Shown here one piece after another: positions 1-64,000 of a stretch of 64,000 nt of DNA. The notes below the pieces were generated by a model. That model did no database searches. It worked only from the letters and a program-made list of their open reading frames with translations, and had not been told where the DNA came from. The position numbers were made by a program, and so were the translations under genes. How positions within the stretch are numbered: the first letter of the stretch is position 1; the number at the start of each line of letters is the position of its first letter. Origin of the DNA: Craspedostauros australis (taxonomy: Eukaryota); assembly GCA_030167865.1 (NCBI GenBank), contig JALAGF010003865.1:1-64000 (forward strand). The letters run 5' to 3'.

Positions 1-506
1 AGCACCACGCACCGTTCCGAGTTGTAGCTCGTAGTTTGCACGTGCCATGTCACCATAATGGATTGTGTCTGGCACAATATAGTAGAATAGAATACATCGA
101 GCAGCAATCTGTTGAGGTTCATTTTCTGGAGAGCATTCGTACTATGTGCGATTAAATCGTGGCGAGAGACGTCAAGAGGGTCATCCATCAATACGTACCA
201 TGAGGAGTGGAGGACGATACCCATCATGCAAATAGTAGAGTTGAGCGAGTCGCTTCGGTGGATCTGTAAAATTGCGAACATCCATCGAAGTCCTCTACTC
301 CAACTCATTTCTGAGTCTCACTATGTGTGGCCAGAGTGGAGTAGCACATGGCACCAACTCCAACTCCATCGAAAAGGAACATCAATCGACGAACTGTTGT
401 AAGTTCGGCGAAATCGATCGCCAAATTGAGCTCGTGCAGGCTCTGTGGCCGAAGGAGGATGAAGCTGAAGGAATGCGAACGGCACAATCTGCGTTCTCTC
501 CCTCCG

Positions 507-524
507 GAGAGAGAGAGAGAGAGA
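507..524 (+). repeat. (GA)n microsatellite
   Basis: Read directly. Confidence 0.9.
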
Positions 525-1557
525 GGTAGCAATGGCAGCACGAACAATTCTCCGCCTCTATCCCTATTCCCGCTTTTGGGCTCTTGGGAGGCACCACCGT
601 CATGTGATAAAGCAAGAATGGATCACAGGCTCTCGTGGTACAGAAGAGAGAGAGTCCATCACCCCTCACACGAGTTGCTAAAATATATTATATCACCCCA
701 TTTTCCGATTCTAAATACATGGCCGGCATCCAGTCGGCATACTCGGAGGCTGAAGCTATCTCTGGCACCATCGACACTACTCCTATGTGCGAGCCAAAAC
801 GATCGAAGGTGCAGATTTGGAGTGGAATCGAGGAGAGATTCTCGTGGACCAACGAAAGGGCGTCGCTCGAACACAACACAAGCCTCCAAGGTTGGAATTA
901 CGTCGATGGATGTTGCCTGGTGGGCTTATTTCTATGTCGGCCACTGAGTGCTTCGTTTCATTCGCACGATCACACATTGTCACTCCCGGAGGCATCGACA
1001 AGTTTCTTTGTCTCCTCTTTTCATTGAACCCGTTTGGTGATCAAATGCCAACGTCGAATAAAAATAGGGCATGCTCGTGAGCTGATACCAAGTGAATCGC
1101 ACCTCATCATGTGCATCACCGTTGTGCGTACATGCTACCCTAGTCTGGCTTGAGGGGTGGCTGTTGTTCATGGTATTCGCACCATAGCCGCAATCTTCAT
1201 TGTGTGGGAGCTTGGCAATTAATACGTGCATACCATGAAAACGGCTCACGCGACAGGCTTGAATGTGGAGAGCGATGCAGTATTCAATGTCGGTGTTATC
1301 AGAGAGGGAGCCTACGAGAAAGATTCTGACTGCAACCACAGCAGATGCATGTCGAGAGACAAGTCCGGTACGAAGTCTACACAAATTGAACAATGAAAGA
1401 GGCTTCGATACAGTATTGATTTATCTAGCTTTTGCTGGAAAGAAACGCGACAGGGGTCCGTCTTTGCTGCTGTTGCTCGGGAATGGCAAGTGCGGGTACG
1501 ACAATTTAATCTGCAGCACTGTAGCATACTCCACCAATATTCAATGCACCATTCAGT

Positions 1558-2526
1558 TCAACTCGATGCTGATTGGAGCAATGGATGAGACATGTTCCAT
1601 TTGCAGTACTCGTAGAAGTGTTCCGTCAGCCATGTGACACACACTTCGTAGAGAGCGAATTCTGGCTGCGTTTGTTCAAATTGCAGCTTCAGACCATCCA
1701 GCAATTTCTGTTCGTCGAGGTTCACCAACGTTTCGACTGGCTTGTCCGCCTTTGCCTGGAAGGCAGCATCGGACGCGTAATGGAATTCCAACGAGACAGA
1801 TGGAATGCTATCGTCCTCCTGCTGTCGTGATGGATAAAACGGTGGTAACGTGATGCGGAGCATGACGACCGAGACGAGCTGTTGCAATCCAACTGCGCCA
1901 TCACCGGCGGGGAAGGTTGACGAGAAGTTCGTTTCCTCATCTTCGATATCCATCATGATGAGCATGGAGGTAGCGGGATGCCCGACCGCCTTTGTGCGTG
2001 CCGTCACAGCATCTGGGTCCATCGAGTACCCTTCCATGACTTCGCGCAGCTGTGGCAGCTTGGACGCGCCACACACCCGGTACTGGTCGGTATCGGCAAA
2101 GATCGCCTCAAGCGCATCCAGCTCCATGAGCTGCATCTCCCTGTTTTCCAGCACGCTATCCCAGTCATCCTTGTCGCACCGAAAGGTGGGCAGCTTGCCT
2201 TTCGTCGCAAGCGCCTCCGCCAGCTTCTTCCGCCGTTCCTTGGCCTGCTCGTGAGGATACACATCCGGGATCGTCATCAGCTTTTGCCGTTCCAGGGACT
2301 TCTTCTCTGCCATCGCCTGGAGCTTCTCCAGCTGCCGCTGTTCCTGCTTGCGCTGCGAACGTTCGCGGTTGCGGTCCTCGTCAGACGTGGTGTTCTTGGC
2401 AATGATCTTCTCGACGTGGTTGAGCTTCTTCGGCTTTTCGCCCTTCTTCTTGGCCATGCCGGTGTCACCCGACTTGCCCTTGGCCTCGGCCCAAGTCATG
2501 TGGGTGCATGATTTGCGTGCGGCCAT
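1558..2526 (-). CDS. RWD-domain protein with basic/coiled-coil N-terminus
   Basis: 322-aa ATG ORF. EMQLMELDALEAIF matches the RWD first helix and LRITLPPFYP matches the RWD LPxxYP motif. Confidence 0.7.
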   Translation of the reverse strand: MAARKSCTHMTWAEAKGKSGDTGMAKKKGEKPKKLNHVEKIIAKNTTSDEDRNRERSQRKQEQRQLEKLQAMAEKKSLERQKLMTIPDVYPHEQAKERRKKLAEALATKGKLPTFRCDKDDWDSVLENREMQLMELDALEAIFADTDQYRVCGASKLPQLREVMEGYSMDPDAVTARTKAVGHPATSMLIMMDIEDEETNFSSTFPAGDGAVGLQQLVSVVMLRITLPPFYPSRQQEDDSIPSVSLEFHYASDAAFQAKADKPVETLVNLDEQKLLDGLKLQFEQTQPEFALYEVCVTWLTEHFYEYCKWNMSHPLLQSASS

Positions 2527-3051
2527 CGTGGATGATGCTGTTCTCCTGCTGTGAATGTGCTTTGCTGCAGCAGAGCAGATCAGTATTACACGAGTATAGT
2601 AGCTGGAGAGGGAGGAGAATGCGTGTGCAACTTGGATGTTGTGCAGAGTGTCGCAGAGTGTTGCAGAGTGTTCTGGGTTGGAAGTATGTTCGTTGAGCGG
2701 ATGGAGGGTGGCGCCACATCATCATCTCATGTCGAACCCTCATCTTGCTTGCTCAACATTCATTCATGAAATGGCGGGATTGATACGATCATATCCTTGT
2801 TTTGGTCTTTGGGGACGCTGCTATCACCAAGGTGTCGCTCGCACATAGAGCAGACGCAACCCAAACACCAACTCATCGAGCATCAAGGATACGAGCACGA
2901 CAAAGGGTATTGCCCAGTGTAGGACATTACAGTTCAAGTTTATAAATCCCATCTACGGATATTCAAGGGGTTAATGACGGGCTCAGTTCATCTGCGTCGA
3001 GTCCATCCCATCCTGGTATAATACATTTCATCCAGATCCATTCCAGGACGC

Positions 3052-4041
3052 TCAGCTGACTTCCACCCACGACCGCTTCTCAGTTTCGTCCTTCTTGTGG
3101 TCCGGGATAGCGCCCAAGTAGCTGCATTCCTCTTCGTTCATGATACTGTACGGGACGAAGTCGGAGCCGTCTTCCGAGGGCGCCTTGACGAGACATCCGT
3201 GAGGATTCTTTCCTTCGTCCATGCTACCGACCAAGGCACCTCGGTTGAGCAGCCAGTTGCGGTAAGACAGGAAGCGGGCCCAGTTGAGAAGGAAAGCTAA
3301 AGGTAGGGAGAGGAGGACGACGACGAGGTAGACCTTGAGTCCCTTGGAGAAGTCGTCTCCACGATCGGCGATCACGTGCATCTGGTGCAGGATGTACAGT
3401 GGGGCCACCAGGGTGAAGAACACCCAGAAGATGGCTACCCACGAGATGAACGAGTTCTTGGTGTCCCGATCTCTGGTGGCGCTGAGGAGGTCGATCTCGA
3501 TGTCCATCTTGGATTGTCCCGACAGAGGCCGGCCGGGCAGGGTGAGGATGGTCGTCTTCTCGCGGGTGTAGCCTTGGTAGACTCGCACGCGTTTGCGCAC
3601 GGCGGTGCCGTCCTTGTGATCGGGATGTGGGTAGAGGGCGTAGCCGTAGTCGTTGAACCGTCCGCACATCCGCGAGGTGCGATCGAAGACGATGTCGCCG
3701 ACGCATTCCTGGCCTTCGTTGAGGTACCGGCCGATGAGATGGCGGCGTTTGGGCACGAAGAAGATCATGTAGACGCAGAAGAAGGTCCAGCACAGGAAGA
3801 TGCACAGGAAGACCGTCAGCATGTCCATGAGGCTGATGAGGTCGCCCGTCTCCGCGACGGCATTCTCCCACTGCGCGTCTGTGTAGCCATCGCCCAGGTT
3901 GTATATGGGTTCCTGCGGGCGCTTGTAGGCGGCGTAGAGAAAGTACACCAGGACGGCCAGCAGCGGCAGCGTCGTCAGTAGGAACTGGACCATCGATCCT
4001 CTGTCCACCTTCAGCAAGGTGTTGGGTTTGGTTCCGGTCAT
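3052..4041 (-). CDS. Uncharacterised multi-pass membrane protein (about 4 TM helices)
   Basis: 329-aa ORF with GC3-rich coding bias. Hydrophobic segments: FLLTTLPLLAVLVYFLY, MLTVFLCIFLCWTFFCVYMIFFV, WVAIFWVFFTLVAPLYIL, VYLVVVLLSLPLAFLL. Confidence 0.7.
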   Translation of the reverse strand: MTGTKPNTLLKVDRGSMVQFLLTTLPLLAVLVYFLYAAYKRPQEPIYNLGDGYTDAQWENAVAETGDLISLMDMLTVFLCIFLCWTFFCVYMIFFVPKRRHLIGRYLNEGQECVGDIVFDRTSRMCGRFNDYGYALYPHPDHKDGTAVRKRVRVYQGYTREKTTILTLPGRPLSGQSKMDIEIDLLSATRDRDTKNSFISWVAIFWVFFTLVAPLYILHQMHVIADRGDDFSKGLKVYLVVVLLSLPLAFLLNWARFLSYRNWLLNRGALVGSMDEGKNPHGCLVKAPSEDGSDFVPYSIMNEEECSYLGAIPDHKKDETEKRSWVEVS

Positions 4042-4876
4042 GTTGCAGATGTCTTGGATTTGGATACTCTCAGCGTTGTGCTGTGCTGTGCTGTGCTATG
4101 ATCTGCTATGCTGTGCTCTGCTTTGCTACGTTGTGATGTAATGTGGCGCCTCAATGATGTTGGTTGAGTGACGGGGCGTGCTTACTTGGTGTCTCAATTC
4201 AATCAGCTCTGGCCATCGACAAGCAATCACTTCCTCTTTTGGACTTCCTTGTTTCCTTGTTTATTTGTTTGCTTGCTTGCTTGCTTGCTTCTTCGATTGC
4301 AGTGTATTGATTGCCTCCACAAAGGATGATCGAGGACTCTTCTTGCTCTTGTCTGTGTCTGTGTCTGGTGCTTGGTTGAGTGTTCCGGAGTCGCACTGTC
4401 CTCTTCCGCTGCGGACTCGTCGTCTCGTTGTCACGTTGCCACCAAACAGAAGAAAAAAGGAGAACTTTGGCGATTGGTTGGAGTTGTTTGCCGCCGTGCG
4501 TTGCGTTTATTCTTGTGTCAAACCGATACTTAACGGTCAATTGGTCGCTGAATTGAGAAACACACACAACGAATTCAACGAAAGAGAACGCAAATGAAGT
4601 TCTGAGAAGTCTATCCATATCGAGTATAGAAGGAGCCGAATCGACATCTGCTCTGTGGTATTCCAGCAGAATACTAATAAGTTAGGGTAGAATAGTAGAG
4701 TGAGTCCACGACATCAATGTTTGTTGCACCAATCTCTCGATTAGTCCTGCATTGTCCATGGAGTCTACTTGAATGTGCTCCACATATGACACTCTATTAT
4801 CTTGTTGCCTCTATCTCTATTGTTCTATTGTTATAAAATGTCCCGGTAAGATCGAGATGCGTTCACGTTCACTACT

Positions 4877-6034
4877 CTATGACGAGCTGATGCGTTCCAA
4901 TTCTTGATGCACCAGGCTGTACACAGTGACCGTCACTGCTGCAGATGGCACGCCACGGCTGTAAGCCACCTCCCATCCACGGAATATGGTGGGTATGGCA
5001 TCTCGCCAACCCAAGTGCTGCAGGTGCCGTGCAACACTGGTCATGTTGGGGAAGGAACCGGCCTGGATCCATGTTTTTATGGTGTCAACGGGCAAGGCCC
5101 AAATCCAGAACGAAACACCTGCGAATGCTCCGGATGTGAGGAGGATAGGCAAGCTTGGCTTTGCTTCGTACTTTTGTTTGTCGCAGTCGCTGTTGTCTCG
5201 CATCGTGTCATTTGCAGATGTTCCGCTTGCATGGTGCTGCTGCTGCTGCTGTCGACGTTGCACAAAGTATCGTTGTGACACGGAAATGGCGACGAAGAAG
5301 CAGCCGCATCCCACGGAATCCCGCGCGACGGTGCTCATGGTTCCACGCCACAGACCCAGCACGCCGTCGGTGCGGATTGTCATTCGAATGACGTCCATGA
5401 CATGCATTGCGGGTCTTTTGGCGCTGCGGTGGCTGCCGCTGCTGGTGCCGTGTGTGCTTTGATGCTGAATTAATTGATTGCGCACATATTCGACAGGCGT
5501 GACGAACAGGGCACCGTTGATGCCTCCCGCCACAGATCCGCAGAGGAAGTTGTCCCATTGCGTCAGCTGTATGGCGCGATCCGAATGACCATCTCCCACC
5601 TTCCAAGATCGGATGGCATCGCGCGCTGCTGCGTTGACGCTGAAGATGGTCGCCTTGTAAATGGCTTGAGCTGCCAGCGGCAATGACAAACCGGTGTACA
5701 GAGCTGCAAATCCGCCATTCGACATCGTCGTTCGCACCGCTGTAGATAAGCTCATGTGCTTGCCACCAACACCATGCTGCACAGCAGCTGCCGACTGCAG
5801 CTTGACTCGAAGCACATCGAATGGATGGCACGCAATGGTGGATGCCATTCCAGCCACACTGCCCGCAATCAACGAATTGGCAATTCTCCGGTTGCTCGAC
5901 GTTGCCTGCCTCCGTGCTGTGGACGATGCCGATGATGGCGACGTTGCTAGGAGCATTGGCGTTTGATGTTGCCCCCGTTGTTGACATCGCAGATTGCGAT
6001 CACAGTGACAGTTGTCAGCGCATGGCTCTGTCAT
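4877..6034 (-). CDS. Mitochondrial carrier family (SLC25) protein; start uncertain (ATG 6034 or 5956)
   Basis: Three Px[DE]xx[KR] signatures: PFDVLRVKLQ, PVEYVRNQL, PVDTIKTWIQ. Also LYTGL, GLWRG and IFRGW repeats. Confidence 0.9.
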   Translation of the reverse strand: MTEPCADNCHCDRNLRCQQRGQHQTPMLLATSPSSASSTARRQATSSNRRIANSLIAGSVAGMASTIACHPFDVLRVKLQSAAAVQHGVGGKHMSLSTAVRTTMSNGGFAALYTGLSLPLAAQAIYKATIFSVNAAARDAIRSWKVGDGHSDRAIQLTQWDNFLCGSVAGGINGALFVTPVEYVRNQLIQHQSTHGTSSGSHRSAKRPAMHVMDVIRMTIRTDGVLGLWRGTMSTVARDSVGCGCFFVAISVSQRYFVQRRQQQQQHHASGTSANDTMRDNSDCDKQKYEAKPSLPILLTSGAFAGVSFWIWALPVDTIKTWIQAGSFPNMTSVARHLQHLGWRDAIPTIFRGWEVAYSRGVPSAAVTVTVYSLVHQELERISSS

Positions 6035-6979
6035 GTTGGGGGTGGCGGTGTCGTTGCGATGACACGTGGACGGCACTTGCCCAAAGCCTTGCTCGGATGC
6101 GTCTTGGGGGTTGCGCTGTCTCCCTTCCTTCTTGCTGTCAAACTTGATGCAGCTGCTGGTGTTGGAGGCGCCCCTTTGCTACTACGAGTATGATGGTACG
6201 AATCTTCAGCAAGGATTGTATTCTATTCCATTCCAAGTTGGAACAGGGCACGGGAGATGTATCGTCTTGGTCAAGGGCCCTTTGTGGAACAATGGAAAAT
6301 GTTCACGACATTGTTGTTCCTGTCCTTCCCTTGCCTCTCTTCGAAGAACAATTTGCAATCAGCAAACAAAAAATGACGAGCGCCAAGTCGCGTGCAAAGT
6401 GTCTCATTTGTGGTGTCAAGACCGAATCCGTCTGTCCTTGCATCCGAAGTGATGGAAAACTGACGCACACACATCACAATCAGCCAGAGCGAGACGACAC
6501 GTTTCGATTTGTTGGATTCCGAGGAGGAACGATGGCAGAACATCCTGAACAACCACCGCCACCAACAGTTCCAGCACATCACCATCACCATCACAGCCAC
6601 AACCACACCAACAAAATCGGTGGCAGCGACAACAACGGAAGATCGCAACCTACCGCTACACACGCTGCTGTTTGTTGATTGTTGGCGCCCACAGACATGT
6701 CATAAAATCTATGCTACAAGTGCTCTACGCGTGCGAGTATCCCCTTGAAGGGACACAGTAACCAGAAACCCATCAACTCAACGAAGAGTTCTAGTACACC
6801 TGACGGGGAGATCCTTTCTGGAGACCAGGTTCGTCCATCCTTCCGTCCATTTCGCGAGTCGCAGCCACCAACCTGAAAGCCCTCCCAACAAAAACCCGGC
6901 TCTTGTTGATCCACTGCCGCCGTGCCTGTCGGAGTGTTTGGAATCCTCCATACATTTCCGTCCAAAACCAAACGTTGCA

Positions 6980-9900
6980 ATGAGACAAACACAAGGATCA
7001 CAGGTCGTCGTCCTCTTGGCCACCACCATGCTATTGTTGCAGGGAGGACGTCGACACTTCGTCAAAGGTTTCATCCCTCATGCAACAACAACCAGCAGAC
7101 ATGCCTTGTTGAGACGGAGCGGCCTGGCCACCACGCTCAATGCAAAGGGTACGTGGCTTCTTGCGATCTTTGGTTGCTGCTTGATGGCTGATTGGCAGTA
7201 TGTCCATGTCCATGTTCGAGCATGCATGCCCGTAGCCTGCTGCTATCCCATCTATCCATCGATCAATCTCTCCCCAGCTTCCCACTCTCCCATCGCTGAC
7301 ACCATTGCATCTCCCTATCTTCCAACTAATCGATCAATCAATCAATCAATCAACTGTTCATTCATTTGCTCGATGAAGGCAACGGCCGAGGAGGGAAGAA
7401 GCCGAAGAATCCCTTCGCTCCCACCATCACACTGCCAGAAACAGAATTCTCGCAACGTGCCAATGCCATCAAGCGAGAACCAGAGATCCACGCCTTCTGG
7501 AACGAGTACGGTCTCTATGACAAGCTTTCCAAAACCGCCGAGGAGGCCGGTGCCGATCGCTTCATTCTTCATGACGGTCCACCGTACGCCAATGGTGATC
7601 TGCACACGGGCCATGCCATGAACAAACTGCTCAAGGACTTCATCAACCGCAAGCAGATTCTCAATGGCAAGCAGGTCCACTACATCCCCGGCTGGGATTG
7701 CCACGGCCTGCCCATCGAACTCAAGGTGCTTCAGAAGATGAAATCCAAGGAACGCCAAGGCCTTTCCCCAATCGGTCTGCGTGAGAGGGCCGCTGCCTTT
7801 GCGAAGGAGACCGTCGAGAAGCAATCCAAGAGCTTCCAAAGGTACGGTGTGTACGGAGACTTCGAAAATCCCTACCTCACCCTCCAGCCCGAATTCGAAG
7901 CCGCTCAAATCCGTGTGTTTGGAGAAATGTTCCAGAAGGGACACATCTTCCGCGGGCGCAAGCCAGTGCACTGGTCTCCATCCTCGCGCACGGCGCTTGC
8001 CGAAGCCGAGCTGGAATACCCAGAAGGACACACTTCCAAGAGTATTTACGTCGCTTTCCCTATCGAAGAACCCAGCGAGGCGTTGAAGGAATTGCATGAC
8101 TCAGACAGCCCCGTTAGCGTGGCCATTTGGACGACAACCCCATGGACCATGCCAGGAAACCTGGCTGTTGCTATCAACCCTGATCTGTCATACTCCGTCG
8201 TCACCAGCGAAAAGACTGGGAAGATTGTTGTCGCGACCGATCTCATCGATGCCTTGAAGGTATGTGTTTGCGCTCGATCTTAAGTAATGATGCTGCTCTG
8301 TGATATGCCATCCGATCGTTCATTCTTGTCATCTTCGGCATTCGCCGATGCATTGGGGTGCACACGTCCCAAGCCATCCAGCCAGTCAAGCGTTCGCCCA
8401 CCGATTCACTGAATCACCAATTAACTCACCCGCGCACCCATTATTCTTGTATCATCCATCAATCGATTCATCGATTGCTCGCCACAGGCCAAGTTCGACT
8501 TTGAGGAAGGGCAGGAGTTCGAAATTCTCAAGACACTCCCAGGAGCCGATTTGGTTGGTGCCACCTACAGGCACCCCATGTACGGCAGAACATCTCCAGT
8601 TCTGGCGGGAGGAGACTACATCACCACCGAATCTGGAACTGGACTGGTGCACACAGCACCAGGACACGGTCAGGAGGATTACCAAACGGGACTCAAGAAC
8701 GGTCTGGAGCTTCTCAGCCCTGTCGACGACGCTGGAAAGTTCACCATCGAAGCCGGCGAGAACTTCGTCGGAATGAGTGTCCTCGGTGACGGGAACCAGG
8801 CCGTTATTGACAGCCTCACCGATCTCGGTGCTCTGCTCAAGGTTGAAGACTACGGACACAAGTATCCATACGATTGGCGCACCAAGAAACCAACCATCTT
8901 CCGTGCCACCGACCAGTGGTTCGCCAGCGTGGAAGGATTCAGAGACTCTGCCCTCGAGGCTATTGACACTGTGAGTTCACGTACATCATGTGCATCTGTT
9001 GGGATGGATGGATGTCGACGACAGCATTGACCGCTTGACGATACGATGTGTTGCGTCATGCACGACACGATACATCCCATCCCATCCAATTTCGCTGCAC
9101 ATTTTCTGTTTGCAAATGATGAAGAATTCAATATCCTGAGGGTCTGAATGCAGCATTACACGCTGCCTGATGTTTCAATTTGAAATCGAACTTTTTAACT
9201 CTGATGCAACCAGCAATAGCCTTGAGAAAAATGGCAGTGATACCATCTGTTGCAACAAAACCAACGGGTGGATCGATATACGCATGAGCGATGCCATATG
9301 GAATGCTCAAATCTATGGCCAACACACTCACATGAACACTTTCGCGTGCCTCTGTCTGCGAACTCGCTTGCTACGCGCTTACCGTCCAATCTTGACATTT
9401 AAATCGCACACGCGCACAAACCCGTGGATACGTCATAACAGGTTCAATGGATCCCAGAGGTTGGAAAGAACCGAATCACATCCTTCGTTTCTGGGCGCAA
9501 TGATTGGTGCATCTCCCGCCAGAGATCCTGGGGTGTGCCAATCCCAGTATTTTACGACAAGGAAACCGGAAAAGAAGTCCTGCTCGATGACGACACGCTG
9601 GATCATATCGTCAAGCTTTTCGAGGAACAGGGCAGCGATGCCTGGTGGAAGCTCGACGAGGAGGACCTCCTCCCAGACAAGTACAAGGGTGAGGCCGACA
9701 AGTGGCGCAAGGGAACCGACACCATGGATGTATGGTTCGATTCCGGATCCAGTTGGTCTGGTGTGGCCAGCGCACGCAAGGAGCTGCACTACCCAGCGGA
9801 TCTGTACCTCGAGGGAAGCGACCAGCACCGTGGATGGTTCCAAAGCAGTCTGCTGACCAGTGTCGCTGTCAATGAACAAGCGCCCTACAAGGCCGTCCTG

Positions 9901-11091
9901 ACACACGGCTTTGTCCTCGACGAGAAAGGTTTCAAGATGTCCAAGTCGCTCGGTAATGTCATCGATCCGATGGAGATCATCGAGGGTGGCAACAACAAAA
10001 AGAAGGACCCAGCCTACGGTGCTGACGTCCTCCGACTGTGGGTTGCCTCCGTGGACTACTCCGGAGATGTCGCCGTAGGACCAAACATCATCAAGCAAAC
10101 ATTCGAGGGCTACCGCAAGCTCCGAAACACTGCACGATACATCATTGGCAACCTTGCCGACTTCGAGCCAGCTTCCGCAGCTGGCAGCAACGCCATCGCG
10201 TACGAAGACTTGCCATCGCTCGACAAGTACATGCTTGGCCGTTTCAGCGAAGTCCTGAAGGAGGTTGACGAAGCTATGGACCAATACCAATTCCAGAGAG
10301 CGATCCAGGAATTGCTCCGATTCGCCTCCGCCGATCTTTCGAACTTCTACCTGGACGTTGCCAAGGACCGGCTGTACATTTCGTCGTTGGATGATCCAAG
10401 ACGGCGCAGTTGCCAGACCGTCCTCCAGATGGTGATTGAAGGCTTCGCCAAGGCAGTCTCTCCAATCCTGCCTCACATGGCCGAAGACATCTGGCAGAAT
10501 CTCCCCTTCGAGACATCCGGAAACAGCGTATTCGAAGGCGGATGGCCGAAGCACCTGGCCGAGTTCGACCTTTACGAATCCGAAAAGTGGGAACTCGTTC
10601 GCAACCTTCGAGACGATGTCAACAAGGTTCTGGAGCTTGCCCGCATCGACAAGCTCGTGGGCGCATCACTTGAGGCGTCCGCTTACGTGTACACCAGCGA
10701 CGACAAGGTGAAGGCGATCCTCCAATCGTTGGAGGGTGACGAGAGCCTCATCCATCCACCAGTGAAAACAAATGGTGTCGACGAATTTCGAACAGTCCTC
10801 ATGCTGTCCGGTGTCAAGATCGTCGATGACGTTGCCACCATCGAAGCAGAATGCGATGAGAAGTACATATCGACCACAGACACAGCCAGCGGTTGCACCG
10901 TCGGTGTCGCCAAGGCAAAAGGAAAGAAGTGCGAGAGGTGCTGGTTCTACGACACGCAGATAGGTGAGCAGGATCTTCCACATTCCGATGTCTGCCAACG
11001 TTGCAATGATGCCATCGCTGCGTGGGAAGAAGTCAACAGCGAGAAGTTCGTCAAGGCTGCGCCAGAGGAGCCAGTGGAGACAATGGCTTAA
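6980..11091 (+). CDS. ileS: Isoleucine--tRNA ligase, bacterial/organellar type; exons 6980-7148, 7379-8259, 8488-8970, 9442-11091
   Basis: LHDGPPYANGDLHTGH (HIGH), GWDCHGLPIE, WTTTPWT, GTGLVH, WCISRQR, EGSDQHRGWF, KMSKS, C-terminal CERCW...CQRC zinc finger. All three GT-AG introns are phase-compatible. Exon 1 is a signal peptide followed by VKG|FIP. Confidence 0.95.
9110..9209 (+). ncRNA. Intronic box C/D snoRNA, U36/snR47-like
   Basis: In IleRS intron 3. Stem TTGCA (9110-9114)/TGCAA (9205-9209), box C ATGATGA (9116-9122), box D CTGA (9201-9204). Guide CTTTTTAACT is antisense to conserved 18S AGUUAAAAAG. TATCCTGAGGG before CTGA 9144-9147 is antisense to conserved LSU CCCUCAGGAUA. Confidence 0.8.
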
Positions 11092-11197
11092 GATAGATAT
11101 CAACGGTTTTAACACTCTACACGAAACTAGAATGGAGCGATCTAACTGCATTCGCGTAGGAGTGCATTCCTGCATTTCCCTTGCCAACAGGTCAGTC

Positions 11198-14100
11198 CTA
11201 GTCATTCCCACTGTCATCGCTCATGTCTTCGAAGAGATTGAGGTTGTCGGGGATCTTGCTCATGCTGAGGTTGATCTTGGCCGCGCCGCTTTTGGCCGCC
11301 GAATCCTTCTTCTTGCGTTTCTTCGGCTTTCCGTTCATCTGTTCTTCGACTGCGACCGCGAGATGCTCGAATTCGCCCCGATTCTCATCCGCCTTGTCCT
11401 TGACCAGCTGGTAGATTGCCGCTCCTTCCTCAGCAATCATCGACCCACTCCCTGCGACATTGTTTATGATTTCAAATGCACGGTTCAGCCATCAGAAGGA
11501 CAGAAGTTGTGGACGAGTCTGGTGAGAGGAAGAGCGGAGCGAGCACAAGTATCACACGGCCAAACGGCCACACACTCGCGCCCTCTCACTAATCGCACCA
11601 TCCAAGGTACCCATCCACCTCAATGAATAAAACGTGAAACTTCGCAGAACTTACCGTTGAACTTGAGCGCATTCGACTTCATCAGTTCGAAGTCTTTGAG
11701 GAAGGCATCGACAGTTCGGTACTCATACCTACAGAACGTCCAAGTTTCATGGTGTTGCAAGCAAATCAAATCGGAACCATGAAACGGGAGTGTGTTAGAA
11801 TTGCGTTGCGCACTGATAGTGAGTAACTGCATGCATGCATTGAAAGCGACATAATTATCCACATACATTCCGCAACAATTGTCGTGATCATTTTCTTCTT
11901 CATCAATAACCGCGGCATCAACAGCACCATCAATAGTAATGATAGAAGCAACAGATGCAGCGCGCGTTGAGAGACGTACTTCTGAATCCTGTCCCGAATG
12001 GTGGACAGGTCGATCGGATTGCTGATGACCTCGTAGTACTTGGGGATTTCTCTGCGGTTGACCGGTTTGACGAATGCACCGCTGCTCGGTCTGGATTCGA
12101 TCATGGATCGGATGCTTTCCAGACGGTCGGCCATGATCACATGCGGTCGTCTCTCGCGGATGGAACCTCGTTCCTTGCGATTGCTGGTCCCCTTGCGCTT
12201 CGACACTGCGGTGTAGAGTTCGGCCTCCTCTTCCTCTCGCCTGCGCTTCTTCATGCGCTGCTCCTTGGTAACCTTGTTCTTGAGCTTGCCGAATTGGAAT
12301 TCATTCTTTCGGGTCTTCGCGCCGGAACGGCCACGTCGACCACCTCTGCGTTTGAGGGCGTCCCTGCGCCCGCGTGTGTTGTATTCAAAATCGTCTTCAT
12401 CTTCGAACTGTGCATGCCCAACAAGCCTATCATCAGCCTGGTACTCAGGTCGTTCCTTTGGTTTCGGGGGTGCCTTCTCCTTGACTTGCTCGAGCCGTGC
12501 CATGATCTTTCCAACCTCGTCGGGTTTGACGATGAACTGGAACGTCGTTGTCTGGGTACCATCGGGGAAGGTCTTGGTCACCTTCTTTCTAATGACCTTC
12601 CTGTTGGCATACGACAATTTCATGTTTTCCGCCGGCGCCTTGGTGGACGACATGCCCTCACGAGCAGCGCGTTCCTCCTCTTGTTGGCGTTTCAACGCGG
12701 CGTACTCGCGGGCATCCTTGGTGAGATCCTGATCTTGAGCAGCGTTGCGCAGCCTGCCGAGGGACGCATCTCCGCCCATCCCGCCCTTATCGCGTGCCTG
12801 TGCCATCACCAGCTGATTCGCCTCGGGTCTGTCCATCATCTCCTCTTCCAAATCCGCGATGAAGTCGTCGTCTTCCGACTCGGAATCGGACTCTTCCTTG
12901 CTTTCATTCTTTTGTTGCTGGGCGGTCTTCGGGGCTGCGTCGTCCGCCTCGCCAGCACCGCCGACGCCGTCTCCACCGACGGCTCGTCCATCGATGGCAT
13001 CGGCCATGGAAAGCGCGGCCACCTGACGCTTCCAGATGATCTTGATACGGTCACGGTACATCTGCTTCTGCTCCGACAGCTTCATCTTTTCACCACGAGC
13101 AAATCGCTCCAGTCCGTCGCTCATGCCGTCGGAGGCGTTCTTGGTCGAAAGGTCACGGATGACGTGCACGCGATCCCATCGCTTCAGCGTGTCGATCTTC
13201 TTCTGCACCATGCCGTACGATCGTAGAATCCTTGCCATCTGGTTCATCGTCAGCTTACGGAGATCATCGTCGGTTCCCGTGATCTTCTTCATCTGCGCTG
13301 TCTGGGCGGCCGCACCCGCTCCGAGCGATTTGCTTGGCTTGGAATTGACTTCGCGGAGGAAATTGAATGCATCACCAACTCCGCTGGGGTCTCCCATGCC
13401 GGTGAGCTTCATCATTCCAGTTCCTTCTCCCTTCTTGTGCACATCGATGAATTCGCCCGTGATGTGCCACGAGGCCAGTTGCAGCTCCTCGTAAATGAAC
13501 TTGGCCACCTCGTGTTTCTGGCGGATCGTCTTGGAGAACGTGTCTAGATCGGCCGCGACCCTTTCGTAGAAGTTGAGTTGAAGGTTCTGGATGTGCTTGG
13601 CGGACTTGCTGGCCTCATGGAGCTTCTTGAATTTGCGCGCGAGTTCCTTAGCCGCATTCACCTGACCTGCGAGGTAAATCATCGCGACGCCGACGCTGCT
13701 GGTGGCGTGAGACCCGGCAAAGAGCTGGTGGATGCCCAGATCGTTCAACCGACGCACGGTCGCGGATGCCACCTCGAATGCCGCCACGCCTTCTGCTGGG
13801 ATCTGTTTGCCGAGGGCGTCCACGCCTGGATAATCATCCACGCCCGTCGGTTTGCTGGTCCAAATCTGCGTGTTCTTGTCGTACGTCGCCACGAGCTTTA
13901 GACGCTGACGGATGCTGTTGCTCTGGAGTCCCAAATTCGGCAGGACCGAGTGTTGGATTTCATCGAAACGCAGGCCGTGGCCTTCCCTGGATTCTGCTCG
14001 GGACAGGGCCTTGGCGATCTGGTAAGACACGAAGGGACCCACAAAGTTCTTCTCACCTTGCGTGTTGGGTGCGTACACACGGGCGCGCGGCTCCGTCTGG

Positions 14101-16169
14101 CCGACCGTGAAGACGCTGGAGGGGAGTTCGCGAAGGACGACGCCCAAGGACTCGTGACGGCCTGGCATGGACACGCCAGAGTTGCGTCCCAGGATCATGA
14201 GAAAATCTGTCTGCTCCGGTTCATGGCCAAACAGCGGAGCGACAAAGAGATTGCTGATCAATCCAGTGACTGCCTGGCCGTGCTCGATTTCGCCGATGAA
14301 AGGTCCGTGGACCTTGGGATGCAGGATCTCCGTGATACCCTCGGGCAGCACGTTGATCCCGGCATTCTCGTTGCGTTCCTCCCTCGTCTTTTTCGGTATC
14401 TTTCCCACCCACTCCTTCATCGTGGTGGCCGTGAGAGCGTGGTCGGGACCGACGAGCTTGGGCAAGGAATCGAACTTGTTCTGGTTGCTGGATTCGTCCT
14501 TGGTCGTCTTGGACTCCGTGCCGGGTCGCTTGCGTCGAACGGGCCGATCGCCTCCTCCGGCCGACACGGGACATCTCGACTTGTCCCCTCGGTAGTAGGT
14601 CACGATCTTGCTGGACATGCCCTTCGTCATTTGGATGGGCGGCCTTTCCTCGGAGAACTCCAAGAGGATGAGGTTGCCCTCCGTGGGTGACAAGTCGGCC
14701 TCCGTCCGCAGCTTGGCCTTGCTGACTGCGCCAGGGTGCGTCCCCATCATCATGGCTTGGTAGCTGGATGAATTCTCGCCGCCTTGCCCGGTCGTGCTCA
14801 TCTTGCTCTTGGAGACGGTGTTGCCGTTGTAACGGATTTGGAATTGCCAGATCAAGGTGGTGCGCACGATGGCCATGGGGAGCTTGGGTCTGTGGTACTG
14901 CCGCAGCGAGACCTTGGAGAGGTCACGGAAGAGCACGTGATTGGACACCATGTCGAGCTGTTCGATGTACTCGGTGTCATGGATGGCGTTGCCCACGTGC
15001 CTGGAGGGACGGCCTGTGCGTTCCGTACCTCCGGGTCCCATCAGGGAACTGGTGATGGTGCGTCCCTTACCGCTTCCAAGCACGCCGAGCGTGCCCAAGG
15101 CGTCCTTGACACGATCCGTCTTGTCCTTGGCCATCTGACGACGCTTTGCCTGCTGCTGCGCGATGAAGCGCGCCATCTTTTCCCTGTCCGTCTGCAAGGA
15201 GCGGCTGTTGAGTTCGGCGGTCGTGACGTCGCTCTTCCAGTTGGCTTGGATGCGGTTTTGATACTCCTCCGATTTGACGGCTGGCAGAGGACGGTGCGAT
15301 GGCAGCAGTTGCTTGGAGACAGAACGCCCGGCGACGCCCAATTCCAGAACCAGAGGTTGGTTCTTGATGCGTTCCATGGCGTCGGCTCTGGAACCGGACC
15401 AGCTGATCATGCTTTCCAGAGTCCCGGATATGTCTTCAAGGAACGGGTTGCGCTTCTTCGCCAGCAGGTCCTGCGGGTCGATTCTGTTGATCAGCACTTC
15501 GTCGGCGGATTGACGCTGCTGCTGCAGCTGGCTCTGTGTTTGATTCTGCCCTTGAGTTGCTGCCTGCGATGCTGGTGCATCGGGCTTCTTGTATCCGTCC
15601 CATTCGATCTTGTTCTCCCAGTCGCTGAGCTCCACCTGATGGAACTTGGATGGGATGCGCAGCACGTGGGTGGGTTGTTTGTAGGGACGCTGCGGTTTGA
15701 GAAAGCTTCTCTTGCTTTTGCCGTTGGTGCCGTCTTCACCGTCTTCGGAATTGTCAGATGTCTCCTTCCTCGTGACCGCGGCCGCTTCGTCCTCCTCGTT
15801 TGCATTGTCCGCCGACTTGAAGTGCTGCTGATGAATGGGTGTCTTTGAGACAAGCTGCATGACAAGACGGATGGTCTCTTCATCCGCTTCGCTCTTCTTT
15901 TGGTTGCGACTCGTCGCGTCCGTCTGCGATGCCTTGCCATCCCGATCGCCGTTCTTGCCGCCGTTGAGGGAATCGTCGTCATCATCGTCGTCGTGATCAT
16001 CATCATCATCGCTGAGGTTGCTGGTGTCCTTGGGCGGATCATGCCGATGGGCCTTGTTGCTGCGCTTCAGCACATCGCGGGGGATGACTCGCGAGAGGTT
16101 GGCCGGTCTGAAGCCACGCGTCAGCAATCCCTCGAAGTCGATCTGCGGCGCTGACAAGGATGACGCCAT
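11198..16169 (-). CDS. TAF1: Transcription initiation factor TFIID subunit 1; exons 16169-11980, 11728-11655, 11451-11198
   Basis: TAF1 core motifs YHRPKL, EFSEERPP..KGMSSKIVTYYR, SNLFVAP, TDFLMI, GQTEP, EELQLASW, LTGMGDPSGVG, ITGTDDDLRKL, RWDRV. A C-terminal bromodomain (FVKPVNRREIPKYYEVISNPIDL...NALKFNG) is completed by two phase-compatible introns. Confidence 0.93.
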
Positions 16170-16398
16170 GGTCGACTACGATGCGTGGTCACCTTTGGTT
16201 GTCTCCTTGATGGTTGGATGAATGGCTGGCTGGCTGGCTGGCTTGCCGATGTTGTCAGCAGCGTGATATGGACGCAGAGTACTCTACTATGCGACCTGGT
16301 CCAAGGACACCTTCCTGATGCGAGCAGACCCAGAATTCACGCGAAGCAATGAATGCGGTACAATCCAGAGATTGTGGTCGCCGTGCCTTCCTTTCTCA

Positions 16399-16425
<27 letters not shown>
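16399..16425 (+). repeat. (CT)n microsatellite upstream of TAF1
   Basis: Read directly. Confidence 0.9.
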
Positions 16426-16431
<6 letters not shown>

Positions 16432-16856
16432 TGCACACCTCGGACACGCCGCTTCCAAGTCCGCCCAATCCTCTATTCTTTCATTCCTGGTGGCCAAACC
16501 CACACCGAATGAGAGATGTTGAGTGGGCGAGTATTGGGGTGTCTCCTTGTGTTTCTTTGTTGTTGTTGTTGTCGTTGTCACCACATCGTCGAGAAACACG
16601 CCAAGAACACCAGCGAACTGAATCACGAACACAATCACGAATCACAATGAGGTGACACGTTTGGGATGGAGAGACCGCGCCAATGTCTGGAGACACGCAC
16701 ATGCTGGCTGCTCATCGTATGTACCAATACCTATAATACCTATGCTACCGATAATACCATACGGCTATTAGGAGACCGTACTATGCTTCCGCGAACGCTC
16801 ATGCATACTCGTATGCGTAGAGCGTGTTGCAATGATTGCCCATCGAGATCCCGTGC

Positions 16857-17795
16857 TCATTCTGCCGCGTTATCAACGGCATCCGCCGGAGCGTTGTCCA
16901 GGCTCTGGTTGAGCTCCTCGATGGTGCGCTCCTGCATCTCGTGGATGTTGTTGAGCTGCTCCAGCTTGGACTCCGTCTCCTCGAGCTCGTTTTCCAGATC
17001 GGCGATGCTCGTGGTGACGGATGCGCTGGCCTTCTCCTTGAGGCGTTCCAGCTCCTTCTGGTTGTCCTGTATGCGATCGTCGTACTCGGTCTGCATCTCC
17101 GCCTTCTGCTCCTCCAGCAACTCCAGCTGCTTGCGCAGCTCGAGCTCGGTGCGACAGCGGTCCTCGACGATGTCGGAGATCTCCTTCTTGAGGGAGTTGA
17201 CCACCTCCTCGCAGGATTGCTCGACCTGCGCCATCTGATGGGCCGTGGCGTCCATCTTCTTGACGGCCTTGGCGAGCTGCGACTGGAGCTTCATGACGTA
17301 CTGCGAGTCGACACCGCCCTTTGGTGCCACGCCCTTGATGAGGTTGGCGTACTCGTGGATGGCGTCCTTGTCGTGCATGTCCTTCTCCAATGCCTCGAGA
17401 CGCTCCTCGACGGCCTTGGTCTGGCGCTTGAGACGCTCGACCTCGATGCGGTGCAGGATGGCCTCCTTCATCTGTCGCAGGCGCTCCTCCTCGAGCTCCT
17501 TCTGCAGGGCCGAAAGTTCCTGATGCTTCTCGAGCCTCGTCTTTTCCAGACTGGAGATGCTGGCGTCGCGGGCACGCACTTGCTTCTCCAGATCGCCACG
17601 TTCTCCGTCGTCCTCTTCTTCCACCAGCGCGGGATCGGCGATGGGGGATGTCGGGATGTCGACGTTTGGTGCCGACTGCGGTGTGGGCGACGGCATTCCG
17701 CCTCCGGCAGCGGCCTCGTTTTCGCCGTTGGCTGGGCCGTCATCGTTTGCGGCGCCGCCGCCCTGCGATTCGTTCCTTCGGAATCGGGCAAACAT
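16857..17795 (-). CDS. Uncharacterised acidic coiled-coil protein (paralogue A)
   Basis: About 312 aa from ATG 17795, strong coding bias, heptad-rich. Shares the DSxYVMxxQxQLxKA motif with the gene at 19333. Confidence 0.85.
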   Translation of the reverse strand: MFARFRRNESQGGGAANDDGPANGENEAAAGGGMPSPTPQSAPNVDIPTSPIADPALVEEEDDGERGDLEKQVRARDASISSLEKTRLEKHQELSALQKELEEERLRQMKEAILHRIEVERLKRQTKAVEERLEALEKDMHDKDAIHEYANLIKGVAPKGGVDSQYVMKLQSQLAKAVKKMDATAHQMAQVEQSCEEVVNSLKKEISDIVEDRCRTELELRKQLELLEEQKAEMQTEYDDRIQDNQKELERLKEKASASVTTSIADLENELEETESKLEQLNNIHEMQERTIEELNQSLDNAPADAVDNAAE

Positions 17796-18964
17796 CTTTC
17801 TCAATGGGTCTTTCTGGTGGCACTGTTTCTGTTTTCTGTTCGCTGTTGTTGCAATTGTTGTGACGAATGCTGGTGTATTGGTGGCTCGTACCGATGTGGT
17901 ATTGTGCTTGCACTATTATATATGTCGTTGTTGGCGTTGTCGTTGTCGTTGTCGTCGTTGTCGTTGGTGGTTGTGAATTGATTGAATGCCTGACGAGTTG
18001 GCTGGCTGACTCCCTTGTCGGCGCCGATACGATACTCCTGTCACCCCTCTGTTCCAAAGTGCGCAAGTATATTCCGTCGCGTTCCGGAATGATGGTTGGT
18101 GGTTGATGTCGAAGATGATGATCGATGATGACTCGGAGAGGGCCAACAGAGAGGGAGGAGAGAGGCAGATGGTTCAGTGCGAACACCAAATTCAGCCGCT
18201 GAGTATCTTCGTCTCCCGCGACAACAACGGCAGTAGCGACGACAGCAACAACAGCAACAAAAGCAAGGAAGGAGTCACAGCACCAACGGCAAGAACGGCA
18301 AGAACGCCAAGAACGACAGCGACGATGAAAACAGCGGCAGAATTCGGACGTTTGTTGTGGCGGGAGGAGAAGCCAAAATGCCAGTCATTCCCGTGAGGCA
18401 CGTTTGAGATCGTGATTGAACTCTTTTTTGGGGATCTGCAAGACTCAACTGCCAAAAAAGCAAAAATCGTGACTGGTTTTCCCATGGATCGTCGCGAGAA
18501 ACTTGTGCCGCTGTCCGGAACGCAAAACCCATTCACCATCCGACAGGATTGCGTCGATGTCGAGAGATCTCTGGAGAGAGTCGTCAGGAAGAGAAAGAGA
18601 CGTGGATGATGCTGTGGTAACTGCATCGTCGACAAAACAATCAGCAGCAACAGCGACAGCAGCAGCAGCAGCAAGGAACGGCAATCGTATTACAAACAGC
18701 AGCAATCACAGCGAAGGACGCGGCAACAACCGATACGTCCCATTTGCAGGACCAGCTTGACCATTGGACTTGCGAACCGGAGCGTGAAGGATCACCATTT
18801 GCAATCGAATCGAATCGAGGTGAATCGAATTGGATAGCTTGGGAGAGTGTACTCGAGATTGGAGCAGCACTACTCTACAATACACACAACCGTACCAGAA
18901 AGTCCATTACGTTCGGCACCTCATCAAGTCCAGCATCAGGTTCAGATTCAGCTTCAGTGCAACG

Positions 18965-19000
18965 ACCAATCCAACAACCAATCCAACAACCAATCCAGCA
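18965..19000 (+). repeat. 12-bp tandem repeat (ACCAATCCAACA)x3 containing CCAAT
   Basis: Read directly; third copy has one mismatch. Lies between the divergent coiled-coil genes. Confidence 0.8.
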
Positions 19001-19332
19001 AGTACCCAAGTTGTGAGCGTTCCCCAAACTTCGCAACATCATCCACTCTGCGGATACTCGAAGGCGCTTCGCACTTGGCCTGCAACATCCCAGTGGTACA
19101 ATAGTTCAATTCATGACTGTTCATCGCAGCCATCGACATCGGCTCGTTCAATCAGACACATCCACCTTGTACCGCTCCGCGTACTCGCACACGACTACTC
19201 GATAGCATTACACCATACAAAAAACAACAGCGAAGAGCACTCCACCTGAGTTGACTCATCCTGCGACAGTCACAACCACAATCACGGCTACTGCCACAGC
19301 TATTTCGACATCTGTCATTCGAGTATATCACC

Positions 19333-20208
19333 ATGGAGGAAGAACTGCTGAGGGAAATGATCCGCGACCGCGATGCCCAGATCACGCTCATCCAGCGCAA
19401 GGTCGAGGACTCCGACAAGAAGACTGCCCGGTTCACCAGCGAACTCAACGAGCTGCGCGCCGAACGCACGCAGACGAAGGGCGAACTGGAGAAGGAACGG
19501 GAGCAGCTGCTGCGACGGTACCGCAAGCTCGTGGAGGAGCACAGCCAGCAGAAGGATCAGATGGACATGAAGAAGCAGCAGGCGCAGGCGCAGGGGACCA
19601 CGCTGCATGCCTACACGGAGGTCATGAAGACCGTGGCGACGCCCGAATCCAGGGACTCGTCCTACGTCATGCGCATGCAGGCGCAGCTATGCAAGGCGAT
19701 GCACAGCATGGGGATGATCGAGAATCAGCTGGCGATGACCAACAAGCACGCGGATCAGATACAAAAGTTCCTCAAGGAATGCAACACGGGAATGGTGGAG
19801 GAGAAGTCGCAGGTGGAGCTCAAGCTCATGAACGATCTCGTCATCCAGGACAACGAGCGGCGAGAGATCGAGACCAAGCACAAGGGCATGATGGAGACCT
19901 TCTGGTCGGAGAAGGATGCGCTGGAGCAGAAGATCGAGGATGCGCAGAACAGGAATGCCAACAGCGACGACGAAGATGAAGAGGACGATGAGGAAGAACG
20001 CGAAGAGCTCATGGAGATATTAACGCAGGGTCAGGAGGAGATTGAACGCATGCAGGCGGAGGTCGCAAAGAAGATACAGCAGATCAAGGACCTCAAGGTC
20101 AAGGCCGGCGACGATTCGCCCGATATTGATTACGAGCAGTTAGCTGCTGCGGCCAGCGCGGGAAATGACGACAGCGATGCCAGCGACGACAGCGACGATG
20201 ACGATTAG
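19333..20208 (+). CDS. Uncharacterised acidic coiled-coil protein (paralogue B)
   Basis: 291-aa ATG ORF with caccATGG context, heptad-rich, acidic tail, motif DSSYVMRMQAQLCKA. Confidence 0.88.
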   Translation: MEEELLREMIRDRDAQITLIQRKVEDSDKKTARFTSELNELRAERTQTKGELEKEREQLLRRYRKLVEEHSQQKDQMDMKKQQAQAQGTTLHAYTEVMKTVATPESRDSSYVMRMQAQLCKAMHSMGMIENQLAMTNKHADQIQKFLKECNTGMVEEKSQVELKLMNDLVIQDNERREIETKHKGMMETFWSEKDALEQKIEDAQNRNANSDDEDEEDDEEEREELMEILTQGQEEIERMQAEVAKKIQQIKDLKVKAGDDSPDIDYEQLAAAASAGNDDSDASDDSDDDD

Positions 20209-20870
20209 AGGAGCCTGGTGGCAAGGGAGTGACTGGAATGACGGACGGACGAATTTGCCGATCATGCAATGCCCTACACATCACATTCTGCCATGTCAAG
20301 CATTCTTGTGCCCCTCGTTTTTCAACTCTCCGTATCAATGGTGCCATTACGATGATGTGTGATGGTTGTAGTACCATAGGTAGTACAACTAAGTGCCACT
20401 CTTGAAGCCCCGGCAATTAATATCTTTGGAGTATGTGGTCAACAACACTTGCGGTACACAGCACTATCGACCTCAGAGACTAAAATTGTGTTGTCGATGT
20501 TCACATCAAACAGCGCGTAATACATCAGCTCGTCGCATAAGAGGACGGAAAAGCAGCAACAGGGCACCACGTGCCGAACACTGAATCATGGCATCTTGGA
20601 GTGCCATGCAATGTGCGATGGGCAAGCTGCGTTTTGCTTTGGCCCGCAACCGCATGCTCTGAAGACGAGAATCTGCGACAACCATGACATCACGCGAGCA
20701 AAGTACGAATTTAGTGATATTCAACTACGAGTGCTACGTATGTTGTGAGATGCAGCGACTTGCGACAGCCGTTGCAACCTCCCAATCATGATTGCATGAC
20801 AAGGCCCTGCGGGTTGATTGATCCTTTGATCCTTTGACCCGACTCTACGTCGCAGGCACAAGTGCACAAT

Positions 20871-22684
20871 TTACTCATCTTCGTCGAAGCCAACCGTCTC
20901 GACCTTCATGGTTGCGTCGACCTGTTGATACTCCGCCATGATGCCGCGGATCTGCGCTCTCATCTGTCGCTGCGATCGTTGCCATTGGATGATGCCGATA
21001 CACGCAAGGCAGACTGTGAGGCCGACCAAGGACGTGACGAAGACAGGGGTGGACACGGAATTGGAAGGCTCCTCGACTAGGCTCTCGGCGCATTCTTCCG
21101 TCTTGATGCATTCCAGAACATCGCGGCAGTACCGGCAGGTCTTGCAAACAGCCGGTTGGGAGGAGTCTGGGAATGCAGCGCAGATGGCCTCGAAGGTTTC
21201 TGCCGTGGTGAATGCGCCTCTCAGCGGCGTCTTGTTGACGTAGAACGAGGGCAGGACGATGACTCCCGTGGCCTCCTTCTGGGCGAGCTCGGATTCCACG
21301 ATTTTATTCTCCACGTTGCCCTCGAAGCCGCCTGAATCTTCCATGCAGGCCTGGATCCTGGAAGGGCTGACACCTGCCGCTGACATGGCATCCTTGATGC
21401 ACTCCTCGTTCGTGAAGTGCTTGTCGTTGCATCTGTAGAGAAACTCCTCGACGTACAGCCACCATTCCAACCCCATGCCGTCCTTGCCGTACTCGTCCCA
21501 AATACAAAGACGACGCACACTCTCCTCCACCACATCGACGCCCGTCACACCGCCGTTGATGCTGTCAGGGTCCATGAGGCAGTAACGTCCGCTGTTGGTG
21601 CACAAAGTGGAGCACTGGTTGGTCTGTTCGTATGTCTGGCATCCGGCCTTGATGCCATCGAACATGTACATATGCGGCGTGAAGGTCGCGTGTCCCTTGA
21701 GGGCCTTGACGACGTGGCGGAAATCACGCATGAGAGGACGGCTGGTGTCGTCTGTGGGTGTGGACCAGATTTCGTACTCGACCGTGTCGCCCTCCTGCGG
21801 CAAGCTCCATGCCATTTTCGCGCGGACGCTCTGGTTGTCCAGCAGGACCTTCTTGATGGGATCGGCCTCCTGCTTGAAGACGAGGAAGGCTGGGATTTGG
21901 ATGTCAGCCCCAGATCCATCATCGGCCATGATGGGTTCCGAGGTTTCGCATTTGTCGTCGGGGTCGTCCATGATGCACTTGCCCGCCGCAGCGCACAGGC
22001 ATTTGTCGTCGGCGATGAGCACCGCGGAAGCGCCTGCCCGTTGGGCGTTGCGCACCTTCTTGACGAAGCTGCAATCTCCGCGATCCACCATCATGATGAA
22101 CGGCGCCTGCATGCGGATCATCTGTCCATCGTCCGCCTGTGGTCTTTGTGGATAACCGCCACGGGAGTAATCGATTTTGAGATCGCACATTGTTTCGTCA
22201 GCGTAGTACACCGTTGCCTCGATGCTCTTGCCGTACGGCGGGTCGCCGAACAGCGCTTCCATGTGCTCGTACCCACCTTCCTTCTTCAGCGACGGTGGGA
22301 TCTATTCCGTTATATTATATTGTATTTTGCAGTATTCGTTGGTATGGAAGGGTAAGGGTAATGGTGTGGTAATGGGCGTATCATCGCGTTGGAACCATAC
22401 CGTGCCACGTTTAGTGATTGTGTTGCGGATAGAGCAGAGCAGTGGATGGTTAAAGAGTAATATCATATTTTATGAATGTACGTGCGTATGGTTAGAAGTG
22501 CATCAACGAGGTCGACGATAACAGCACATACAGAGGCTGTTCGTTCATCCGCATAGCTCGTACTCCAGAGAGCGGATCGCACGCATGTCGCTTCTTGTCT
22601 ACATCCTCGGTGATGTTGGAGGTCCCAAGGACATTTGATGGTGCTGCTGCTGCTGTGGCCAAGGATTCGTCATGCTTGCCCAAG

Positions 22685-22720
<36 letters not shown>

Positions 22721-22897
22721 GTCCTGCGATCACACATCATGCATCCCAGCACACCATCGCAGAGCAGAGCATGGTCCAACACAACTCACTTGGATCTGGA
22801 GCTTGCTCGACGTCGAGGCCCTGGCTGTTCCCAATGACAGCATGCACGCGATGGCTACCGCGATGCCCACTGCTGATTGAACGGAGAAGAATCTCAT
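20871..22897 (-). CDS. VSR: Vacuolar sorting receptor (VSR/BP-80)-like PA-domain protein, copy 1; exons 22897-22790, 22301-20871
   Basis: Signal peptide exon. ALFGDPPYG, MVDRGDCSFVKKVRNAQRAGA (PA domain), CTNSGRYC..DP, RRLCIW, one TM helix, tail IRGIMAEYQQV. Confidence 0.88.
22686..22716 (+). repeat. (CT)n microsatellite in the intron of VSR copy 1
   Basis: Read directly. Confidence 0.9.
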
Positions 22898-24197
22898 CTT
22901 TTCGCAGGGCACGATTCTGGTGGAGTGGAGCAATGTCCTGTGGTGGTTTCCAATGGTGTCTGTCTGTGTCGATCAGAAGCAGGCGGAGGCAGATACTCTG
23001 TGTCCTTCCTTCTGTGTTTGTTGTTTTGCTATCTTTCTTGTTTGTTTGTCTCCTTGCTCGTGCCGCCTGTTTGTACTGGATGCGTGTGGTGGGATGGTGA
23101 ACGACCAAAACAGATCGCAAATTTGTCGGATGCAGAAAGTCAGAGACAACACGAGGCGCCGCAGGGGTGCTGCGAGGTCGTGCGAAACGGCCAAGTGATC
23201 CAACAGTCACATGAGGGATGAGCAGAGCACAAAAAGAGAAACAAGAGGCAACCACGATGACCACGACGACAATTGCCACCAACGCGCAAACACGAACAAC
23301 CGGGCACCAAGCAAGAACATGTTGGAAGTCAACGTGGATTTAGATCAATCGGCAATAGTTGCATTGACTAAAATTCAAAGTCATTCCAAGATCTCCCCAA
23401 TTGCGTTGAAATGAAATTCGTTCACATGACCAAAAATATACTATTGCAATTGTATGTATTGTACTACCGCAAACCCCATCGTTGAACACACGGACAAACA
23501 ACGAGAACAAGAACTACTGCTCGCTGGGCAGGAAGCACGAGTCTGTTGTTTGTGTATCGTTTTGCGTGCAACCAAGCATCAATGTTTGGAGGGACTTCCT
23601 TAGACTTGGCTGTTGAAGTGAACACACGACAACATGGCGGGGGCTAACGATATCTTAACGCTCTCAATGTCGTATTATGTTAAATCCTGAGTCCGGCATC
23701 TATGAGGAACGACATTGTGTCGGACACACATTCAAAGTCGTGTGTGGTTCAATGTTCTGTTCTGTAATTCGATTGGGGCGCTGTGTCGTGGCGCGCACCT
23801 TCTTGACAAGTCACCCTTGCGAAAAGGAAAGGAAACGAACAAGAAACAACAAGACGAAAAAAGAGGAGAGCATTTTGCCACGCCATGCGCTTCTGCGAGC
23901 ACGAACAACAGCGTGCAATCACCCAAACATGCCCTCGCGAAGCGCAACGGTTGTCACTGCCTTTGTGACTTTGGCGTCATCCCACGGAGGCCAAAGTCCC
24001 CTCTCCGTCGTTCTGTGTTGTTGTGTCTCCACGAATCAGCTGCATTGCACGAGAATTTGCCGCAACAGGATTTTCTGTGCTGCGACATCTCATCACAATA
24101 AAAACAAAAGCGGCCAGAAATCACACCAAGAGAGAGTATCGCAAGAATCCTCAGTCGCACAATCTCACGCACGCAGAGAAGCAGGAAAGAACTGACC

Positions 24198-26704
24198 ATG
24201 ATGCTGCGCTTGACCATCGCAGCGATGGCTGCCGCCGCCGCATCCGCCGACAGCAAGCTGATGATTCATGTGAGTCCATGACGATGCGTTTGCATGCGTG
24301 TTCGTGGGATCTGGGATGAACGCGAGGAGGCCAAAAAGATTTCTGCGCGACTATCACCACGATGGTGGTGTTTGGACCAGAAGAATTGACGGAGCCGTGC
24401 AGCGCATGAACAGGATGAGGCCACGCAGAGGGAGATCGCTTTCATTTGGAAAATATCTGGAATGGGCGCCACGCTGCGCCATGGTTCTGATCGAAGTGAA
24501 GGTCATGAGGGTGGACATCATGGCCTCCCTCCCGCTCTGAAAGGAAGCCCGACGACTGGCAACGATGCCAGCACAGCCACGATTGCTAGAAGCCTCGATG
24601 TGGTGGCCCAAATCAAAGGCAGCGGCGTAGATGCCGATGTCAAATCTTGCTGATTTGCCGCTGCGCACAGACCCGACATGCCGGCACGACAACCTGCTCC
24701 GCGCGATCTCTCCATGACTCTGCTGTCGAATTCAAACTGGAGCTCAAACCGAACCAAACCAGAGTCCGTTCACTCACATCTTCCTCCGTCTCTCTCTCTC
24801 TCTTTGGCTGCTGTGTTTCTCTGCTTACTCATGGTACTGCCATGACGACCTTCGACACCCACGCAATTCATCAACGCAAAATACGCACGCGTCATTCCGC
24901 CTCTCCAATCGACCGATCGATCAATCCAACAATCGAAACACATGCAACATCTTGGTTGCGCATTGTAGGTCCCACAAAGCATGGACAAGCCAGGCGGCTA
25001 CGAGCACCGAGAGGCCCTTTTTGGAAAGCCACCCTACGGCAATTCCATCTCGCAGAACGTGATCTACTCCGATTCTACCCTTTGCGATGCGGACTTCGAC
25101 ACCACAAAGGGCTACCCAGAAATCGAGCTGGACAATGAGTTCCACTCCTGGAACCCGCCATTCATTCTGATGGTGGACCGTGGGGACTGTACATTCGTTA
25201 GGAAGGTACGTGTCCCCTATGCGTTGGCTTTCTTGTCATCATCGCTCTGGTTGCATGTATGCATGCAGATATGCCAAGCTGGTTGGCCAGTCAGTCTTTG
25301 CCTGTATTGTCTGTATGCGCACCAACCCAACTGCCGTGGTTTCCGTGTACTCACTTCGTTGTCTTTGACTTTCCATCCTTCGATCTCCAATGTCGGATAT
25401 CTTATGTAATTCCAACACACATGTACTTGTATCATCATTCGCTTCTTGGTTCATGACGACAGGTCCGCCACGCACAAATGGCAGGTGCTTCCGGTGTCGT
25501 TATCGCGGACCACAAATGCTTGTGCAGCGACGAAGCTTGCAAGAAAGAGTACGGCAGCGACGACTGCGAGGGGAACGAACCCATCATGGCAGACGACGGA
25601 TCTGGTGGTGGCATCACCATCCCTGCGTTCCTCATGACCCGAACAGATGCCGACAAGGTGAAGGTGCAGCTCAAAGACAACCATCCAGTGAAGATGGAGA
25701 TGAAGTGGAATCTACCATCGGCCGAAGACCGTGTCGAATACGAGCTCTGGTCCGTCCCAGCAGATCCAGTCAGCCGCGAGTTCCTCGTCGAATTCAAGAA
25801 CATCGCGGAGAAGTTTGGAAAGAAGGCGCAGCTCACGCCCCGCATGTACATCTTTGACGGGTTGAGAACGCATTGCCAATCGCAGGACGGAGAAAACTAC
25901 TGTGCCAACCTCTGCACGAACAACGGCCGCTACTGCGCGACTGACCCAGACGACGACCTCGACAGAGGTATTTCAGGTGCGGACGTGGTGACCGAATCCC
26001 TCCGACGACTTTGTATCTGGGATCATTACGGAAAGGACGACGGCGTCGGTCAGCCATGGTGGGCGTACGTTGCCGAGTTCGACAAGCGTTGCACCCGCAA
26101 GAACTTCTTCACCAGAGAGGAATGCATCCAGGATGTCTACGACCATTCCGGCATCGACAAGGAAAAGATCGACAGATGCATGTCCAACAGCGGGGGGCTG
26201 GTTGGTGATGGCGCCAACACCTTCCTCGAGGAGGAGCTTGGCATGCAGCGAAGACGAGGTGTCGTCGTGCTGCCAACGGCGTTCGTGAACACTGCTCCAC
26301 TCCGTGGCGAGCTCACCGCTTCCAACGTATTCAACGCCATCTGCGCTGGATTCTCTGAAAGCACCAGCCCAGAGATCTGCAGCCAGTGCAGTGGATGCAA
26401 CAACGTCACCACGTGCTTGTCGAATGGATACTGCGAAGATTCAACGCCTGTGATCCCGAAGTCGAAGGGAAGTTCCGGCGGCGTGTCCCACCACTCCTTT
26501 GCTTTCACCATGATTGTGATCATTGCCGCATTCTCGGGCGCTGGATTCTGGTACCACAACAAGACCCGACAGGACATGAGAGACCAAGTCCGCGGCATAC
26601 TGTCGGACTACATGCCGCTGGATGATCCCGAAGGCGCACAGCAAACCGGAGGCGCCCCAATGGCCTTCGCGCAACAGGGTGGAACCCAATCTCTCATCGG
26701 GTAA
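24198..26704 (+). CDS. VSR: Vacuolar sorting receptor-like protein, copy 2; exons 24198-24269, 24969-25205, 25463-26704
   Basis: Signal peptide MMLRLTIAAMAAAAASA. ALFGKPPYG, MVDRGDCTFVRKVRHAQ, CTNNGRYCATDPD, TM helix, tail VRGILSDYMPL (YMPL is the plant VSR sorting motif). Both introns are phase 0. Confidence 0.92.
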
Positions 26705-27312
26705 CTTGATGGGTCCAAAGATGATACTTCTACTGCATGATGGCCTGGCGGATCCGTCGAACGATGGCTTCTTTTCCTCGTCTCCACTGCTCTGCAGTAT
26801 GGTACGTATGGTAAGTATGCCACCATGCTTCAATCTTGTGAGTGCATACCTTTAGTAATAATGTCAACATGAACACAAGCATCGTAGTACTCTGCAATAT
26901 ATAATATGCCTTGCTCTCGACGTGTCGGTATTGGTAGGAGTAGCTGCCGCATCGTGGCGCAGCACCATCATTGCGGTCTGTTGCTGCCCAACACAAGAGC
27001 AGGCCCTCTCTCTCTCACTCTCTCTAGATTCGTGCGTAGATCGATGTTTGTCTTTCGTTAATCTGACGATTATCGGGGGGGAATCCCCTGATTTCCTCCA
27101 GAACTCCCCCAAAATTGGTCTCAACACCACGACGACAAACAACGGCGCCGTGAAGATCGGCCACAAACGCAACACAGGAGCCTCGACCAAGAACATCGGC
27201 GCCAAATCACCATCAGCAGCACCCCCGGCATCTCCGGCAACACAGGAAATTGTCCCCTGGTGCCGTTCTTCCTCCATCCTTCCATCCCATCAAACACGTT
27301 GAAAGTAACAGC

Positions 27313-28886
27313 ATGCTGAGCTCAATCCAGAGAAATGCCGTGCGGCACAGCCGCCGGTGCTTTGCCACGCAGCCATTCCTCGAGACCATCCCGCACAAGA
27401 AGGTGGGCGAGGAAGGTCCAGGAGGCAGACAGTCCGTCGCTGGCATGCGAGTCGCCATCTTCGGTGCGACTGGGTTCCTTGGAAAGCACGTGTGCAATCA
27501 AATCGGTACGCTTCATGCACATCACGCCGCACTGCATGGCAACGTCGTTGCTTTGTATCGCAGAATGTTGGCAAGAGCAGAACGCAGCAGTGATGAAGTC
27601 ATGGCATGTGATGTCATGCCGTGCGATGCCAAGTGAAGAGATGTGATGAGATGGAATTGAGCACTTGCTCTACTCGACATATGCTCTGGTTCAGGATTCT
27701 GCTGCGTGGCCCGTCTCGTGCTTCATGTTGCTGTGAACAAATGTTAATGCTACTCCAGTTGTCATCAACGCCATCCTTGTCATTGTCATCACCGATCTGT
27801 GGGGTCCCTCACCATTGCAAACTGTCTTCATCGTGCCAATCGCAATATTCATTCTGTCTTACCCGTACTCTACGCCAAACGATACCGTCAAACGATACCG
27901 TCACACCAACAGGCAAGAATGGTGCGTTTGCGTACATTGGAAACCGCGGCGACGAGATGGAGCACCGCGACATCAAGCCGATGTTCGACTTGGGCCACAC
28001 ACGATTTGTGTACTACAGCCCGCGCGACGTTGACTCCATGCGTGAAGTCATCGCCGATGCCGACATCGTCGTCAACCTCATCTCAAAGCCGTACCAGACC
28101 GGCCAGCCAATCCAGACCGACAAGTTCCCATACATCGGCTACCAAAGGAACTTCACCTTCGAGGACACCAACCTGGGCATGTCGAAGCAGATCGCCGAGC
28201 TCTGTGTGGAGATGCAGGTGGACAACCTGATCCACGTGTCCTCCGCCGCCGCGTCGCCGGATTCCGCCTCGGAATGGGCAAAGACCAAGTTCGCGGGAGA
28301 GCAGGCCGTCAAGGACATCTACCCGTGGGCCACCGTCGTGCGTCCAACGCAGCTCTTCGGTGCCGAGGACAAGTTCCTCCACTTCTACGCCAACATGGCC
28401 AAATTCTACCGCTTCGTGCCGCTCATCGAGGACGGCAGCGCCCTCACGCAGCCGGTGTGGGCTGTGGATGTCGCCAAGACCATCAGCCGCATCATGGACG
28501 ATCCGGCCAAGTTCGAGGGACGCACCGTCGACTGCTTCGGCCCATCCGACTACACGCACGACGAGCTCGCCAAGTTCGTCCTTGATTTGACCGAACAGGA
28601 CCGCCCCATCCTCAACCTCCCCAAGGCCGTCTACCTGCAATGGGCCAAGCTGATGAACTACCAGGAGTACATCCTCATGAACGAGGACATAGCCAAGCTG
28701 TGGTCCGAGGACTACATTCCAGCCATGAAACCAGAAGCGTACGCCGAGCAGGCTGACAACAACGACAAGATCCTCACCATGGCTGATCTTGGCATCACGG
28801 CAACCCCAGTCGAGGCGGAAGCCTTCAACTACTTGCATCGATTCCGTAAGGCTGGACACTTCAGCCGTGTCAAGGGATACCATTGA
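27313..28886 (+). CDS. NDUFA9: NADH dehydrogenase (complex I) 39-kDa subunit; exons 27313-27505, 27913-28886
   Basis: Mitochondrial-type presequence, GPGGRQSVAG, VAIFGATGFLG (Rossmann), RGDE..R.IK.M.DLG, IHVS, QPVWAVDVA. Confidence 0.92.
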
Positions 28887-29219
28887 TCATGATGATGTCA
28901 GTAATGCCATTGATGTTGCAAGTGATGGCGATGATGGTGGCAACGTTGTCACGAGGCAGCCGAATTCGCGTCCTGGAACAGTTCTCCAACATTTCAACAC
29001 TCAGTTTGTGGCACCACTGCTTCCTCTCATACTAATACAACTACACTACGATATACCTCTAGAGAGAGTAGGGTGTAATACAATGCTTCAACCAAAAAGG
29101 AGCATTTTCATTGCGATGCTGTATAATATATTATACAACGAGCATCACGTCCCTGACGTACAGAACTTGCCGACACATGGAAGTAGCTGCAGCATTTACT
29201 GGGGTACTCGCGCGTCAGT

Positions 29220-30599
29220 TCACAGCAGAATCTTGTATTTCTCCTTGGAAGGTACATGGTGAACGTACAGCTTGCCATCCAATCCAACCGATGCAAACAT
29301 CCACGGATCGCAGTGACCCCAAGCCACGGAGTAGATGGAATCCATGTGCTCGTGGTAACCCACACGGACGTTGGGACCGGACGCGTCCGAGTTGTCATCA
29401 TCGTTGGTTGCGCCTGACGCACCAGCCATGGTGCTGGCGTTGGTGGGCGTGTTGAGCGCCAGCAAGGGTGCGCTAGAAATGGTGCTGACACGCCACAGGT
29501 TGACGATGGCATCCGTGCCGGCGGACAGCACCAACTGATCGTGCGATGGGTTGTACTTGACGCACGATGACCAATGGCGATGTCCGCCACGCGCCATGAA
29601 CAGCGGGCGTTGCAGCTTCCTGTTGTTGCTGTTGGTGTTGCTGTTGCTGTTTGCTTGTACCGATGAGGAGGCATACCGCGTATCCCAAAACTTGACGAAG
29701 CCGTCCATCCCGGATGTTGCCAGCACGTTGGGTTTGTTGGGGTTGAAGTCCAGACCAGTGACACCTCCACGGTGCGATTTGAAGATGGTGCTGCTGCTCT
29801 CTGGCGACCTCCAGTCCAACATATGGATGCTCGATCCGCGAGAAACGGCCATGGCATCGCAATTGTGCGGATCCCATGCCAATTTGGAGGGATAGTACAG
29901 CGCGCATGCATCGGACCTCGCTGCGGCAGGAGTCGCCTTTGCTGCGAGGTCGATGGACATGGTGCGGCTTTGCTCGGCTGTGCCCATCGACAAGTCCCAC
30001 TGAGTGAGCATCCCAGATGCGGAAAGTGAAATGACATCGCCGCTGATCGATGCCTCCTCCTCGGAACCACGCCAGCAGATGTCAGAGATTTGAGCAGCAT
30101 CATTGCTGGCACTATTGCTGGTGCCGTCTGTCGAAGTCGGCGTGAGGTTTGCGATCTGCTCGATGAAGTTATCCTCCGAACCATACGCCTCAGCGTCATC
30201 GATGGATGTCCGGTCGAAGACATCTTGCGGGATGCGACAAAGGCTGGCCACAGAGGCAGCGCCAGCCGATGCGGCGGTGGAAGCCGACCGCGGATCTGGA
30301 CGCGAAAGGGAGAGGAAGAGAGACCGATCGTTGGGGCTTGTGACTATCTTCTGGATCCCTGCATTGTTGACGCCCCCATCGTCAAAGTCCTGCTGGTCTG
30401 GTGAGATGCTAGACAGCGACGCGACGTGGGTGAGCTGGTCGATGTCGGACTGGAAGCGCACCAAGTGGACGAAGTTGTCAGCACCGTTGGGATTGCACGT
30501 CGCCGTGATGAACATGGAATCCGATGCTTCGGCACGCACGGCGTCGACCGCGTGCAACGGCGAGTCGAACGAGAGCTCGCATGGGTGTGCTGAGAACAT
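29220..30599 (-). CDS. EIPR1: EARP/GARP-interacting WD40 protein (EIPR1/TSSC1)
   Basis: WD40 repeats (WDPH, LDFNPNK, VKFWDTR, HRHWSSCVKYNPSHDQLVLSAGTD, EHMDSIYSVAW..CDPWMFAS) and the C-terminus HVPSKEKYKILL. Confidence 0.9.
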   Translation of the reverse strand: MFSAHPCELSFDSPLHAVDAVRAEASDSMFITATCNPNGADNFVHLVRFQSDIDQLTHVASLSSISPDQQDFDDGGVNNAGIQKIVTSPNDRSLFLSLSRPDPRSASTAASAGAASVASLCRIPQDVFDRTSIDDAEAYGSEDNFIEQIANLTPTSTDGTSNSASNDAAQISDICWRGSEEEASISGDVISLSASGMLTQWDLSMGTAEQSRTMSIDLAAKATPAAARSDACALYYPSKLAWDPHNCDAMAVSRGSSIHMLDWRSPESSSTIFKSHRGGVTGLDFNPNKPNVLATSGMDGFVKFWDTRYASSSVQANSNSNTNSNNRKLQRPLFMARGGHRHWSSCVKYNPSHDQLVLSAGTDAIVNLWRVSTISSAPLLALNTPTNASTMAGASGATNDDDNSDASGPNVRVGYHEHMDSIYSVAWGHCDPWMFASVGLDGKLYVHHVPSKEKYKILL

Positions 30600-31180
30600 G
30601 ATCTTGCCTGCTCCGTGAAGTCAATGTGCGTATGGTAATCACTGGAGTATGTACTAACACTGGTACGACTTTGGTTTGCAAAGCAATGAGCTTGTGTTGG
30701 GTTGTGCGAATGTAGTTGCAGAAAGAATGCGCTCTGCTCCATTTTTCGCTTTGTTTTCGGATCGAACGTGTTCGTAAATGTCCGCCAAAAGCGTGTATTT
30801 GTCGAACGAATTGGTCCGCCCCAGGCTCTTAGTGTCCGTAACTTTGTTCGAAATATGTGTGCAACACCGGACGACTTGCTGACCATGTTGGACACAAGTG
30901 CGTAAACTGGAAAATAACAATGTAATGCCGCAAATACCAAATGAAATGACACCACGGAAATGAAACATCAACAACCCAAACGACAACCATTACTTCGGCG
31001 TCGCTCTTTTGTGTTCCCCTGTTGCAGCTCGCACTACTACTCCACCATTGAAAAGCTCAACCGCTCGCAGAGTTGTCCGAAAGACTTGGTGATTGGACAT
31101 TTGGCAGCCATCGATCGCGAGCATCGTCGCAAGTCATATTATCACTATCACTGTGATCATCCATTGCAACACACTTCTGC

Positions 31181-31216
31181 ACACTCTGAACACTCTGGAC
31201 ACTCTGCACACTCTGG
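31181..31216 (+). repeat. 9-bp tandem repeat (ACACTCTGN)x4
   Basis: Read directly, about 40 bp upstream of the ATG at 31256. Confidence 0.85.
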
Positions 31217-31255
31217 ACACACCAACAACTCTTCCGCAACCGAACGAACGGGACG

Positions 31256-32395
31256 ATGGTGTCAGTTTCCTCTGGCTTGCGCAGGATCGTCTGCTTGGCA
31301 CTGTTATGCCTGTGCTTTGTCAGCACACCGACGGCAGCGTGGGAATGGTCGGACATCATGGGTGGCAGCGAGCACGTATCGTTCCAAACCACCACGCTGA
31401 CCATGATGGAGGTCTCCGAAATGCGCGTGCGTGACCTGCGGCGCAGACTCACACGACGGCACGGATATTCGGCCGAAGAGGTCGGGAGGATACTGGACAA
31501 GAAGGAGCTGATTCATCTTCTGTCCTTCGAGGAACACAAGGAGCGCGAGAAGGAGCGCACCGACTTCAAGCGGGAGGTGACGAAGCGCGCCATCGTTTAC
31601 ACATTCCTGGCGGTCGTTCTGGCGCTGTTCTGGCCGTTGCTGTTCCGGGCCTACGAGGTGGCCACCGTCAACTTCATCGTGTACAAGGATCGCAAGATTT
31701 ACGAGACGAAGCGGTGTTTCGAACTGAAGTCCGTCGCCGGCTTTGCGGGCATCATCGTCATGGCCATCATGGACGTGCTCCAGCTGTGGCTCTCCACCTC
31801 CGTGCTGCTGTCGTGGGTGATGAAGTCCAAGTACTTCTTCCCCACCCCCAGCCTCACCGTCAACCCAGCCAAGATGATGGGCGGGGAGGTGTCGAAGACC
31901 TCACTTGCACAGTACGGCTTGAACGTCGGGCCGATGGTTCTGACGTGGGTGTTCCGTTTCCTGTACAGCATCCTAGAACGTTGGACGGGGAAGGCATTGG
32001 CCAACGCGCATCAGCATCGCAAGCGCGAGGCCCGCGATGCGGAGACGCCGGAGGAGAAGGCGGCGAGAAAGGCAATGAGGAAGGCAGCCAAGCGTGCGGC
32101 TCGCAAGGAACGTGACGAGGAACGGAGGAAGCAGCAGGAGGAGGAGCAGCAGCGGCGCCGAGAGGCGGCAGATAAGGCGACGGCTTCGCTGTTTCCAAAA
32201 TCTGCGGCGCAGCAGCAGCAGCAGCAGACGTCTTCGGACCCCTCATCAACAGGTGCACCACAAGGGAGTAACGGTGGCAATGCCAACAACGCCAGCGACC
32301 ACGGCGACCTGTCTTCTCAACAGACGTGGAGCAATGCTGGAGCACAATTTCAAAGTCACGCAGCAGCGGGAATCAACATGGAAGATTTAGACTAG
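31256..32395 (+). CDS. Uncharacterised secretory-pathway membrane protein
   Basis: 379-aa ORF: signal peptide, SAP-like motif MRVRDLRRRL...LDKKELI, about 3 TM segments, charged helical tail. Confidence 0.8.
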   Translation: MVSVSSGLRRIVCLALLCLCFVSTPTAAWEWSDIMGGSEHVSFQTTTLTMMEVSEMRVRDLRRRLTRRHGYSAEEVGRILDKKELIHLLSFEEHKEREKERTDFKREVTKRAIVYTFLAVVLALFWPLLFRAYEVATVNFIVYKDRKIYETKRCFELKSVAGFAGIIVMAIMDVLQLWLSTSVLLSWVMKSKYFFPTPSLTVNPAKMMGGEVSKTSLAQYGLNVGPMVLTWVFRFLYSILERWTGKALANAHQHRKREARDAETPEEKAARKAMRKAAKRAARKERDEERRKQQEEEQQRRREAADKATASLFPKSAAQQQQQQTSSDPSSTGAPQGSNGGNANNASDHGDLSSQQTWSNAGAQFQSHAAAGINMEDLD

Positions 32396-32889
32396 TATGC
32401 GTCATGTCCAAGTATTATACCCCATGATGCGATTTAGATTGCAACGAGCTTGGTAGAATGGACTTGAGGAATCGTATCGCGTACGTAGCATGAGTGCGAT
32501 GCTATGCGATCGAATGGAACAGAATAGAACGGCGTGGAATCATTTTTGTGGTTCAATTGGCTAACTTCTTGAGTTGGAAACGTGGACGTGCGAACTTGTG
32601 CGTGTACCATTGGAAGCCGTGTCCGTCCGCCGTCGGTTTCAGAACAAGAACAACAATGCTGGACACAGATCCAAACCCCACAAAAAGCGTGACAGGGCAC
32701 CAAATCTGTGATGGATGCACCCCGTTTCATACCAACAAGACCATGCGATCAACCATGCCCAGCACTCATGCTCACATGCTCACATACCCACATGCTCATG
32801 TTTGTGCAACACCAACGACCACAATCAACAGAGTAATCCACAATACTCCAGCATCATACTCTAGCATAGTGTAACAGCACACACCCAAC

Positions 32890-34569
32890 ATGGCGGAAGG
32901 CAACGGCACCGAATTGAAGCGGGTGGCAAAGCTCGCAGATCTTTCCCCGGATCTCATTGGATCGCACGTCAAGATTCATGGTTGGACGTACTCCGTGCGA
33001 TCACAAGGCGCCGGAAGTCTGGTGTTCGTGGACGTGGGCGATGGAACCACCGTCACACCAACCCGCTGCATCGCGGTGAAGAAGTCCACAGAGGAAGGCG
33101 CCGAACCCGATGCGTACGCCTACGGCTCCAACGAGACCTCGTTGCTCGGAGATGCCAACGGAGACGAGACGCACTACAGCCGCCTCACCTTCGATGAGAT
33201 GGGCCAAGCCTCCCATCTCTCGCTGGGATGCTCCGTCATGGTCATCGGCTACGTCGCCGCACCGCCGGAGGGAACCACGCAGACCTTCGAGGTCAAGGTC
33301 CTCGAGCTCTTCGTCATCGGCGGCGTCGAGGATCCTTCCAAGTACCCCATCCAGAAATCCATCCTCAAAAAGCCACTGGCATTGCGTTCGCTGTACCACT
33401 CGCGATTCCGCGCTCCTCTCGTGCAGCAGATCATGCAGATCCGTTCCCAGACCCTCTTCGCCATCCACGAGTTCTTCAACCAGGAAGGCGTTCCGCTGCT
33501 CGACCCCAACATCATGACCAGCAGCGACTGCGAGGGTGCCGGTGAAGTCTTCAAGGTCACGCCGCAGTTCTTCACATCCGCCGCCGTGGAAGCCGACACC
33601 GGTGGTAAGGGAGGTGGCAAGACGAAGACCAAGGGCAAGGGAAAGACCGCCGATGCTGCTGCTGCTGCTGATGGTGCCGCCCCTGCCGCCGGTGAAGAAG
33701 TCGAAAAGAAGGTGGTGCCAGCCGCCGATGTTGGCCTCACCGTGTCGTCGCAGCTTCCCCTCGAGGCCATCGCCATGGGAACCGGATCCGTGTACACGTG
33801 CCAAAAGTCCTTCCGTGCCGAAAAGTCTGACACCAACAAGCACCTGGCCGAGTTCCTCCACGTCGAGTACGAGCAGTACTTCATCACCCTGGATGACCTC
33901 ATCTCCCAGGCGGAGCGATACGTCAAGCACGTCATCGCCAAGGTCGTCGAACGTTGCGACGCCCAGTACCGATTCTTGAATCAGAAGGCGCATTCACCGG
34001 CGGAATTTCACGGCCACAACGAATACCTCAAGACGCTGCTGGAGAAGCCCTTCGTCCGCATCAAGCACGCGGACGCGATCGCCGTGATGCAGCAGGATCT
34101 GCGTGACAAGGTCAAGACGATCAACGAGAAGGGCAAGGAGGTCAGGCTCAAGTTCAAGGTCAAGCCGACGGAGGGTGAGGATCTCGGATCGGAGCACGAG
34201 AAGTACCTCGTGCAAAAGTTCGGAACCTTCGTCTTCGTCACCCACTGGCCGTCCAAGATCAAGTCCTTCTACATGAAGCAGGTCGGCGACGGCACCTGCG
34301 AATCCTTCGACCTCCTCGCCCCTCTTGTCGGCGAGCTGTTTGGAGGATCCATGCGCGAATGGCGCTACGACGTGCTCGAGAACGAGATGAAGTCCAAGAA
34401 CATGGACATGAGCCCCCTGCAGTGGTTCGTCGACCTGCGCAAGGACGGAACCGCCCCGCATGGTGGATGGGGCATGGGATTCGATCGTTTGGTCATGTTC
34501 CTCACCAACTCCAACTCCGTGCGTGATGTCGTACCATACCCAGTGTACTACGGCCATTGCCCGTACTAG
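32890..34569 (+). CDS. asnS: Asparagine--tRNA ligase (class IIb), intronless
   Basis: OB-fold start (KIHGW...VFVDVGDG), TSSDCEGAGE, LTVSSQL, motif 2 FRAEKSDTNKHLAEF, GELFGGSMRE, motif 3 PHGGWGMGFDRL. Confidence 0.92.
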   Translation: MAEGNGTELKRVAKLADLSPDLIGSHVKIHGWTYSVRSQGAGSLVFVDVGDGTTVTPTRCIAVKKSTEEGAEPDAYAYGSNETSLLGDANGDETHYSRLTFDEMGQASHLSLGCSVMVIGYVAAPPEGTTQTFEVKVLELFVIGGVEDPSKYPIQKSILKKPLALRSLYHSRFRAPLVQQIMQIRSQTLFAIHEFFNQEGVPLLDPNIMTSSDCEGAGEVFKVTPQFFTSAAVEADTGGKGGGKTKTKGKGKTADAAAAADGAAPAAGEEVEKKVVPAADVGLTVSSQLPLEAIAMGTGSVYTCQKSFRAEKSDTNKHLAEFLHVEYEQYFITLDDLISQAERYVKHVIAKVVERCDAQYRFLNQKAHSPAEFHGHNEYLKTLLEKPFVRIKHADAIAVMQQDLRDKVKTINEKGKEVRLKFKVKPTEGEDLGSEHEKYLVQKFGTFVFVTHWPSKIKSFYMKQVGDGTCESFDLLAPLVGELFGGSMREWRYDVLENEMKSKNMDMSPLQWFVDLRKDGTAPHGGWGMGFDRLVMFLTNSNSVRDVVPYPVYYGHCPY

Positions 34570-35854
34570 AGAATGGTTGGTCCAGCAACATCGACAGCAT
34601 GATAATGGCGTGATGTGGCGTGGTGTGATATAATGTGATGTCCAGCCTAGGTTATTGCGCGAGCATGCGTTGCATACCGTACTAGAGTGCCATTACACGT
34701 TGCAGGTTGGCTCCTTCTTTCCTGCTATCACTTGGAATGCAACGGATAGATGGAAAGAGCAGCTGTATGGTACATCCACTCGAAAGACCCCGATCAGAAC
34801 ACATGGGCAACATGCCAATCCAAATAGTAAAGTGCCGAAGCAACTCTCTAGAGGGATGGAAAGGCACCGTCATTGTCTACTTCGCTTGCGAGTCGACATG
34901 TGTGCACAGCGCAATGCAGAGCCTCTCTCTCTCTCTACGATAGTTCGGCACATGTTACATCGATTACTGTTGCTATTCGTGTGTTCTACAAATCGCTGCC
35001 ACTATCTCCATGACAATACTCACGAGTAATACCCGCATTCATATTTCAGGGAAACACCTGGAAACAACATTCTACTGTTGACTGATGCACGTTCTCTCAT
35101 CCACGTGGAACGAGGAATGAGTGCGCGTGCAGTGATTGGCTGCAGCAGAAGTCGTAGGACGACCATACGCCCTTTCCTGCAACAGCAGCTCAGCTTGCTA
35201 TCTTGGTCGGTTCATAGGTTGCTTGGAGATGTTTTTATAGTTTTTTCTTGAGTTACTGAAATTGGATTTGTTTGAGTCTGTATCTACTCCTGGTGTGGTA
35301 CGGGTGATCGAAGCATCATTTTGGTGGAAGCCTTGACCATTGGAGGGGCGTTCTTTCTTTCTTTCGCCTGAAATGGATGATGGTCGCCGTCGCACAAAGG
35401 GGTGTGGTGATGTTTGGCGTTTGTTTGTGTGACATACAAAATTCTACACAGAATCCGGCTGGTGTTTAAAATCCTATTATACGGTGTGGGATTTTGTTCG
35501 ACTTGGAAGGTGGGGTATGAGCACGCTCGAATTGTTGGTTCGTCATGCTGGTTCGTACGGTATGCATACGGATGTGTGTGGTATGGGTTGACGTACATGC
35601 GGGCCCCGCCCACACGCACGCATGCAGGCGCGCGTACGTGAGGAATGGTGACGTTGGCATGTGATTCTTTTGGTGTGGCGGTTGTTGCGGTGTGGTGGAG
35701 GACGACGACGTTGGCTTTGACGGCGACATCGATGCCAGGACTGGGTGGACTGATCGGCTGGTCGGACGGTGGGGCAACGTGTTTCCGGCCGCCTGGTCCA
35801 CCGTGCTTTGGCTGCCCTCTGCCGCCACGATACGCGGAAACAGGGCACCGCAGC

Positions 35855-38061
35855 TTAGCGACCGCCGGCGGCCTGTCCCTGTGGTGTTCCAGGTCGGCCC
35901 TGTCCGCCACCTTGGTATGGGTAACGCTGTCTCTTTTCGGCTGGCTTCAGAATCTGGAAGGAGCACATGAGGGTTTCGTCGACGCTCATCATGGCGCCGG
36001 CGTTGTCGAATTCACCGCAGTAGTTTGGTGCAGAGAAGAGGGTGACGAGCTGTCGGCGGGCGAAGAATTCGTATCCGTCCTCGACGACCTGGTGGGCGCG
36101 GCAGATGAGGTCCAGGTCGTGCTTGTGGAGGAACTGTGCCACGATATCTTCCCCGAAGGTAAATGACACACCCCGATCGTTCTCTCCCCATCCGTCGATC
36201 TCCTTGTCTGGGTCGGACCAGAGGAGATCGCAAAGAAGACCGGTGTCCGGCACGTCGGTTGGTCTCACGATGCGTTTTACTTGATCCAGGCTTGTGAGCT
36301 CTGGGCTGAGACCTCCGTGCATGCAGAAAATCTTCTCGTCAATGACAGCGGCGCATGGTAGGCAGTTGAAGCAGTCAGTGAACGTCTTCCACAGTTTGAT
36401 TCCGAACCGTCGCTTACACTCATCATAAAATCCATAGATACGGTTAATCGACGCGCACTCGTGGTTGCCGCGGAGGATGAAGAAGTTCTCCGGGAACTTG
36501 ATTTTGTACGCTAACAGGAGGCAGATGGTCTCCAGACTCTGCTTGCCTCTGTCGACGTAGTCGCCAAGGAAGACGTAGTTGGCCTCGGGTGGGAAGCCTC
36601 CGTACTCGAAGAGACGCAGGAGATCGTAGTACTGTCCGTGGACGTCACCGCAGATCTTGATGGGTGCCTCGAGTTCCAGCAGCATGGGTTGGCCGATGAG
36701 GAGATCGCGGCTTCGCAAGCAAAGCATTTTGATTTCGGCTTCGGAGAGGTCGACCTGCTTTCCTGGGCGAGCTCCGCGGACGCTGCACGTTTAGAGTCGT
36801 GGCGTGGGGGGATCGATGAGACGATGGATGGCGTGGTGAAGCCGGATGCGTGTCCAGAGGGTGCACGGGCGGGTGATGATGGGAACGTTGGTTAGCACGT
36901 TTAATGAGAGGAGGAGAGAGATAGTTCCAAGCGGACGTGGTTTGGTGAGTTGTTGGATGTGATAGTTGATGCACGGATGCTTGTTGAAGTGAGCTGTGAC
37001 AGATCGGTGGTATCGTCGCCCGCACCAGCCAGAGCGCTGTGCACAGGGTCCCTCCAGCCGACCGATCAACCGCAGCAGAAAAGCTTCGGCCTGGATCATT
37101 GCTCCAAACCATGCTCCATCTCCCACAAAGCCGCTGGCTACTGCTGTTGCTGTGTCTATAGGGAGCCCATCAAGACACATGTGCGCAAGTGGCGAAGGAG
37201 GTAATGTTGATGCGTTGACACATGGGCACGTGCCAAACACCACCAGTGCAGGTGCACGGTGGTACTATCACTCCCAGCTGTCGCCACCCTGGAACACCGA
37301 TCGGCAGCCACGCTTCGCCATCAACATGGGATGCTGCTGCTAATGCTGATGCTGTCGCAATTGTTCGGAAGCGGAAGTTGCTCGTCCGCTGCGCCGAGGA
37401 TTCAACGGGTCATCCTCATTTGTGTCTCGCAGGCTCCTTTTTGCTAGGATGACCGGCGGATACGGCCTTGGCGTTGGCTTCTTGGCTGTGCTGTCGGCGC
37501 ATGGCCATCAAGGCCTTGTCCCTTCCACAAACGGCCTCTCGCGACGAGAATGGTTCTGTGTTGGAGAAGCGCTAAAGTCCGTGCCTTTGCCACCATTGCG
37601 TACCGCGTTTGGACAATGATGTCGGATGACGGAAGGAGCGGGATGGCTGTCCGCAACTTGCCCACGAATACGAAGTCTTGCATGTGATTGTCGTAGTAGT
37701 GGTGGTGGTGTTGGAGGTGGCAACAGTGGCGATAGTGCCTGTACTGCCGTGCTTCTGGATAGTCCGGACTGAGATGGCGGCACCAGTATGCTGTCCGTTT
37801 CGGTTTCCCACAGCGACAGCTGCTGCTGCCGCCGCCAAAAGCGCGCGCAGGCAGTTGCACACACAACAGGCAAACAAGACGGCTGGAGGTCGGCAAAACT
37901 CTCATGACATTCACGCAAACTGCGGGATCTTGCGGGGTGGTTTACGCGTAGTAGGCATCTTACCTCAAGAGCTTGTCGATGATGACATCGACTGGGTCGC
38001 TGAGCAAGGCCACCTGGCCATTTGATGGTCCGTCTCCGGCGTTGGATGGGTCTTCAGACAT
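35855..38061 (-). CDS. PP1: Ser/Thr protein phosphatase PP1 catalytic subunit; exons 38061-37964, 36782-35855
   Basis: [30 protein letters not shown]. Splicing AG|C joins DVIIDKLLS to [10 protein letters not shown]. Confidence 0.97.
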
Positions 38062-39615
38062 ATTGGATGCTTGTTTGTTGGTGTTTGTGTTGTTGCTATC
38101 GCGGTTGTTGGTTTTGTTGTGCTAATGCTGGTGTTGGTGTTGGTGTTCGTGCTGTGTTTGCGCTGCAGCGGACCGTGTCGTGTTCGGAGCGTTGCGACGG
38201 TCTTTTGTGCGTGTGGCTGTGGTTGCAGTTGGGTCTTTGTTTCCTCTCTTTGGCCTCTTGCTGGTCAAGTGTCGCGGCACAGAGAGAGAGAAAGAGTAGC
38301 AAGATGGGTCGACGAATGCAATCTAATAATGAAGATGACGACGATGATGACGATGAGTGCTCTATGATTGTTGAACTGCTTGGTGCTTCGGAGCGTTGTG
38401 GATGCTTCTCCAAAGCAAAGGAATGCGGAAGGGCAGATGACAGCAACGACGAAGTTGACGATGATGGCAGTGTCTCTTGGATAGCACACGCGGTTGTTTC
38501 GTTGTATCTGCGCCGTACAAGTACTCGTAGAGCGTGCTGCCTCGTGTGTTCGCCTCTGCCTCTGCCTCTGTGTGTTGCGTCTTTGCTGTCCTCGTTGCGT
38601 TTTCGCGGTGCTTTGGCTGTGTTTTGGCCTTGCGCCGTGGATCGTCGCGTTTGCGCCGCGCTGCGTGCGAGACAATCACACGCGCCACGCCAACACCAAA
38701 GCCAAGCGTCGGCACCAACCAACCAACCACCACGCAGCCTTTCTTCCTTTCTCCACCACCCTCCGCTTTTTCGTGTGCGGTCACAGAGAAGTTGGGACCA
38801 GCCGATCCCACAATCATGAATGTCCGTAGCCGCAGTACCGAAAACGTCTGTCTTTGGTACGTGTTTGGGTCACAATGTGACCTCACTCGTGACGACTGCG
38901 GACATCCACAAGGACATCGTGATTGACATTTCGTGAGGTTTGCAGCTGTCGCGTAGACGTCAGACTTGAGGTTAGCTTTCGATCGTTGTTGTGACTTCGT
39001 GTGCGATCATCTGCATTGCACTCGCAGTGTTGAGTACGCCGCCACTCTCTCGATGCCTCGACGATGGACGGGACATGGCTTGCTTCGACATTTATTTCGA
39101 TGCAGAAGGATGCTTCGGTGTTGCTTCGTGCTTGCTTCATTTCAAATGCTTGGGTCTTGTGCGTGTACGGTTGGTGTTGGGAGGTGTCGAAGGCGGACAT
39201 CTATTCTTGGAATCTAGTGTGTTGGCTTGTTTGTTTCAGTACTAAATTCACATGGTATCTAATACATATGGCATGGTGGTATCTTCTTGGCGTGGTATCA
39301 ATTTGTCGACAGATGCGATGATTCTTGGCCAACGATCCAGAACCGTTGTGACGTTCACAAATACGACCCACGAGGACCGTGAACATCACAAACCAACATC
39401 GCCAGTCCGAGATCAATTGTTCTGTTGCCATCATCCTCCGTTTCATCCATTTCATCGTTCATGTCCACATCCACAACTACTGTTTGGGTGCATTCTCGCT
39501 CTCCTTTGGACGATAGGTGCAAGTACACGTACAAGTAACATACAAGTACAAGTCCTCGCATAAGACTTTTTATCACATTCGACAAGCTCAGAGTGGATTC
39601 ACAACAACAACAACC

Positions 39616-42023
39616 ATGAAGATATACTACACGGTCCTCGCATCTGCCTTCGCGGGCATCACCCTCCCGCGCAGATCGAGCGCCTGGGTACACACCTGCA
39701 AATCGAATCTGATCCGTCACAGGCAGCAACCGACGTCGGTATCTGCATCGGTTCTGCTGGATGGATCCAGAGTCACCCAGCAGCAATGTCACAGCCGCAA
39801 CGGATGTCTCCACACTGCATCCGCTTCGTGCTCCACAACTGCGTTGTGCGCGACTCCATCGGCTTCCGTTCCCAAGGAAAGCACGCGCGTGGACAAGCCG
39901 GGTGTGATCGCCGAAGGCAAGATCGTTTCCGTCGTTTCCAATGGCTTGGTTGCTGTCAATGTGGATGTGGAGCAAGTCGGTGCCAGAAGCGGAAGCAGCG
40001 ACAGTGATGAGAAAGCATCCACAGCTGGGATCACCCCCGGGAGCAAATCATTCATGGGAGGAGGCGCAACCGCAAACAGCAAGGAGAATCTCGGTAAGCT
40101 CATCCCAGAATGATTCATGCTATTGGTATTGCTATTGCTATTGCTATTGCTGTTGGTCTATGATTGAGGTCTTCATCGGTGTCGTTATCTTTTTGCACTT
40201 GCGAAGCGGGTGAAAGGAGAGTCCATCGAACAATGCAACCCCATCACACGGAACAGGCACCTCTTGGAAATGCTTGGAAAAGCACTCACTCACAGTCATT
40301 CGTCATTCTTATGTGTCATTTTCACCACCATCTTTACGTAAACTACAACTACATCGCACAACTTCGTGATGCAATCGATCGCGACGCTAACGCAGGTGGA
40401 GATTTGACAGGACGATCGGTCATTCTGCCCGACCAAACGAAAGGCGTCGTCGTGGCCCACAGGCCGCCCATCGCATTCGTGTACTCCGGAAAGCAAGCAT
40501 CCGATCACAGCGATGGTGGTATCGCGCAGATCTTGGAGGATTTGGAATCCGTCTCGATGGGAACCACAGCACGCATCATGGATTGCTTCGGCCAATCCAT
40601 CAATGGTGATGACGATGATGCGGCTCCATCCGATACCAGCGACGGTAGCAGCGACAATAGCAGCAACAGCCGGAAGATATTCGCGGCCATCCCACAGGTA
40701 AAGGATATCGCTTTAATCAACAGTCCGTTGGTGACAGGCATCACCATGTTCGATGCGTTGGCGCCGATCGGGAATGGTCAGAATATGCTCATGATTGGAC
40801 ATGACCTGCAGGATATGCGGGCCTACGTCCGGGATATCTTGGCGTCGCAGAAAGATAGTGGACTCAAATGCGTATACGCCATCACGAGCGACGCGGAAGA
40901 AGTGCAGAAATCCTTGGCGGAGGCCGGTGTGCTCGAAGACGTGACGTTGGTCGTTCCAACGGAGAACGGCAAGGACGCATCCTCCATGGCCGCCGAAGCC
41001 GTTACAATTTGTGCCACCGCCTGCGCGGTTGGTGAAATCCATGCATTGAAGAGCGGCGAAGATGCCCTCGTCATCATCGACAACATTGACCAGCAAAAGA
41101 AGCTGTGGGATATCACCACGCAGGTGCTGGTGGATGTGTTCGGCGTGGATGCCGTGGTGCAGAGCGACCGTGAGGGTGGCGCATCGTCCGAGATGAGGGC
41201 ATTCTACTCCTCGCTGATCCAACGGTCGGCCCAATACAACATGAAGAACGGTGGCGGCAGCGTGACGCTCGTGATGCTCACCACCATCCCGCAATCCGTC
41301 GAGGCCAACGAGGATGCGGTGTTCGACGCGGACGATTTCAGCAGCATGGGTGACAAGATCAAGGAGAGGATAAGCCTGCTGGTGAATCGCAGCATCCCGC
41401 TGACGTCGGGTAATTTGAAGAAGGTGGGCATTCCCATTCCATCCGATGCGGAAGGCAGAAGACGTCTGGCCCTGCAGCACGTCGATGACCTGATCAGCAT
41501 GTCGGATGGTCAGATCTGGTTCGACGAATCTCTCAGTGACAACGGGCAGAGACCGTGCATGGACCCGCAACGCAGCATCACACGAGTTGGGATCGGAGCC
41601 GACACTGAGTCGCGCGCCGATGCTCCTGCCATCCGCCGCATCGTGGAAGGTCTGCGGTTGGATCTGGCGCAGGCGGCCTCCATGGAAGGCGCCGACGTGG
41701 CGACGAAGGCATCCATCCAGCAAATTCGCAAGGCCAAGGCGCTGCTGCTGGCCATGCACCAGCCGTCAAGTATGGGCGGCAGGTCGCTGTCGGAATCATG
41801 TACCGTGATCCTTGCAGCATCGAGAGGGTATCTGGATGACGCCGTGGATGGCGGGAAGATGGCCGGCACCGCTGAGGGTGACGCTTTGATTAAGGAAATG
41901 TTGCAATATGTGCGCAAGGAGGCGGCTGGACCATTGACGACGATCGACGAGACGTTGGACATGACAGACGAAGTGCAATCGGACATTGAAGGGGTGCTGG
42001 AGGCATTCTTTGGAAAGGAGTAG
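39616..42023 (+). CDS. Divergent F1 ATP synthase alpha-like protein, P-loop degenerate, probably plastid-targeted; exons 39616-40093, 40396-42023
   Basis: PLVTGITMFDALAPIGNGQ, ALVIIDNI, SSLIQRSAQ..GGGSVT, LISMSDGQIW..GQRP..SITRVG and LRLDLAQ are collinear with F1-alpha. Phase-1 GT-AG intron. N-terminal signal peptide, then SSA|WV and a Ser/Thr/Arg-rich transit-like region. Confidence 0.85.
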
Positions 42024-44975
42024 GATGCAAGGACGAGCTGCGAGCTATTGTACGAGTGGAGTAGCTGGCACATTTACCAACCACATCTCAAGAACAATTC
42101 GATTTTCTTTCAGAGCAATTTCGCTCGAGTACGATGTACCAGTTGTATGCAGTTGCTGCTTGTGGGCATTAGAGTTGGGGCTGGCATAGGGACGAGCCGT
42201 GTAGGAGCTGTGCACCGAGCGATACTATTCTATTGGGCAGGTTCGGAGCATTGCACACAGATCACGAGCAGGGACGAGCATGTGTGGCAGCTCGTGCGAC
42301 TGCGAGCGTGAACAGCGACGTCGCTTCAGAACGCTTTGACATGGAGCACGGCACAGCTGTGAGAAGACAACTCGCGGATACGTACGTGCGCGTACACAAG
42401 TCGCCATTGCATCAAGGGGGGGATCAAACCATCCGTTTAGTATGGATATTCCCTTCCGAGAACATTTGCAGTCCGCAACGGAGATGTGAGGGCGTTGACT
42501 ATGGGTGGGCATGCAGGAGGCGCACAAATTCAAGGATGTTCCGGCACGAACTTTGCCTACTACACTGCTCAGCCATTGTCCGTACCAAGCGATCTTGGAC
42601 GTGTATGGTATTCTGCTCACCAACGAAGATGAACCTCACGATGACTGTCGAAAGAGCCACGGAAGACAATTACAATCTACATCTTGCCCTGTGTCTGCCT
42701 TTGCCGTTGTCGCTGCCAAATGATTCATCGGCCTTGGGAAGATCTTCCACCGTGGAATTGATGAGTGGGGCAAACCGCATGACGAACCGAGATGGCATGG
42801 TCATGAAGAGAAAGACAGAGATGGATGATTCCATAAAAGTGAGGGGCAAACAACCACCAGCAGACATGCCCAGCGAGGCCTTTTGCATCGAGATAAATGC
42901 GCTTCCCTTGGTTTCGGTTGGCTCCTCTCTCTCTTGGTTTGGTGACTGTTGTTCCCATTCTTAAATGCGCTCGATTCCGGCTGCGAATGTTTGTCTCGCT
43001 GGTTTGTCCCATCTGCGCTCGCTTGGTCTGGTTTCAGGATGATGGTGCCCGCCAAGCGGTTCTTGGTGCAGAACGACAAAGGAACTGAGCAAGCTGATGA
43101 AAGAGGAGGCGCAAGCCGGAATGGAGAGACGTTCAGAGACAACGATGGAATCCGCGCGGAAGAAGGGGAGAAGAAGGGCGGAGGAAGGAGGCGGATCAAT
43201 TGATGGAGGCGGAGACAAAACGGGCAGAGATGAAACAAAGGCAAAAGAGAGAGCAGCTGAATGAACACCCAGGATGGGAAGCTGCCTACTGTATCACGCA
43301 TGTCACCGCCCCACAGGAGCAAACCGAGCACCAGCATCCATGTTGACGTCGACGCTGATGGTTGAATGAGGCTGCCAGATGTTGCCATCACCGCTGTTGA
43401 AGCTGATGGCTCTTCTTGGGGGCAGACCCCCTCCTTGTCTGTTTCTGTGTCGAAAGGACACGTCTCCCGTTCTCGTTGTCGTTCTAGTGTTCATGGAGCT
43501 TCTCCACTCCGGTATCTGCCCCTGTCGCATCATTGCACACACCCCGCATCCATCTTCAACCAACCGCCCTGCCTCCACCTCCATGTCTGCCCTCGTTCTG
43601 TTCCTTGCTTCACTTCACTCACACACTTGACTTGGCTTCACTTGGCTTCTCTTCTTGTTCTCGTGACTGACACGACGAAGGTGATGGGTGTCACACCAAT
43701 CCTGCACTTGGAGGCGAAGCCACTTTGTTCCCCTCTTCTCTCTTCAACATGAGATTTGTCGGATGGAATTCCGCTCGCATCGGACGTGGAGAACAACATC
43801 GAATGACCCAACCAGAACATCGGTGATGTTTCCTCGGTCGTTTGGCCGTGCGAAGCGAACTGCACATTCGGGAGTCAAGAGCGTGACTGATCGAATACCA
43901 CATGGTGCACGCTCGCGCCAGACATGCCACAAAACCGTTGGCCGTGCCTTTGAAATATCGCAGGCAGGTCATGGATTTTTGAAAAGTTGTCTTTGGTGCG
44001 TGGGCCAAGCAGTGTTTTGGTTGGATGACTCTGGGGTTACAGGACGTTGAATTTGCATCAAGACGTTGTTGCGCACAACGGTGGTTACCTGCTGGCTGCA
44101 GCGTGCACTGCCACGGAGTCTTGTCTCTGCTCGGAACTCTTTCGGCTTCCGCGACGTTGTGTGTTCGTGTCTTGGATGCGAAACAAGCGGTGTTGTTGTT
44201 GTTGATGATGTTGTCGTTGCGGTTGGGGAGTGTTCGCATCTCAGCACAGACGGCGATGTGTTCGACGAATGGGCGCCTTCTGGCCAATGGAGCAGTTTCG
44301 TGGTCGGTTTAGTGGGGCGCCTCCAAGTCCCGCAGGCGCTGCGCGAGAGAGTGACGTGATGAACAAAGCAGAACAACAGCAGGAACACCAGTTACTCGCA
44401 ACGTGGCCTTGGGACTGGTACCAGCGCGCAGGGTGTGGGCGATCTTTCGCCTCCACCACCGCTGCAGTTGCGCTGCGTCGTTTTGGCCTCTGGTTCGGCT
44501 TGCTTTCGTCTTTGGTCTTTCGCCCCTCTTTGGTTTGTTTCCGCCCTCTCTGCCTGTCTCTCCTGTGTGTTCGTTCGTGTTGCCGATACACGACACAACA
44601 GTGTGGAGTATTGGTGGCTCGTGTCGTGAGTGAGCTGCAACGCGAGAAAGTGCCGACAGAGGAACAGGGTCAACAGAACCCCTCCCCTGCGTAGCTCTGC
44701 ACTGATGCACCATCTGGCAAGAACCAAAACGAAGCACATCACAAAACCTGCACAAGACCAACACACAACAAGAAGGTTGAACAGCCCATCCACCATCAAC
44801 CATCAACCCACACGCAACGACTCACTCAAACGCAAGCGAAGACAGCACTGCAGAACAAAAACGAAGCGAGCAATCACAAAATCATCACCTCCACTTCAGA
44901 AGCATCAGCACACCAACGACCCCAATCAAAGAACTGAGCGCGCCAGACGAAACCCACACCAAACGACACGCAACC

Positions 44976-47799
44976 ATGCAGCAACAACCAACCACGACGG
45001 CGGAGACCACAATGGTTCTCACAGATCCCGAGGCAACACCAATGCCGATAGAGGCGACAATGGCAGCACAGCAGCACAGAGTGCTGATTTACACCACCTG
45101 CTACAACGTCATCGATGGGTACGTCGGCATTTCGGCCAGCAGCAATGCGGTCAGCCCATTTGCAAATGTTGCACTTTTGATGCATCGCATTCTTCGCATT
45201 GCCACTTGTGTGGCGTCGCGCTTGAGCTTGGTCACACGGTTGCGCTTTCGTACTCGGTTTCCCACTTTGCGGGACAAACGTCGGCGTTGCCAACTGCGCT
45301 GGAGAATGATTTTGTGCATCTTGACTGAGGCAAGAACACAAGGACGCATTCACCTGCCCATCCGGATGTTGCGCATGGTCTGACCATGGCAGGCAGCTGT
45401 GGCGGTGCAGTCGGTCACCGCTGCTTCGCAGTGCTTGGTCAGTCTGGATCGCACGCGTCACGCACCTTTCGGAGGCCAGCCATCCTGGTTTTGCTCGACC
45501 ATGTGAATGGCACACATGAACCAAACAACGATTGATTCGTGCAAGCACAGAGCTGCACAAGTGATCTTGTGAAACATTGCACTCACACGGGTTGAATCTC
45601 CTTCCGTCTCCTTCTCTCTCTCTCTCTCTCTGCGAATCCACTTTCACACTACAAACTGGTCGTATGTCTCCGACGTCACCGATCTCGCTCCATGTGATGA
45701 ACGACAACAACAACAACGATGGATTATCATCACCTGACCATGCTCATTTTCCATGCTCATTTCCCGGTTTCTTCTCCCCGCACGTACTATCATCTCAACA
45801 AAATGTCATCGGTCGCACATTCCATCGTTCGCAACACCGCCCTCATGGACTTCAACTCGTTCCCCTTCACCTTGCACACGGGCTGTCTTGAACAATCTCT
45901 CTTGTCAATCCAACATGCGCGCCACTCAATCGAATTGAATTGAATTGAATTGAATTACACAGAGTGACGCTGACAATCCGAAAGATCGAGGAACAGATCC
46001 TCGCAGCTGGACACCAGGTGTGCATCCTCAGCACCGACAGCGGCAACTCGCAGAACACAAACCTCGTCAGCGAACATCCGAACAGGACCGTCATCTTCCT
46101 TGACAATAGCGTTCCGATTCCGTTCCTTCACGATCCCCAGAACGTCGACAGCAGCTACAGCCTCGGTTTCTCGTTGGGCAAGTCCACCAAGGACCAGATA
46201 AGCCAATTCGACCCGACCATCGTCCACGTCACTGCCCCGGACTGCACCTGCCTGCATGTCATCCAATACGCACGCGACCATGAGATCCCCCTCATGGGAA
46301 CCTACCACAGCAACATCCCGGAGTACATGGACCACTACCCAGGTCTCGGATGGTTGAAGCACGTCCTCGCCTCCTTCTTCCGTCACCAGTACAACTTCCT
46401 GCAGGCCCTCTACGTGCCAACCCCATATATCCACAAGCAGCTCCGAGAATCGTCCAAGATGGACTGCGTCACGGACCTGGGGGTGTGGGGCCGTGGAATC
46501 GACCTCTCCCGCTTCTCGCCCACCCACCGCACGCGCAAGTTCCGCGAAAGCCTCGGCTTCGACGATCACGACGTGGTCATTTGCTGGGTCGGCAGGCTGG
46601 TGCCGGAGAAGCGACCTGACATCTTTGCCTCCGTCATCAAGCGACTCGCGTCGCGCAACATCCCATTCAAGGCCCTGGTCATCGGAGCCGGTCCGTGCGA
46701 GGAGTCCATGAAGGCCCTCCCCAACACCGTCTTCGCTGGCTGGATGAGCGGCGACGAGCTCAGCACTGCCTACGCCTCCAGCGACGTCTTCCTCTTCTCA
46801 TCCGGCGTCGAAACCTTCGGCAACGTCACGCTCGAAGCTGCTGCCTCTGGCCTGCCGATCATCGTCGAAGAAGGATGCTCCGGACATCTCGTGCAGCATG
46901 GTCGCAACGGCTTTGCCTGCGCCAACGGCGACGTCGATGCCTTCTACGATGCCACCCTCTGCCTCGTCCTCGACGACGAGCGCAGAAACCTGATGTCGCA
47001 CGCGAGCCGCCAATTCTCGCTGCAGTTTGAAAAATCCGTCGTCTGTCGCAGAATGCTCGACAACTACACCAAGGTCACCAAGCAATTCTTCGACGAGTAC
47101 GGTGGCCACCATGCCAACCGTGATGCGGAGTACCACAAGGAGCACTCCTTCGTCGGCGGCAACTACCCGCGCCCATTCCTCCTGCAAATGTTCGAGTATC
47201 TCTTCGTCGTCCTGTTCCAGGTCATGTACCAGATGGCAACTTTCTTCATCCACGTGCGCGATTCCTTCCCGCTTGCCAGCACCAACAAGCAACGCGTAAC
47301 TGCGGCAGCGGTGACCACCAAGAAGGTTGCGCCACAATCGCCAACATCAGCGGCGAAGCAACAGCCCACCATGGCCACGCTGGGCTCTGCAAGCGAAGCA
47401 GAAACGCAGCCACTTATGGCCGACGCCGATGACGATGTCGAGCTTGGACGCATCGAGGAGGTCGAGGAGATCAGCGACTCCGACACCGATTTCGAATCCC
47501 AGAACGCACCCCTTCAAACGATTGACATGGACAAGGACATGGAGTGCGAGACGGAAACCACCGTCAGCTCATCGTCGGAACGATCGCAGGAGCAATCCCA
47601 GGGTTCCATGGTTTGCTTCGGCAAACAGAAGAAGTCGAAAAATGACATCTACGTCTCACATGAGATCACGAAGGCCATCATCCGCCTGGTCTTCTTCCAG
47701 TTCCTCATCGAATGCAGAACACGCGATTTCTTCGGATACGTTCTGTCTCCATCCAAGTGGACAACGATCTCCGTCGGACGGCGACGAAAGAACAATTAA
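44976..47799 (+). CDS. GT4-family glycosyltransferase (PimB/MgtA/SQD2-related); exons 44976(or 45012)-45118, 45963-47799
   Basis: VLIYTTCYNVIDG|VTLT spans a phase-2 intron. TYHSN, WGRGID..RFSP, VGRLVPEK, YASSDVF..ETFGNVTLEAAASGLP. Confidence 0.88.
45932..45956 (+). repeat. (GAATT)x5 microsatellite next to a splice acceptor
   Basis: Read directly; acceptor AG is at 45961-45962. Confidence 0.85.
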
Positions 47800-48651
47800 T
47801 TTCGGCAACGCTTGACCTTCACCAATTCACCAGACGGCAGTCTGAGAAAGCAGCAGCACTTGGTCATCATCTGCTGCTGCCGTTGGTCTTGGGTCTTGGC
47901 ATCTGTACTTTTGGACTCCAGTATCACATTTCACGATTATTCCATTCCACGAACGGTGCTTTGTAACAATGAAATCAATATACTTTTACGCAGACACACT
48001 ACTCAATCGTATGGTGATGGTGGGGCATTGGTGATTGTACTGAAGTTGAGCCTGTGAATCTTAGATTAGTTGTTGTTGTTATTGGGAATGGTCACACATC
48101 TGGCCTATCGTGGATTTGGCATGGTGACAGATGCACTGTCGTCATCAACATTGTTGTCCTCCTCCCTTGGCCACGGAGATCGATCTGACCGGAGTCAGGA
48201 ATTGTCACGTTCTTCATTGGTCATCCATCTACGAACGGTCAGAAACGATACGACAACAACATCTTCAACGGTCTTTCCAGCAGCCGACCGTTGATGCAAA
48301 GCGGGAAAGATGAGTCACGAATAGACATGACTTTTCTCAAACACGATTCCTCCAAAAATCGGTCCACTCAACCGACCACCACACACAAACAAAAGGGAGA
48401 ACAACGACACCGACGCGAACGACAACGGCAACCGAAACGAGAAAAGGAAAGACCGGAGGTGCGTGGGAATGGCCGTACGCTCTCGTGCTATCATGCGGCT
48501 TCCCTGGTTTTCATTCATTTGCACACGACACACCTCATCGCGCCACTTCGCAAAGTGTTCGAGACGGTGCAACAAGAATCGAGGGGAGAGTGAGAGAGAG
48601 AGTGTGCGTGCGTGTGGATCTACTTGTTCTCTGCCATCAACATACGACTAG

Positions 48652-50366
<1,715 letters not shown>

Positions 50367-51636
50367 ATGCGTTGCTCTCTGTCTGCCTGTTTGCCTGCCT
50401 GCCTGTTTTCAAACGCGGAGCTTCATCTTTTCAAGGGGGGAAGACAAATCATGAAAGAAGGAGCTTCATTGGGGAAGCACTCGAAGAACGGAAGTGCTCT
50501 CGGGAACAGCGCACGGAACGCACGAGCGATGCGCGAACAGTCAAAAGTGGGCAGGCAAGCCAGCAAGGAGGCAAACAACTACTCATGCTCGCATACAGAG
50601 GATAAATCAGAATTTAAAACGCGACAACAAACATCCGAGCGCGATGGTGTGAATGTATTGGTCGAATTGAATTGAGTGGAGTGAACGACCAGAGCACAAT
50701 TCCTTACACTTGGTCCACAGATATTCGGTTGCGGAGCCAAAGCGCATTTTGTCCAGGGTATGAGCACCAAGGAACTGTTTACTTTTCGATGCTCAGGACG
50801 ATGGCAGTGATCTTCGTCAGTATTGATCACCCATGTCCGGATGAACTCTTTGGTGAAGAACTGAAGGGCACTTCGGTTGAAATGGCATGTTGCGGTTCCA
50901 AGAGCTGTCAAGTATCTTGCAACATCGCCCGTCATCGACCTGTACGTGTGGAACCGGCACAACGACACATCACTGTCCTGCGCATGCAAGAAGGGACACG
51001 ACAGCATGATGTGGGTGCTGTTGCAGTCAAAGAAACTAGTCCACTCCGAGCTCCGCAAGCACAATCATGACGACGCCGAAGACGCCGCAGCGTGAGACAA
51101 TACGAGTAATAGGAGATGATTGTTCAATAGTATGGCGCACTGCGACCTACTCGTACGTTGCCTTCATCGGCTTTGGTCACTTGCAGTCGTCCCTTCTCGC
51201 TTTTCCTGCTCTTTGGTCTGTTTGGGTCAGATCCTTCTTCCCAGGGAACGGAACGGAGAAGTTCGCAAGTATTCCATGAACTTCCCTCGTCGGGACCGTA
51301 TCACGCCCAAAAAAGTCCGAACATCGCCGATGGCTTCAAGCCATCAGTATCTTTGGTCATCAACATTCTCACGAGCGTCCAGCCGTTCGACTGCCTGTTG
51401 CCAGAGAGGAGCGGGAGCGGAACTTCTTCGTGACCCTCTCCCTTTCCCGCATGTTGTCACAACTGTCCTTTTTCGTATTCACATCCTCCCCCGCTCCCGT
51501 TCATCACAATCATCACAATCATAATCTCTACCACCGCCACTTCGAAATCACACACAACAACCAATTCTCGCCACCAGCAGTCACCATCACACTCTGGCAC
51601 TTCGCTACACTACGACACGAACATAACGAATACAAG

Positions 51637-52407
51637 ATGAAAGCATCAAAGATCTTGTTTGGCATCGTCCTTTTCCTCTCCGCCGGATCGGGCGCCTTCG
51701 CATGGGCATCGGCTGCGGCCACATCGGCCGTTGTGCTCAAGGACTACAGCGGCGCAGCGGCTGGACTGTTCAACAACATGCGCACCCCCGCCGCGCTGAT
51801 CGCCGGTTCGATCGTCCCGCTGGGTTTGCTGGGATCCGTCCCAGTCGTCGAAGGTGACGACAGCCGGACGCGTCTCCTGAAGAGGGGAAATATCCTCGTT
51901 GCCATCGCGTCCGTGCTGAGCGAGATCATCGCGATCACGTACTCCACGATCGCCATCAACAAACTGGCTGAGATCCAATATCCAGCCACTGCGTCGGTGG
52001 TGGAGCTGGTCATCAACCACCACGAGCTGGCATGGATCGGCACGAACATCCACTTTCTGGGAGGCATGCTCGGCTTCGGGTTGCTCGTCGGCAACAAGGC
52101 CTTCCTGAACTTCGGCCACAGGGTCGGCAAGGTCGCTGCGTGCTGGGGAGTCGCCGCCTTCCTCCAGTGCCTCTCCATCGTCAATCGAGGAATCGCGATG
52201 GGATCTGGCACGCTGGAAGAGACGTCGGCCAGAATCGCCTCCAACCTGTTCACCCTCACCACGAGGTACATTTTCCTCGTGCTCAAGAAGGCCGACGGAG
52301 TCCTCTCGATTGCGTCGATCGGCATCTTCGGCATGTCCCTCGTGTTGTTGGCGAAGCTGTTGCTCACCAATCCCGAGTCCGCCACGCCGAAGAACAAGAC
52401 TGCCTAA
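51637..52407 (+). CDS. Uncharacterised multi-pass membrane protein with signal peptide
   Basis: About 256 aa from ATG 51637, strong coding bias, signal peptide ending GSGA|FAW, about 5 hydrophobic helices. Confidence 0.82.
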   Translation: MKASKILFGIVLFLSAGSGAFAWASAAATSAVVLKDYSGAAAGLFNNMRTPAALIAGSIVPLGLLGSVPVVEGDDSRTRLLKRGNILVAIASVLSEIIAITYSTIAINKLAEIQYPATASVVELVINHHELAWIGTNIHFLGGMLGFGLLVGNKAFLNFGHRVGKVAACWGVAAFLQCLSIVNRGIAMGSGTLEETSARIASNLFTLTTRYIFLVLKKADGVLSIASIGIFGMSLVLLAKLLLTNPESATPKNKTA

Positions 52408-53168
52408 TTGATCGGTCAGTCAGTCGATGAACGAGTTCAAGGAGCGACGAAGTGGCTAACCATCGGTGCCCACAGATGGCTCCGAAGTTCAGTTGCGAAA
52501 GGATTGCTGATGGCGTCAACTTCCACGGAGTAGGTAGAGTGCTCGAGAGTACTCCGCAGTATTGCATTTCAAGGCCACAAATTGGTCTGTCACACGCAGC
52601 CCACTGTGGGCTGGACGACGGTGTACTCGCTAGAGAGTAATTAAGATGCCATAGAACATTGAATTGTATTATATGAACACATGATGTATTATTGCAAGTA
52701 AGTATTCTATGCGTGTATCGTGTGAGTTTGTGTGAGAGTACGATTATACGAGTATGCTCTACTCTTTCTGGGGAGAGTGAGAGCGAGAGTCTGCTTCGCT
52801 CCTTGACCTGTCCGAAGAAGAAGAAGAAGAAGAAGGAAACCACGTCTGTCTGCCGGCGCTGTTGAGACGTGTGTCGAACTTGTACTCACAGAACGAGGCA
52901 GCAGAAAGTGATGGCCGTGACAGCATCCACAAAAACAAGGCCGACGAAAAGACAACCACACACAACAACAACTCACAACGAGCAAACTTGTGACCACATC
53001 TCTCACACACACACAGACTGTTATTGCCACAGGAATACCTGCACATAGAAAGGGAAGCATCAGCACCAAAGACACTTGCAATCCAAACATCGGTAATAGA
53101 GTACAGTATTCCAGTGGTAGTCAACTATACTATCTACATTGCCCTATCAGTCAAGATTGTTCGGCATC

Positions 53169-53910
53169 ATGTCCAAGACAGAAGCAGTTCTGCTGAGCCT
53201 CACATCTCTTGGAACTTCCGCAAGGTGCGTTGCAACAGTTTTTACAGTCACACATAGCAGCACGATGCTGCCAAATTTTTGTTTTTGTTTTGTTTTTCCA
53301 CTCAGTCCGCCACAGGCTCACATCTTCGTCAACACGCATGTTCGAAACGCGTACTCCACTCAACTGTTCCACTCAACTGCTCCACTCTTTACTCGTATGC
53401 TTGCGCATCTGAATCCTATCTATCGCACTGATACCACATTGTCCTGCTCCCGTCTTGCTCTCGAATTCCCTACTTCTGCTTTCACGACAACCACATCACA
53501 GAGCATCTTCGATCCTGCAGAGGAACCCCAAGGTGAACGGACCCAAGCATGCGCTGGATTACGAGAAGGAATCCTCATGCTGGAACTCAGATGGCGTAAA
53601 ATCCGGCGAGACGCCCAAACCGCTGCATTTCATCGTGGACTTTGGCCGATCGGTGCGCGCCACGCAGATTCGGATCCAGTTCCAGGCTGGGTTTGTGGCG
53701 GAAGAAGTGGCGATCGAATACCAGACGGAATCGGGGTGGCAGACAGCCATGGAAGAGGAGGAGCTGGAAGATACGCACGAGATGCAGACGATCGACTTGG
53801 AATCTGAGGTCGTATGTCGGGCGATCAAGCTGAACTTGGATGAATTCAAGGACTTCTACGGACGAGTGACAGTATACCAGCTGCAAGTGTGGGGCCACGA
53901 AGCGGAATGA
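53169..53910 (+). CDS. NR2C2AP: Nuclear receptor 2C2-associated protein-like (discoidin/F5-8 type C fold); exons 53169-53224, 53502-53910
   Basis: ASSILQRN....GPKH.LD...SCWNSDG, IQFQAGF, DFYGRVTVYQL. Phase-2 intron. Confidence 0.85.
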
Positions 53911-54816
53911 GGTGCAAGGTGGGAATGGTAGTTGGATAGATCATGGTAATATGTTAGCTCATGCCAGAGCGTTGAATAGAATGAATGGCACGATTTGCAC
54001 AGTGTCGGTAGGACATGTCAATTCTCTCGATTCTCTGATCTCTAGATTATTATCGCGTACCTGCGATGATGTCATTCTAGTCGAACTAGTCTGTGAGTCA
54101 TATGTATTTTCAGTGAATGATGCAGAAATTTGGAGCTTTGTCGGCCAAAGTGCGCCGTCTCGCGTGTCGCAGTTGCTAAGTAGGGAGCCGTTGGGAAGCC
54201 TTTCAAACTGCACGTCACGACGGAATCGCTCGTTGGATTGGTGGGAAGCACATGTCACAAAGGAAAAGAGGTGGGATGAAGGCGATGCGTTGGCTGTAAT
54301 TTGTGCGTGCGACGGCGCACAGAGTCAACAGGCGTGATGGCGAAGTGGACGAAATCTGGCGAAAGCCGAAGTCTCATTGCACCAAGAATGCTGGCACTCT
54401 TTCTTGCCATGGGTTCACTGTTTCTTGTTTGATCGATTGTCACAACAAGAAGCAACAAAGACAGGGGCGCCTCTTCATCTATGACAGAGAGCCTGAGACT
54501 GAGAGGAACTGTGTGCTTCGTGTCGTCGTCAGCATCAGTCACAACGGCAGTGTCGAGTACATAGCTGTGCCAATACACACCTCTGCAGCCATATCCCACA
54601 GAACCCTTGCAATAGTGGCACCCTACATGCTCCACCAAGATCCTGATCGCAACGCTCTGAGAGCTATCTACTGTCACAGTACACCTCCTCTACGTGTTCC
54701 ATTCCAACATATAGCATACATAGTATACCACACCATACACAAGACCACAAGACTGCAAGACTGCAAGACCGCAAGACAACACGATAGTCAAAGACGAGCG
54801 GAGCGTTGAGCCCACG

Positions 54817-55129
54817 ATGGTGAACAAGTCGACGCAGCTGGGATCGGCAAGAGACAACGGAAGCACGAGGATCTCTCCCAATTCATTCCGAAAGATGAAC
54901 TCCAAGCCTCTTTCTCATTCCTTCGCAGCGATTGTGGAACCCGACTCTGAGGACGAGGAGCCCGTGCATTCGGATCGTCATCGTCGTCATCGCAGTCCAC
55001 AGCAGCAGCAGCAGCAGCAGGAGAGCCATGGGCGCATTGTGACCCCCACGAACATCAGCGGTGGCAATGCATCTGAGACGACCGCTGTGGAGAAGTGGCT
55101 AATGTCTCCTGCTCACGCCACTCCCAACC

Positions 55130-55168
<39 letters not shown>

Positions 55169-56829
55169 GCATCAGAAGCAGCAGCAGTCACAAAGATCGA
55201 CAGACCAACGGGGCCTTCACCGCCAGAACGGGCGCGTTCAGCCCCGTCGGAGACTCCAGCTCCATCGTTTCATGTCCACCAGGGATGGATCAGCAACGAC
55301 TTCGCAATCGCTGGAAGCAACGGGCCAAGGATCACATGGGAATCTCAAGCACGGAGCATTCGCAAGGATCCATGCATCGACACTCGCATCATGGCAGTCG
55401 GGGGTCCCGGCGGGTCTCCAGATCTTCGGCTGGGCACTCAAGAAGGCCGGCATCGTCCAAGAGGCGCTCGGCCAACGACATCCTGCGATCATCGCAGATC
55501 CAAGAGAATGACATTCCAACAACGGATGAGGCCCACAGATCTTCAGACCCAAACATTATCGATGCCGACGGCGCTGCAGACCCCCAAATCAGAAGCAGAG
55601 AAAAGACAACGAAGGCAGCTCCACGACGACGAAACACGGACTCGGGGATTGTCTGCATCGATTTGACAAACTATCCAGAACCACGCACAGTGCAGAGCAA
55701 AGGCGATGGCACAAGCAAATCAGCTGTCGTCACACCTCCACACTCTCCCATCTGCACGCACCCATCGAAGCGAGGTTCGCCGGACACAGTGCCATCCGTG
55801 GCATCCATGTACCGCAACCAAGCCTCATCAATGCCCACCGATCATTCCTCCTCAAGATCCATCCTGGATTCCAACAACTTCTCCGAATCAAAGCACGAGA
55901 GGGTCCTTGTCACCAACACTCCAAATGGTGAGAAGCGGGAGAGTCCGCATTCGCATGTGGGTACACATCCGGGCAAAGATGCACGCGCAAATCTCAACAC
56001 CAGCACCACCGTGCAAGTGGGTACGCCCACCAGCGGCAGCAGCGCGACTGCTGCTCCCTTGTCGCTCGCCAGACGCACAGGACCCCGTACCAACAGAATC
56101 TCGCTGCACATTTACGATCTCATTTCTTCCGAGGTCATCATGCAGTTGCCGTTTGGTTGCCAGTTCCCCATAGGAGAATGCTTCACCGCCGTCAACTCCA
56201 GCCTTCACTCCATGGGAACCGGCGCCTACCATGTCGGCATTGAGATCAACGGCGTAGAATACGCATTCGGTGCCAACGACACCAAGGGCGCCACGGGCGT
56301 CTTCACCTGCTTCCCCAAGAGCTCACCGGGATACCAGTACCGCACCACCATCGAATTCGGCGAGCGCTCGCTCAAGCGCAAGGCCTACTTCGTCCGTGGA
56401 GCCGTGCGTGATGCACCTCCAACGGATGGCAAGCCCTACCGCATGATCGAGCGATACGTCGATGGCAGAGAGATCATCCGGGAGATGGCGCGCCAGTACA
56501 TGGGCATGGACTACGATCTGCTCAGGAAGAACTGCTGTTCCTTCGCCCACGATGCTTGCGTGCGTCTCGGAATTCCGGACGCGGAGATCCCTTCCTGGTT
56601 CCGCAACTTGGCGATGGCCGGCGCCGTCACGCAGGATGCGGCACGCAGCGCCACAAACCCCATCACCTCCATGCTGGCCACCTGCGATTGCGACAACACG
56701 GATGATATTGTGCAGCCGACCGACTTCGGTCTGTCCTCCTCTACACATCAACAACAGCATCGCAGCGCCAAGGGCAAGCTCTTCGATGAGGAAGTGACCA
56801 TGAAACGCGCCGAAAGTTGGAGGCTTTAG
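54817..56829 (+). CDS. PPPDE/DeSI (C97) peptidase with long disordered N-terminus
   Basis: LHIYDL, GAYHVGIEINGVEYAFG (catalytic His), YDLLRKNCCSFA (catalytic Cys), IPSW..NLA. Confidence 0.88.
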
Positions 56830-57211
56830 ACCAGTCCGCATCAAACATGTATTATACCATACACACCGTGATCCAAGCGTCCCCCCGATGCCATTTGCAT
56901 GCAGACGACTCAATGTGAGACCAACAGCATCATCAACATCAACAACGACTATGTATAACGTGCTACTCATCCACCCCAAATACTTTAGCAACAGCATTCA
57001 TAAGCCAACATGCGTACTGGTACCGTACGAACACAAGTACGCACACAACAATGAAGTGTAGAGTAGCAGACAGCTGATGGTTGGATTCTCTCTCTAGAGA
57101 GAGTACGAGTTGAGGAGGATGCTGTTGTGTGAAACTCTTCTCAATTTGAATAGTGCTTTACGCATGCTCGCATGTCTGTATATAAGTACGTACGAACACT
57201 CCGCTCTATCT

Positions 57212-60200
57212 TCATGGCATCGCCTCCAACGCAAGAATGATCTGCTCGAACGTTGGTCGTTCGTTGGGATCCTTCTTGATGCACGAACGAATCAATGCCT
57301 GGAAGGGTGGCGGGCACCACTTTGGAATGTCGGGTCGCTTGTCGCGATTCAGCACGGCGAGTGCGCACTGAATGGCCGACATGCCATCGTAGGGACATTC
57401 CCTGGACAGCAGCTCCCAACAAATGATGCCAAAGCTGTAGATGTCCGCCTTCTCGTTGTACTTCATGTTCGCGAGCACTTCCGGTGCCATCCATTGGACC
57501 GTTCCGCAGTTCCCCGTCATGCTGCGCTCCTGCGACTTGAGGCGGCTGAGACCAAAATCGCACACCTTGGCAGTGTAGCTCTCGGTGAGAAGGAGATTGG
57601 CCGACTTCAAGTCTCGATGCAGGACGGGAGGGTCGCCGCTGTGCAAGTACGCCATGCCCTGCGCAGCGCCAGATGCGACATTCTTGACCAACTTCCATGG
57701 CCAGGTGCCCTTGGGTGGGATCGGCGCTGTCAATCTGTTGGCGGTGTTGTTGGTGCTGGGAGGTGTTCCATGGCGGTTCGGGACGTACAGACGCATTGGC
57801 CAGGAACCCTTCGCGGTGCCATCGGCTGGAACGTACGGCGCGTTGAGTGGTAGGCGCAATGAATCCCATACAGACCCATTGATTGCCAGTTCGGTGATGA
57901 TCGCTCGATTGGGCGGATCGAAGCAGGCTCCCATGAATAGGCAGATATTCGGGTGTCTCATTCCCTACGAATGTCGTGTCGTGTGGTCGGTTCACATGGC
58001 AGTAGAGTACGGATGTTGAGAGTATTTGAAGCGCGATTAGAAAGCAGAGTAGTTGGTTGCATTGCACCAACGCACGTTAGACGAGAATGGGTGAGCGGAC
58101 GAGCCAAACACACTTACACATGCACTTTGTACGCACACAATTGAAATAATACCGACACCATGACGCCATCAACAGCGACGACGACGACGACATACCTTCA
58201 ACAAGTTGATTTCCGCCTTGAATTCCTGGAGGATCGACTTGGCAACTCGTTTGCCCTGTGCGGATCCTGTCAGGATCTTGACCGCGACTGGTGTTCCCCG
58301 CCATGTTGCCTTCCAGATCTGTCCAAATCCGCCACCGCCAATCACTTCTTGCAGCTTCAGTTCTTCGAAGCGGATCTTGGTCTTGAGGGAGTTCTTGGAG
58401 TCAGTGGACATGGTGAGGTCGGGACGGACGTGGCGGATGTTCTTGTGCGGATCGCCCGATGGGATGGTGATGTCATCCCCAGACGCCATGCTTGTTTCTG
58501 ATGCGAAGCTCGCGGTGGAATTGTCATCATTCCGGAGGATGGCGTCGGTACGGCCACCTGCCTGCTTCGGATTATGTTGCAATCGGCTAGATGGCCTCGT
58601 CACATCCAGCTTGGACGCTGCGGGTTGCGCATCCGGTTGCACACGGACGTCCCAGTGGGTGGAATTGCCCGTCTCCATTTGCACCAGCTCCAATTCCTCC
58701 ATCGACAATGATTCTGGTGGTGGCAAAGGCGACATGTTCTGTGGTCGACCGACGACTTCACCAAGAAGAGCATCGTCTTCATCTTCGCTGAACTGTGGTG
58801 CTTTGAGCGTGCGCTTCTGCATGTACTGCAGATTCGGAAGGAAAGGGATATGATTCACATCATCCGCAGCGTCATTTCCGGATGCGGCAGCAGCTATTGC
58901 TGCAATGTCGGCATCATCCGCTCGTGGGAACATGCTGGGGCCGGTGTAATTGGAATCGCCGTACTGTGGCACACGATCGTCGACATCGATGGATGGGATC
59001 TTCAATCCATCGTGCAGGCTGAGAATATGGTGGCATGCGTTGCCGCCAGCTGCATTGCTGTTGTTGCCATCGGCGGACGAAAAGCGATACTGTTTACGGA
59101 CGTTGCCAACGCGTGGCGTTTCGTCGGCATGGCCAGGGCTGAGCAGGAGGCTATGGTGATTGGATCGTGCCGAAGACGCATGGAAGGAACTGTACATATG
59201 CGCGGATAATGAAGATGGTACCTTGGAGGTTGCTGACGATCGTCTGTTCTTGAGGGTGCTGCTGTTGCTTTCGGAGTACGACATGTTGTGCTGCTGCTGC
59301 GATTCCATGCCGTCTGCTGCGGTTGACGTGGTGATTACAATGTTTTCCAAGTCGACCGAGCTGTCGTCTCCAAAGACATTGTGCGCTGGTGCTGGTGCTG
59401 TATTGTCATTTCCATTGTGCATCGACGAAGTGAACGATGAAAAGTTGGATGATGTCTCCAAAGGTGTAGCGTGAAGATGACGCGTGGGCGTTTGGGCAAT
59501 CTCTTCGGGCATTGTGAGCAAAGACGCGTCCTGGCCTGGCCGCAGTAGACTTCGGGATGCATCGTTTGCGGCATCGGCGTTGTTGTGCTTGGCGCCGCTG
59601 CCGCTGATCTTGGGTGTTGCACCCACGACGAGGCGTGCGCGGGATGCCGACGACGCGGTGGATTCGGGGGTGGTGAGAGAGACGTTGGCGAGGCCGTTGT
59701 CACCATCATCATTGCTGTTGTTTGAGCCCTTGGCGATTCCACTGTGAGCGTCGGAAGCAGCGATATCATCCGTCTTTTTGGGAGCGGCGAACGTTGTTGT
59801 GGATGGTAAGATGGCGGCGCTCCCGCTGTTGAGTCGATTGGTGATCGTCTTGTTAATGGCTGGCGATCTATTGGCATTGACCTGACGCAGCTGCGCTTGC
59901 GGAGCTGTTGTCTTGAAGGATGGCATGGTGAGGCCTGCTCCGACATCCAAGGAATCGAGGTTTGCTGTTGGGTTGCCGTAGTAGCTGGAGTATCCGCTTG
60001 ATTTGTACTCGGGGATCGCACCAGCTTGCATTTGTGGTTGCTGATTCTGTTGTTGTTGACTTTGCTGCTGCTGATGAAGCTGCTGCTGATGAAGCTGCTG
60101 CTGCATGTGCTGTTTCTGCTGATGCGGAGAAACCACTGCGGTCATTGTGAAGTCGGAGGAGTTCTTGTAACTGCTGGCGTTGCGATATCTCGTCTGACTT

Positions 60201-61429
60201 TCCCCCATGTTGTGCTTCGGCGAATGGTAAAAGTGTGACGCTGCTGGCAATGTGGTTGACAATTGTCCCGCCGCAGCGTTCTTGATCGTTGCTGCATCCG
60301 TATGCTGCTGGAGATGACCTGGAAACGGCGGTTGGCTGCGATCAAGCTGAAACTGATTGACGCCAACACCAACACCAACGCCACCCTGCTGCAGCTGTTG
60401 GTTGCGAGTGTTGCTGCAGGAATGCGTGGATGCATCATTCTGCGCATACGCCTGGTGGTAATAGGTGCTGGTGTTGCTGCCAGCAATGTTGTTGTTGTGG
60501 TTGTGATTATTGGTGTTGCTGCTGGCGGCGATGGCGTTGTTGTGGTTGTATTGCAATTGGAAGACGCTGCGTTCCGGTGTCATGAGAGCGTCCGTGGGCA
60601 TGGTTGTCATGCCCTTGTTGCCTGCCGCGCTGACGCTTCCCGCACCTCCGACGCCATTTGGGTTTGGAGTGTAGAGCCTGGCTCCATTCTGGACCTCCTC
60701 CTCATCGTCGCTCCATTCATCCGTCTTCTTCTTGGTGCGTGTCTTGTACATCCTGCGCTGGCGCTGCTGCTGGCGCCTTCGGCTTCCGCGAGCATTGGAA
60801 CCGGAGTTGTAGTAGCCGTAGTAGGTGTTGGAGTGCGTGTAGTTGGAGTCGTTGCCATGATTGGACTCGAAGACGGTGTGCAGGAACAAGGCGCTGAGGA
60901 CCACGATCATGCCCACGAGAAGGAAGGCGGAGTAGAGGGAGGTGTCGGTCGCGGTCGTGTGATCCGCGGGGAGACCGAGCTCCTCGTTGGTGAAGATGTC
61001 CTTCCAGTGATCCACGCTAAGTTGCTGACCGTCGTCGAAGCGTGGGTAGCGCTCGTTCGGTTGTTGCTGTTGCATTCGCGGTTCTGGCTGTGGGTAGCTG
61101 CCGGTGATGAGGTCATCGCGATCAGTCGCTGCGCCTGCAGCGTTGCCCCGCGCAGACAGAGGATCGTTGCGGTCGTTCGGCTGTTGTCGCTTTTGTTGGT
61201 TGCCATCGCGGTCGTTCTGATGCAGCTCCTTGTTGAGCTCATACTGCATCTTGTAGTTGGAGGATCTCCGCAACCTGTACTTTCCTGCCATCGAGGAGGC
61301 TGCCCGTGCGTCCGCGACGATGTCATCCTCTTCTGCCGGATTGATCTTCTTCGTTGGTTTGCGGTAGTCCGCATTGCCATCGCCGATTCCTGAGATGAAA
61401 TGCGGAACTCTGGGTCGTTTGCCTTTCAT
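57212..61429 (-). CDS. Raf/CTR1-like TKL Ser/Thr kinase with N-terminal TM helix; exons 61429-58196, 57964-57212
   Basis: IGGGGFG, WRGTPVAVK, RHPNICLFMGAC, HRDLKSANLL, KVCDFGLSR, GTVQWMAPE, KADIYSFG. Phase-0 intron. TM segment FLLVGMIVVLSALFLHTVF. Confidence 0.92.
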
Positions 61430-62881
61430 TTTGGAGATGGAAAAGAGTATTGAGTATAGAATAGGACAGAGTCCAGAGCACAGAGTATACTCGCTCTATT
61501 ACAGTGGTGCGGTTGTATCGTCTGCGGCTCAGAGAGTGTGGAGGGTCTGGGTGAGATTCCAGAGATTCCTCTTGTTGCTTCAGCTATGCTGCTTTTTGTG
61601 TCCTCTGCTTCGCTTGTGCTTCGCCTTGTCCTGGAGTGTTGTCTCTTGGCTGCTTGGGACAAGAACACGCGCGCAGATACAAGCTACCCACAAGAGAGTG
61701 CGAATTCTGAAGCCTTCTGATTGTTCTGCGAAGCCGCGGACGTAATTGTGATGTTTGAACCTGACCGGAGGGACCTCTTTCGTTGTGTGTGTTGTGTTGA
61801 CACGCTTCCAGACCTGGATTCGCGTTGTTTTGACGTGTTTGCTCCTCAGTTTCTTGGTTTCTCGGTTGTTGGCGATGATGACTTCAAAGATCCGCAAACA
61901 TGCGCTTTATGAATCCGACGTGCTCCCTTCTCCGCCCAGAGTCTCTCTGCTGGCAACGATGAGGCTGCCTTTCGTTCTTCCTCTCTCTACTCTGCTTGTA
62001 TCTGGCTCTCTTCAATGCTCTTGGAGTCGCTACCTTTCGCGTCCTCTCCTCTCCCCTTGGTCTCTCTTGTCTGCTTTCGCTTGTTTCTTTCCTGACTTGG
62101 AGTTGGTGTGGAGTTTTGCCTGTTTCGACACATTTACCGTATTCTTTCCACTCTCACGATCCTAACCACTGCAACACGCACACAAACGCACAACAGAACA
62201 CCAACTCGTGGAGGCAAACAGATCGCGCGCAAAACAGAGAGGTTCCGTTTCCTCAACGCCCACGCGTCTTTGCGTATCACGGATACGGACACCATTCTCG
62301 TTTGCCGATTTTATCGTGGGCTTTCACCACGATACTCGTGACACTCCCCAACAGAGCGATGTCGTGTTTGTTTGGTGCTTTGACATGGCTGCGACACGAT
62401 ACATATCGCTTGTTGTCGTGGATCACAACAGGCATGTCGCATGCGACGCCATCACACACATCAAACCTGTGATTTGCGTTGAACTGATATTTTCGATCTC
62501 TTGCGAGGTCTCAGATCTATTTCAATCCACGAGTGAAATGACAGCAATCGTGCATGACGTCAGTATTCCGACAACCAACCAAAGAGAGAAAACGCAACAG
62601 AAAACTTGGCAAGTGTGATCAACAACAACCACGAGAGCAATCGCAGTCGACGACTGGAACCTCGAGCATACCTGCGGGCCAATCCACACAACAGACGCCA
62701 ACCGTCCAACATCCAGGGCCATTGAGATCATCCCACCCAACGAGCGCGCTATACATGCAAGTACTTGTGGATCAGAACGAACAAAAGAGCGCTGAACTGG
62801 GTTCTACTCCACTGCACTCCATTCTACTCCACTCCACTCGCATTCCGACGTCTCCGCACCCTTCGCAGAAGCATCCGAAAC

Positions 62882-63598
62882 ATGACAGGAACCACCGACA
62901 CCCTCATGGCCGCGGCTGCCAATACGTCTAATACGAACGTCCGGTGTGGAAGACAACGATCCCAGAAACCAAAAATGACAAAGGCGGAACGCAGAGAGAA
63001 GTACACTGCGATCGCCAGAAAACGACGCGAAAAAGTCAAGGAACGTCAATTCGGTGGCTCGCGCCGGCATTCCAGATACGGCAACCATGGAAAAACGCGC
63101 AAGGATGTGTGCTACCTCTGCCGCAAACCAGGGCACACCGTCGCCAACTGTCCGAAGCAGCAGCAAGGCCATGCAGCAAGCGCGAAATCCATCTGCTATC
63201 GATGCGGCTCGCAAGAACACACCCTATCTGGCTGTCCCCAGCAGGCCGATCCGAACAATCGCGACAATTTGGCATTCGCAACCTGCTACGTTTGCAATCA
63301 ACGAGGACATTTGGCATCCAAATGCCCACAGAACGAACATGGCCTTTACGTGCGGGGTGGGTCCTGCCGGTTCTGCGAGTCTGTACATCACTTGTCCAAA
63401 CACTGTCCAGAGCGACCGGATGGCAGAAATTACAGTCATAACAACACGAGGCAGAGCAAGAAACAGAAGGAAGACGACGACAGCATCATTCCGGATGATG
63501 AAATTCTGCAAGATCTGGTGGAGAACGCCGAGTCTTCAAGGAAAGGAAGCTCCACACCCAAGGCGGAAGTCAAGAAGAAGCGGGTCGTCCAGTTTTAA
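62882..63598 (+). CDS. ZCCHC9: CCHC zinc-knuckle protein, ZCCHC9-like
   Basis: Four CX2CX4HX4C knuckles, linker CPQNEHGLYVRGGSC, basic N-terminus, C-terminus KKKRVVQF. Confidence 0.75.
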   Translation: MTGTTDTLMAAAANTSNTNVRCGRQRSQKPKMTKAERREKYTAIARKRREKVKERQFGGSRRHSRYGNHGKTRKDVCYLCRKPGHTVANCPKQQQGHAASAKSICYRCGSQEHTLSGCPQQADPNNRDNLAFATCYVCNQRGHLASKCPQNEHGLYVRGGSCRFCESVHHLSKHCPERPDGRNYSHNNTRQSKKQKEDDDSIIPDDEILQDLVENAESSRKGSSTPKAEVKKKRVVQF

Positions 63599-64000
63599 AA
63601 GAATTTAACGCTGTCTTGATGTTGCATTATATTATTCCATATAATATAATATAATATAATGTAATATAGAATTATACACCGCAATGTACACTTACTCGTA
63701 CTCATAGGCATTGCATGAGAATGTGAGGAAAGAGAAGACGAGAGAGGGTGGATGGAAGGAATTCGATGGCGCCCCTTGAGCCGATGTGGGGCGCGGTATC
63801 CATGTCTCAAAAAGAATCCGAAACGTGCGCACACGTTTGTGCCCATCGAAGGTCAACCCAACGCTCCGCGCACCTGTCGCGTCGTTCTCGATCGCCAGAG
63901 ACAACACAACACACAACACACAACCACAAACAACACATAAAACTTTGGATTTGCTCATTCGTTGCTCTTGTCATCATCGTCGTCATCGTCATCGTCATCG

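Follow-up and report, generated by a model that had tools for sequence, protein, structure and literature searches.

Our analyses support the view that two divergently transcribed genes of Craspedostauros australis, here termed A and B, belong to a large unnamed family of coiled-coil proteins which, as far as sequence searches reach, is apparently diatom-wide. Our best explanation of the pair, which is offered tentatively, is that A and B constitute an anciently duplicated, pair of linked genes for rod-shaped scaffold or adaptor proteins that would be dimeric and are built on a conserved three-helix module, most likely assembled as an A:B heterodimer.

Diatoms carry out about one fifth of global photosynthesis, and for many of the genes that they conserve no function has been assigned. 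A and its linked, fast-evolving paralogue B are good candidates for tagging or knockout in model diatoms, the former because its rod of 236 residues is 90-92% identical between genera, a level of identity which, to our knowledge, is usual only where the whole protein surface is in use.

The locus and the collinearity of A and B

The window analysed is a stretch of 64,000 nucleotides (assembly GCA_030167865.1, contig JALAGF010003865.1, positions 1 to 64,000 of the forward strand). Gene A (16857..17795, minus strand) is a single-exon open reading frame (ORF) of 312 aa and gene B (19333..20208, plus strand) a single-exon ORF of 291 aa, in agreement with an earlier note on this DNA that had described two divergent genes for proteins of about 300 aa lying some 1.5 kb apart. 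The spacer between the two start codons (17796..19332) measures 1,537 bp and is a candidate for a promoter region, whether shared or adjacent. Short tandem repeats abound in it, the ORFs within it are all of low complexity, and no convincing gene was found there in the ORF list. The sole Rfam match in the spacer, an S15 leader, scored 22.3 bits where the gathering score is 39.5 and was rejected as a chance hit.

Contig records from one public sequencing run, presumed by guess to be of RNA, matched the window at both genes. The first corresponds to positions 16710-17285 with zero differences from the window, placing a probable 3' untranslated region (UTR) of A (16710..16856, minus strand), downstream of its stop codon, on the same contig as part of the A ORF. 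The second to fourth records tile positions 19125-20442 with no differences and no joints, covering a probable 5' UTR of B (19125..19332, plus strand) upstream of its start codon and extending downstream of B to 20442. Positions 17286-19124 have no cover by contigs of this run, which proves nothing.

A and B were aligned by BLASTP with compositional adjustment over 180 aa at 28% identity (E 4e-14). The Smith-Waterman score of the two rods was 224, a value reached by none of 1000 global shuffles (mean 75.9, sd 10.9) and by none of 1000 shuffles that kept the composition of each heptad position (mean 79.2, sd 11.2), and hhalign matched the alignment of the A family to that of the B family over 247 columns with a probability of 99.9% (E 1.7e-33). 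By these sequence comparisons the similarity is far above chance, and A and B are collinear homologues, as the earlier note had proposed. The block on which that proposal was based is indeed ungapped (A146-220 against B91-165), but it comprises 75 residues with 25 identities instead of the 79 and 26 that had been counted by hand. The beginnings of the two rods (VRARDASI in A and IRDRDAQI in B) and the DSxYVMxxQxQL motif were likewise found in register in the two proteins.

At least one further genus retains the linkage of the two genes: in Cylindrotheca closterium both A (CAJ1942372.1) and B (CAJ1942370.1) occur on one contig of 1,285,377 bp, their accessions two apart and one accession number falling between them. 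Furthermore, the A and B matches report longest contigs of identical length (3415, 6765, 23657 and 3072 bp), which suggests, indirectly, that A and B are on shared contigs in these cases too. A similar coincidence at 2641 bp seems doubtful, given identities there of 72% for A and 55% for B. One metagenome scan returned five short contigs (1.0-2.3 kb) that carry A but no separate B gene.

Family, architecture and central module

Contrary to what had been supposed earlier, neither gene is an orphan. At E<=1e-3, A has 286 relatives (52-93% identical among the 120 listed) and B has 163, and a profile search retrieved 401 representative clusters at this threshold, 222 of them at E<=1e-10 and 95 at E<=1e-30. 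Of the 13 organism labels seen on the relatives, 12 are diatoms, pennate and centric both; labels on B-type sequences are pennate and Thalassiosirales, those on A proper are pennate only, and an Odontella protein sits in the wider A clade. No relatives were found in two scans of prokaryote genome contigs and one of viral contigs. Full-length orthologues of A of the same size were found on contigs of about 1 kb.

Three well-supported clades were recovered: A-like, B-like, and a long form of 560-860 aa in which 300-600 further residues of coiled coil follow the common N-terminal unit. In an IQ-TREE analysis of 46 sequences, UFBoot support was 100 for the wide A clade, 93 for the wide B clade and 100 for the third clade, and in a fast tree run SH-aLRT values were 99.8 for the wide A clade and 100 for the third; the split between the first two bears out the suggestion that A and B are paralogues of deep divergence. 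A proper is uniform, whereas the B-like clade has diversified much further, splitting into many sub-clades with proteins of 228-622 aa. A strict regular expression for the motif under-counts the B type (34 of 120), many of which have L, I or T instead of M. No Pfam family reached its cut-off in any member scanned, and none of 35 long or divergent members scanned contained a domain of known activity. Our literature searches found no description of the family, although supplementary tables of diatom proteomics and transcriptomics could name orthologues by other gene identifiers.

The AlphaFold2 monomer models of A (pLDDT 82) and B (pLDDT 84) have in common a pattern of helix, break and long helix. 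That of A begins with a Pro/Gly-rich head that is disordered (residues 1-63), followed by coil 1 (64-141), a helix (143-156), the loop APKGGVD (157-163) and a helix of residues 164-301. B begins its rod from the first residues (MEEELL..MIRDRD), with no head before coil 1, and is modelled as coil 1 (2-101), a TP break (102-103), helices at 104-211 and 219-257, and an acidic tail; the aligned B-type sequences have a common ME..LL start at the N-terminus, a few of them with extra residues ahead of it. The loop of A and the break of B fit the Pro-containing non-helical linker that the first reading of the sequence had described. An acidic insert in B (residues ~206-222, SDDEDEEDDEEE.., 19948..19998, plus strand) is absent from A, varies in length among the aligned B relatives, and falls below a pLDDT of 50 over residues 212-218. 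With net charges of -29 and -30 the two proteins are strongly acidic, neither has a basic head, and a direct reading of the sequences revealed no signal-peptide-like hydrophobic N-terminus in either. The hydrophobic period of A164-301 has its spectral peak at about 3.57-3.58 (power 115, compared with 1.6 at exactly 3.5). An unbroken heptad coil of the tropomyosin type was considered and rejected on account of this period of about 3.58, the helix breaks at A157-163 and B102-103, and the absence of a Pfam tropomyosin match.

The central module of A (residues 142-205; 17181..17372, minus strand) consists of a short helix, a Pro/Gly loop and the DSQYVMKLQSQLAKAVKKM helix, and constitutes the signature of the family; its counterpart in B (residues 87-150, ..LHAYTEVMKTVATPESRDSSYVMRMQAQLCKAMHSMG.., 19591..19782, plus strand) is the best-conserved part of that protein, with a mean identity of 65.4% compared with 39.3% for coil 1. 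The mean identity of the module of A to six orthologues is 97.4%. Across 30 A and B sequences, Y149, Y166, Q171, Q173, L174 and K176 (A numbering) are invariant, and across 48 B-type sequences so are Y94, Q116, Q118, L119, C120, M123 and H124 of B. Among the polar positions of the module, D, S, Y, Q, Q and K are invariant or nearly so in A and B alike, a conservation that a generic coiled coil does not require.

The two proteins evolve at very different rates. In six sources where the B rod is 47-56% identical to its orthologues, that of A is 90-92% identical, a divergence of 44-53% against 8-10% and a six-fold difference, and every rod segment of A is 85-97% conserved. A gap of this size is at odds with the simple view that A and B are halves of a single rod under equal constraint.

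Possible pairing, independence or filament assembly

The family is characterised by an N-terminal unit that spans about 190 residues and is made up of coil 1 with its 'RD..I..L' start, the short helix, the Pro/Gly loop and the helix starting DSxYVxxLQxQLxKA. The parts that follow are variable, a short coil in A and, in B, the acidic insert, a coil and the acidic tail. Both proteins are predicted to be cytoplasmic elongated dimers, in which the conserved three-helix module, and not the generic coils, would be the site of specific pairing or partner binding. A would act as a tightly constrained core subunit with contacts along its whole rod, and B as a fast-evolving, acidic-tailed partner or variant with only the module in common. 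To judge from architecture alone, the role is probably that of a scaffold or adaptor of the cytoskeleton or of vesicles, not of a filament.

Heterodimerisation of A and B is plausible, if unproven, and we infer that an A:B dimer held by the module and its flanking coils is the most likely arrangement. It is also quite possible that A and B are independent homodimers derived from an old inverted tandem duplication and serving separate roles, A as a highly constrained structural or adaptor rod and B as a rapidly diversifying acidic-tailed relative, so that their adjacency would be a relic, or reflect shared regulation only, and imply no pairing. Such independence would accord with the contrast in rod identity between A and B, with conservation in B being concentrated in the N-terminal start and central module, with the much greater diversification of the B-like clade than of A proper, and with the third clade, which shows that members can bear very different C-terminal parts; moreover, UDS1 of A. 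nidulans, the one protein with a possibly related domain that has been studied by experiment, is homodimeric (PMC9213775). The six-fold asymmetry of rates argues against A and B as halves of a uniformly packed rod and fits independent functions equally well. On the other side stand the adjacency, kept in C. closterium and probably on four more contigs, and the invariant residues of the module, which are identical in A and B and so are compatible with a mixed interface. A crude count of g-e' pairs over coil 2a (attractive/repulsive) gave 2/2 for AA, 0/4 for BB and 3/2 for AB; the BB value speaks weakly against a B homodimer, and AB is not clearly favoured. A broader proposal, which we consider improbable, is that A, B and the long proteins of the third clade form a diatom-specific heteromeric cytoskeletal or membrane-skeleton system, unrelated to known eukaryotic families, with the near-invariant A as the core and variable partners joined through the module. 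It could serve a process confined to diatoms, for example the shaping of valves at the silica deposition vesicle or cytokinesis of the diatom type.

Two readings would instead assign the pair to a known class of proteins. The earlier note had suggested an intermediate-filament-like (IF-like) protein, and in its full form, an obligate A:B heterodimer polymerising into lineage-specific cytoskeletal filaments, this is very improbable. The layout of head, rod with linker and tail, and a paralogous pair that recalls the type I/II keratins, speak for it, the near-invariant rod of A would fit lateral packing over the whole surface in a filament, and weak matches to Pfam Filament were found in two of 41 A-type members at E<=0.01. 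However, none of 48 B-type members matched at that threshold, and A itself scores 17.8 bits on this profile (PF00038), for which the cut-off is 40, and the alignment pairs its residues 174-299 with profile positions 30-151 of 313, out of register with coil 2 of IF proteins. The IF rod has about 310 residues and carries LNDR and TYRKLLEGE-type end motifs; the rod modelled for A has only about 238 (A64-301) and that for B spans B2-257, direct reading revealed neither LNDR- nor TYRKLLEGE- (LLEGE-)type motifs in A or B, the hydrophobic period of coil 2 is close to 3.57, the power at exactly 3.5 being low, and the acidic character of both proteins is contrary to the basic heads of IF proteins. A remote relationship with the fungal Uds1 domain (PF15456), with the family acting like A. 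nidulans UDS1, a rod-shaped dimer that binds RAB11-GTP and helps to link myosin V to secretory vesicles, is unlikely but merits more weight. Uds1 is the sole recurring Pfam family: at E<=0.01 it was found in 12 of the 41 A-type members of the alignment, and at E<=0.05 in 7 of the 16 A-type proteins that were scanned again. Its matches lie in a constant register on the family's own module (residues ~109-199 against profile positions 16-111 of 123) and take in most of the profile, and the best of them, in the orthologue P0087, scores 27.1 bits (E 5.3e-6). The gathering score of 28.8 bits is, however, reached by no protein; A of the window scores 21.5 bits (residues 113-202, which include most of its module), its B has no match, and no Uds1 match at E<=0.01 was found among 48 B-type and 26 divergent members. 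The A-type proteins that match share 60-90% identity among themselves and hence amount to roughly one observation, and HMM scores are inflated by coiled-coil periodicity. A protein atlas look-up of the module returned assorted coiled-coil families with Uds1 absent, and neither UDS1 nor JANUS-1 occurs in the 10 best-ranked of 594 literature matches, all of which pair 'diatom' with 'stramenopile'. In favour of the link, the matched stretch of A (113-202) runs in the monomer model from the last part of helix 64-141 through the short helix 143-156 into the first part of helix 164-301, and the long proteins of the third clade have the domain followed by a long coil, in the same order as UDS1. By analogy, a role in polarised exocytosis, cytokinesis or cell-wall deposition would be relevant in diatoms. 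If the link is true, a vesicle-adaptor module of RAB11 and myosin V so far described only in fungi extends to stramenopiles, pointing to polarised secretion; if it is false, the family is a lineage-specific structural invention.

Comparison with known rod-shaped proteins

Structural and sequence comparisons of the proteins returned generic coiled coils. A Foldseek search of the PDB with the model of A gave one match (E 8.6), and VIA-align, run with the same model on 48,161 chains, retrieved nothing but generic long helices (Z<=8.1), within the stated background. Sequence searches of the PDB reached at best E 0.038 for the single sequence; for the profile the best match (E 0.0024) was to a leucine zipper of 40 residues. 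Protein atlas look-ups returned only assorted coiled-coil clusters with scores of 0.92-0.94. The long helices so retrieved included motor adaptors, Rab effectors and golgins (BICDR1, NudEL, Sec2, HOOK, Spindly and Rabaptin; Z 7-8.1), which resemble the model in being long single helices with a break. They have no family-specific motif in common with A and B and no sequence match, and scores of this kind are typical of unrelated long helices.

The keratins of type I and type II constitute paralogous partner pairs of IF proteins. With them A and B have in common the order of head, rod and tail, a non-helical linker within the rod and the occurrence of paralogous partners, but A and B have a shorter rod, lack the IF end motifs and carry acidic instead of basic heads.

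The Uds1 proteins (A. nidulans UDS1, S. pombe Uds1 and N. crassa JANUS-1) and the diatom family are both rod-shaped and largely coiled coil, with a disordered N-terminus, and in both, for the diatom proteins as modelled, a short multi-helix domain breaks the coil and is followed by a long helix. A. nidulans UDS1 is described as a homodimer (PMC9213775) in which each UDS1 domain is built of three small helices and leads into a long coiled coil of parallel strands; the dimeric state of A and B is itself predicted. UDS1 has 941 aa, compared with about 300 aa for the diatom A and B, and the binding of RAB11 and myosin V is a feature of UDS1 which, for A and B, is by analogy putative at most.

Two linked homologous genes and their surroundings

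The divergently oriented coiled-coil genes A and B are linked and stem from an ancient duplication within a diatom family of helical rods with a conserved helix-loop-helix module, in which A is nearly invariant and B fast-evolving. A (P0001; 16857..17795, minus strand) and B (P0002; 19333..20208, plus strand) are uninterrupted ORFs of 312 and 291 aa, respectively, with 1,537 bp between their facing start codons. From one public run, whose RNA nature is an automatic guess only, contigs tile both 16710-17285 and 19125-20442, showing neither differences nor joints, and in the covered parts UTR-like margins are continuous with both ORFs. A tblastn search found no third copy in the window.

BLASTP with compositional adjustment aligned A69-238 with B6-183 at 28% identity (E 4e-14). 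The Smith-Waterman score between the two rods (224) was reached by none of 1000 shuffles (means 76 and 79, sd 11) whether B was shuffled globally or within heptad positions, the latter as a control for coiled-coil periodicity, and alignment of the A-family and B-family profiles gave 99.9% probability over 247 columns (E 1.7e-33). Judged from these sequence comparisons the similarity is real, in agreement with the homology claimed in an earlier note. The block cited there does exist without gaps, although it spans 75 residues with 25 identities (A146-220 versus B91-165) instead of the 79 and 26 counted by hand.

Short tandem repeats abound in the spacer, their periods being 3, 9 and 12 bases (17923-17966, 18285-18315, 18642-18673 and 18960-19001); in one of them, some 330 bp ahead of the start codon of B, CAACAACCAATC is repeated 3.5 times. 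A is flanked by a TAF1-like gene (11766..16169, minus strand) with DUF3591 and a bromodomain, and B by a vacuolar-sorting-receptor-like gene (20871..22262, minus strand); no functional link of these neighbours to A or B is evident. The TAF1-like ORF encodes the first half of the bromodomain and passes directly into a hydrophobic low-complexity tail, where it stops; this break within the domain suggests an intron, with the remaining bromodomain in a downstream exon. A paralogue of the receptor-like gene lies in opposite orientation about 3 kb away (25478-26704, plus strand); a VSR thioredoxin-like domain is common to the two, and the gene at 20871..22262 has a PA domain as well. Of a class I aminoacyl-tRNA synthetase, the ORF at 9724-11091 (plus strand) encodes no more than the C-terminal part, comprising the end of tRNA-synt_1 and the anticodon-binding domain; it probably represents the final exon of a larger gene.

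Extent, clades and linkage of the family

At E<=1e-3, A has 286 relatives (52-93% identity among the 120 matches listed) and B has 163, while a search profile combining 13 A-type with 17 B-type sequences retrieved 401 representative clusters at the same threshold, 222 at <=1e-10 and 95 at <=1e-30. The two genes are thus not the orphans they had been taken for. The family is unnamed and was not found in the literature searched, nor did the prokaryote genomes and viral contigs scanned contain any relative.

Diatoms account for 12 of the 13 organism labels, and a wider range is possible as most cluster representatives carry no label. A-type labels comprise Nitzschia sp., Pseudo-nitzschia multistriata, Cyclophora tenuis, Cylindrotheca closterium and Odontella aurita, the last with a divergent A-like protein; B-type labels comprise Nitzschia inconspicua, C. 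closterium, C. fusiformis, a Bacillariaceae MAG, Entomoneis, Gedaniella, Conticribra weissflogii and Thalassiosira profunda. The thirteenth label, a transcriptome of the ciliate Tiarina fusa, includes an A and a B copy (P0242, P0125); this transcriptome probably contains diatom RNA, since the A copy falls in the 90%-identity cluster of the C. closterium protein. Nitzschia inconspicua has two B copies (P0165, P0259; IV203_002021, IV203_035681) of at least 90% identity on two contigs each larger than 6 Mb, as would fit a genome that is duplicated or hybrid.

Phylogenetic trees inferred from the conserved core recovered three well-supported groups, bootstrap values being obtained from 46 of the 101 core sequences, picked to span clades. 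Support for the A-like clade was UFBoot 100, SH-aLRT 99.8 and FastTree 0.95, and for a third clade, whose proteins are long (560-860 aa), it was 100, 100 and 1.0. The B-like group is large and diversified (UFBoot 93), and its members did not come together as a clade when all 101 sequences were placed in a fast, midpoint-rooted tree. Third-clade members (P0322, P0323, P0342, P0346 and P0358) open with the N-terminal unit also present in A and B, in which a coil and a loop lead into a DSxYVLHLQSQLSKSMQTM helix. Several hundred more residues of helix or coiled coil follow, and none of these five contains a Pfam domain. The split between A and B is deep, given that B-type labels include both pennates and Thalassiosirales and that the Odontella protein lies inside the A-like clade.

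Linkage extends to C. closterium, in which the orthologues of A (CAJ1942372.1) and B (CAJ1942370.1) are near-neighbours on one 1,285,377-bp contig, their accession numbers two apart with one model between. Elsewhere, the longest contigs of A and B matches, mostly from the same source, coincide in size at 3415, 6765, 23657 and 3072 bp, which suggests that both genes reside together on contigs ranging from 3 to 24 kb; a fifth match in length, at 2641 bp, is doubtful on identity grounds.

Anatomy and unequal constraint of the rods

AlphaFold2 monomer models were confident along the helices (pLDDT 82 for A, 84 for B). In A, a disordered head (1-63) precedes a helix (64-141), a short helix (143-156), a loop (157-163, APKGGVD) and a long helix (164-301); B consists of a helix (2-101), a TP break (102-103), a helix (104-211), a disordered acidic insert, a helix (219-257) and an acidic tail. 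Net charges of -29 and -30 make the two proteins strongly acidic. In the long helix, hydrophobic residues recur with a period of about 3.57 and, over the full length, there is almost no power at exactly 3.5; this helix is therefore not a plain heptad zipper. Six positions are invariant across 30 A-type and B-type sequences (Y149, Y166, Q171, Q173, L174 and K176 in A numbering), all grouped around the loop in the module (A142-205, B87-150), and they are polar, specific residues rather than generic core positions.

In six sources with both genes, rod identity to orthologues is 90-92% for A versus 47-56% for B. Mean identities for A and B are 92.5% and 39% in coil 1, 97.4% and 65% in the central module, 88.5% and 57% in coil 2a, and 85.4% and 52% in coil 2b; the head, exclusive to A, averages 23%, and the acidic insert, exclusive to B, 36%. 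Constraint acts across the whole surface of A, and in B mainly on the module and the first residues.

Possible functions and relation to known families

A lineage-specific family of dimeric coiled-coil rods is, as a kind of thing, neither categorically new nor surprising. The near-frozen A rod, its kept pairing with a fast-evolving paralogue and a possible connection to Uds1 (PF15456, a fungal domain family) make it a good experimental target.

A and B may function as elongated cytoplasmic dimers, a location inferred from neither having a signal-peptide-like N-terminus, with the module rather than generic coils providing the specific contact surface. The kept adjacency and the invariant module residues common to both are most economically explained by an A:B dimer, and we tentatively propose a heterodimeric scaffold or adaptor, at slightly under even confidence. 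The rate asymmetry, however, fits separate homodimers about as well, and these are a possible, if somewhat improbable, alternative. Assembly into an intermediate-filament-like system, also put forward in the earlier note, is very improbable, as score, register, rod length and motifs all fail to match those of intermediate filaments.

No Pfam family reached its cut-off in A, B or 35 long or divergent relatives. Uds1 was the sole recurrent lead: at E<=0.01 it matched 12 of the 41 A-type members of the alignment, and at E<=0.05 it matched 7 of 16 A-type proteins that were scanned again, in a constant register (profile positions 16-111 of 123) falling on the module of the diatom family. All scores lie under the 28.8-bit cut-off (best 27.1 bits; 21.5 for A of the window), and no match occurred in 48 B-type or 26 divergent members. 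Furthermore, the matching proteins are closely related among themselves, and coiled coils inflate HMM scores. True homology to Uds1 is doubtful, and a Uds1-like RAB11/myosin adaptor, which could be either heterodimeric or homodimeric, is an unlikely but appreciable prospect. As described in PMC9213775 and PMC13546919, Aspergillus nidulans UDS1 is a rod-shaped coiled-coil dimer of 941 residues that binds RAB11-GTP directly and joins HMSV and myosin V in the HUM complex on secretory vesicles, while its S. pombe homologue localizes to the contractile ring. In the AlphaFold dimer model described there, the UDS1 domain consists of three small helices, which make up a V-shaped wing alongside a long parallel coiled coil; as far as that description goes, the diatom family resembles UDS1 both in its three helices and in the order of domain followed by long coil.

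Follow-up and report, generated by a model that had tools for sequence, protein, structure and literature searches.

The stretch of DNA analysed here (the window: 64,000 nucleotides of contig JALAGF010003865.1 of Craspedostauros australis, assembly GCA_030167865.1) carries a gene whose product resembles the alpha subunit of the F1 ATP synthase and has no Walker A motif at the place where one is expected. In diatoms, the gene for the plastid alpha subunit, atpA, is plastid-encoded. The locus raises the question of what such a further alpha-like protein is, where it is sent in the cell, and what it may do there. An earlier interpretation made from the letters of the window, called the sequence-only reading below, had described a nuclear-encoded, plastid-targeted pseudo-ATPase that mimics alpha. 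It is likely that the protein is a plastid xATPA with the alpha fold, an arginine finger, no Walker A and a central insertion (the bump), acting as an alpha mimic on beta. The xATPA family was already described in July 2026 (Penot-Raquin et al. 2026, bioRxiv 10.64898/2026.07.08.737214; a preprint, not peer reviewed), and the window gene is an ordinary orthologue within it. The earlier interpretation was thus largely right, but what it described was not new. The main text of Dorrell et al. 2017 (PMC5462543) contains none of the terms "ATP synthase", "ATPase" and "atpA".

Gene structure and alpha fold

The gene lies on the plus strand and is predicted to consist of two exons, with the following elements (an arrow marks a junction).

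39616-42023, plus strand: two-exon gene of 701 codons (exons 39616-40093 and 40396-42023, intron 40094-40395)
39616 and 42021-42023, plus strand: start ATG, the first ATG of the frame, and stop TAG
39616-40093, plus strand: exon 1, 159 codons plus 1 base, with the presequence, the first N-terminal beta-barrel strands and a Ser/Gly-rich loop
40094, plus strand: strong donor, G↓GTAAGC
40094-40395, plus strand: intron of 302 nt, phase 1, with 5' GTAAGC and 3' end CTAACGCAG (CTAAC-GCAG)
40396-42023, plus strand: exon 2, an open frame with the remaining barrel, the nucleotide-binding-fold domain, the bump, the C-terminal helical domain and TAG

The intron, which contains a (TATTGC)n microsatellite, is a prediction supported by homology on either side. 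The frame of exon 1 runs into a stop at 40113, and 40094-40395 was the sole GT-AG pairing that combined a strong donor with an orthologue-like LGGDL junction. Further acceptors in the same frame lie at 40401 and 40410. The predicted splice junction reads ..NLG↓GDLTGR.., and LGGDL is present in five of seven full-length orthologues in the alignment. Exon 1 aligns with the first barrel strands of the orthologues, its residues 95-120 (PGVIAEGKIVSVVSNGLVAVN) matching the conserved PIAxGxIVxxFxGGLVAxR block of the diatom sequences. In a public sequencing run that contained 17% of the sampled words and whose RNA status was only guessed, one identical contig of 519 nt was found, covering 41565-42083 and stopping short of the intron. 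The sequence-only reading had assumed one long intact open reading frame; the frame is indeed intact over 701 codons, but it is divided between two exons by the 302-nt intron. The claim that the gene is nuclear-encoded is borne out, since it has a spliceosomal-type intron and its neighbours form a typical nuclear set (class II aaRS, PP1-type phosphatase, PRMT, Med19-like and WD40).

The similarity of the window protein to F1 alpha is far above chance. PF00006 was matched with an E value of 2.2e-12 and PF00306 weakly, while 86 PDB sequences were found at E<=0.01, the best 60 of which were all alpha-type chains (top E 4.3e-27). The AF2 model has a pLDDT of 92.8 and a pTM of 0.92. The top Foldseek matches to it were F1 chains (E ~1e-30 over the whole length, TM 0.68-0.79 to F1 alpha); solved alphas aligned in this way were 18-24% identical. 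According to this model, the complete three-domain alpha fold is kept. The description of an alpha-like protein that lacks the P-loop is therefore confirmed by Pfam, the PDB alignments, the orthologue alignment, AF2 and Foldseek. The motifs of exon 2 on which the comparison with canonical alphas depends are as follows.

40797-40820, plus strand: degenerate Walker A, GHDLQDMR in place of GDRQTGKT, from alignments to the E. coli and T. maritima alphas
41064-41090, plus strand: Walker-B-like strand ALVIIDNID, aligned with ALIIYDDLS of E. coli alpha, the Asp (exon-2 residue 228) kept
41157-41204, plus strand: VQSDREGGASSEMRAF in place of PPGREAYPGD(I/V)F, from the alignment to T. maritima alpha
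41250-41273, plus strand: GGGSVTLV strand, with the insertion downstream
41286-41468, plus strand: bump domain, exon-2 residues ~297-357, predicted as a loop and short helices leading into the ISxSDGQ helix
41574-41591, plus strand: arginine-finger motif SITRVG, Arg codon 41583-41585, aligned with SVSRVG of the E. coli and T. maritima alphas

With canonical AtpA (PDB 3oaa_A, 2r9v_A, 6fkh_C) the window protein shares the three-domain fold, the Walker-B-like strand with its Asp, and SxxRVG; it differs in having no Walker A GDRQTGK[TS] and in the replaced PPGREAYPGD segment. As had been claimed, this segment was replaced by VQSDREGGASSEMRAF and the Arg of the arginine finger was retained. These positions are also conserved in the family: across 65 family sequences, R267 of the VQSDREGGASSEMRAF segment does not vary, and D228 and the arginine finger R396 each occur in at least 90%; in a set of 26 sequences, R396 is found without exception. 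Compared with canonical plastid AtpA, the window gene is further distinguished by its nuclear location, its intron, its bipartite presequence and its nuclear-type neighbours; the plastid ATPA A0T0F1 is mentioned in the same preprint (Penot-Raquin et al. 2026).

Family membership, P-loop and bump

Among 8000 proteins scored, 543 were related to the window protein at E<=1e-5, and a search of 1.84 billion representatives gave 944 matches at E<=1e-3. The best 120 of the 543 relatives were 51-68% identical, and every named one among them was a diatom. The window does not come from Phaeodactylum, because the closest database relative is just 68% identical. In the 65 family sequences, invariant residues are spread along the protein.

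The link to the described family runs through the green algae. One match of the window protein, P0240 from Pedinophyceae sp., retrieves P0334, which is CHLRE_10g419050v5, and Cre10.g419050 is the xATPA of Chlamydomonas (Penot-Raquin et al. 2026). Between the window protein and P0334, BLASTP gave an E value of 3e-12 with 27-28% identity over the aligned parts, and the insertion is at the same site. A tree of 52 rows, which were chosen from a FastTree overview of 94 rows, was then built by a quick LG+G4 search with five bump-less outgroup rows; long branches or an odd composition are seen in several of its rows. In this tree the 47 insertion-bearing rows, including Cre10.g419050, form one clade (SH-aLRT 96) apart from three canonical and two other bump-less alphas, and the window protein sits in a clade of seven rows (SH-aLRT 99) with Pseudo-nitzschia, Nitzschia, Cylindrotheca, Fistulifera and Mayamaea, i.e., raphid pennates. 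A phylogeny was among the checks proposed in the sequence-only reading; the one built here places the window protein with the insertion-bearing sequences and separates it from canonical alpha. On this placement the window gene is an xATPA orthologue, linked to the family via Chlamydomonas Cre10.g419050 (ATP1B).

The preprint covers 222 xATPA sequences (Penot-Raquin et al. 2026). The best described member is the xATPA of Phaeodactylum tricornutum (Phatr3_J31465, UniProt B7FRE6), which like Craspedostauros is a raphid pennate diatom. Both proteins are nucleus-encoded alpha paralogues (~70 kDa) with an N-terminal targeting sequence, both have no P-loop, and the central domain of both carries a bump at a matching position, for which the preprint gives ~60 residues; the arginine finger is conserved there as well, and the window protein also fits the family trait of a P-loop (GxxxxGKT) that is "not consistently present" (Penot-Raquin et al. 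2026). The two genes, compared by description, differ in that the Phaeodactylum gene is monoexonic and the window gene has the 302-nt intron.

In the alignment, no GxxxxGK[ST] was found at the Walker A position in the window protein or in any of the seven full-length diatom orthologues; GHDLQDMR stands there in the window protein, in agreement with the claim that Walker A is missing. The loss does not extend to the whole family. In the 52-row tree, each of the 10 green-clade rows has an intact Walker A; in the diatom-containing clade, a label that makes no taxonomic statement for its distant rows, 8 of 37 rows have kept it. At least five state changes are required to explain this distribution. 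The P-loop is thus ancestral in xATPA and was lost repeatedly, also within the diatom-containing clade. The expression "no ATP site" therefore fits lineages of xATPA, not the family as a whole.

The bump is the second defining difference. In canonical alpha, GGGSLTALPIIET-x12-NVISITDGQ is uninterrupted, whereas the window protein has ~55 residues inserted before the ISMSDGQ helix, so that GGGS and S-x-S-D-G-Q are 82 residues apart, compared with 27 in the canonical alpha P0236. An insertion of ~50 residues after GGGSVTLV had been noted in the sequence-only reading, close to the ~55 measured. The bump is adjacent to what was once the nucleotide pocket. The region is gapped in canonical alphas in the alignment, and it is modelled by AF2 with a pLDDT of 92-97 and helices at H311-314, H319-330, H337-342 and H350-368.

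One change of bump state is enough on the 52-row tree. The median bump length is 49 residues in the green group and 65 in the diatom group, and bump-only profiles of the two compared by hhalign showed no similarity (probability 0.2%, E 0.26; reversed control 0.3%, E 0.22). Green-type and diatom-type bumps thus occupy one site, and a single gain suffices on the tree, yet they have no detectable sequence likeness. Chlamydomonas reinhardtii ATP1B (Cre10.g419050, P0334) shares with the window protein the insertion-bearing clade and the insertion site (distance 71 versus the canonical 27) and has an arginine-finger motif SITRIG where the window protein has SITRVG. Its bump is shorter, with no detectable likeness to the diatom type, and it keeps the Walker A GPGGAGKT that the window protein lacks. 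Since it serves a primary plastid, ATP1B has no signal peptide.

Presequence and plastid targeting

In the window protein, the first barrel strand follows a stretch of ~94 residues that is hydrophobic at its start and contains an SSA↓W motif. The elements of this region are given below.

39616-39684, plus strand: signal-peptide-like segment MKIYYTVLASAFAGITLPRRSSA, read from the sequence, with putative cleavage before W24 (codon 39685-39687)
39676-39687, plus strand: SSA↓W junction, read in the sequence
39685-39897, plus strand: transit-peptide-like region of residues 24-94, rich in Ser, Thr, Arg, Gln and Cys, of non-conserved sequence and putative function

In diatoms, a signal peptide ending in A↓W marks proteins for stromal import into complex plastids, and it is unlike mitochondrial presequences. 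In the alignment, a hydrophobic N-terminus with A↓W (x-S/A-A↓W) is present in the window protein and in six of the seven full-length diatom orthologues, Fistulifera having G↓W. Residues 24-94, which link the A↓W junction to the first conserved strand of the barrel, are variable and gappy among orthologues. The signal peptide with SSA↓W and the transit-like stretch after it are thus present where the sequence-only reading had placed them, with a putative cleavage point.

The Phaeodactylum xATPA-eGFP fusion co-localises with chlorophyll (Penot-Raquin et al. 2026). Plastid targeting of the window protein, as previously proposed, is therefore supported by an N-terminal pattern shared with its orthologues and by a localisation carried over from Phaeodactylum.

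A mitochondrial alpha isoform, the annotation given to Chlamydomonas ATP1B and the Volvox homologue, is a very improbable alternative. The Volvox protein is named "F1F0 ATP synthase, subunit alpha, mitochondrial", and targeting predictions across the family give mitochondria or chloroplasts, but the window protein and its diatom orthologues have an N-terminal signal peptide with A↓W at its end, the Phaeodactylum orthologue is found in the plastid and Euglena xATPA in the plastid proteome (Penot-Raquin et al. 2026).

Possible roles of xATPA

According to the preprint, Phaeodactylum xATPA binds ATPB in vitro with a Kd of 1.2e-8, about five-fold more weakly than ATPA (2.3e-9), and it pulls down ATPB and ATPC from whole-cell lysate (Penot-Raquin et al. 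2026). These results with the Phaeodactylum orthologue are in line with the proposed alpha mimic acting on beta. For the window protein, beta and ATPC binding, like the plastid site, are transferred from that orthologue, which is probably ~50% identical. In AlphaFold 3 models, xATPA takes the alpha position of an F1 pentamer and the bump keeps the last (third) beta off, the partial-F1 complex being an AlphaFold prediction together with an in-vitro pull-down (Penot-Raquin et al. 2026).

In the mechanism considered here, xATPA would dock on beta via a catalytic-type interface and present its arginine finger, would be unable to close a productive alpha3beta3 ring, and would keep back a stock of F1 in unassembled or partial form (beta, gamma). 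Beta would be modulated in its activity, stability or synthesis by xATPA, which would have no place in the working ATP synthase. xATPA could do without binding nucleotide, and this would explain the repeated decay of the P-loop. As a whole, a beta-capping pseudo-subunit, whose arginine finger engages the catalytic site of unassembled plastid beta and whose bump blocks ring closure, with a beta or beta-gamma reserve held and futile ATP hydrolysis suppressed or beta synthesis fed back on, is a tentative proposal, possible but rather doubtful. Against the mechanism stand the lack of rescue of the Phaeodactylum knockouts by a labyrinthulomycete xATPA and the knockout, yeast and labyrinthulomycete observations given below (Penot-Raquin et al. 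2026). The role of CF1 assembly factor, chaperone or regulator put forward in the sequence-only reading is a hypothesis.

A partial precedent may be seen in the B subunit of V/A-type ATPases, which is a non-catalytic member of the alpha/beta superfamily without canonical GxxxxGK[ST] and contributes to the interface of its catalytic partner. That subunit is a stoichiometric part of the ring of a working rotary enzyme. Unlike it, xATPA is predicted to stand in the way of ring closure and is reported to be unneeded for ATP synthase function (Penot-Raquin et al. 2026).

A different role in the plastid, for instance as scaffold or regulator of protein synthesis or turnover with the in-vitro beta binding as an ancestral leftover, is on the unlikely side and still carries some weight. 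In the Phaeodactylum knockout, protein-metabolism pathways were altered, RNA-seq showed ATP-synthase pathways to be unchanged, and no Fv/Fm, high-light or UV phenotype was seen; the authors consider that xATPA may have no part in ATP synthase function (Penot-Raquin et al. 2026). In Chlamydomonas and Cyclotella mutants, xATPA levels are independent of other F1 subunits, and xATPA is present in some non-photosynthetic labyrinthulomycetes (Penot-Raquin et al. 2026). The bump, as the most family-specific and a confidently folded part in AF2, could then be a docking platform. Against this role, an arginine finger is relevant only where the protein faces a beta-type catalytic site, and in the family it is (nearly) invariant. 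Moreover, ATPB and ATPC were recovered from whole-cell lysate, and the affinity for ATPB is nanomolar (Penot-Raquin et al. 2026).

It is considerably less probable that xATPA is an alternative alpha isoform built into working CF1 under cold, low salinity and continuous light, where it would tune activity. In its favour are the full alpha fold with the arginine finger and the fact that catalysis as such does not depend on the canonical non-catalytic sites. In addition, the Phaeodactylum knockout has a phenotype only in cold, low-salinity, constant-light conditions, and the environmental expression of xATPA is condition-specific (Penot-Raquin et al. 2026). However, the predicted exclusion of the third beta by the bump, the weaker competition with ATPA for ATPB and the absence of an Fv/Fm or light-stress phenotype speak against incorporation, and growth differences in yeast without ATP1 suggest that xATPA and canonical alpha differ in their in vivo properties (Penot-Raquin et al. 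2026).

Lastly, a decaying nuclear copy of organellar atpA (a NUPT- or NUMT-derived pseudogene), to which the vanished Walker A and the replaced PPGREAYPGD segment might point, is effectively refuted by a 701-codon frame intact across a canonical intron, by 51-68% identity to the best 120 listed relatives with invariant residues throughout the 65 sequences, by the confident AF2 model, by the identical 519-nt contig over the 3' end in the run of guessed RNA status, and by the phenotype of the orthologue knockout (Penot-Raquin et al. 2026), so that the earlier argument against a pseudogene stands.

For the family, the window orthologue adds a further diatom xATPA sequence with a gene structure unlike that of the Phaeodactylum gene, and the raw sequence alone was sufficient for the defining features of xATPA to be picked out. 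As a plastid protein, xATPA is widespread among marine microalgae and under ecological regulation. If beta-capping were true, it would matter under strained plastid proteostasis, such as cold together with continuous light, and the repeated decay of the P-loop would form a natural series in which the protein first left the working enzyme and could do without the non-catalytic nucleotide site only from then on.

Gene structure and nuclear setting

Positions 39616-42023 of the plus strand hold a protein-coding gene with two exons. The exon-1 frame runs from the ATG at 39616 to a stop at 40113; the second frame is open from 40164 and closes with the TAG at 42021-42023. The intron was chosen among all stop-free GT-AG pairs joining both frames; the pair 40094/40395 has the sole strong donor (G/GTAAGC), CTAAC precedes its acceptor (GCTAACGCAG/G), and the predicted splice gives 701 codons. 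The spliced junction reads ENLG/GDLTGRS, with LGGDL at exactly that point in five of seven full-length orthologues. Residues 95-120, from exon 1, align with the first barrel strands of the orthologues, indicating that both exons belong to the gene. One public run sharing words with the locus, its RNA type only guessed, contained a single identical contig (41565-42083), which spans the 3' end of the gene, lies clear of the intron and finishes 60 nt beyond the stop codon; if the run is RNA, this end would fit a short 3' UTR. The intron also carries a (TATTGC)n hexanucleotide microsatellite (40113-40163, core 40127-40150), flagged as a skipped repeat when the contigs of public runs were compared with the locus.

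The neighbours of the gene are ordinary eukaryotic nuclear genes, and no other ATP-synthase-related gene was found among these neighbouring ORFs.

ORF matches neighbouring the gene
29220-30599, minus strand, WD40/EIPR1-type propeller
31256-32395, plus strand, Med19 (weak match)
32890-34569, plus strand, class II aminoacyl-tRNA synthetase (D/K/N type)
35855-36727, minus strand, PP1-type Ser/Thr phosphatase
45964-47799, plus strand, GT4 glycosyltransferase
49371-50366, plus strand, protein arginine methyltransferase

The N-terminal layout, MKIYYTVLASAFAGITLPRRSSA followed by WVH, is shared with diatom orthologues, the hydrophobic segment ending in A/W in six of seven and in G/W in Fistulifera. 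An aromatic residue at +1 is a mark of import into the complex-plastid stroma. The signal-peptide-like N-terminus with A/W proposed in the sequence-only reading is thus supported by a conserved layout, and by this rule it would be of plastid type.

F1-alpha features of the encoded protein

Pfam assigned the alpha/beta nucleotide-binding domain (PF00006, E 2.2e-12), and the C-terminal domain PF00306 matched weakly, under its cut-off. The PDB sequence search returned 86 matches at E<=0.01, the best 60 of them all alpha-type chains, led by the E. coli alpha (3oaa_A, 4.3e-27) and then that of T. maritima. In the alignment to solved alphas, alpha GQRELIIGDRQTGKT lies opposite GQNMLMIGHDLQDMR, RRPPGREAYPGDIF opposite DAVVQSDREGGASSEMRAF, ALIIYDDLS opposite ALVIIDNID and SVSRVG opposite SITRVG. 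The GGGSVTLV strand and the ISMSDGQ helix lie 82 residues apart, compared to 27 in canonical alpha, indicating an insertion of about 55 residues. The features first noticed from the sequence alone therefore held: the alpha-collinear blocks, the Walker A segment that is degenerate against the E. coli and T. maritima alphas, the replacement of RRPPGREAYPGDIF by DAVVQSDREGGASSEMRAF, the insertion (put earlier at about 50 residues) and the retained arginine finger.

The exon-2 protein was modelled with AlphaFold2 using a 65-sequence family alignment (mean pLDDT 92.8, pTM 0.92). The insertion was built as a loop and short helices at pLDDT 92-97, and just two loops were ill-defined (residues ~31-40 and ~71-90). 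An acidic, Ser-rich loop, NGDDDDAAPSDTSDGSSDNSSNS (window ~40599-40667, exon-2 residues ~68-90), joins the barrel to the nucleotide-binding fold; it has the lowest confidence (pLDDT 56-57) and differs in length among orthologues. Foldseek matched the model over its full length to F1 ATP synthase chains in the PDB (E ~1e-30, TM 0.68-0.79, 18-24% identity).

Relatives and membership in the xATPA family

In a word-indexed protein search, 543 of the 8000 proteins scored reached E<=1e-5. Among the top 120, identity was 51-68% with 91% or more of the query covered, and every named one was from a diatom (Pseudo-nitzschia, Nitzschia, Cylindrotheca, Fistulifera, Mayamaea and a Bacillariaceae MAG). No identical match was found in this search, so the organism's own protein is absent from that collection. 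Scanning 1.84 billion representatives exhaustively with HMMER gave 944 matches at E<=1e-3, of which 305 lay at or below 1e-10 and 80 at or below 1e-30. Distant members (23-45% identity) keep the Arg finger and the insertion at the same place, many with signal-peptide-like or transit-peptide-like N-termini, and the commonest known phyla in the ESM Atlas clusters pointed to were Chlorophyta and Bacillariophyta.

A preprint describes xATPA as a nucleus-encoded F-type alpha homologue of about 70 kDa with an N-terminal targeting sequence, a 'bump domain' of some 60 residues whose position is fixed, a conserved Arg finger and a P-loop inconsistent across members (bioRxiv 10.64898/2026.07.08.737214). 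It occurs in Chlorophyta, euglenophytes, dinoflagellates, haptophytes, chlorarachniophytes, cryptophytes and several heterokont groups including diatoms; the Chlamydomonas member is the CHLRE_10g419050v5 locus, alias ATP1B. The Phaeodactylum gene, Phatr3_J31465, is monoexonic, whereas the gene studied here has an intron.

A distant match of the protein, P0240 from Pedinophyceae sp., was used as a query and retrieved 69 green-algal proteins (Chlorella, Coccomyxa, Nannochloris, Volvox and others), among them P0334, which is CHLRE_10g419050v5. The window protein matches P0334 at E 3e-12 with 27-28% identity and an insertion at the same site. In a tree of 52 rows and 572 columns (IQ-TREE quick search, LG+G4), rooted on three bump-less rows that carry the canonical GDRQTGK[TS] loop, the 47 insertion-bearing rows formed one clade (SH-aLRT 96), consisting of a 10-row green clade including ATP1B (99) and a 37-row clade (98). 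The tree has few outgroup rows, some of its rows lack a taxonomic name, and others were flagged for long branches or outlying composition. The window protein falls in the 37-row clade, in a seven-row group with named raphid pennate diatoms (SH-aLRT 99). With the link tested directly by search and tree, beyond mere resemblance, the gene is almost certainly an xATPA, and as such belongs to a family already described in the preprint. The main lines of the earlier interpretation are supported; its novelty is not.

Two divergent alpha-like proteins, P0243 and P0265, have Walker A intact and lack the bump. The tree places them between the canonical alphas and the xATPA clade, and they may be intermediates or else canonical alphas on long branches.

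Walker A, the bump and the possible role of xATPA

Every one of the 10 green-clade rows keeps Walker A intact (P0320 and P0334 inspected by eye), as do 8 of the 37 others. The relative P0126, which shares 53% identity with the window protein and sits nested within the diatom-clade rows, has the intact loop GQKGTGKS, and other close relatives carry half-decayed loops (GANGTGKR, GEEGTGRR, GERGTGRK, GEKGTGKR). By parsimony on the 52-row tree, the Walker A state needs at least 5 changes and the bump state just 1, which argues that the P-loop was ancestral in xATPA and lost repeatedly after the bump arose. The description 'nucleotide-blind' thus holds for the window gene and its pennate relatives and fails for the family. 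Together, P0126, P0137, P0143, P0216 and P0239 form a decay series of the loop. One subclade (P0170, P0175, P0177, P0196, P0230) has both an intact P-loop and the diatom-type bump, and its members share a conserved C-terminal extension ending F(T/V/A)(S/N)WD, absent from the diatom proteins.

The diatom-type bump is well conserved throughout the 37-row clade, with an aromatic residue in an xDF motif, an R..L helix and then RGIPLT..L.KIGIP.P; its median length is 65 residues, compared to 49 in the green type. Profile-profile comparison of the two alignments found no similarity (probability 0.2%, same as the reversed control). Position and parsimony favour a single origin of both bumps, sequence lends it no support, and the preprint takes no side on their homology (bioRxiv 10.64898/2026.07.08.737214).

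The window protein combines an intact alpha fold and Arg finger, a Walker-B Asp and no P-loop with a plastid-type presequence and, next to what was the nucleotide pocket, an insertion predicted to be folded. It may dock on beta at the catalytic-type interface, as alpha does; because of the bump it would be unable to complete the alpha3beta3 ring, and would thereby form or stabilise partial F1 assemblies that might affect the activity, stability or synthesis of beta. According to the preprint, the Phaeodactylum orthologue fused to eGFP co-localised with chlorophyll, bound ATPB in vitro with a Kd of 1.2e-8, compared to 2.3e-9 for ATPA, and pulled down ATPB and ATPC from lysate; in an AlphaFold 3 model the bump keeps the last beta from binding, giving 2 alpha : 2 beta : 1 xATPA on gamma (bioRxiv 10.64898/2026.07.08.737214). 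In the same preprint, growth differences in yeast without ATP1 suggest that canonical-alpha properties are not shared in vivo by Phaeodactylum xATPA. We consider the alpha-mimic mechanism to have an even chance of being right. A role unrelated to ATP synthase is unlikely, even though the same source reports xATPA in some labyrinthulomycetes and, for Phaeodactylum CRISPR knockouts (n=4), no change in Fv/Fm or light-stress responses and normal growth unless 6 degC, half salinity and constant light were combined. To the description of the family, the present analysis adds the repeated loss of the P-loop within xATPA and the comparison of diatom-type with green-type bumps.
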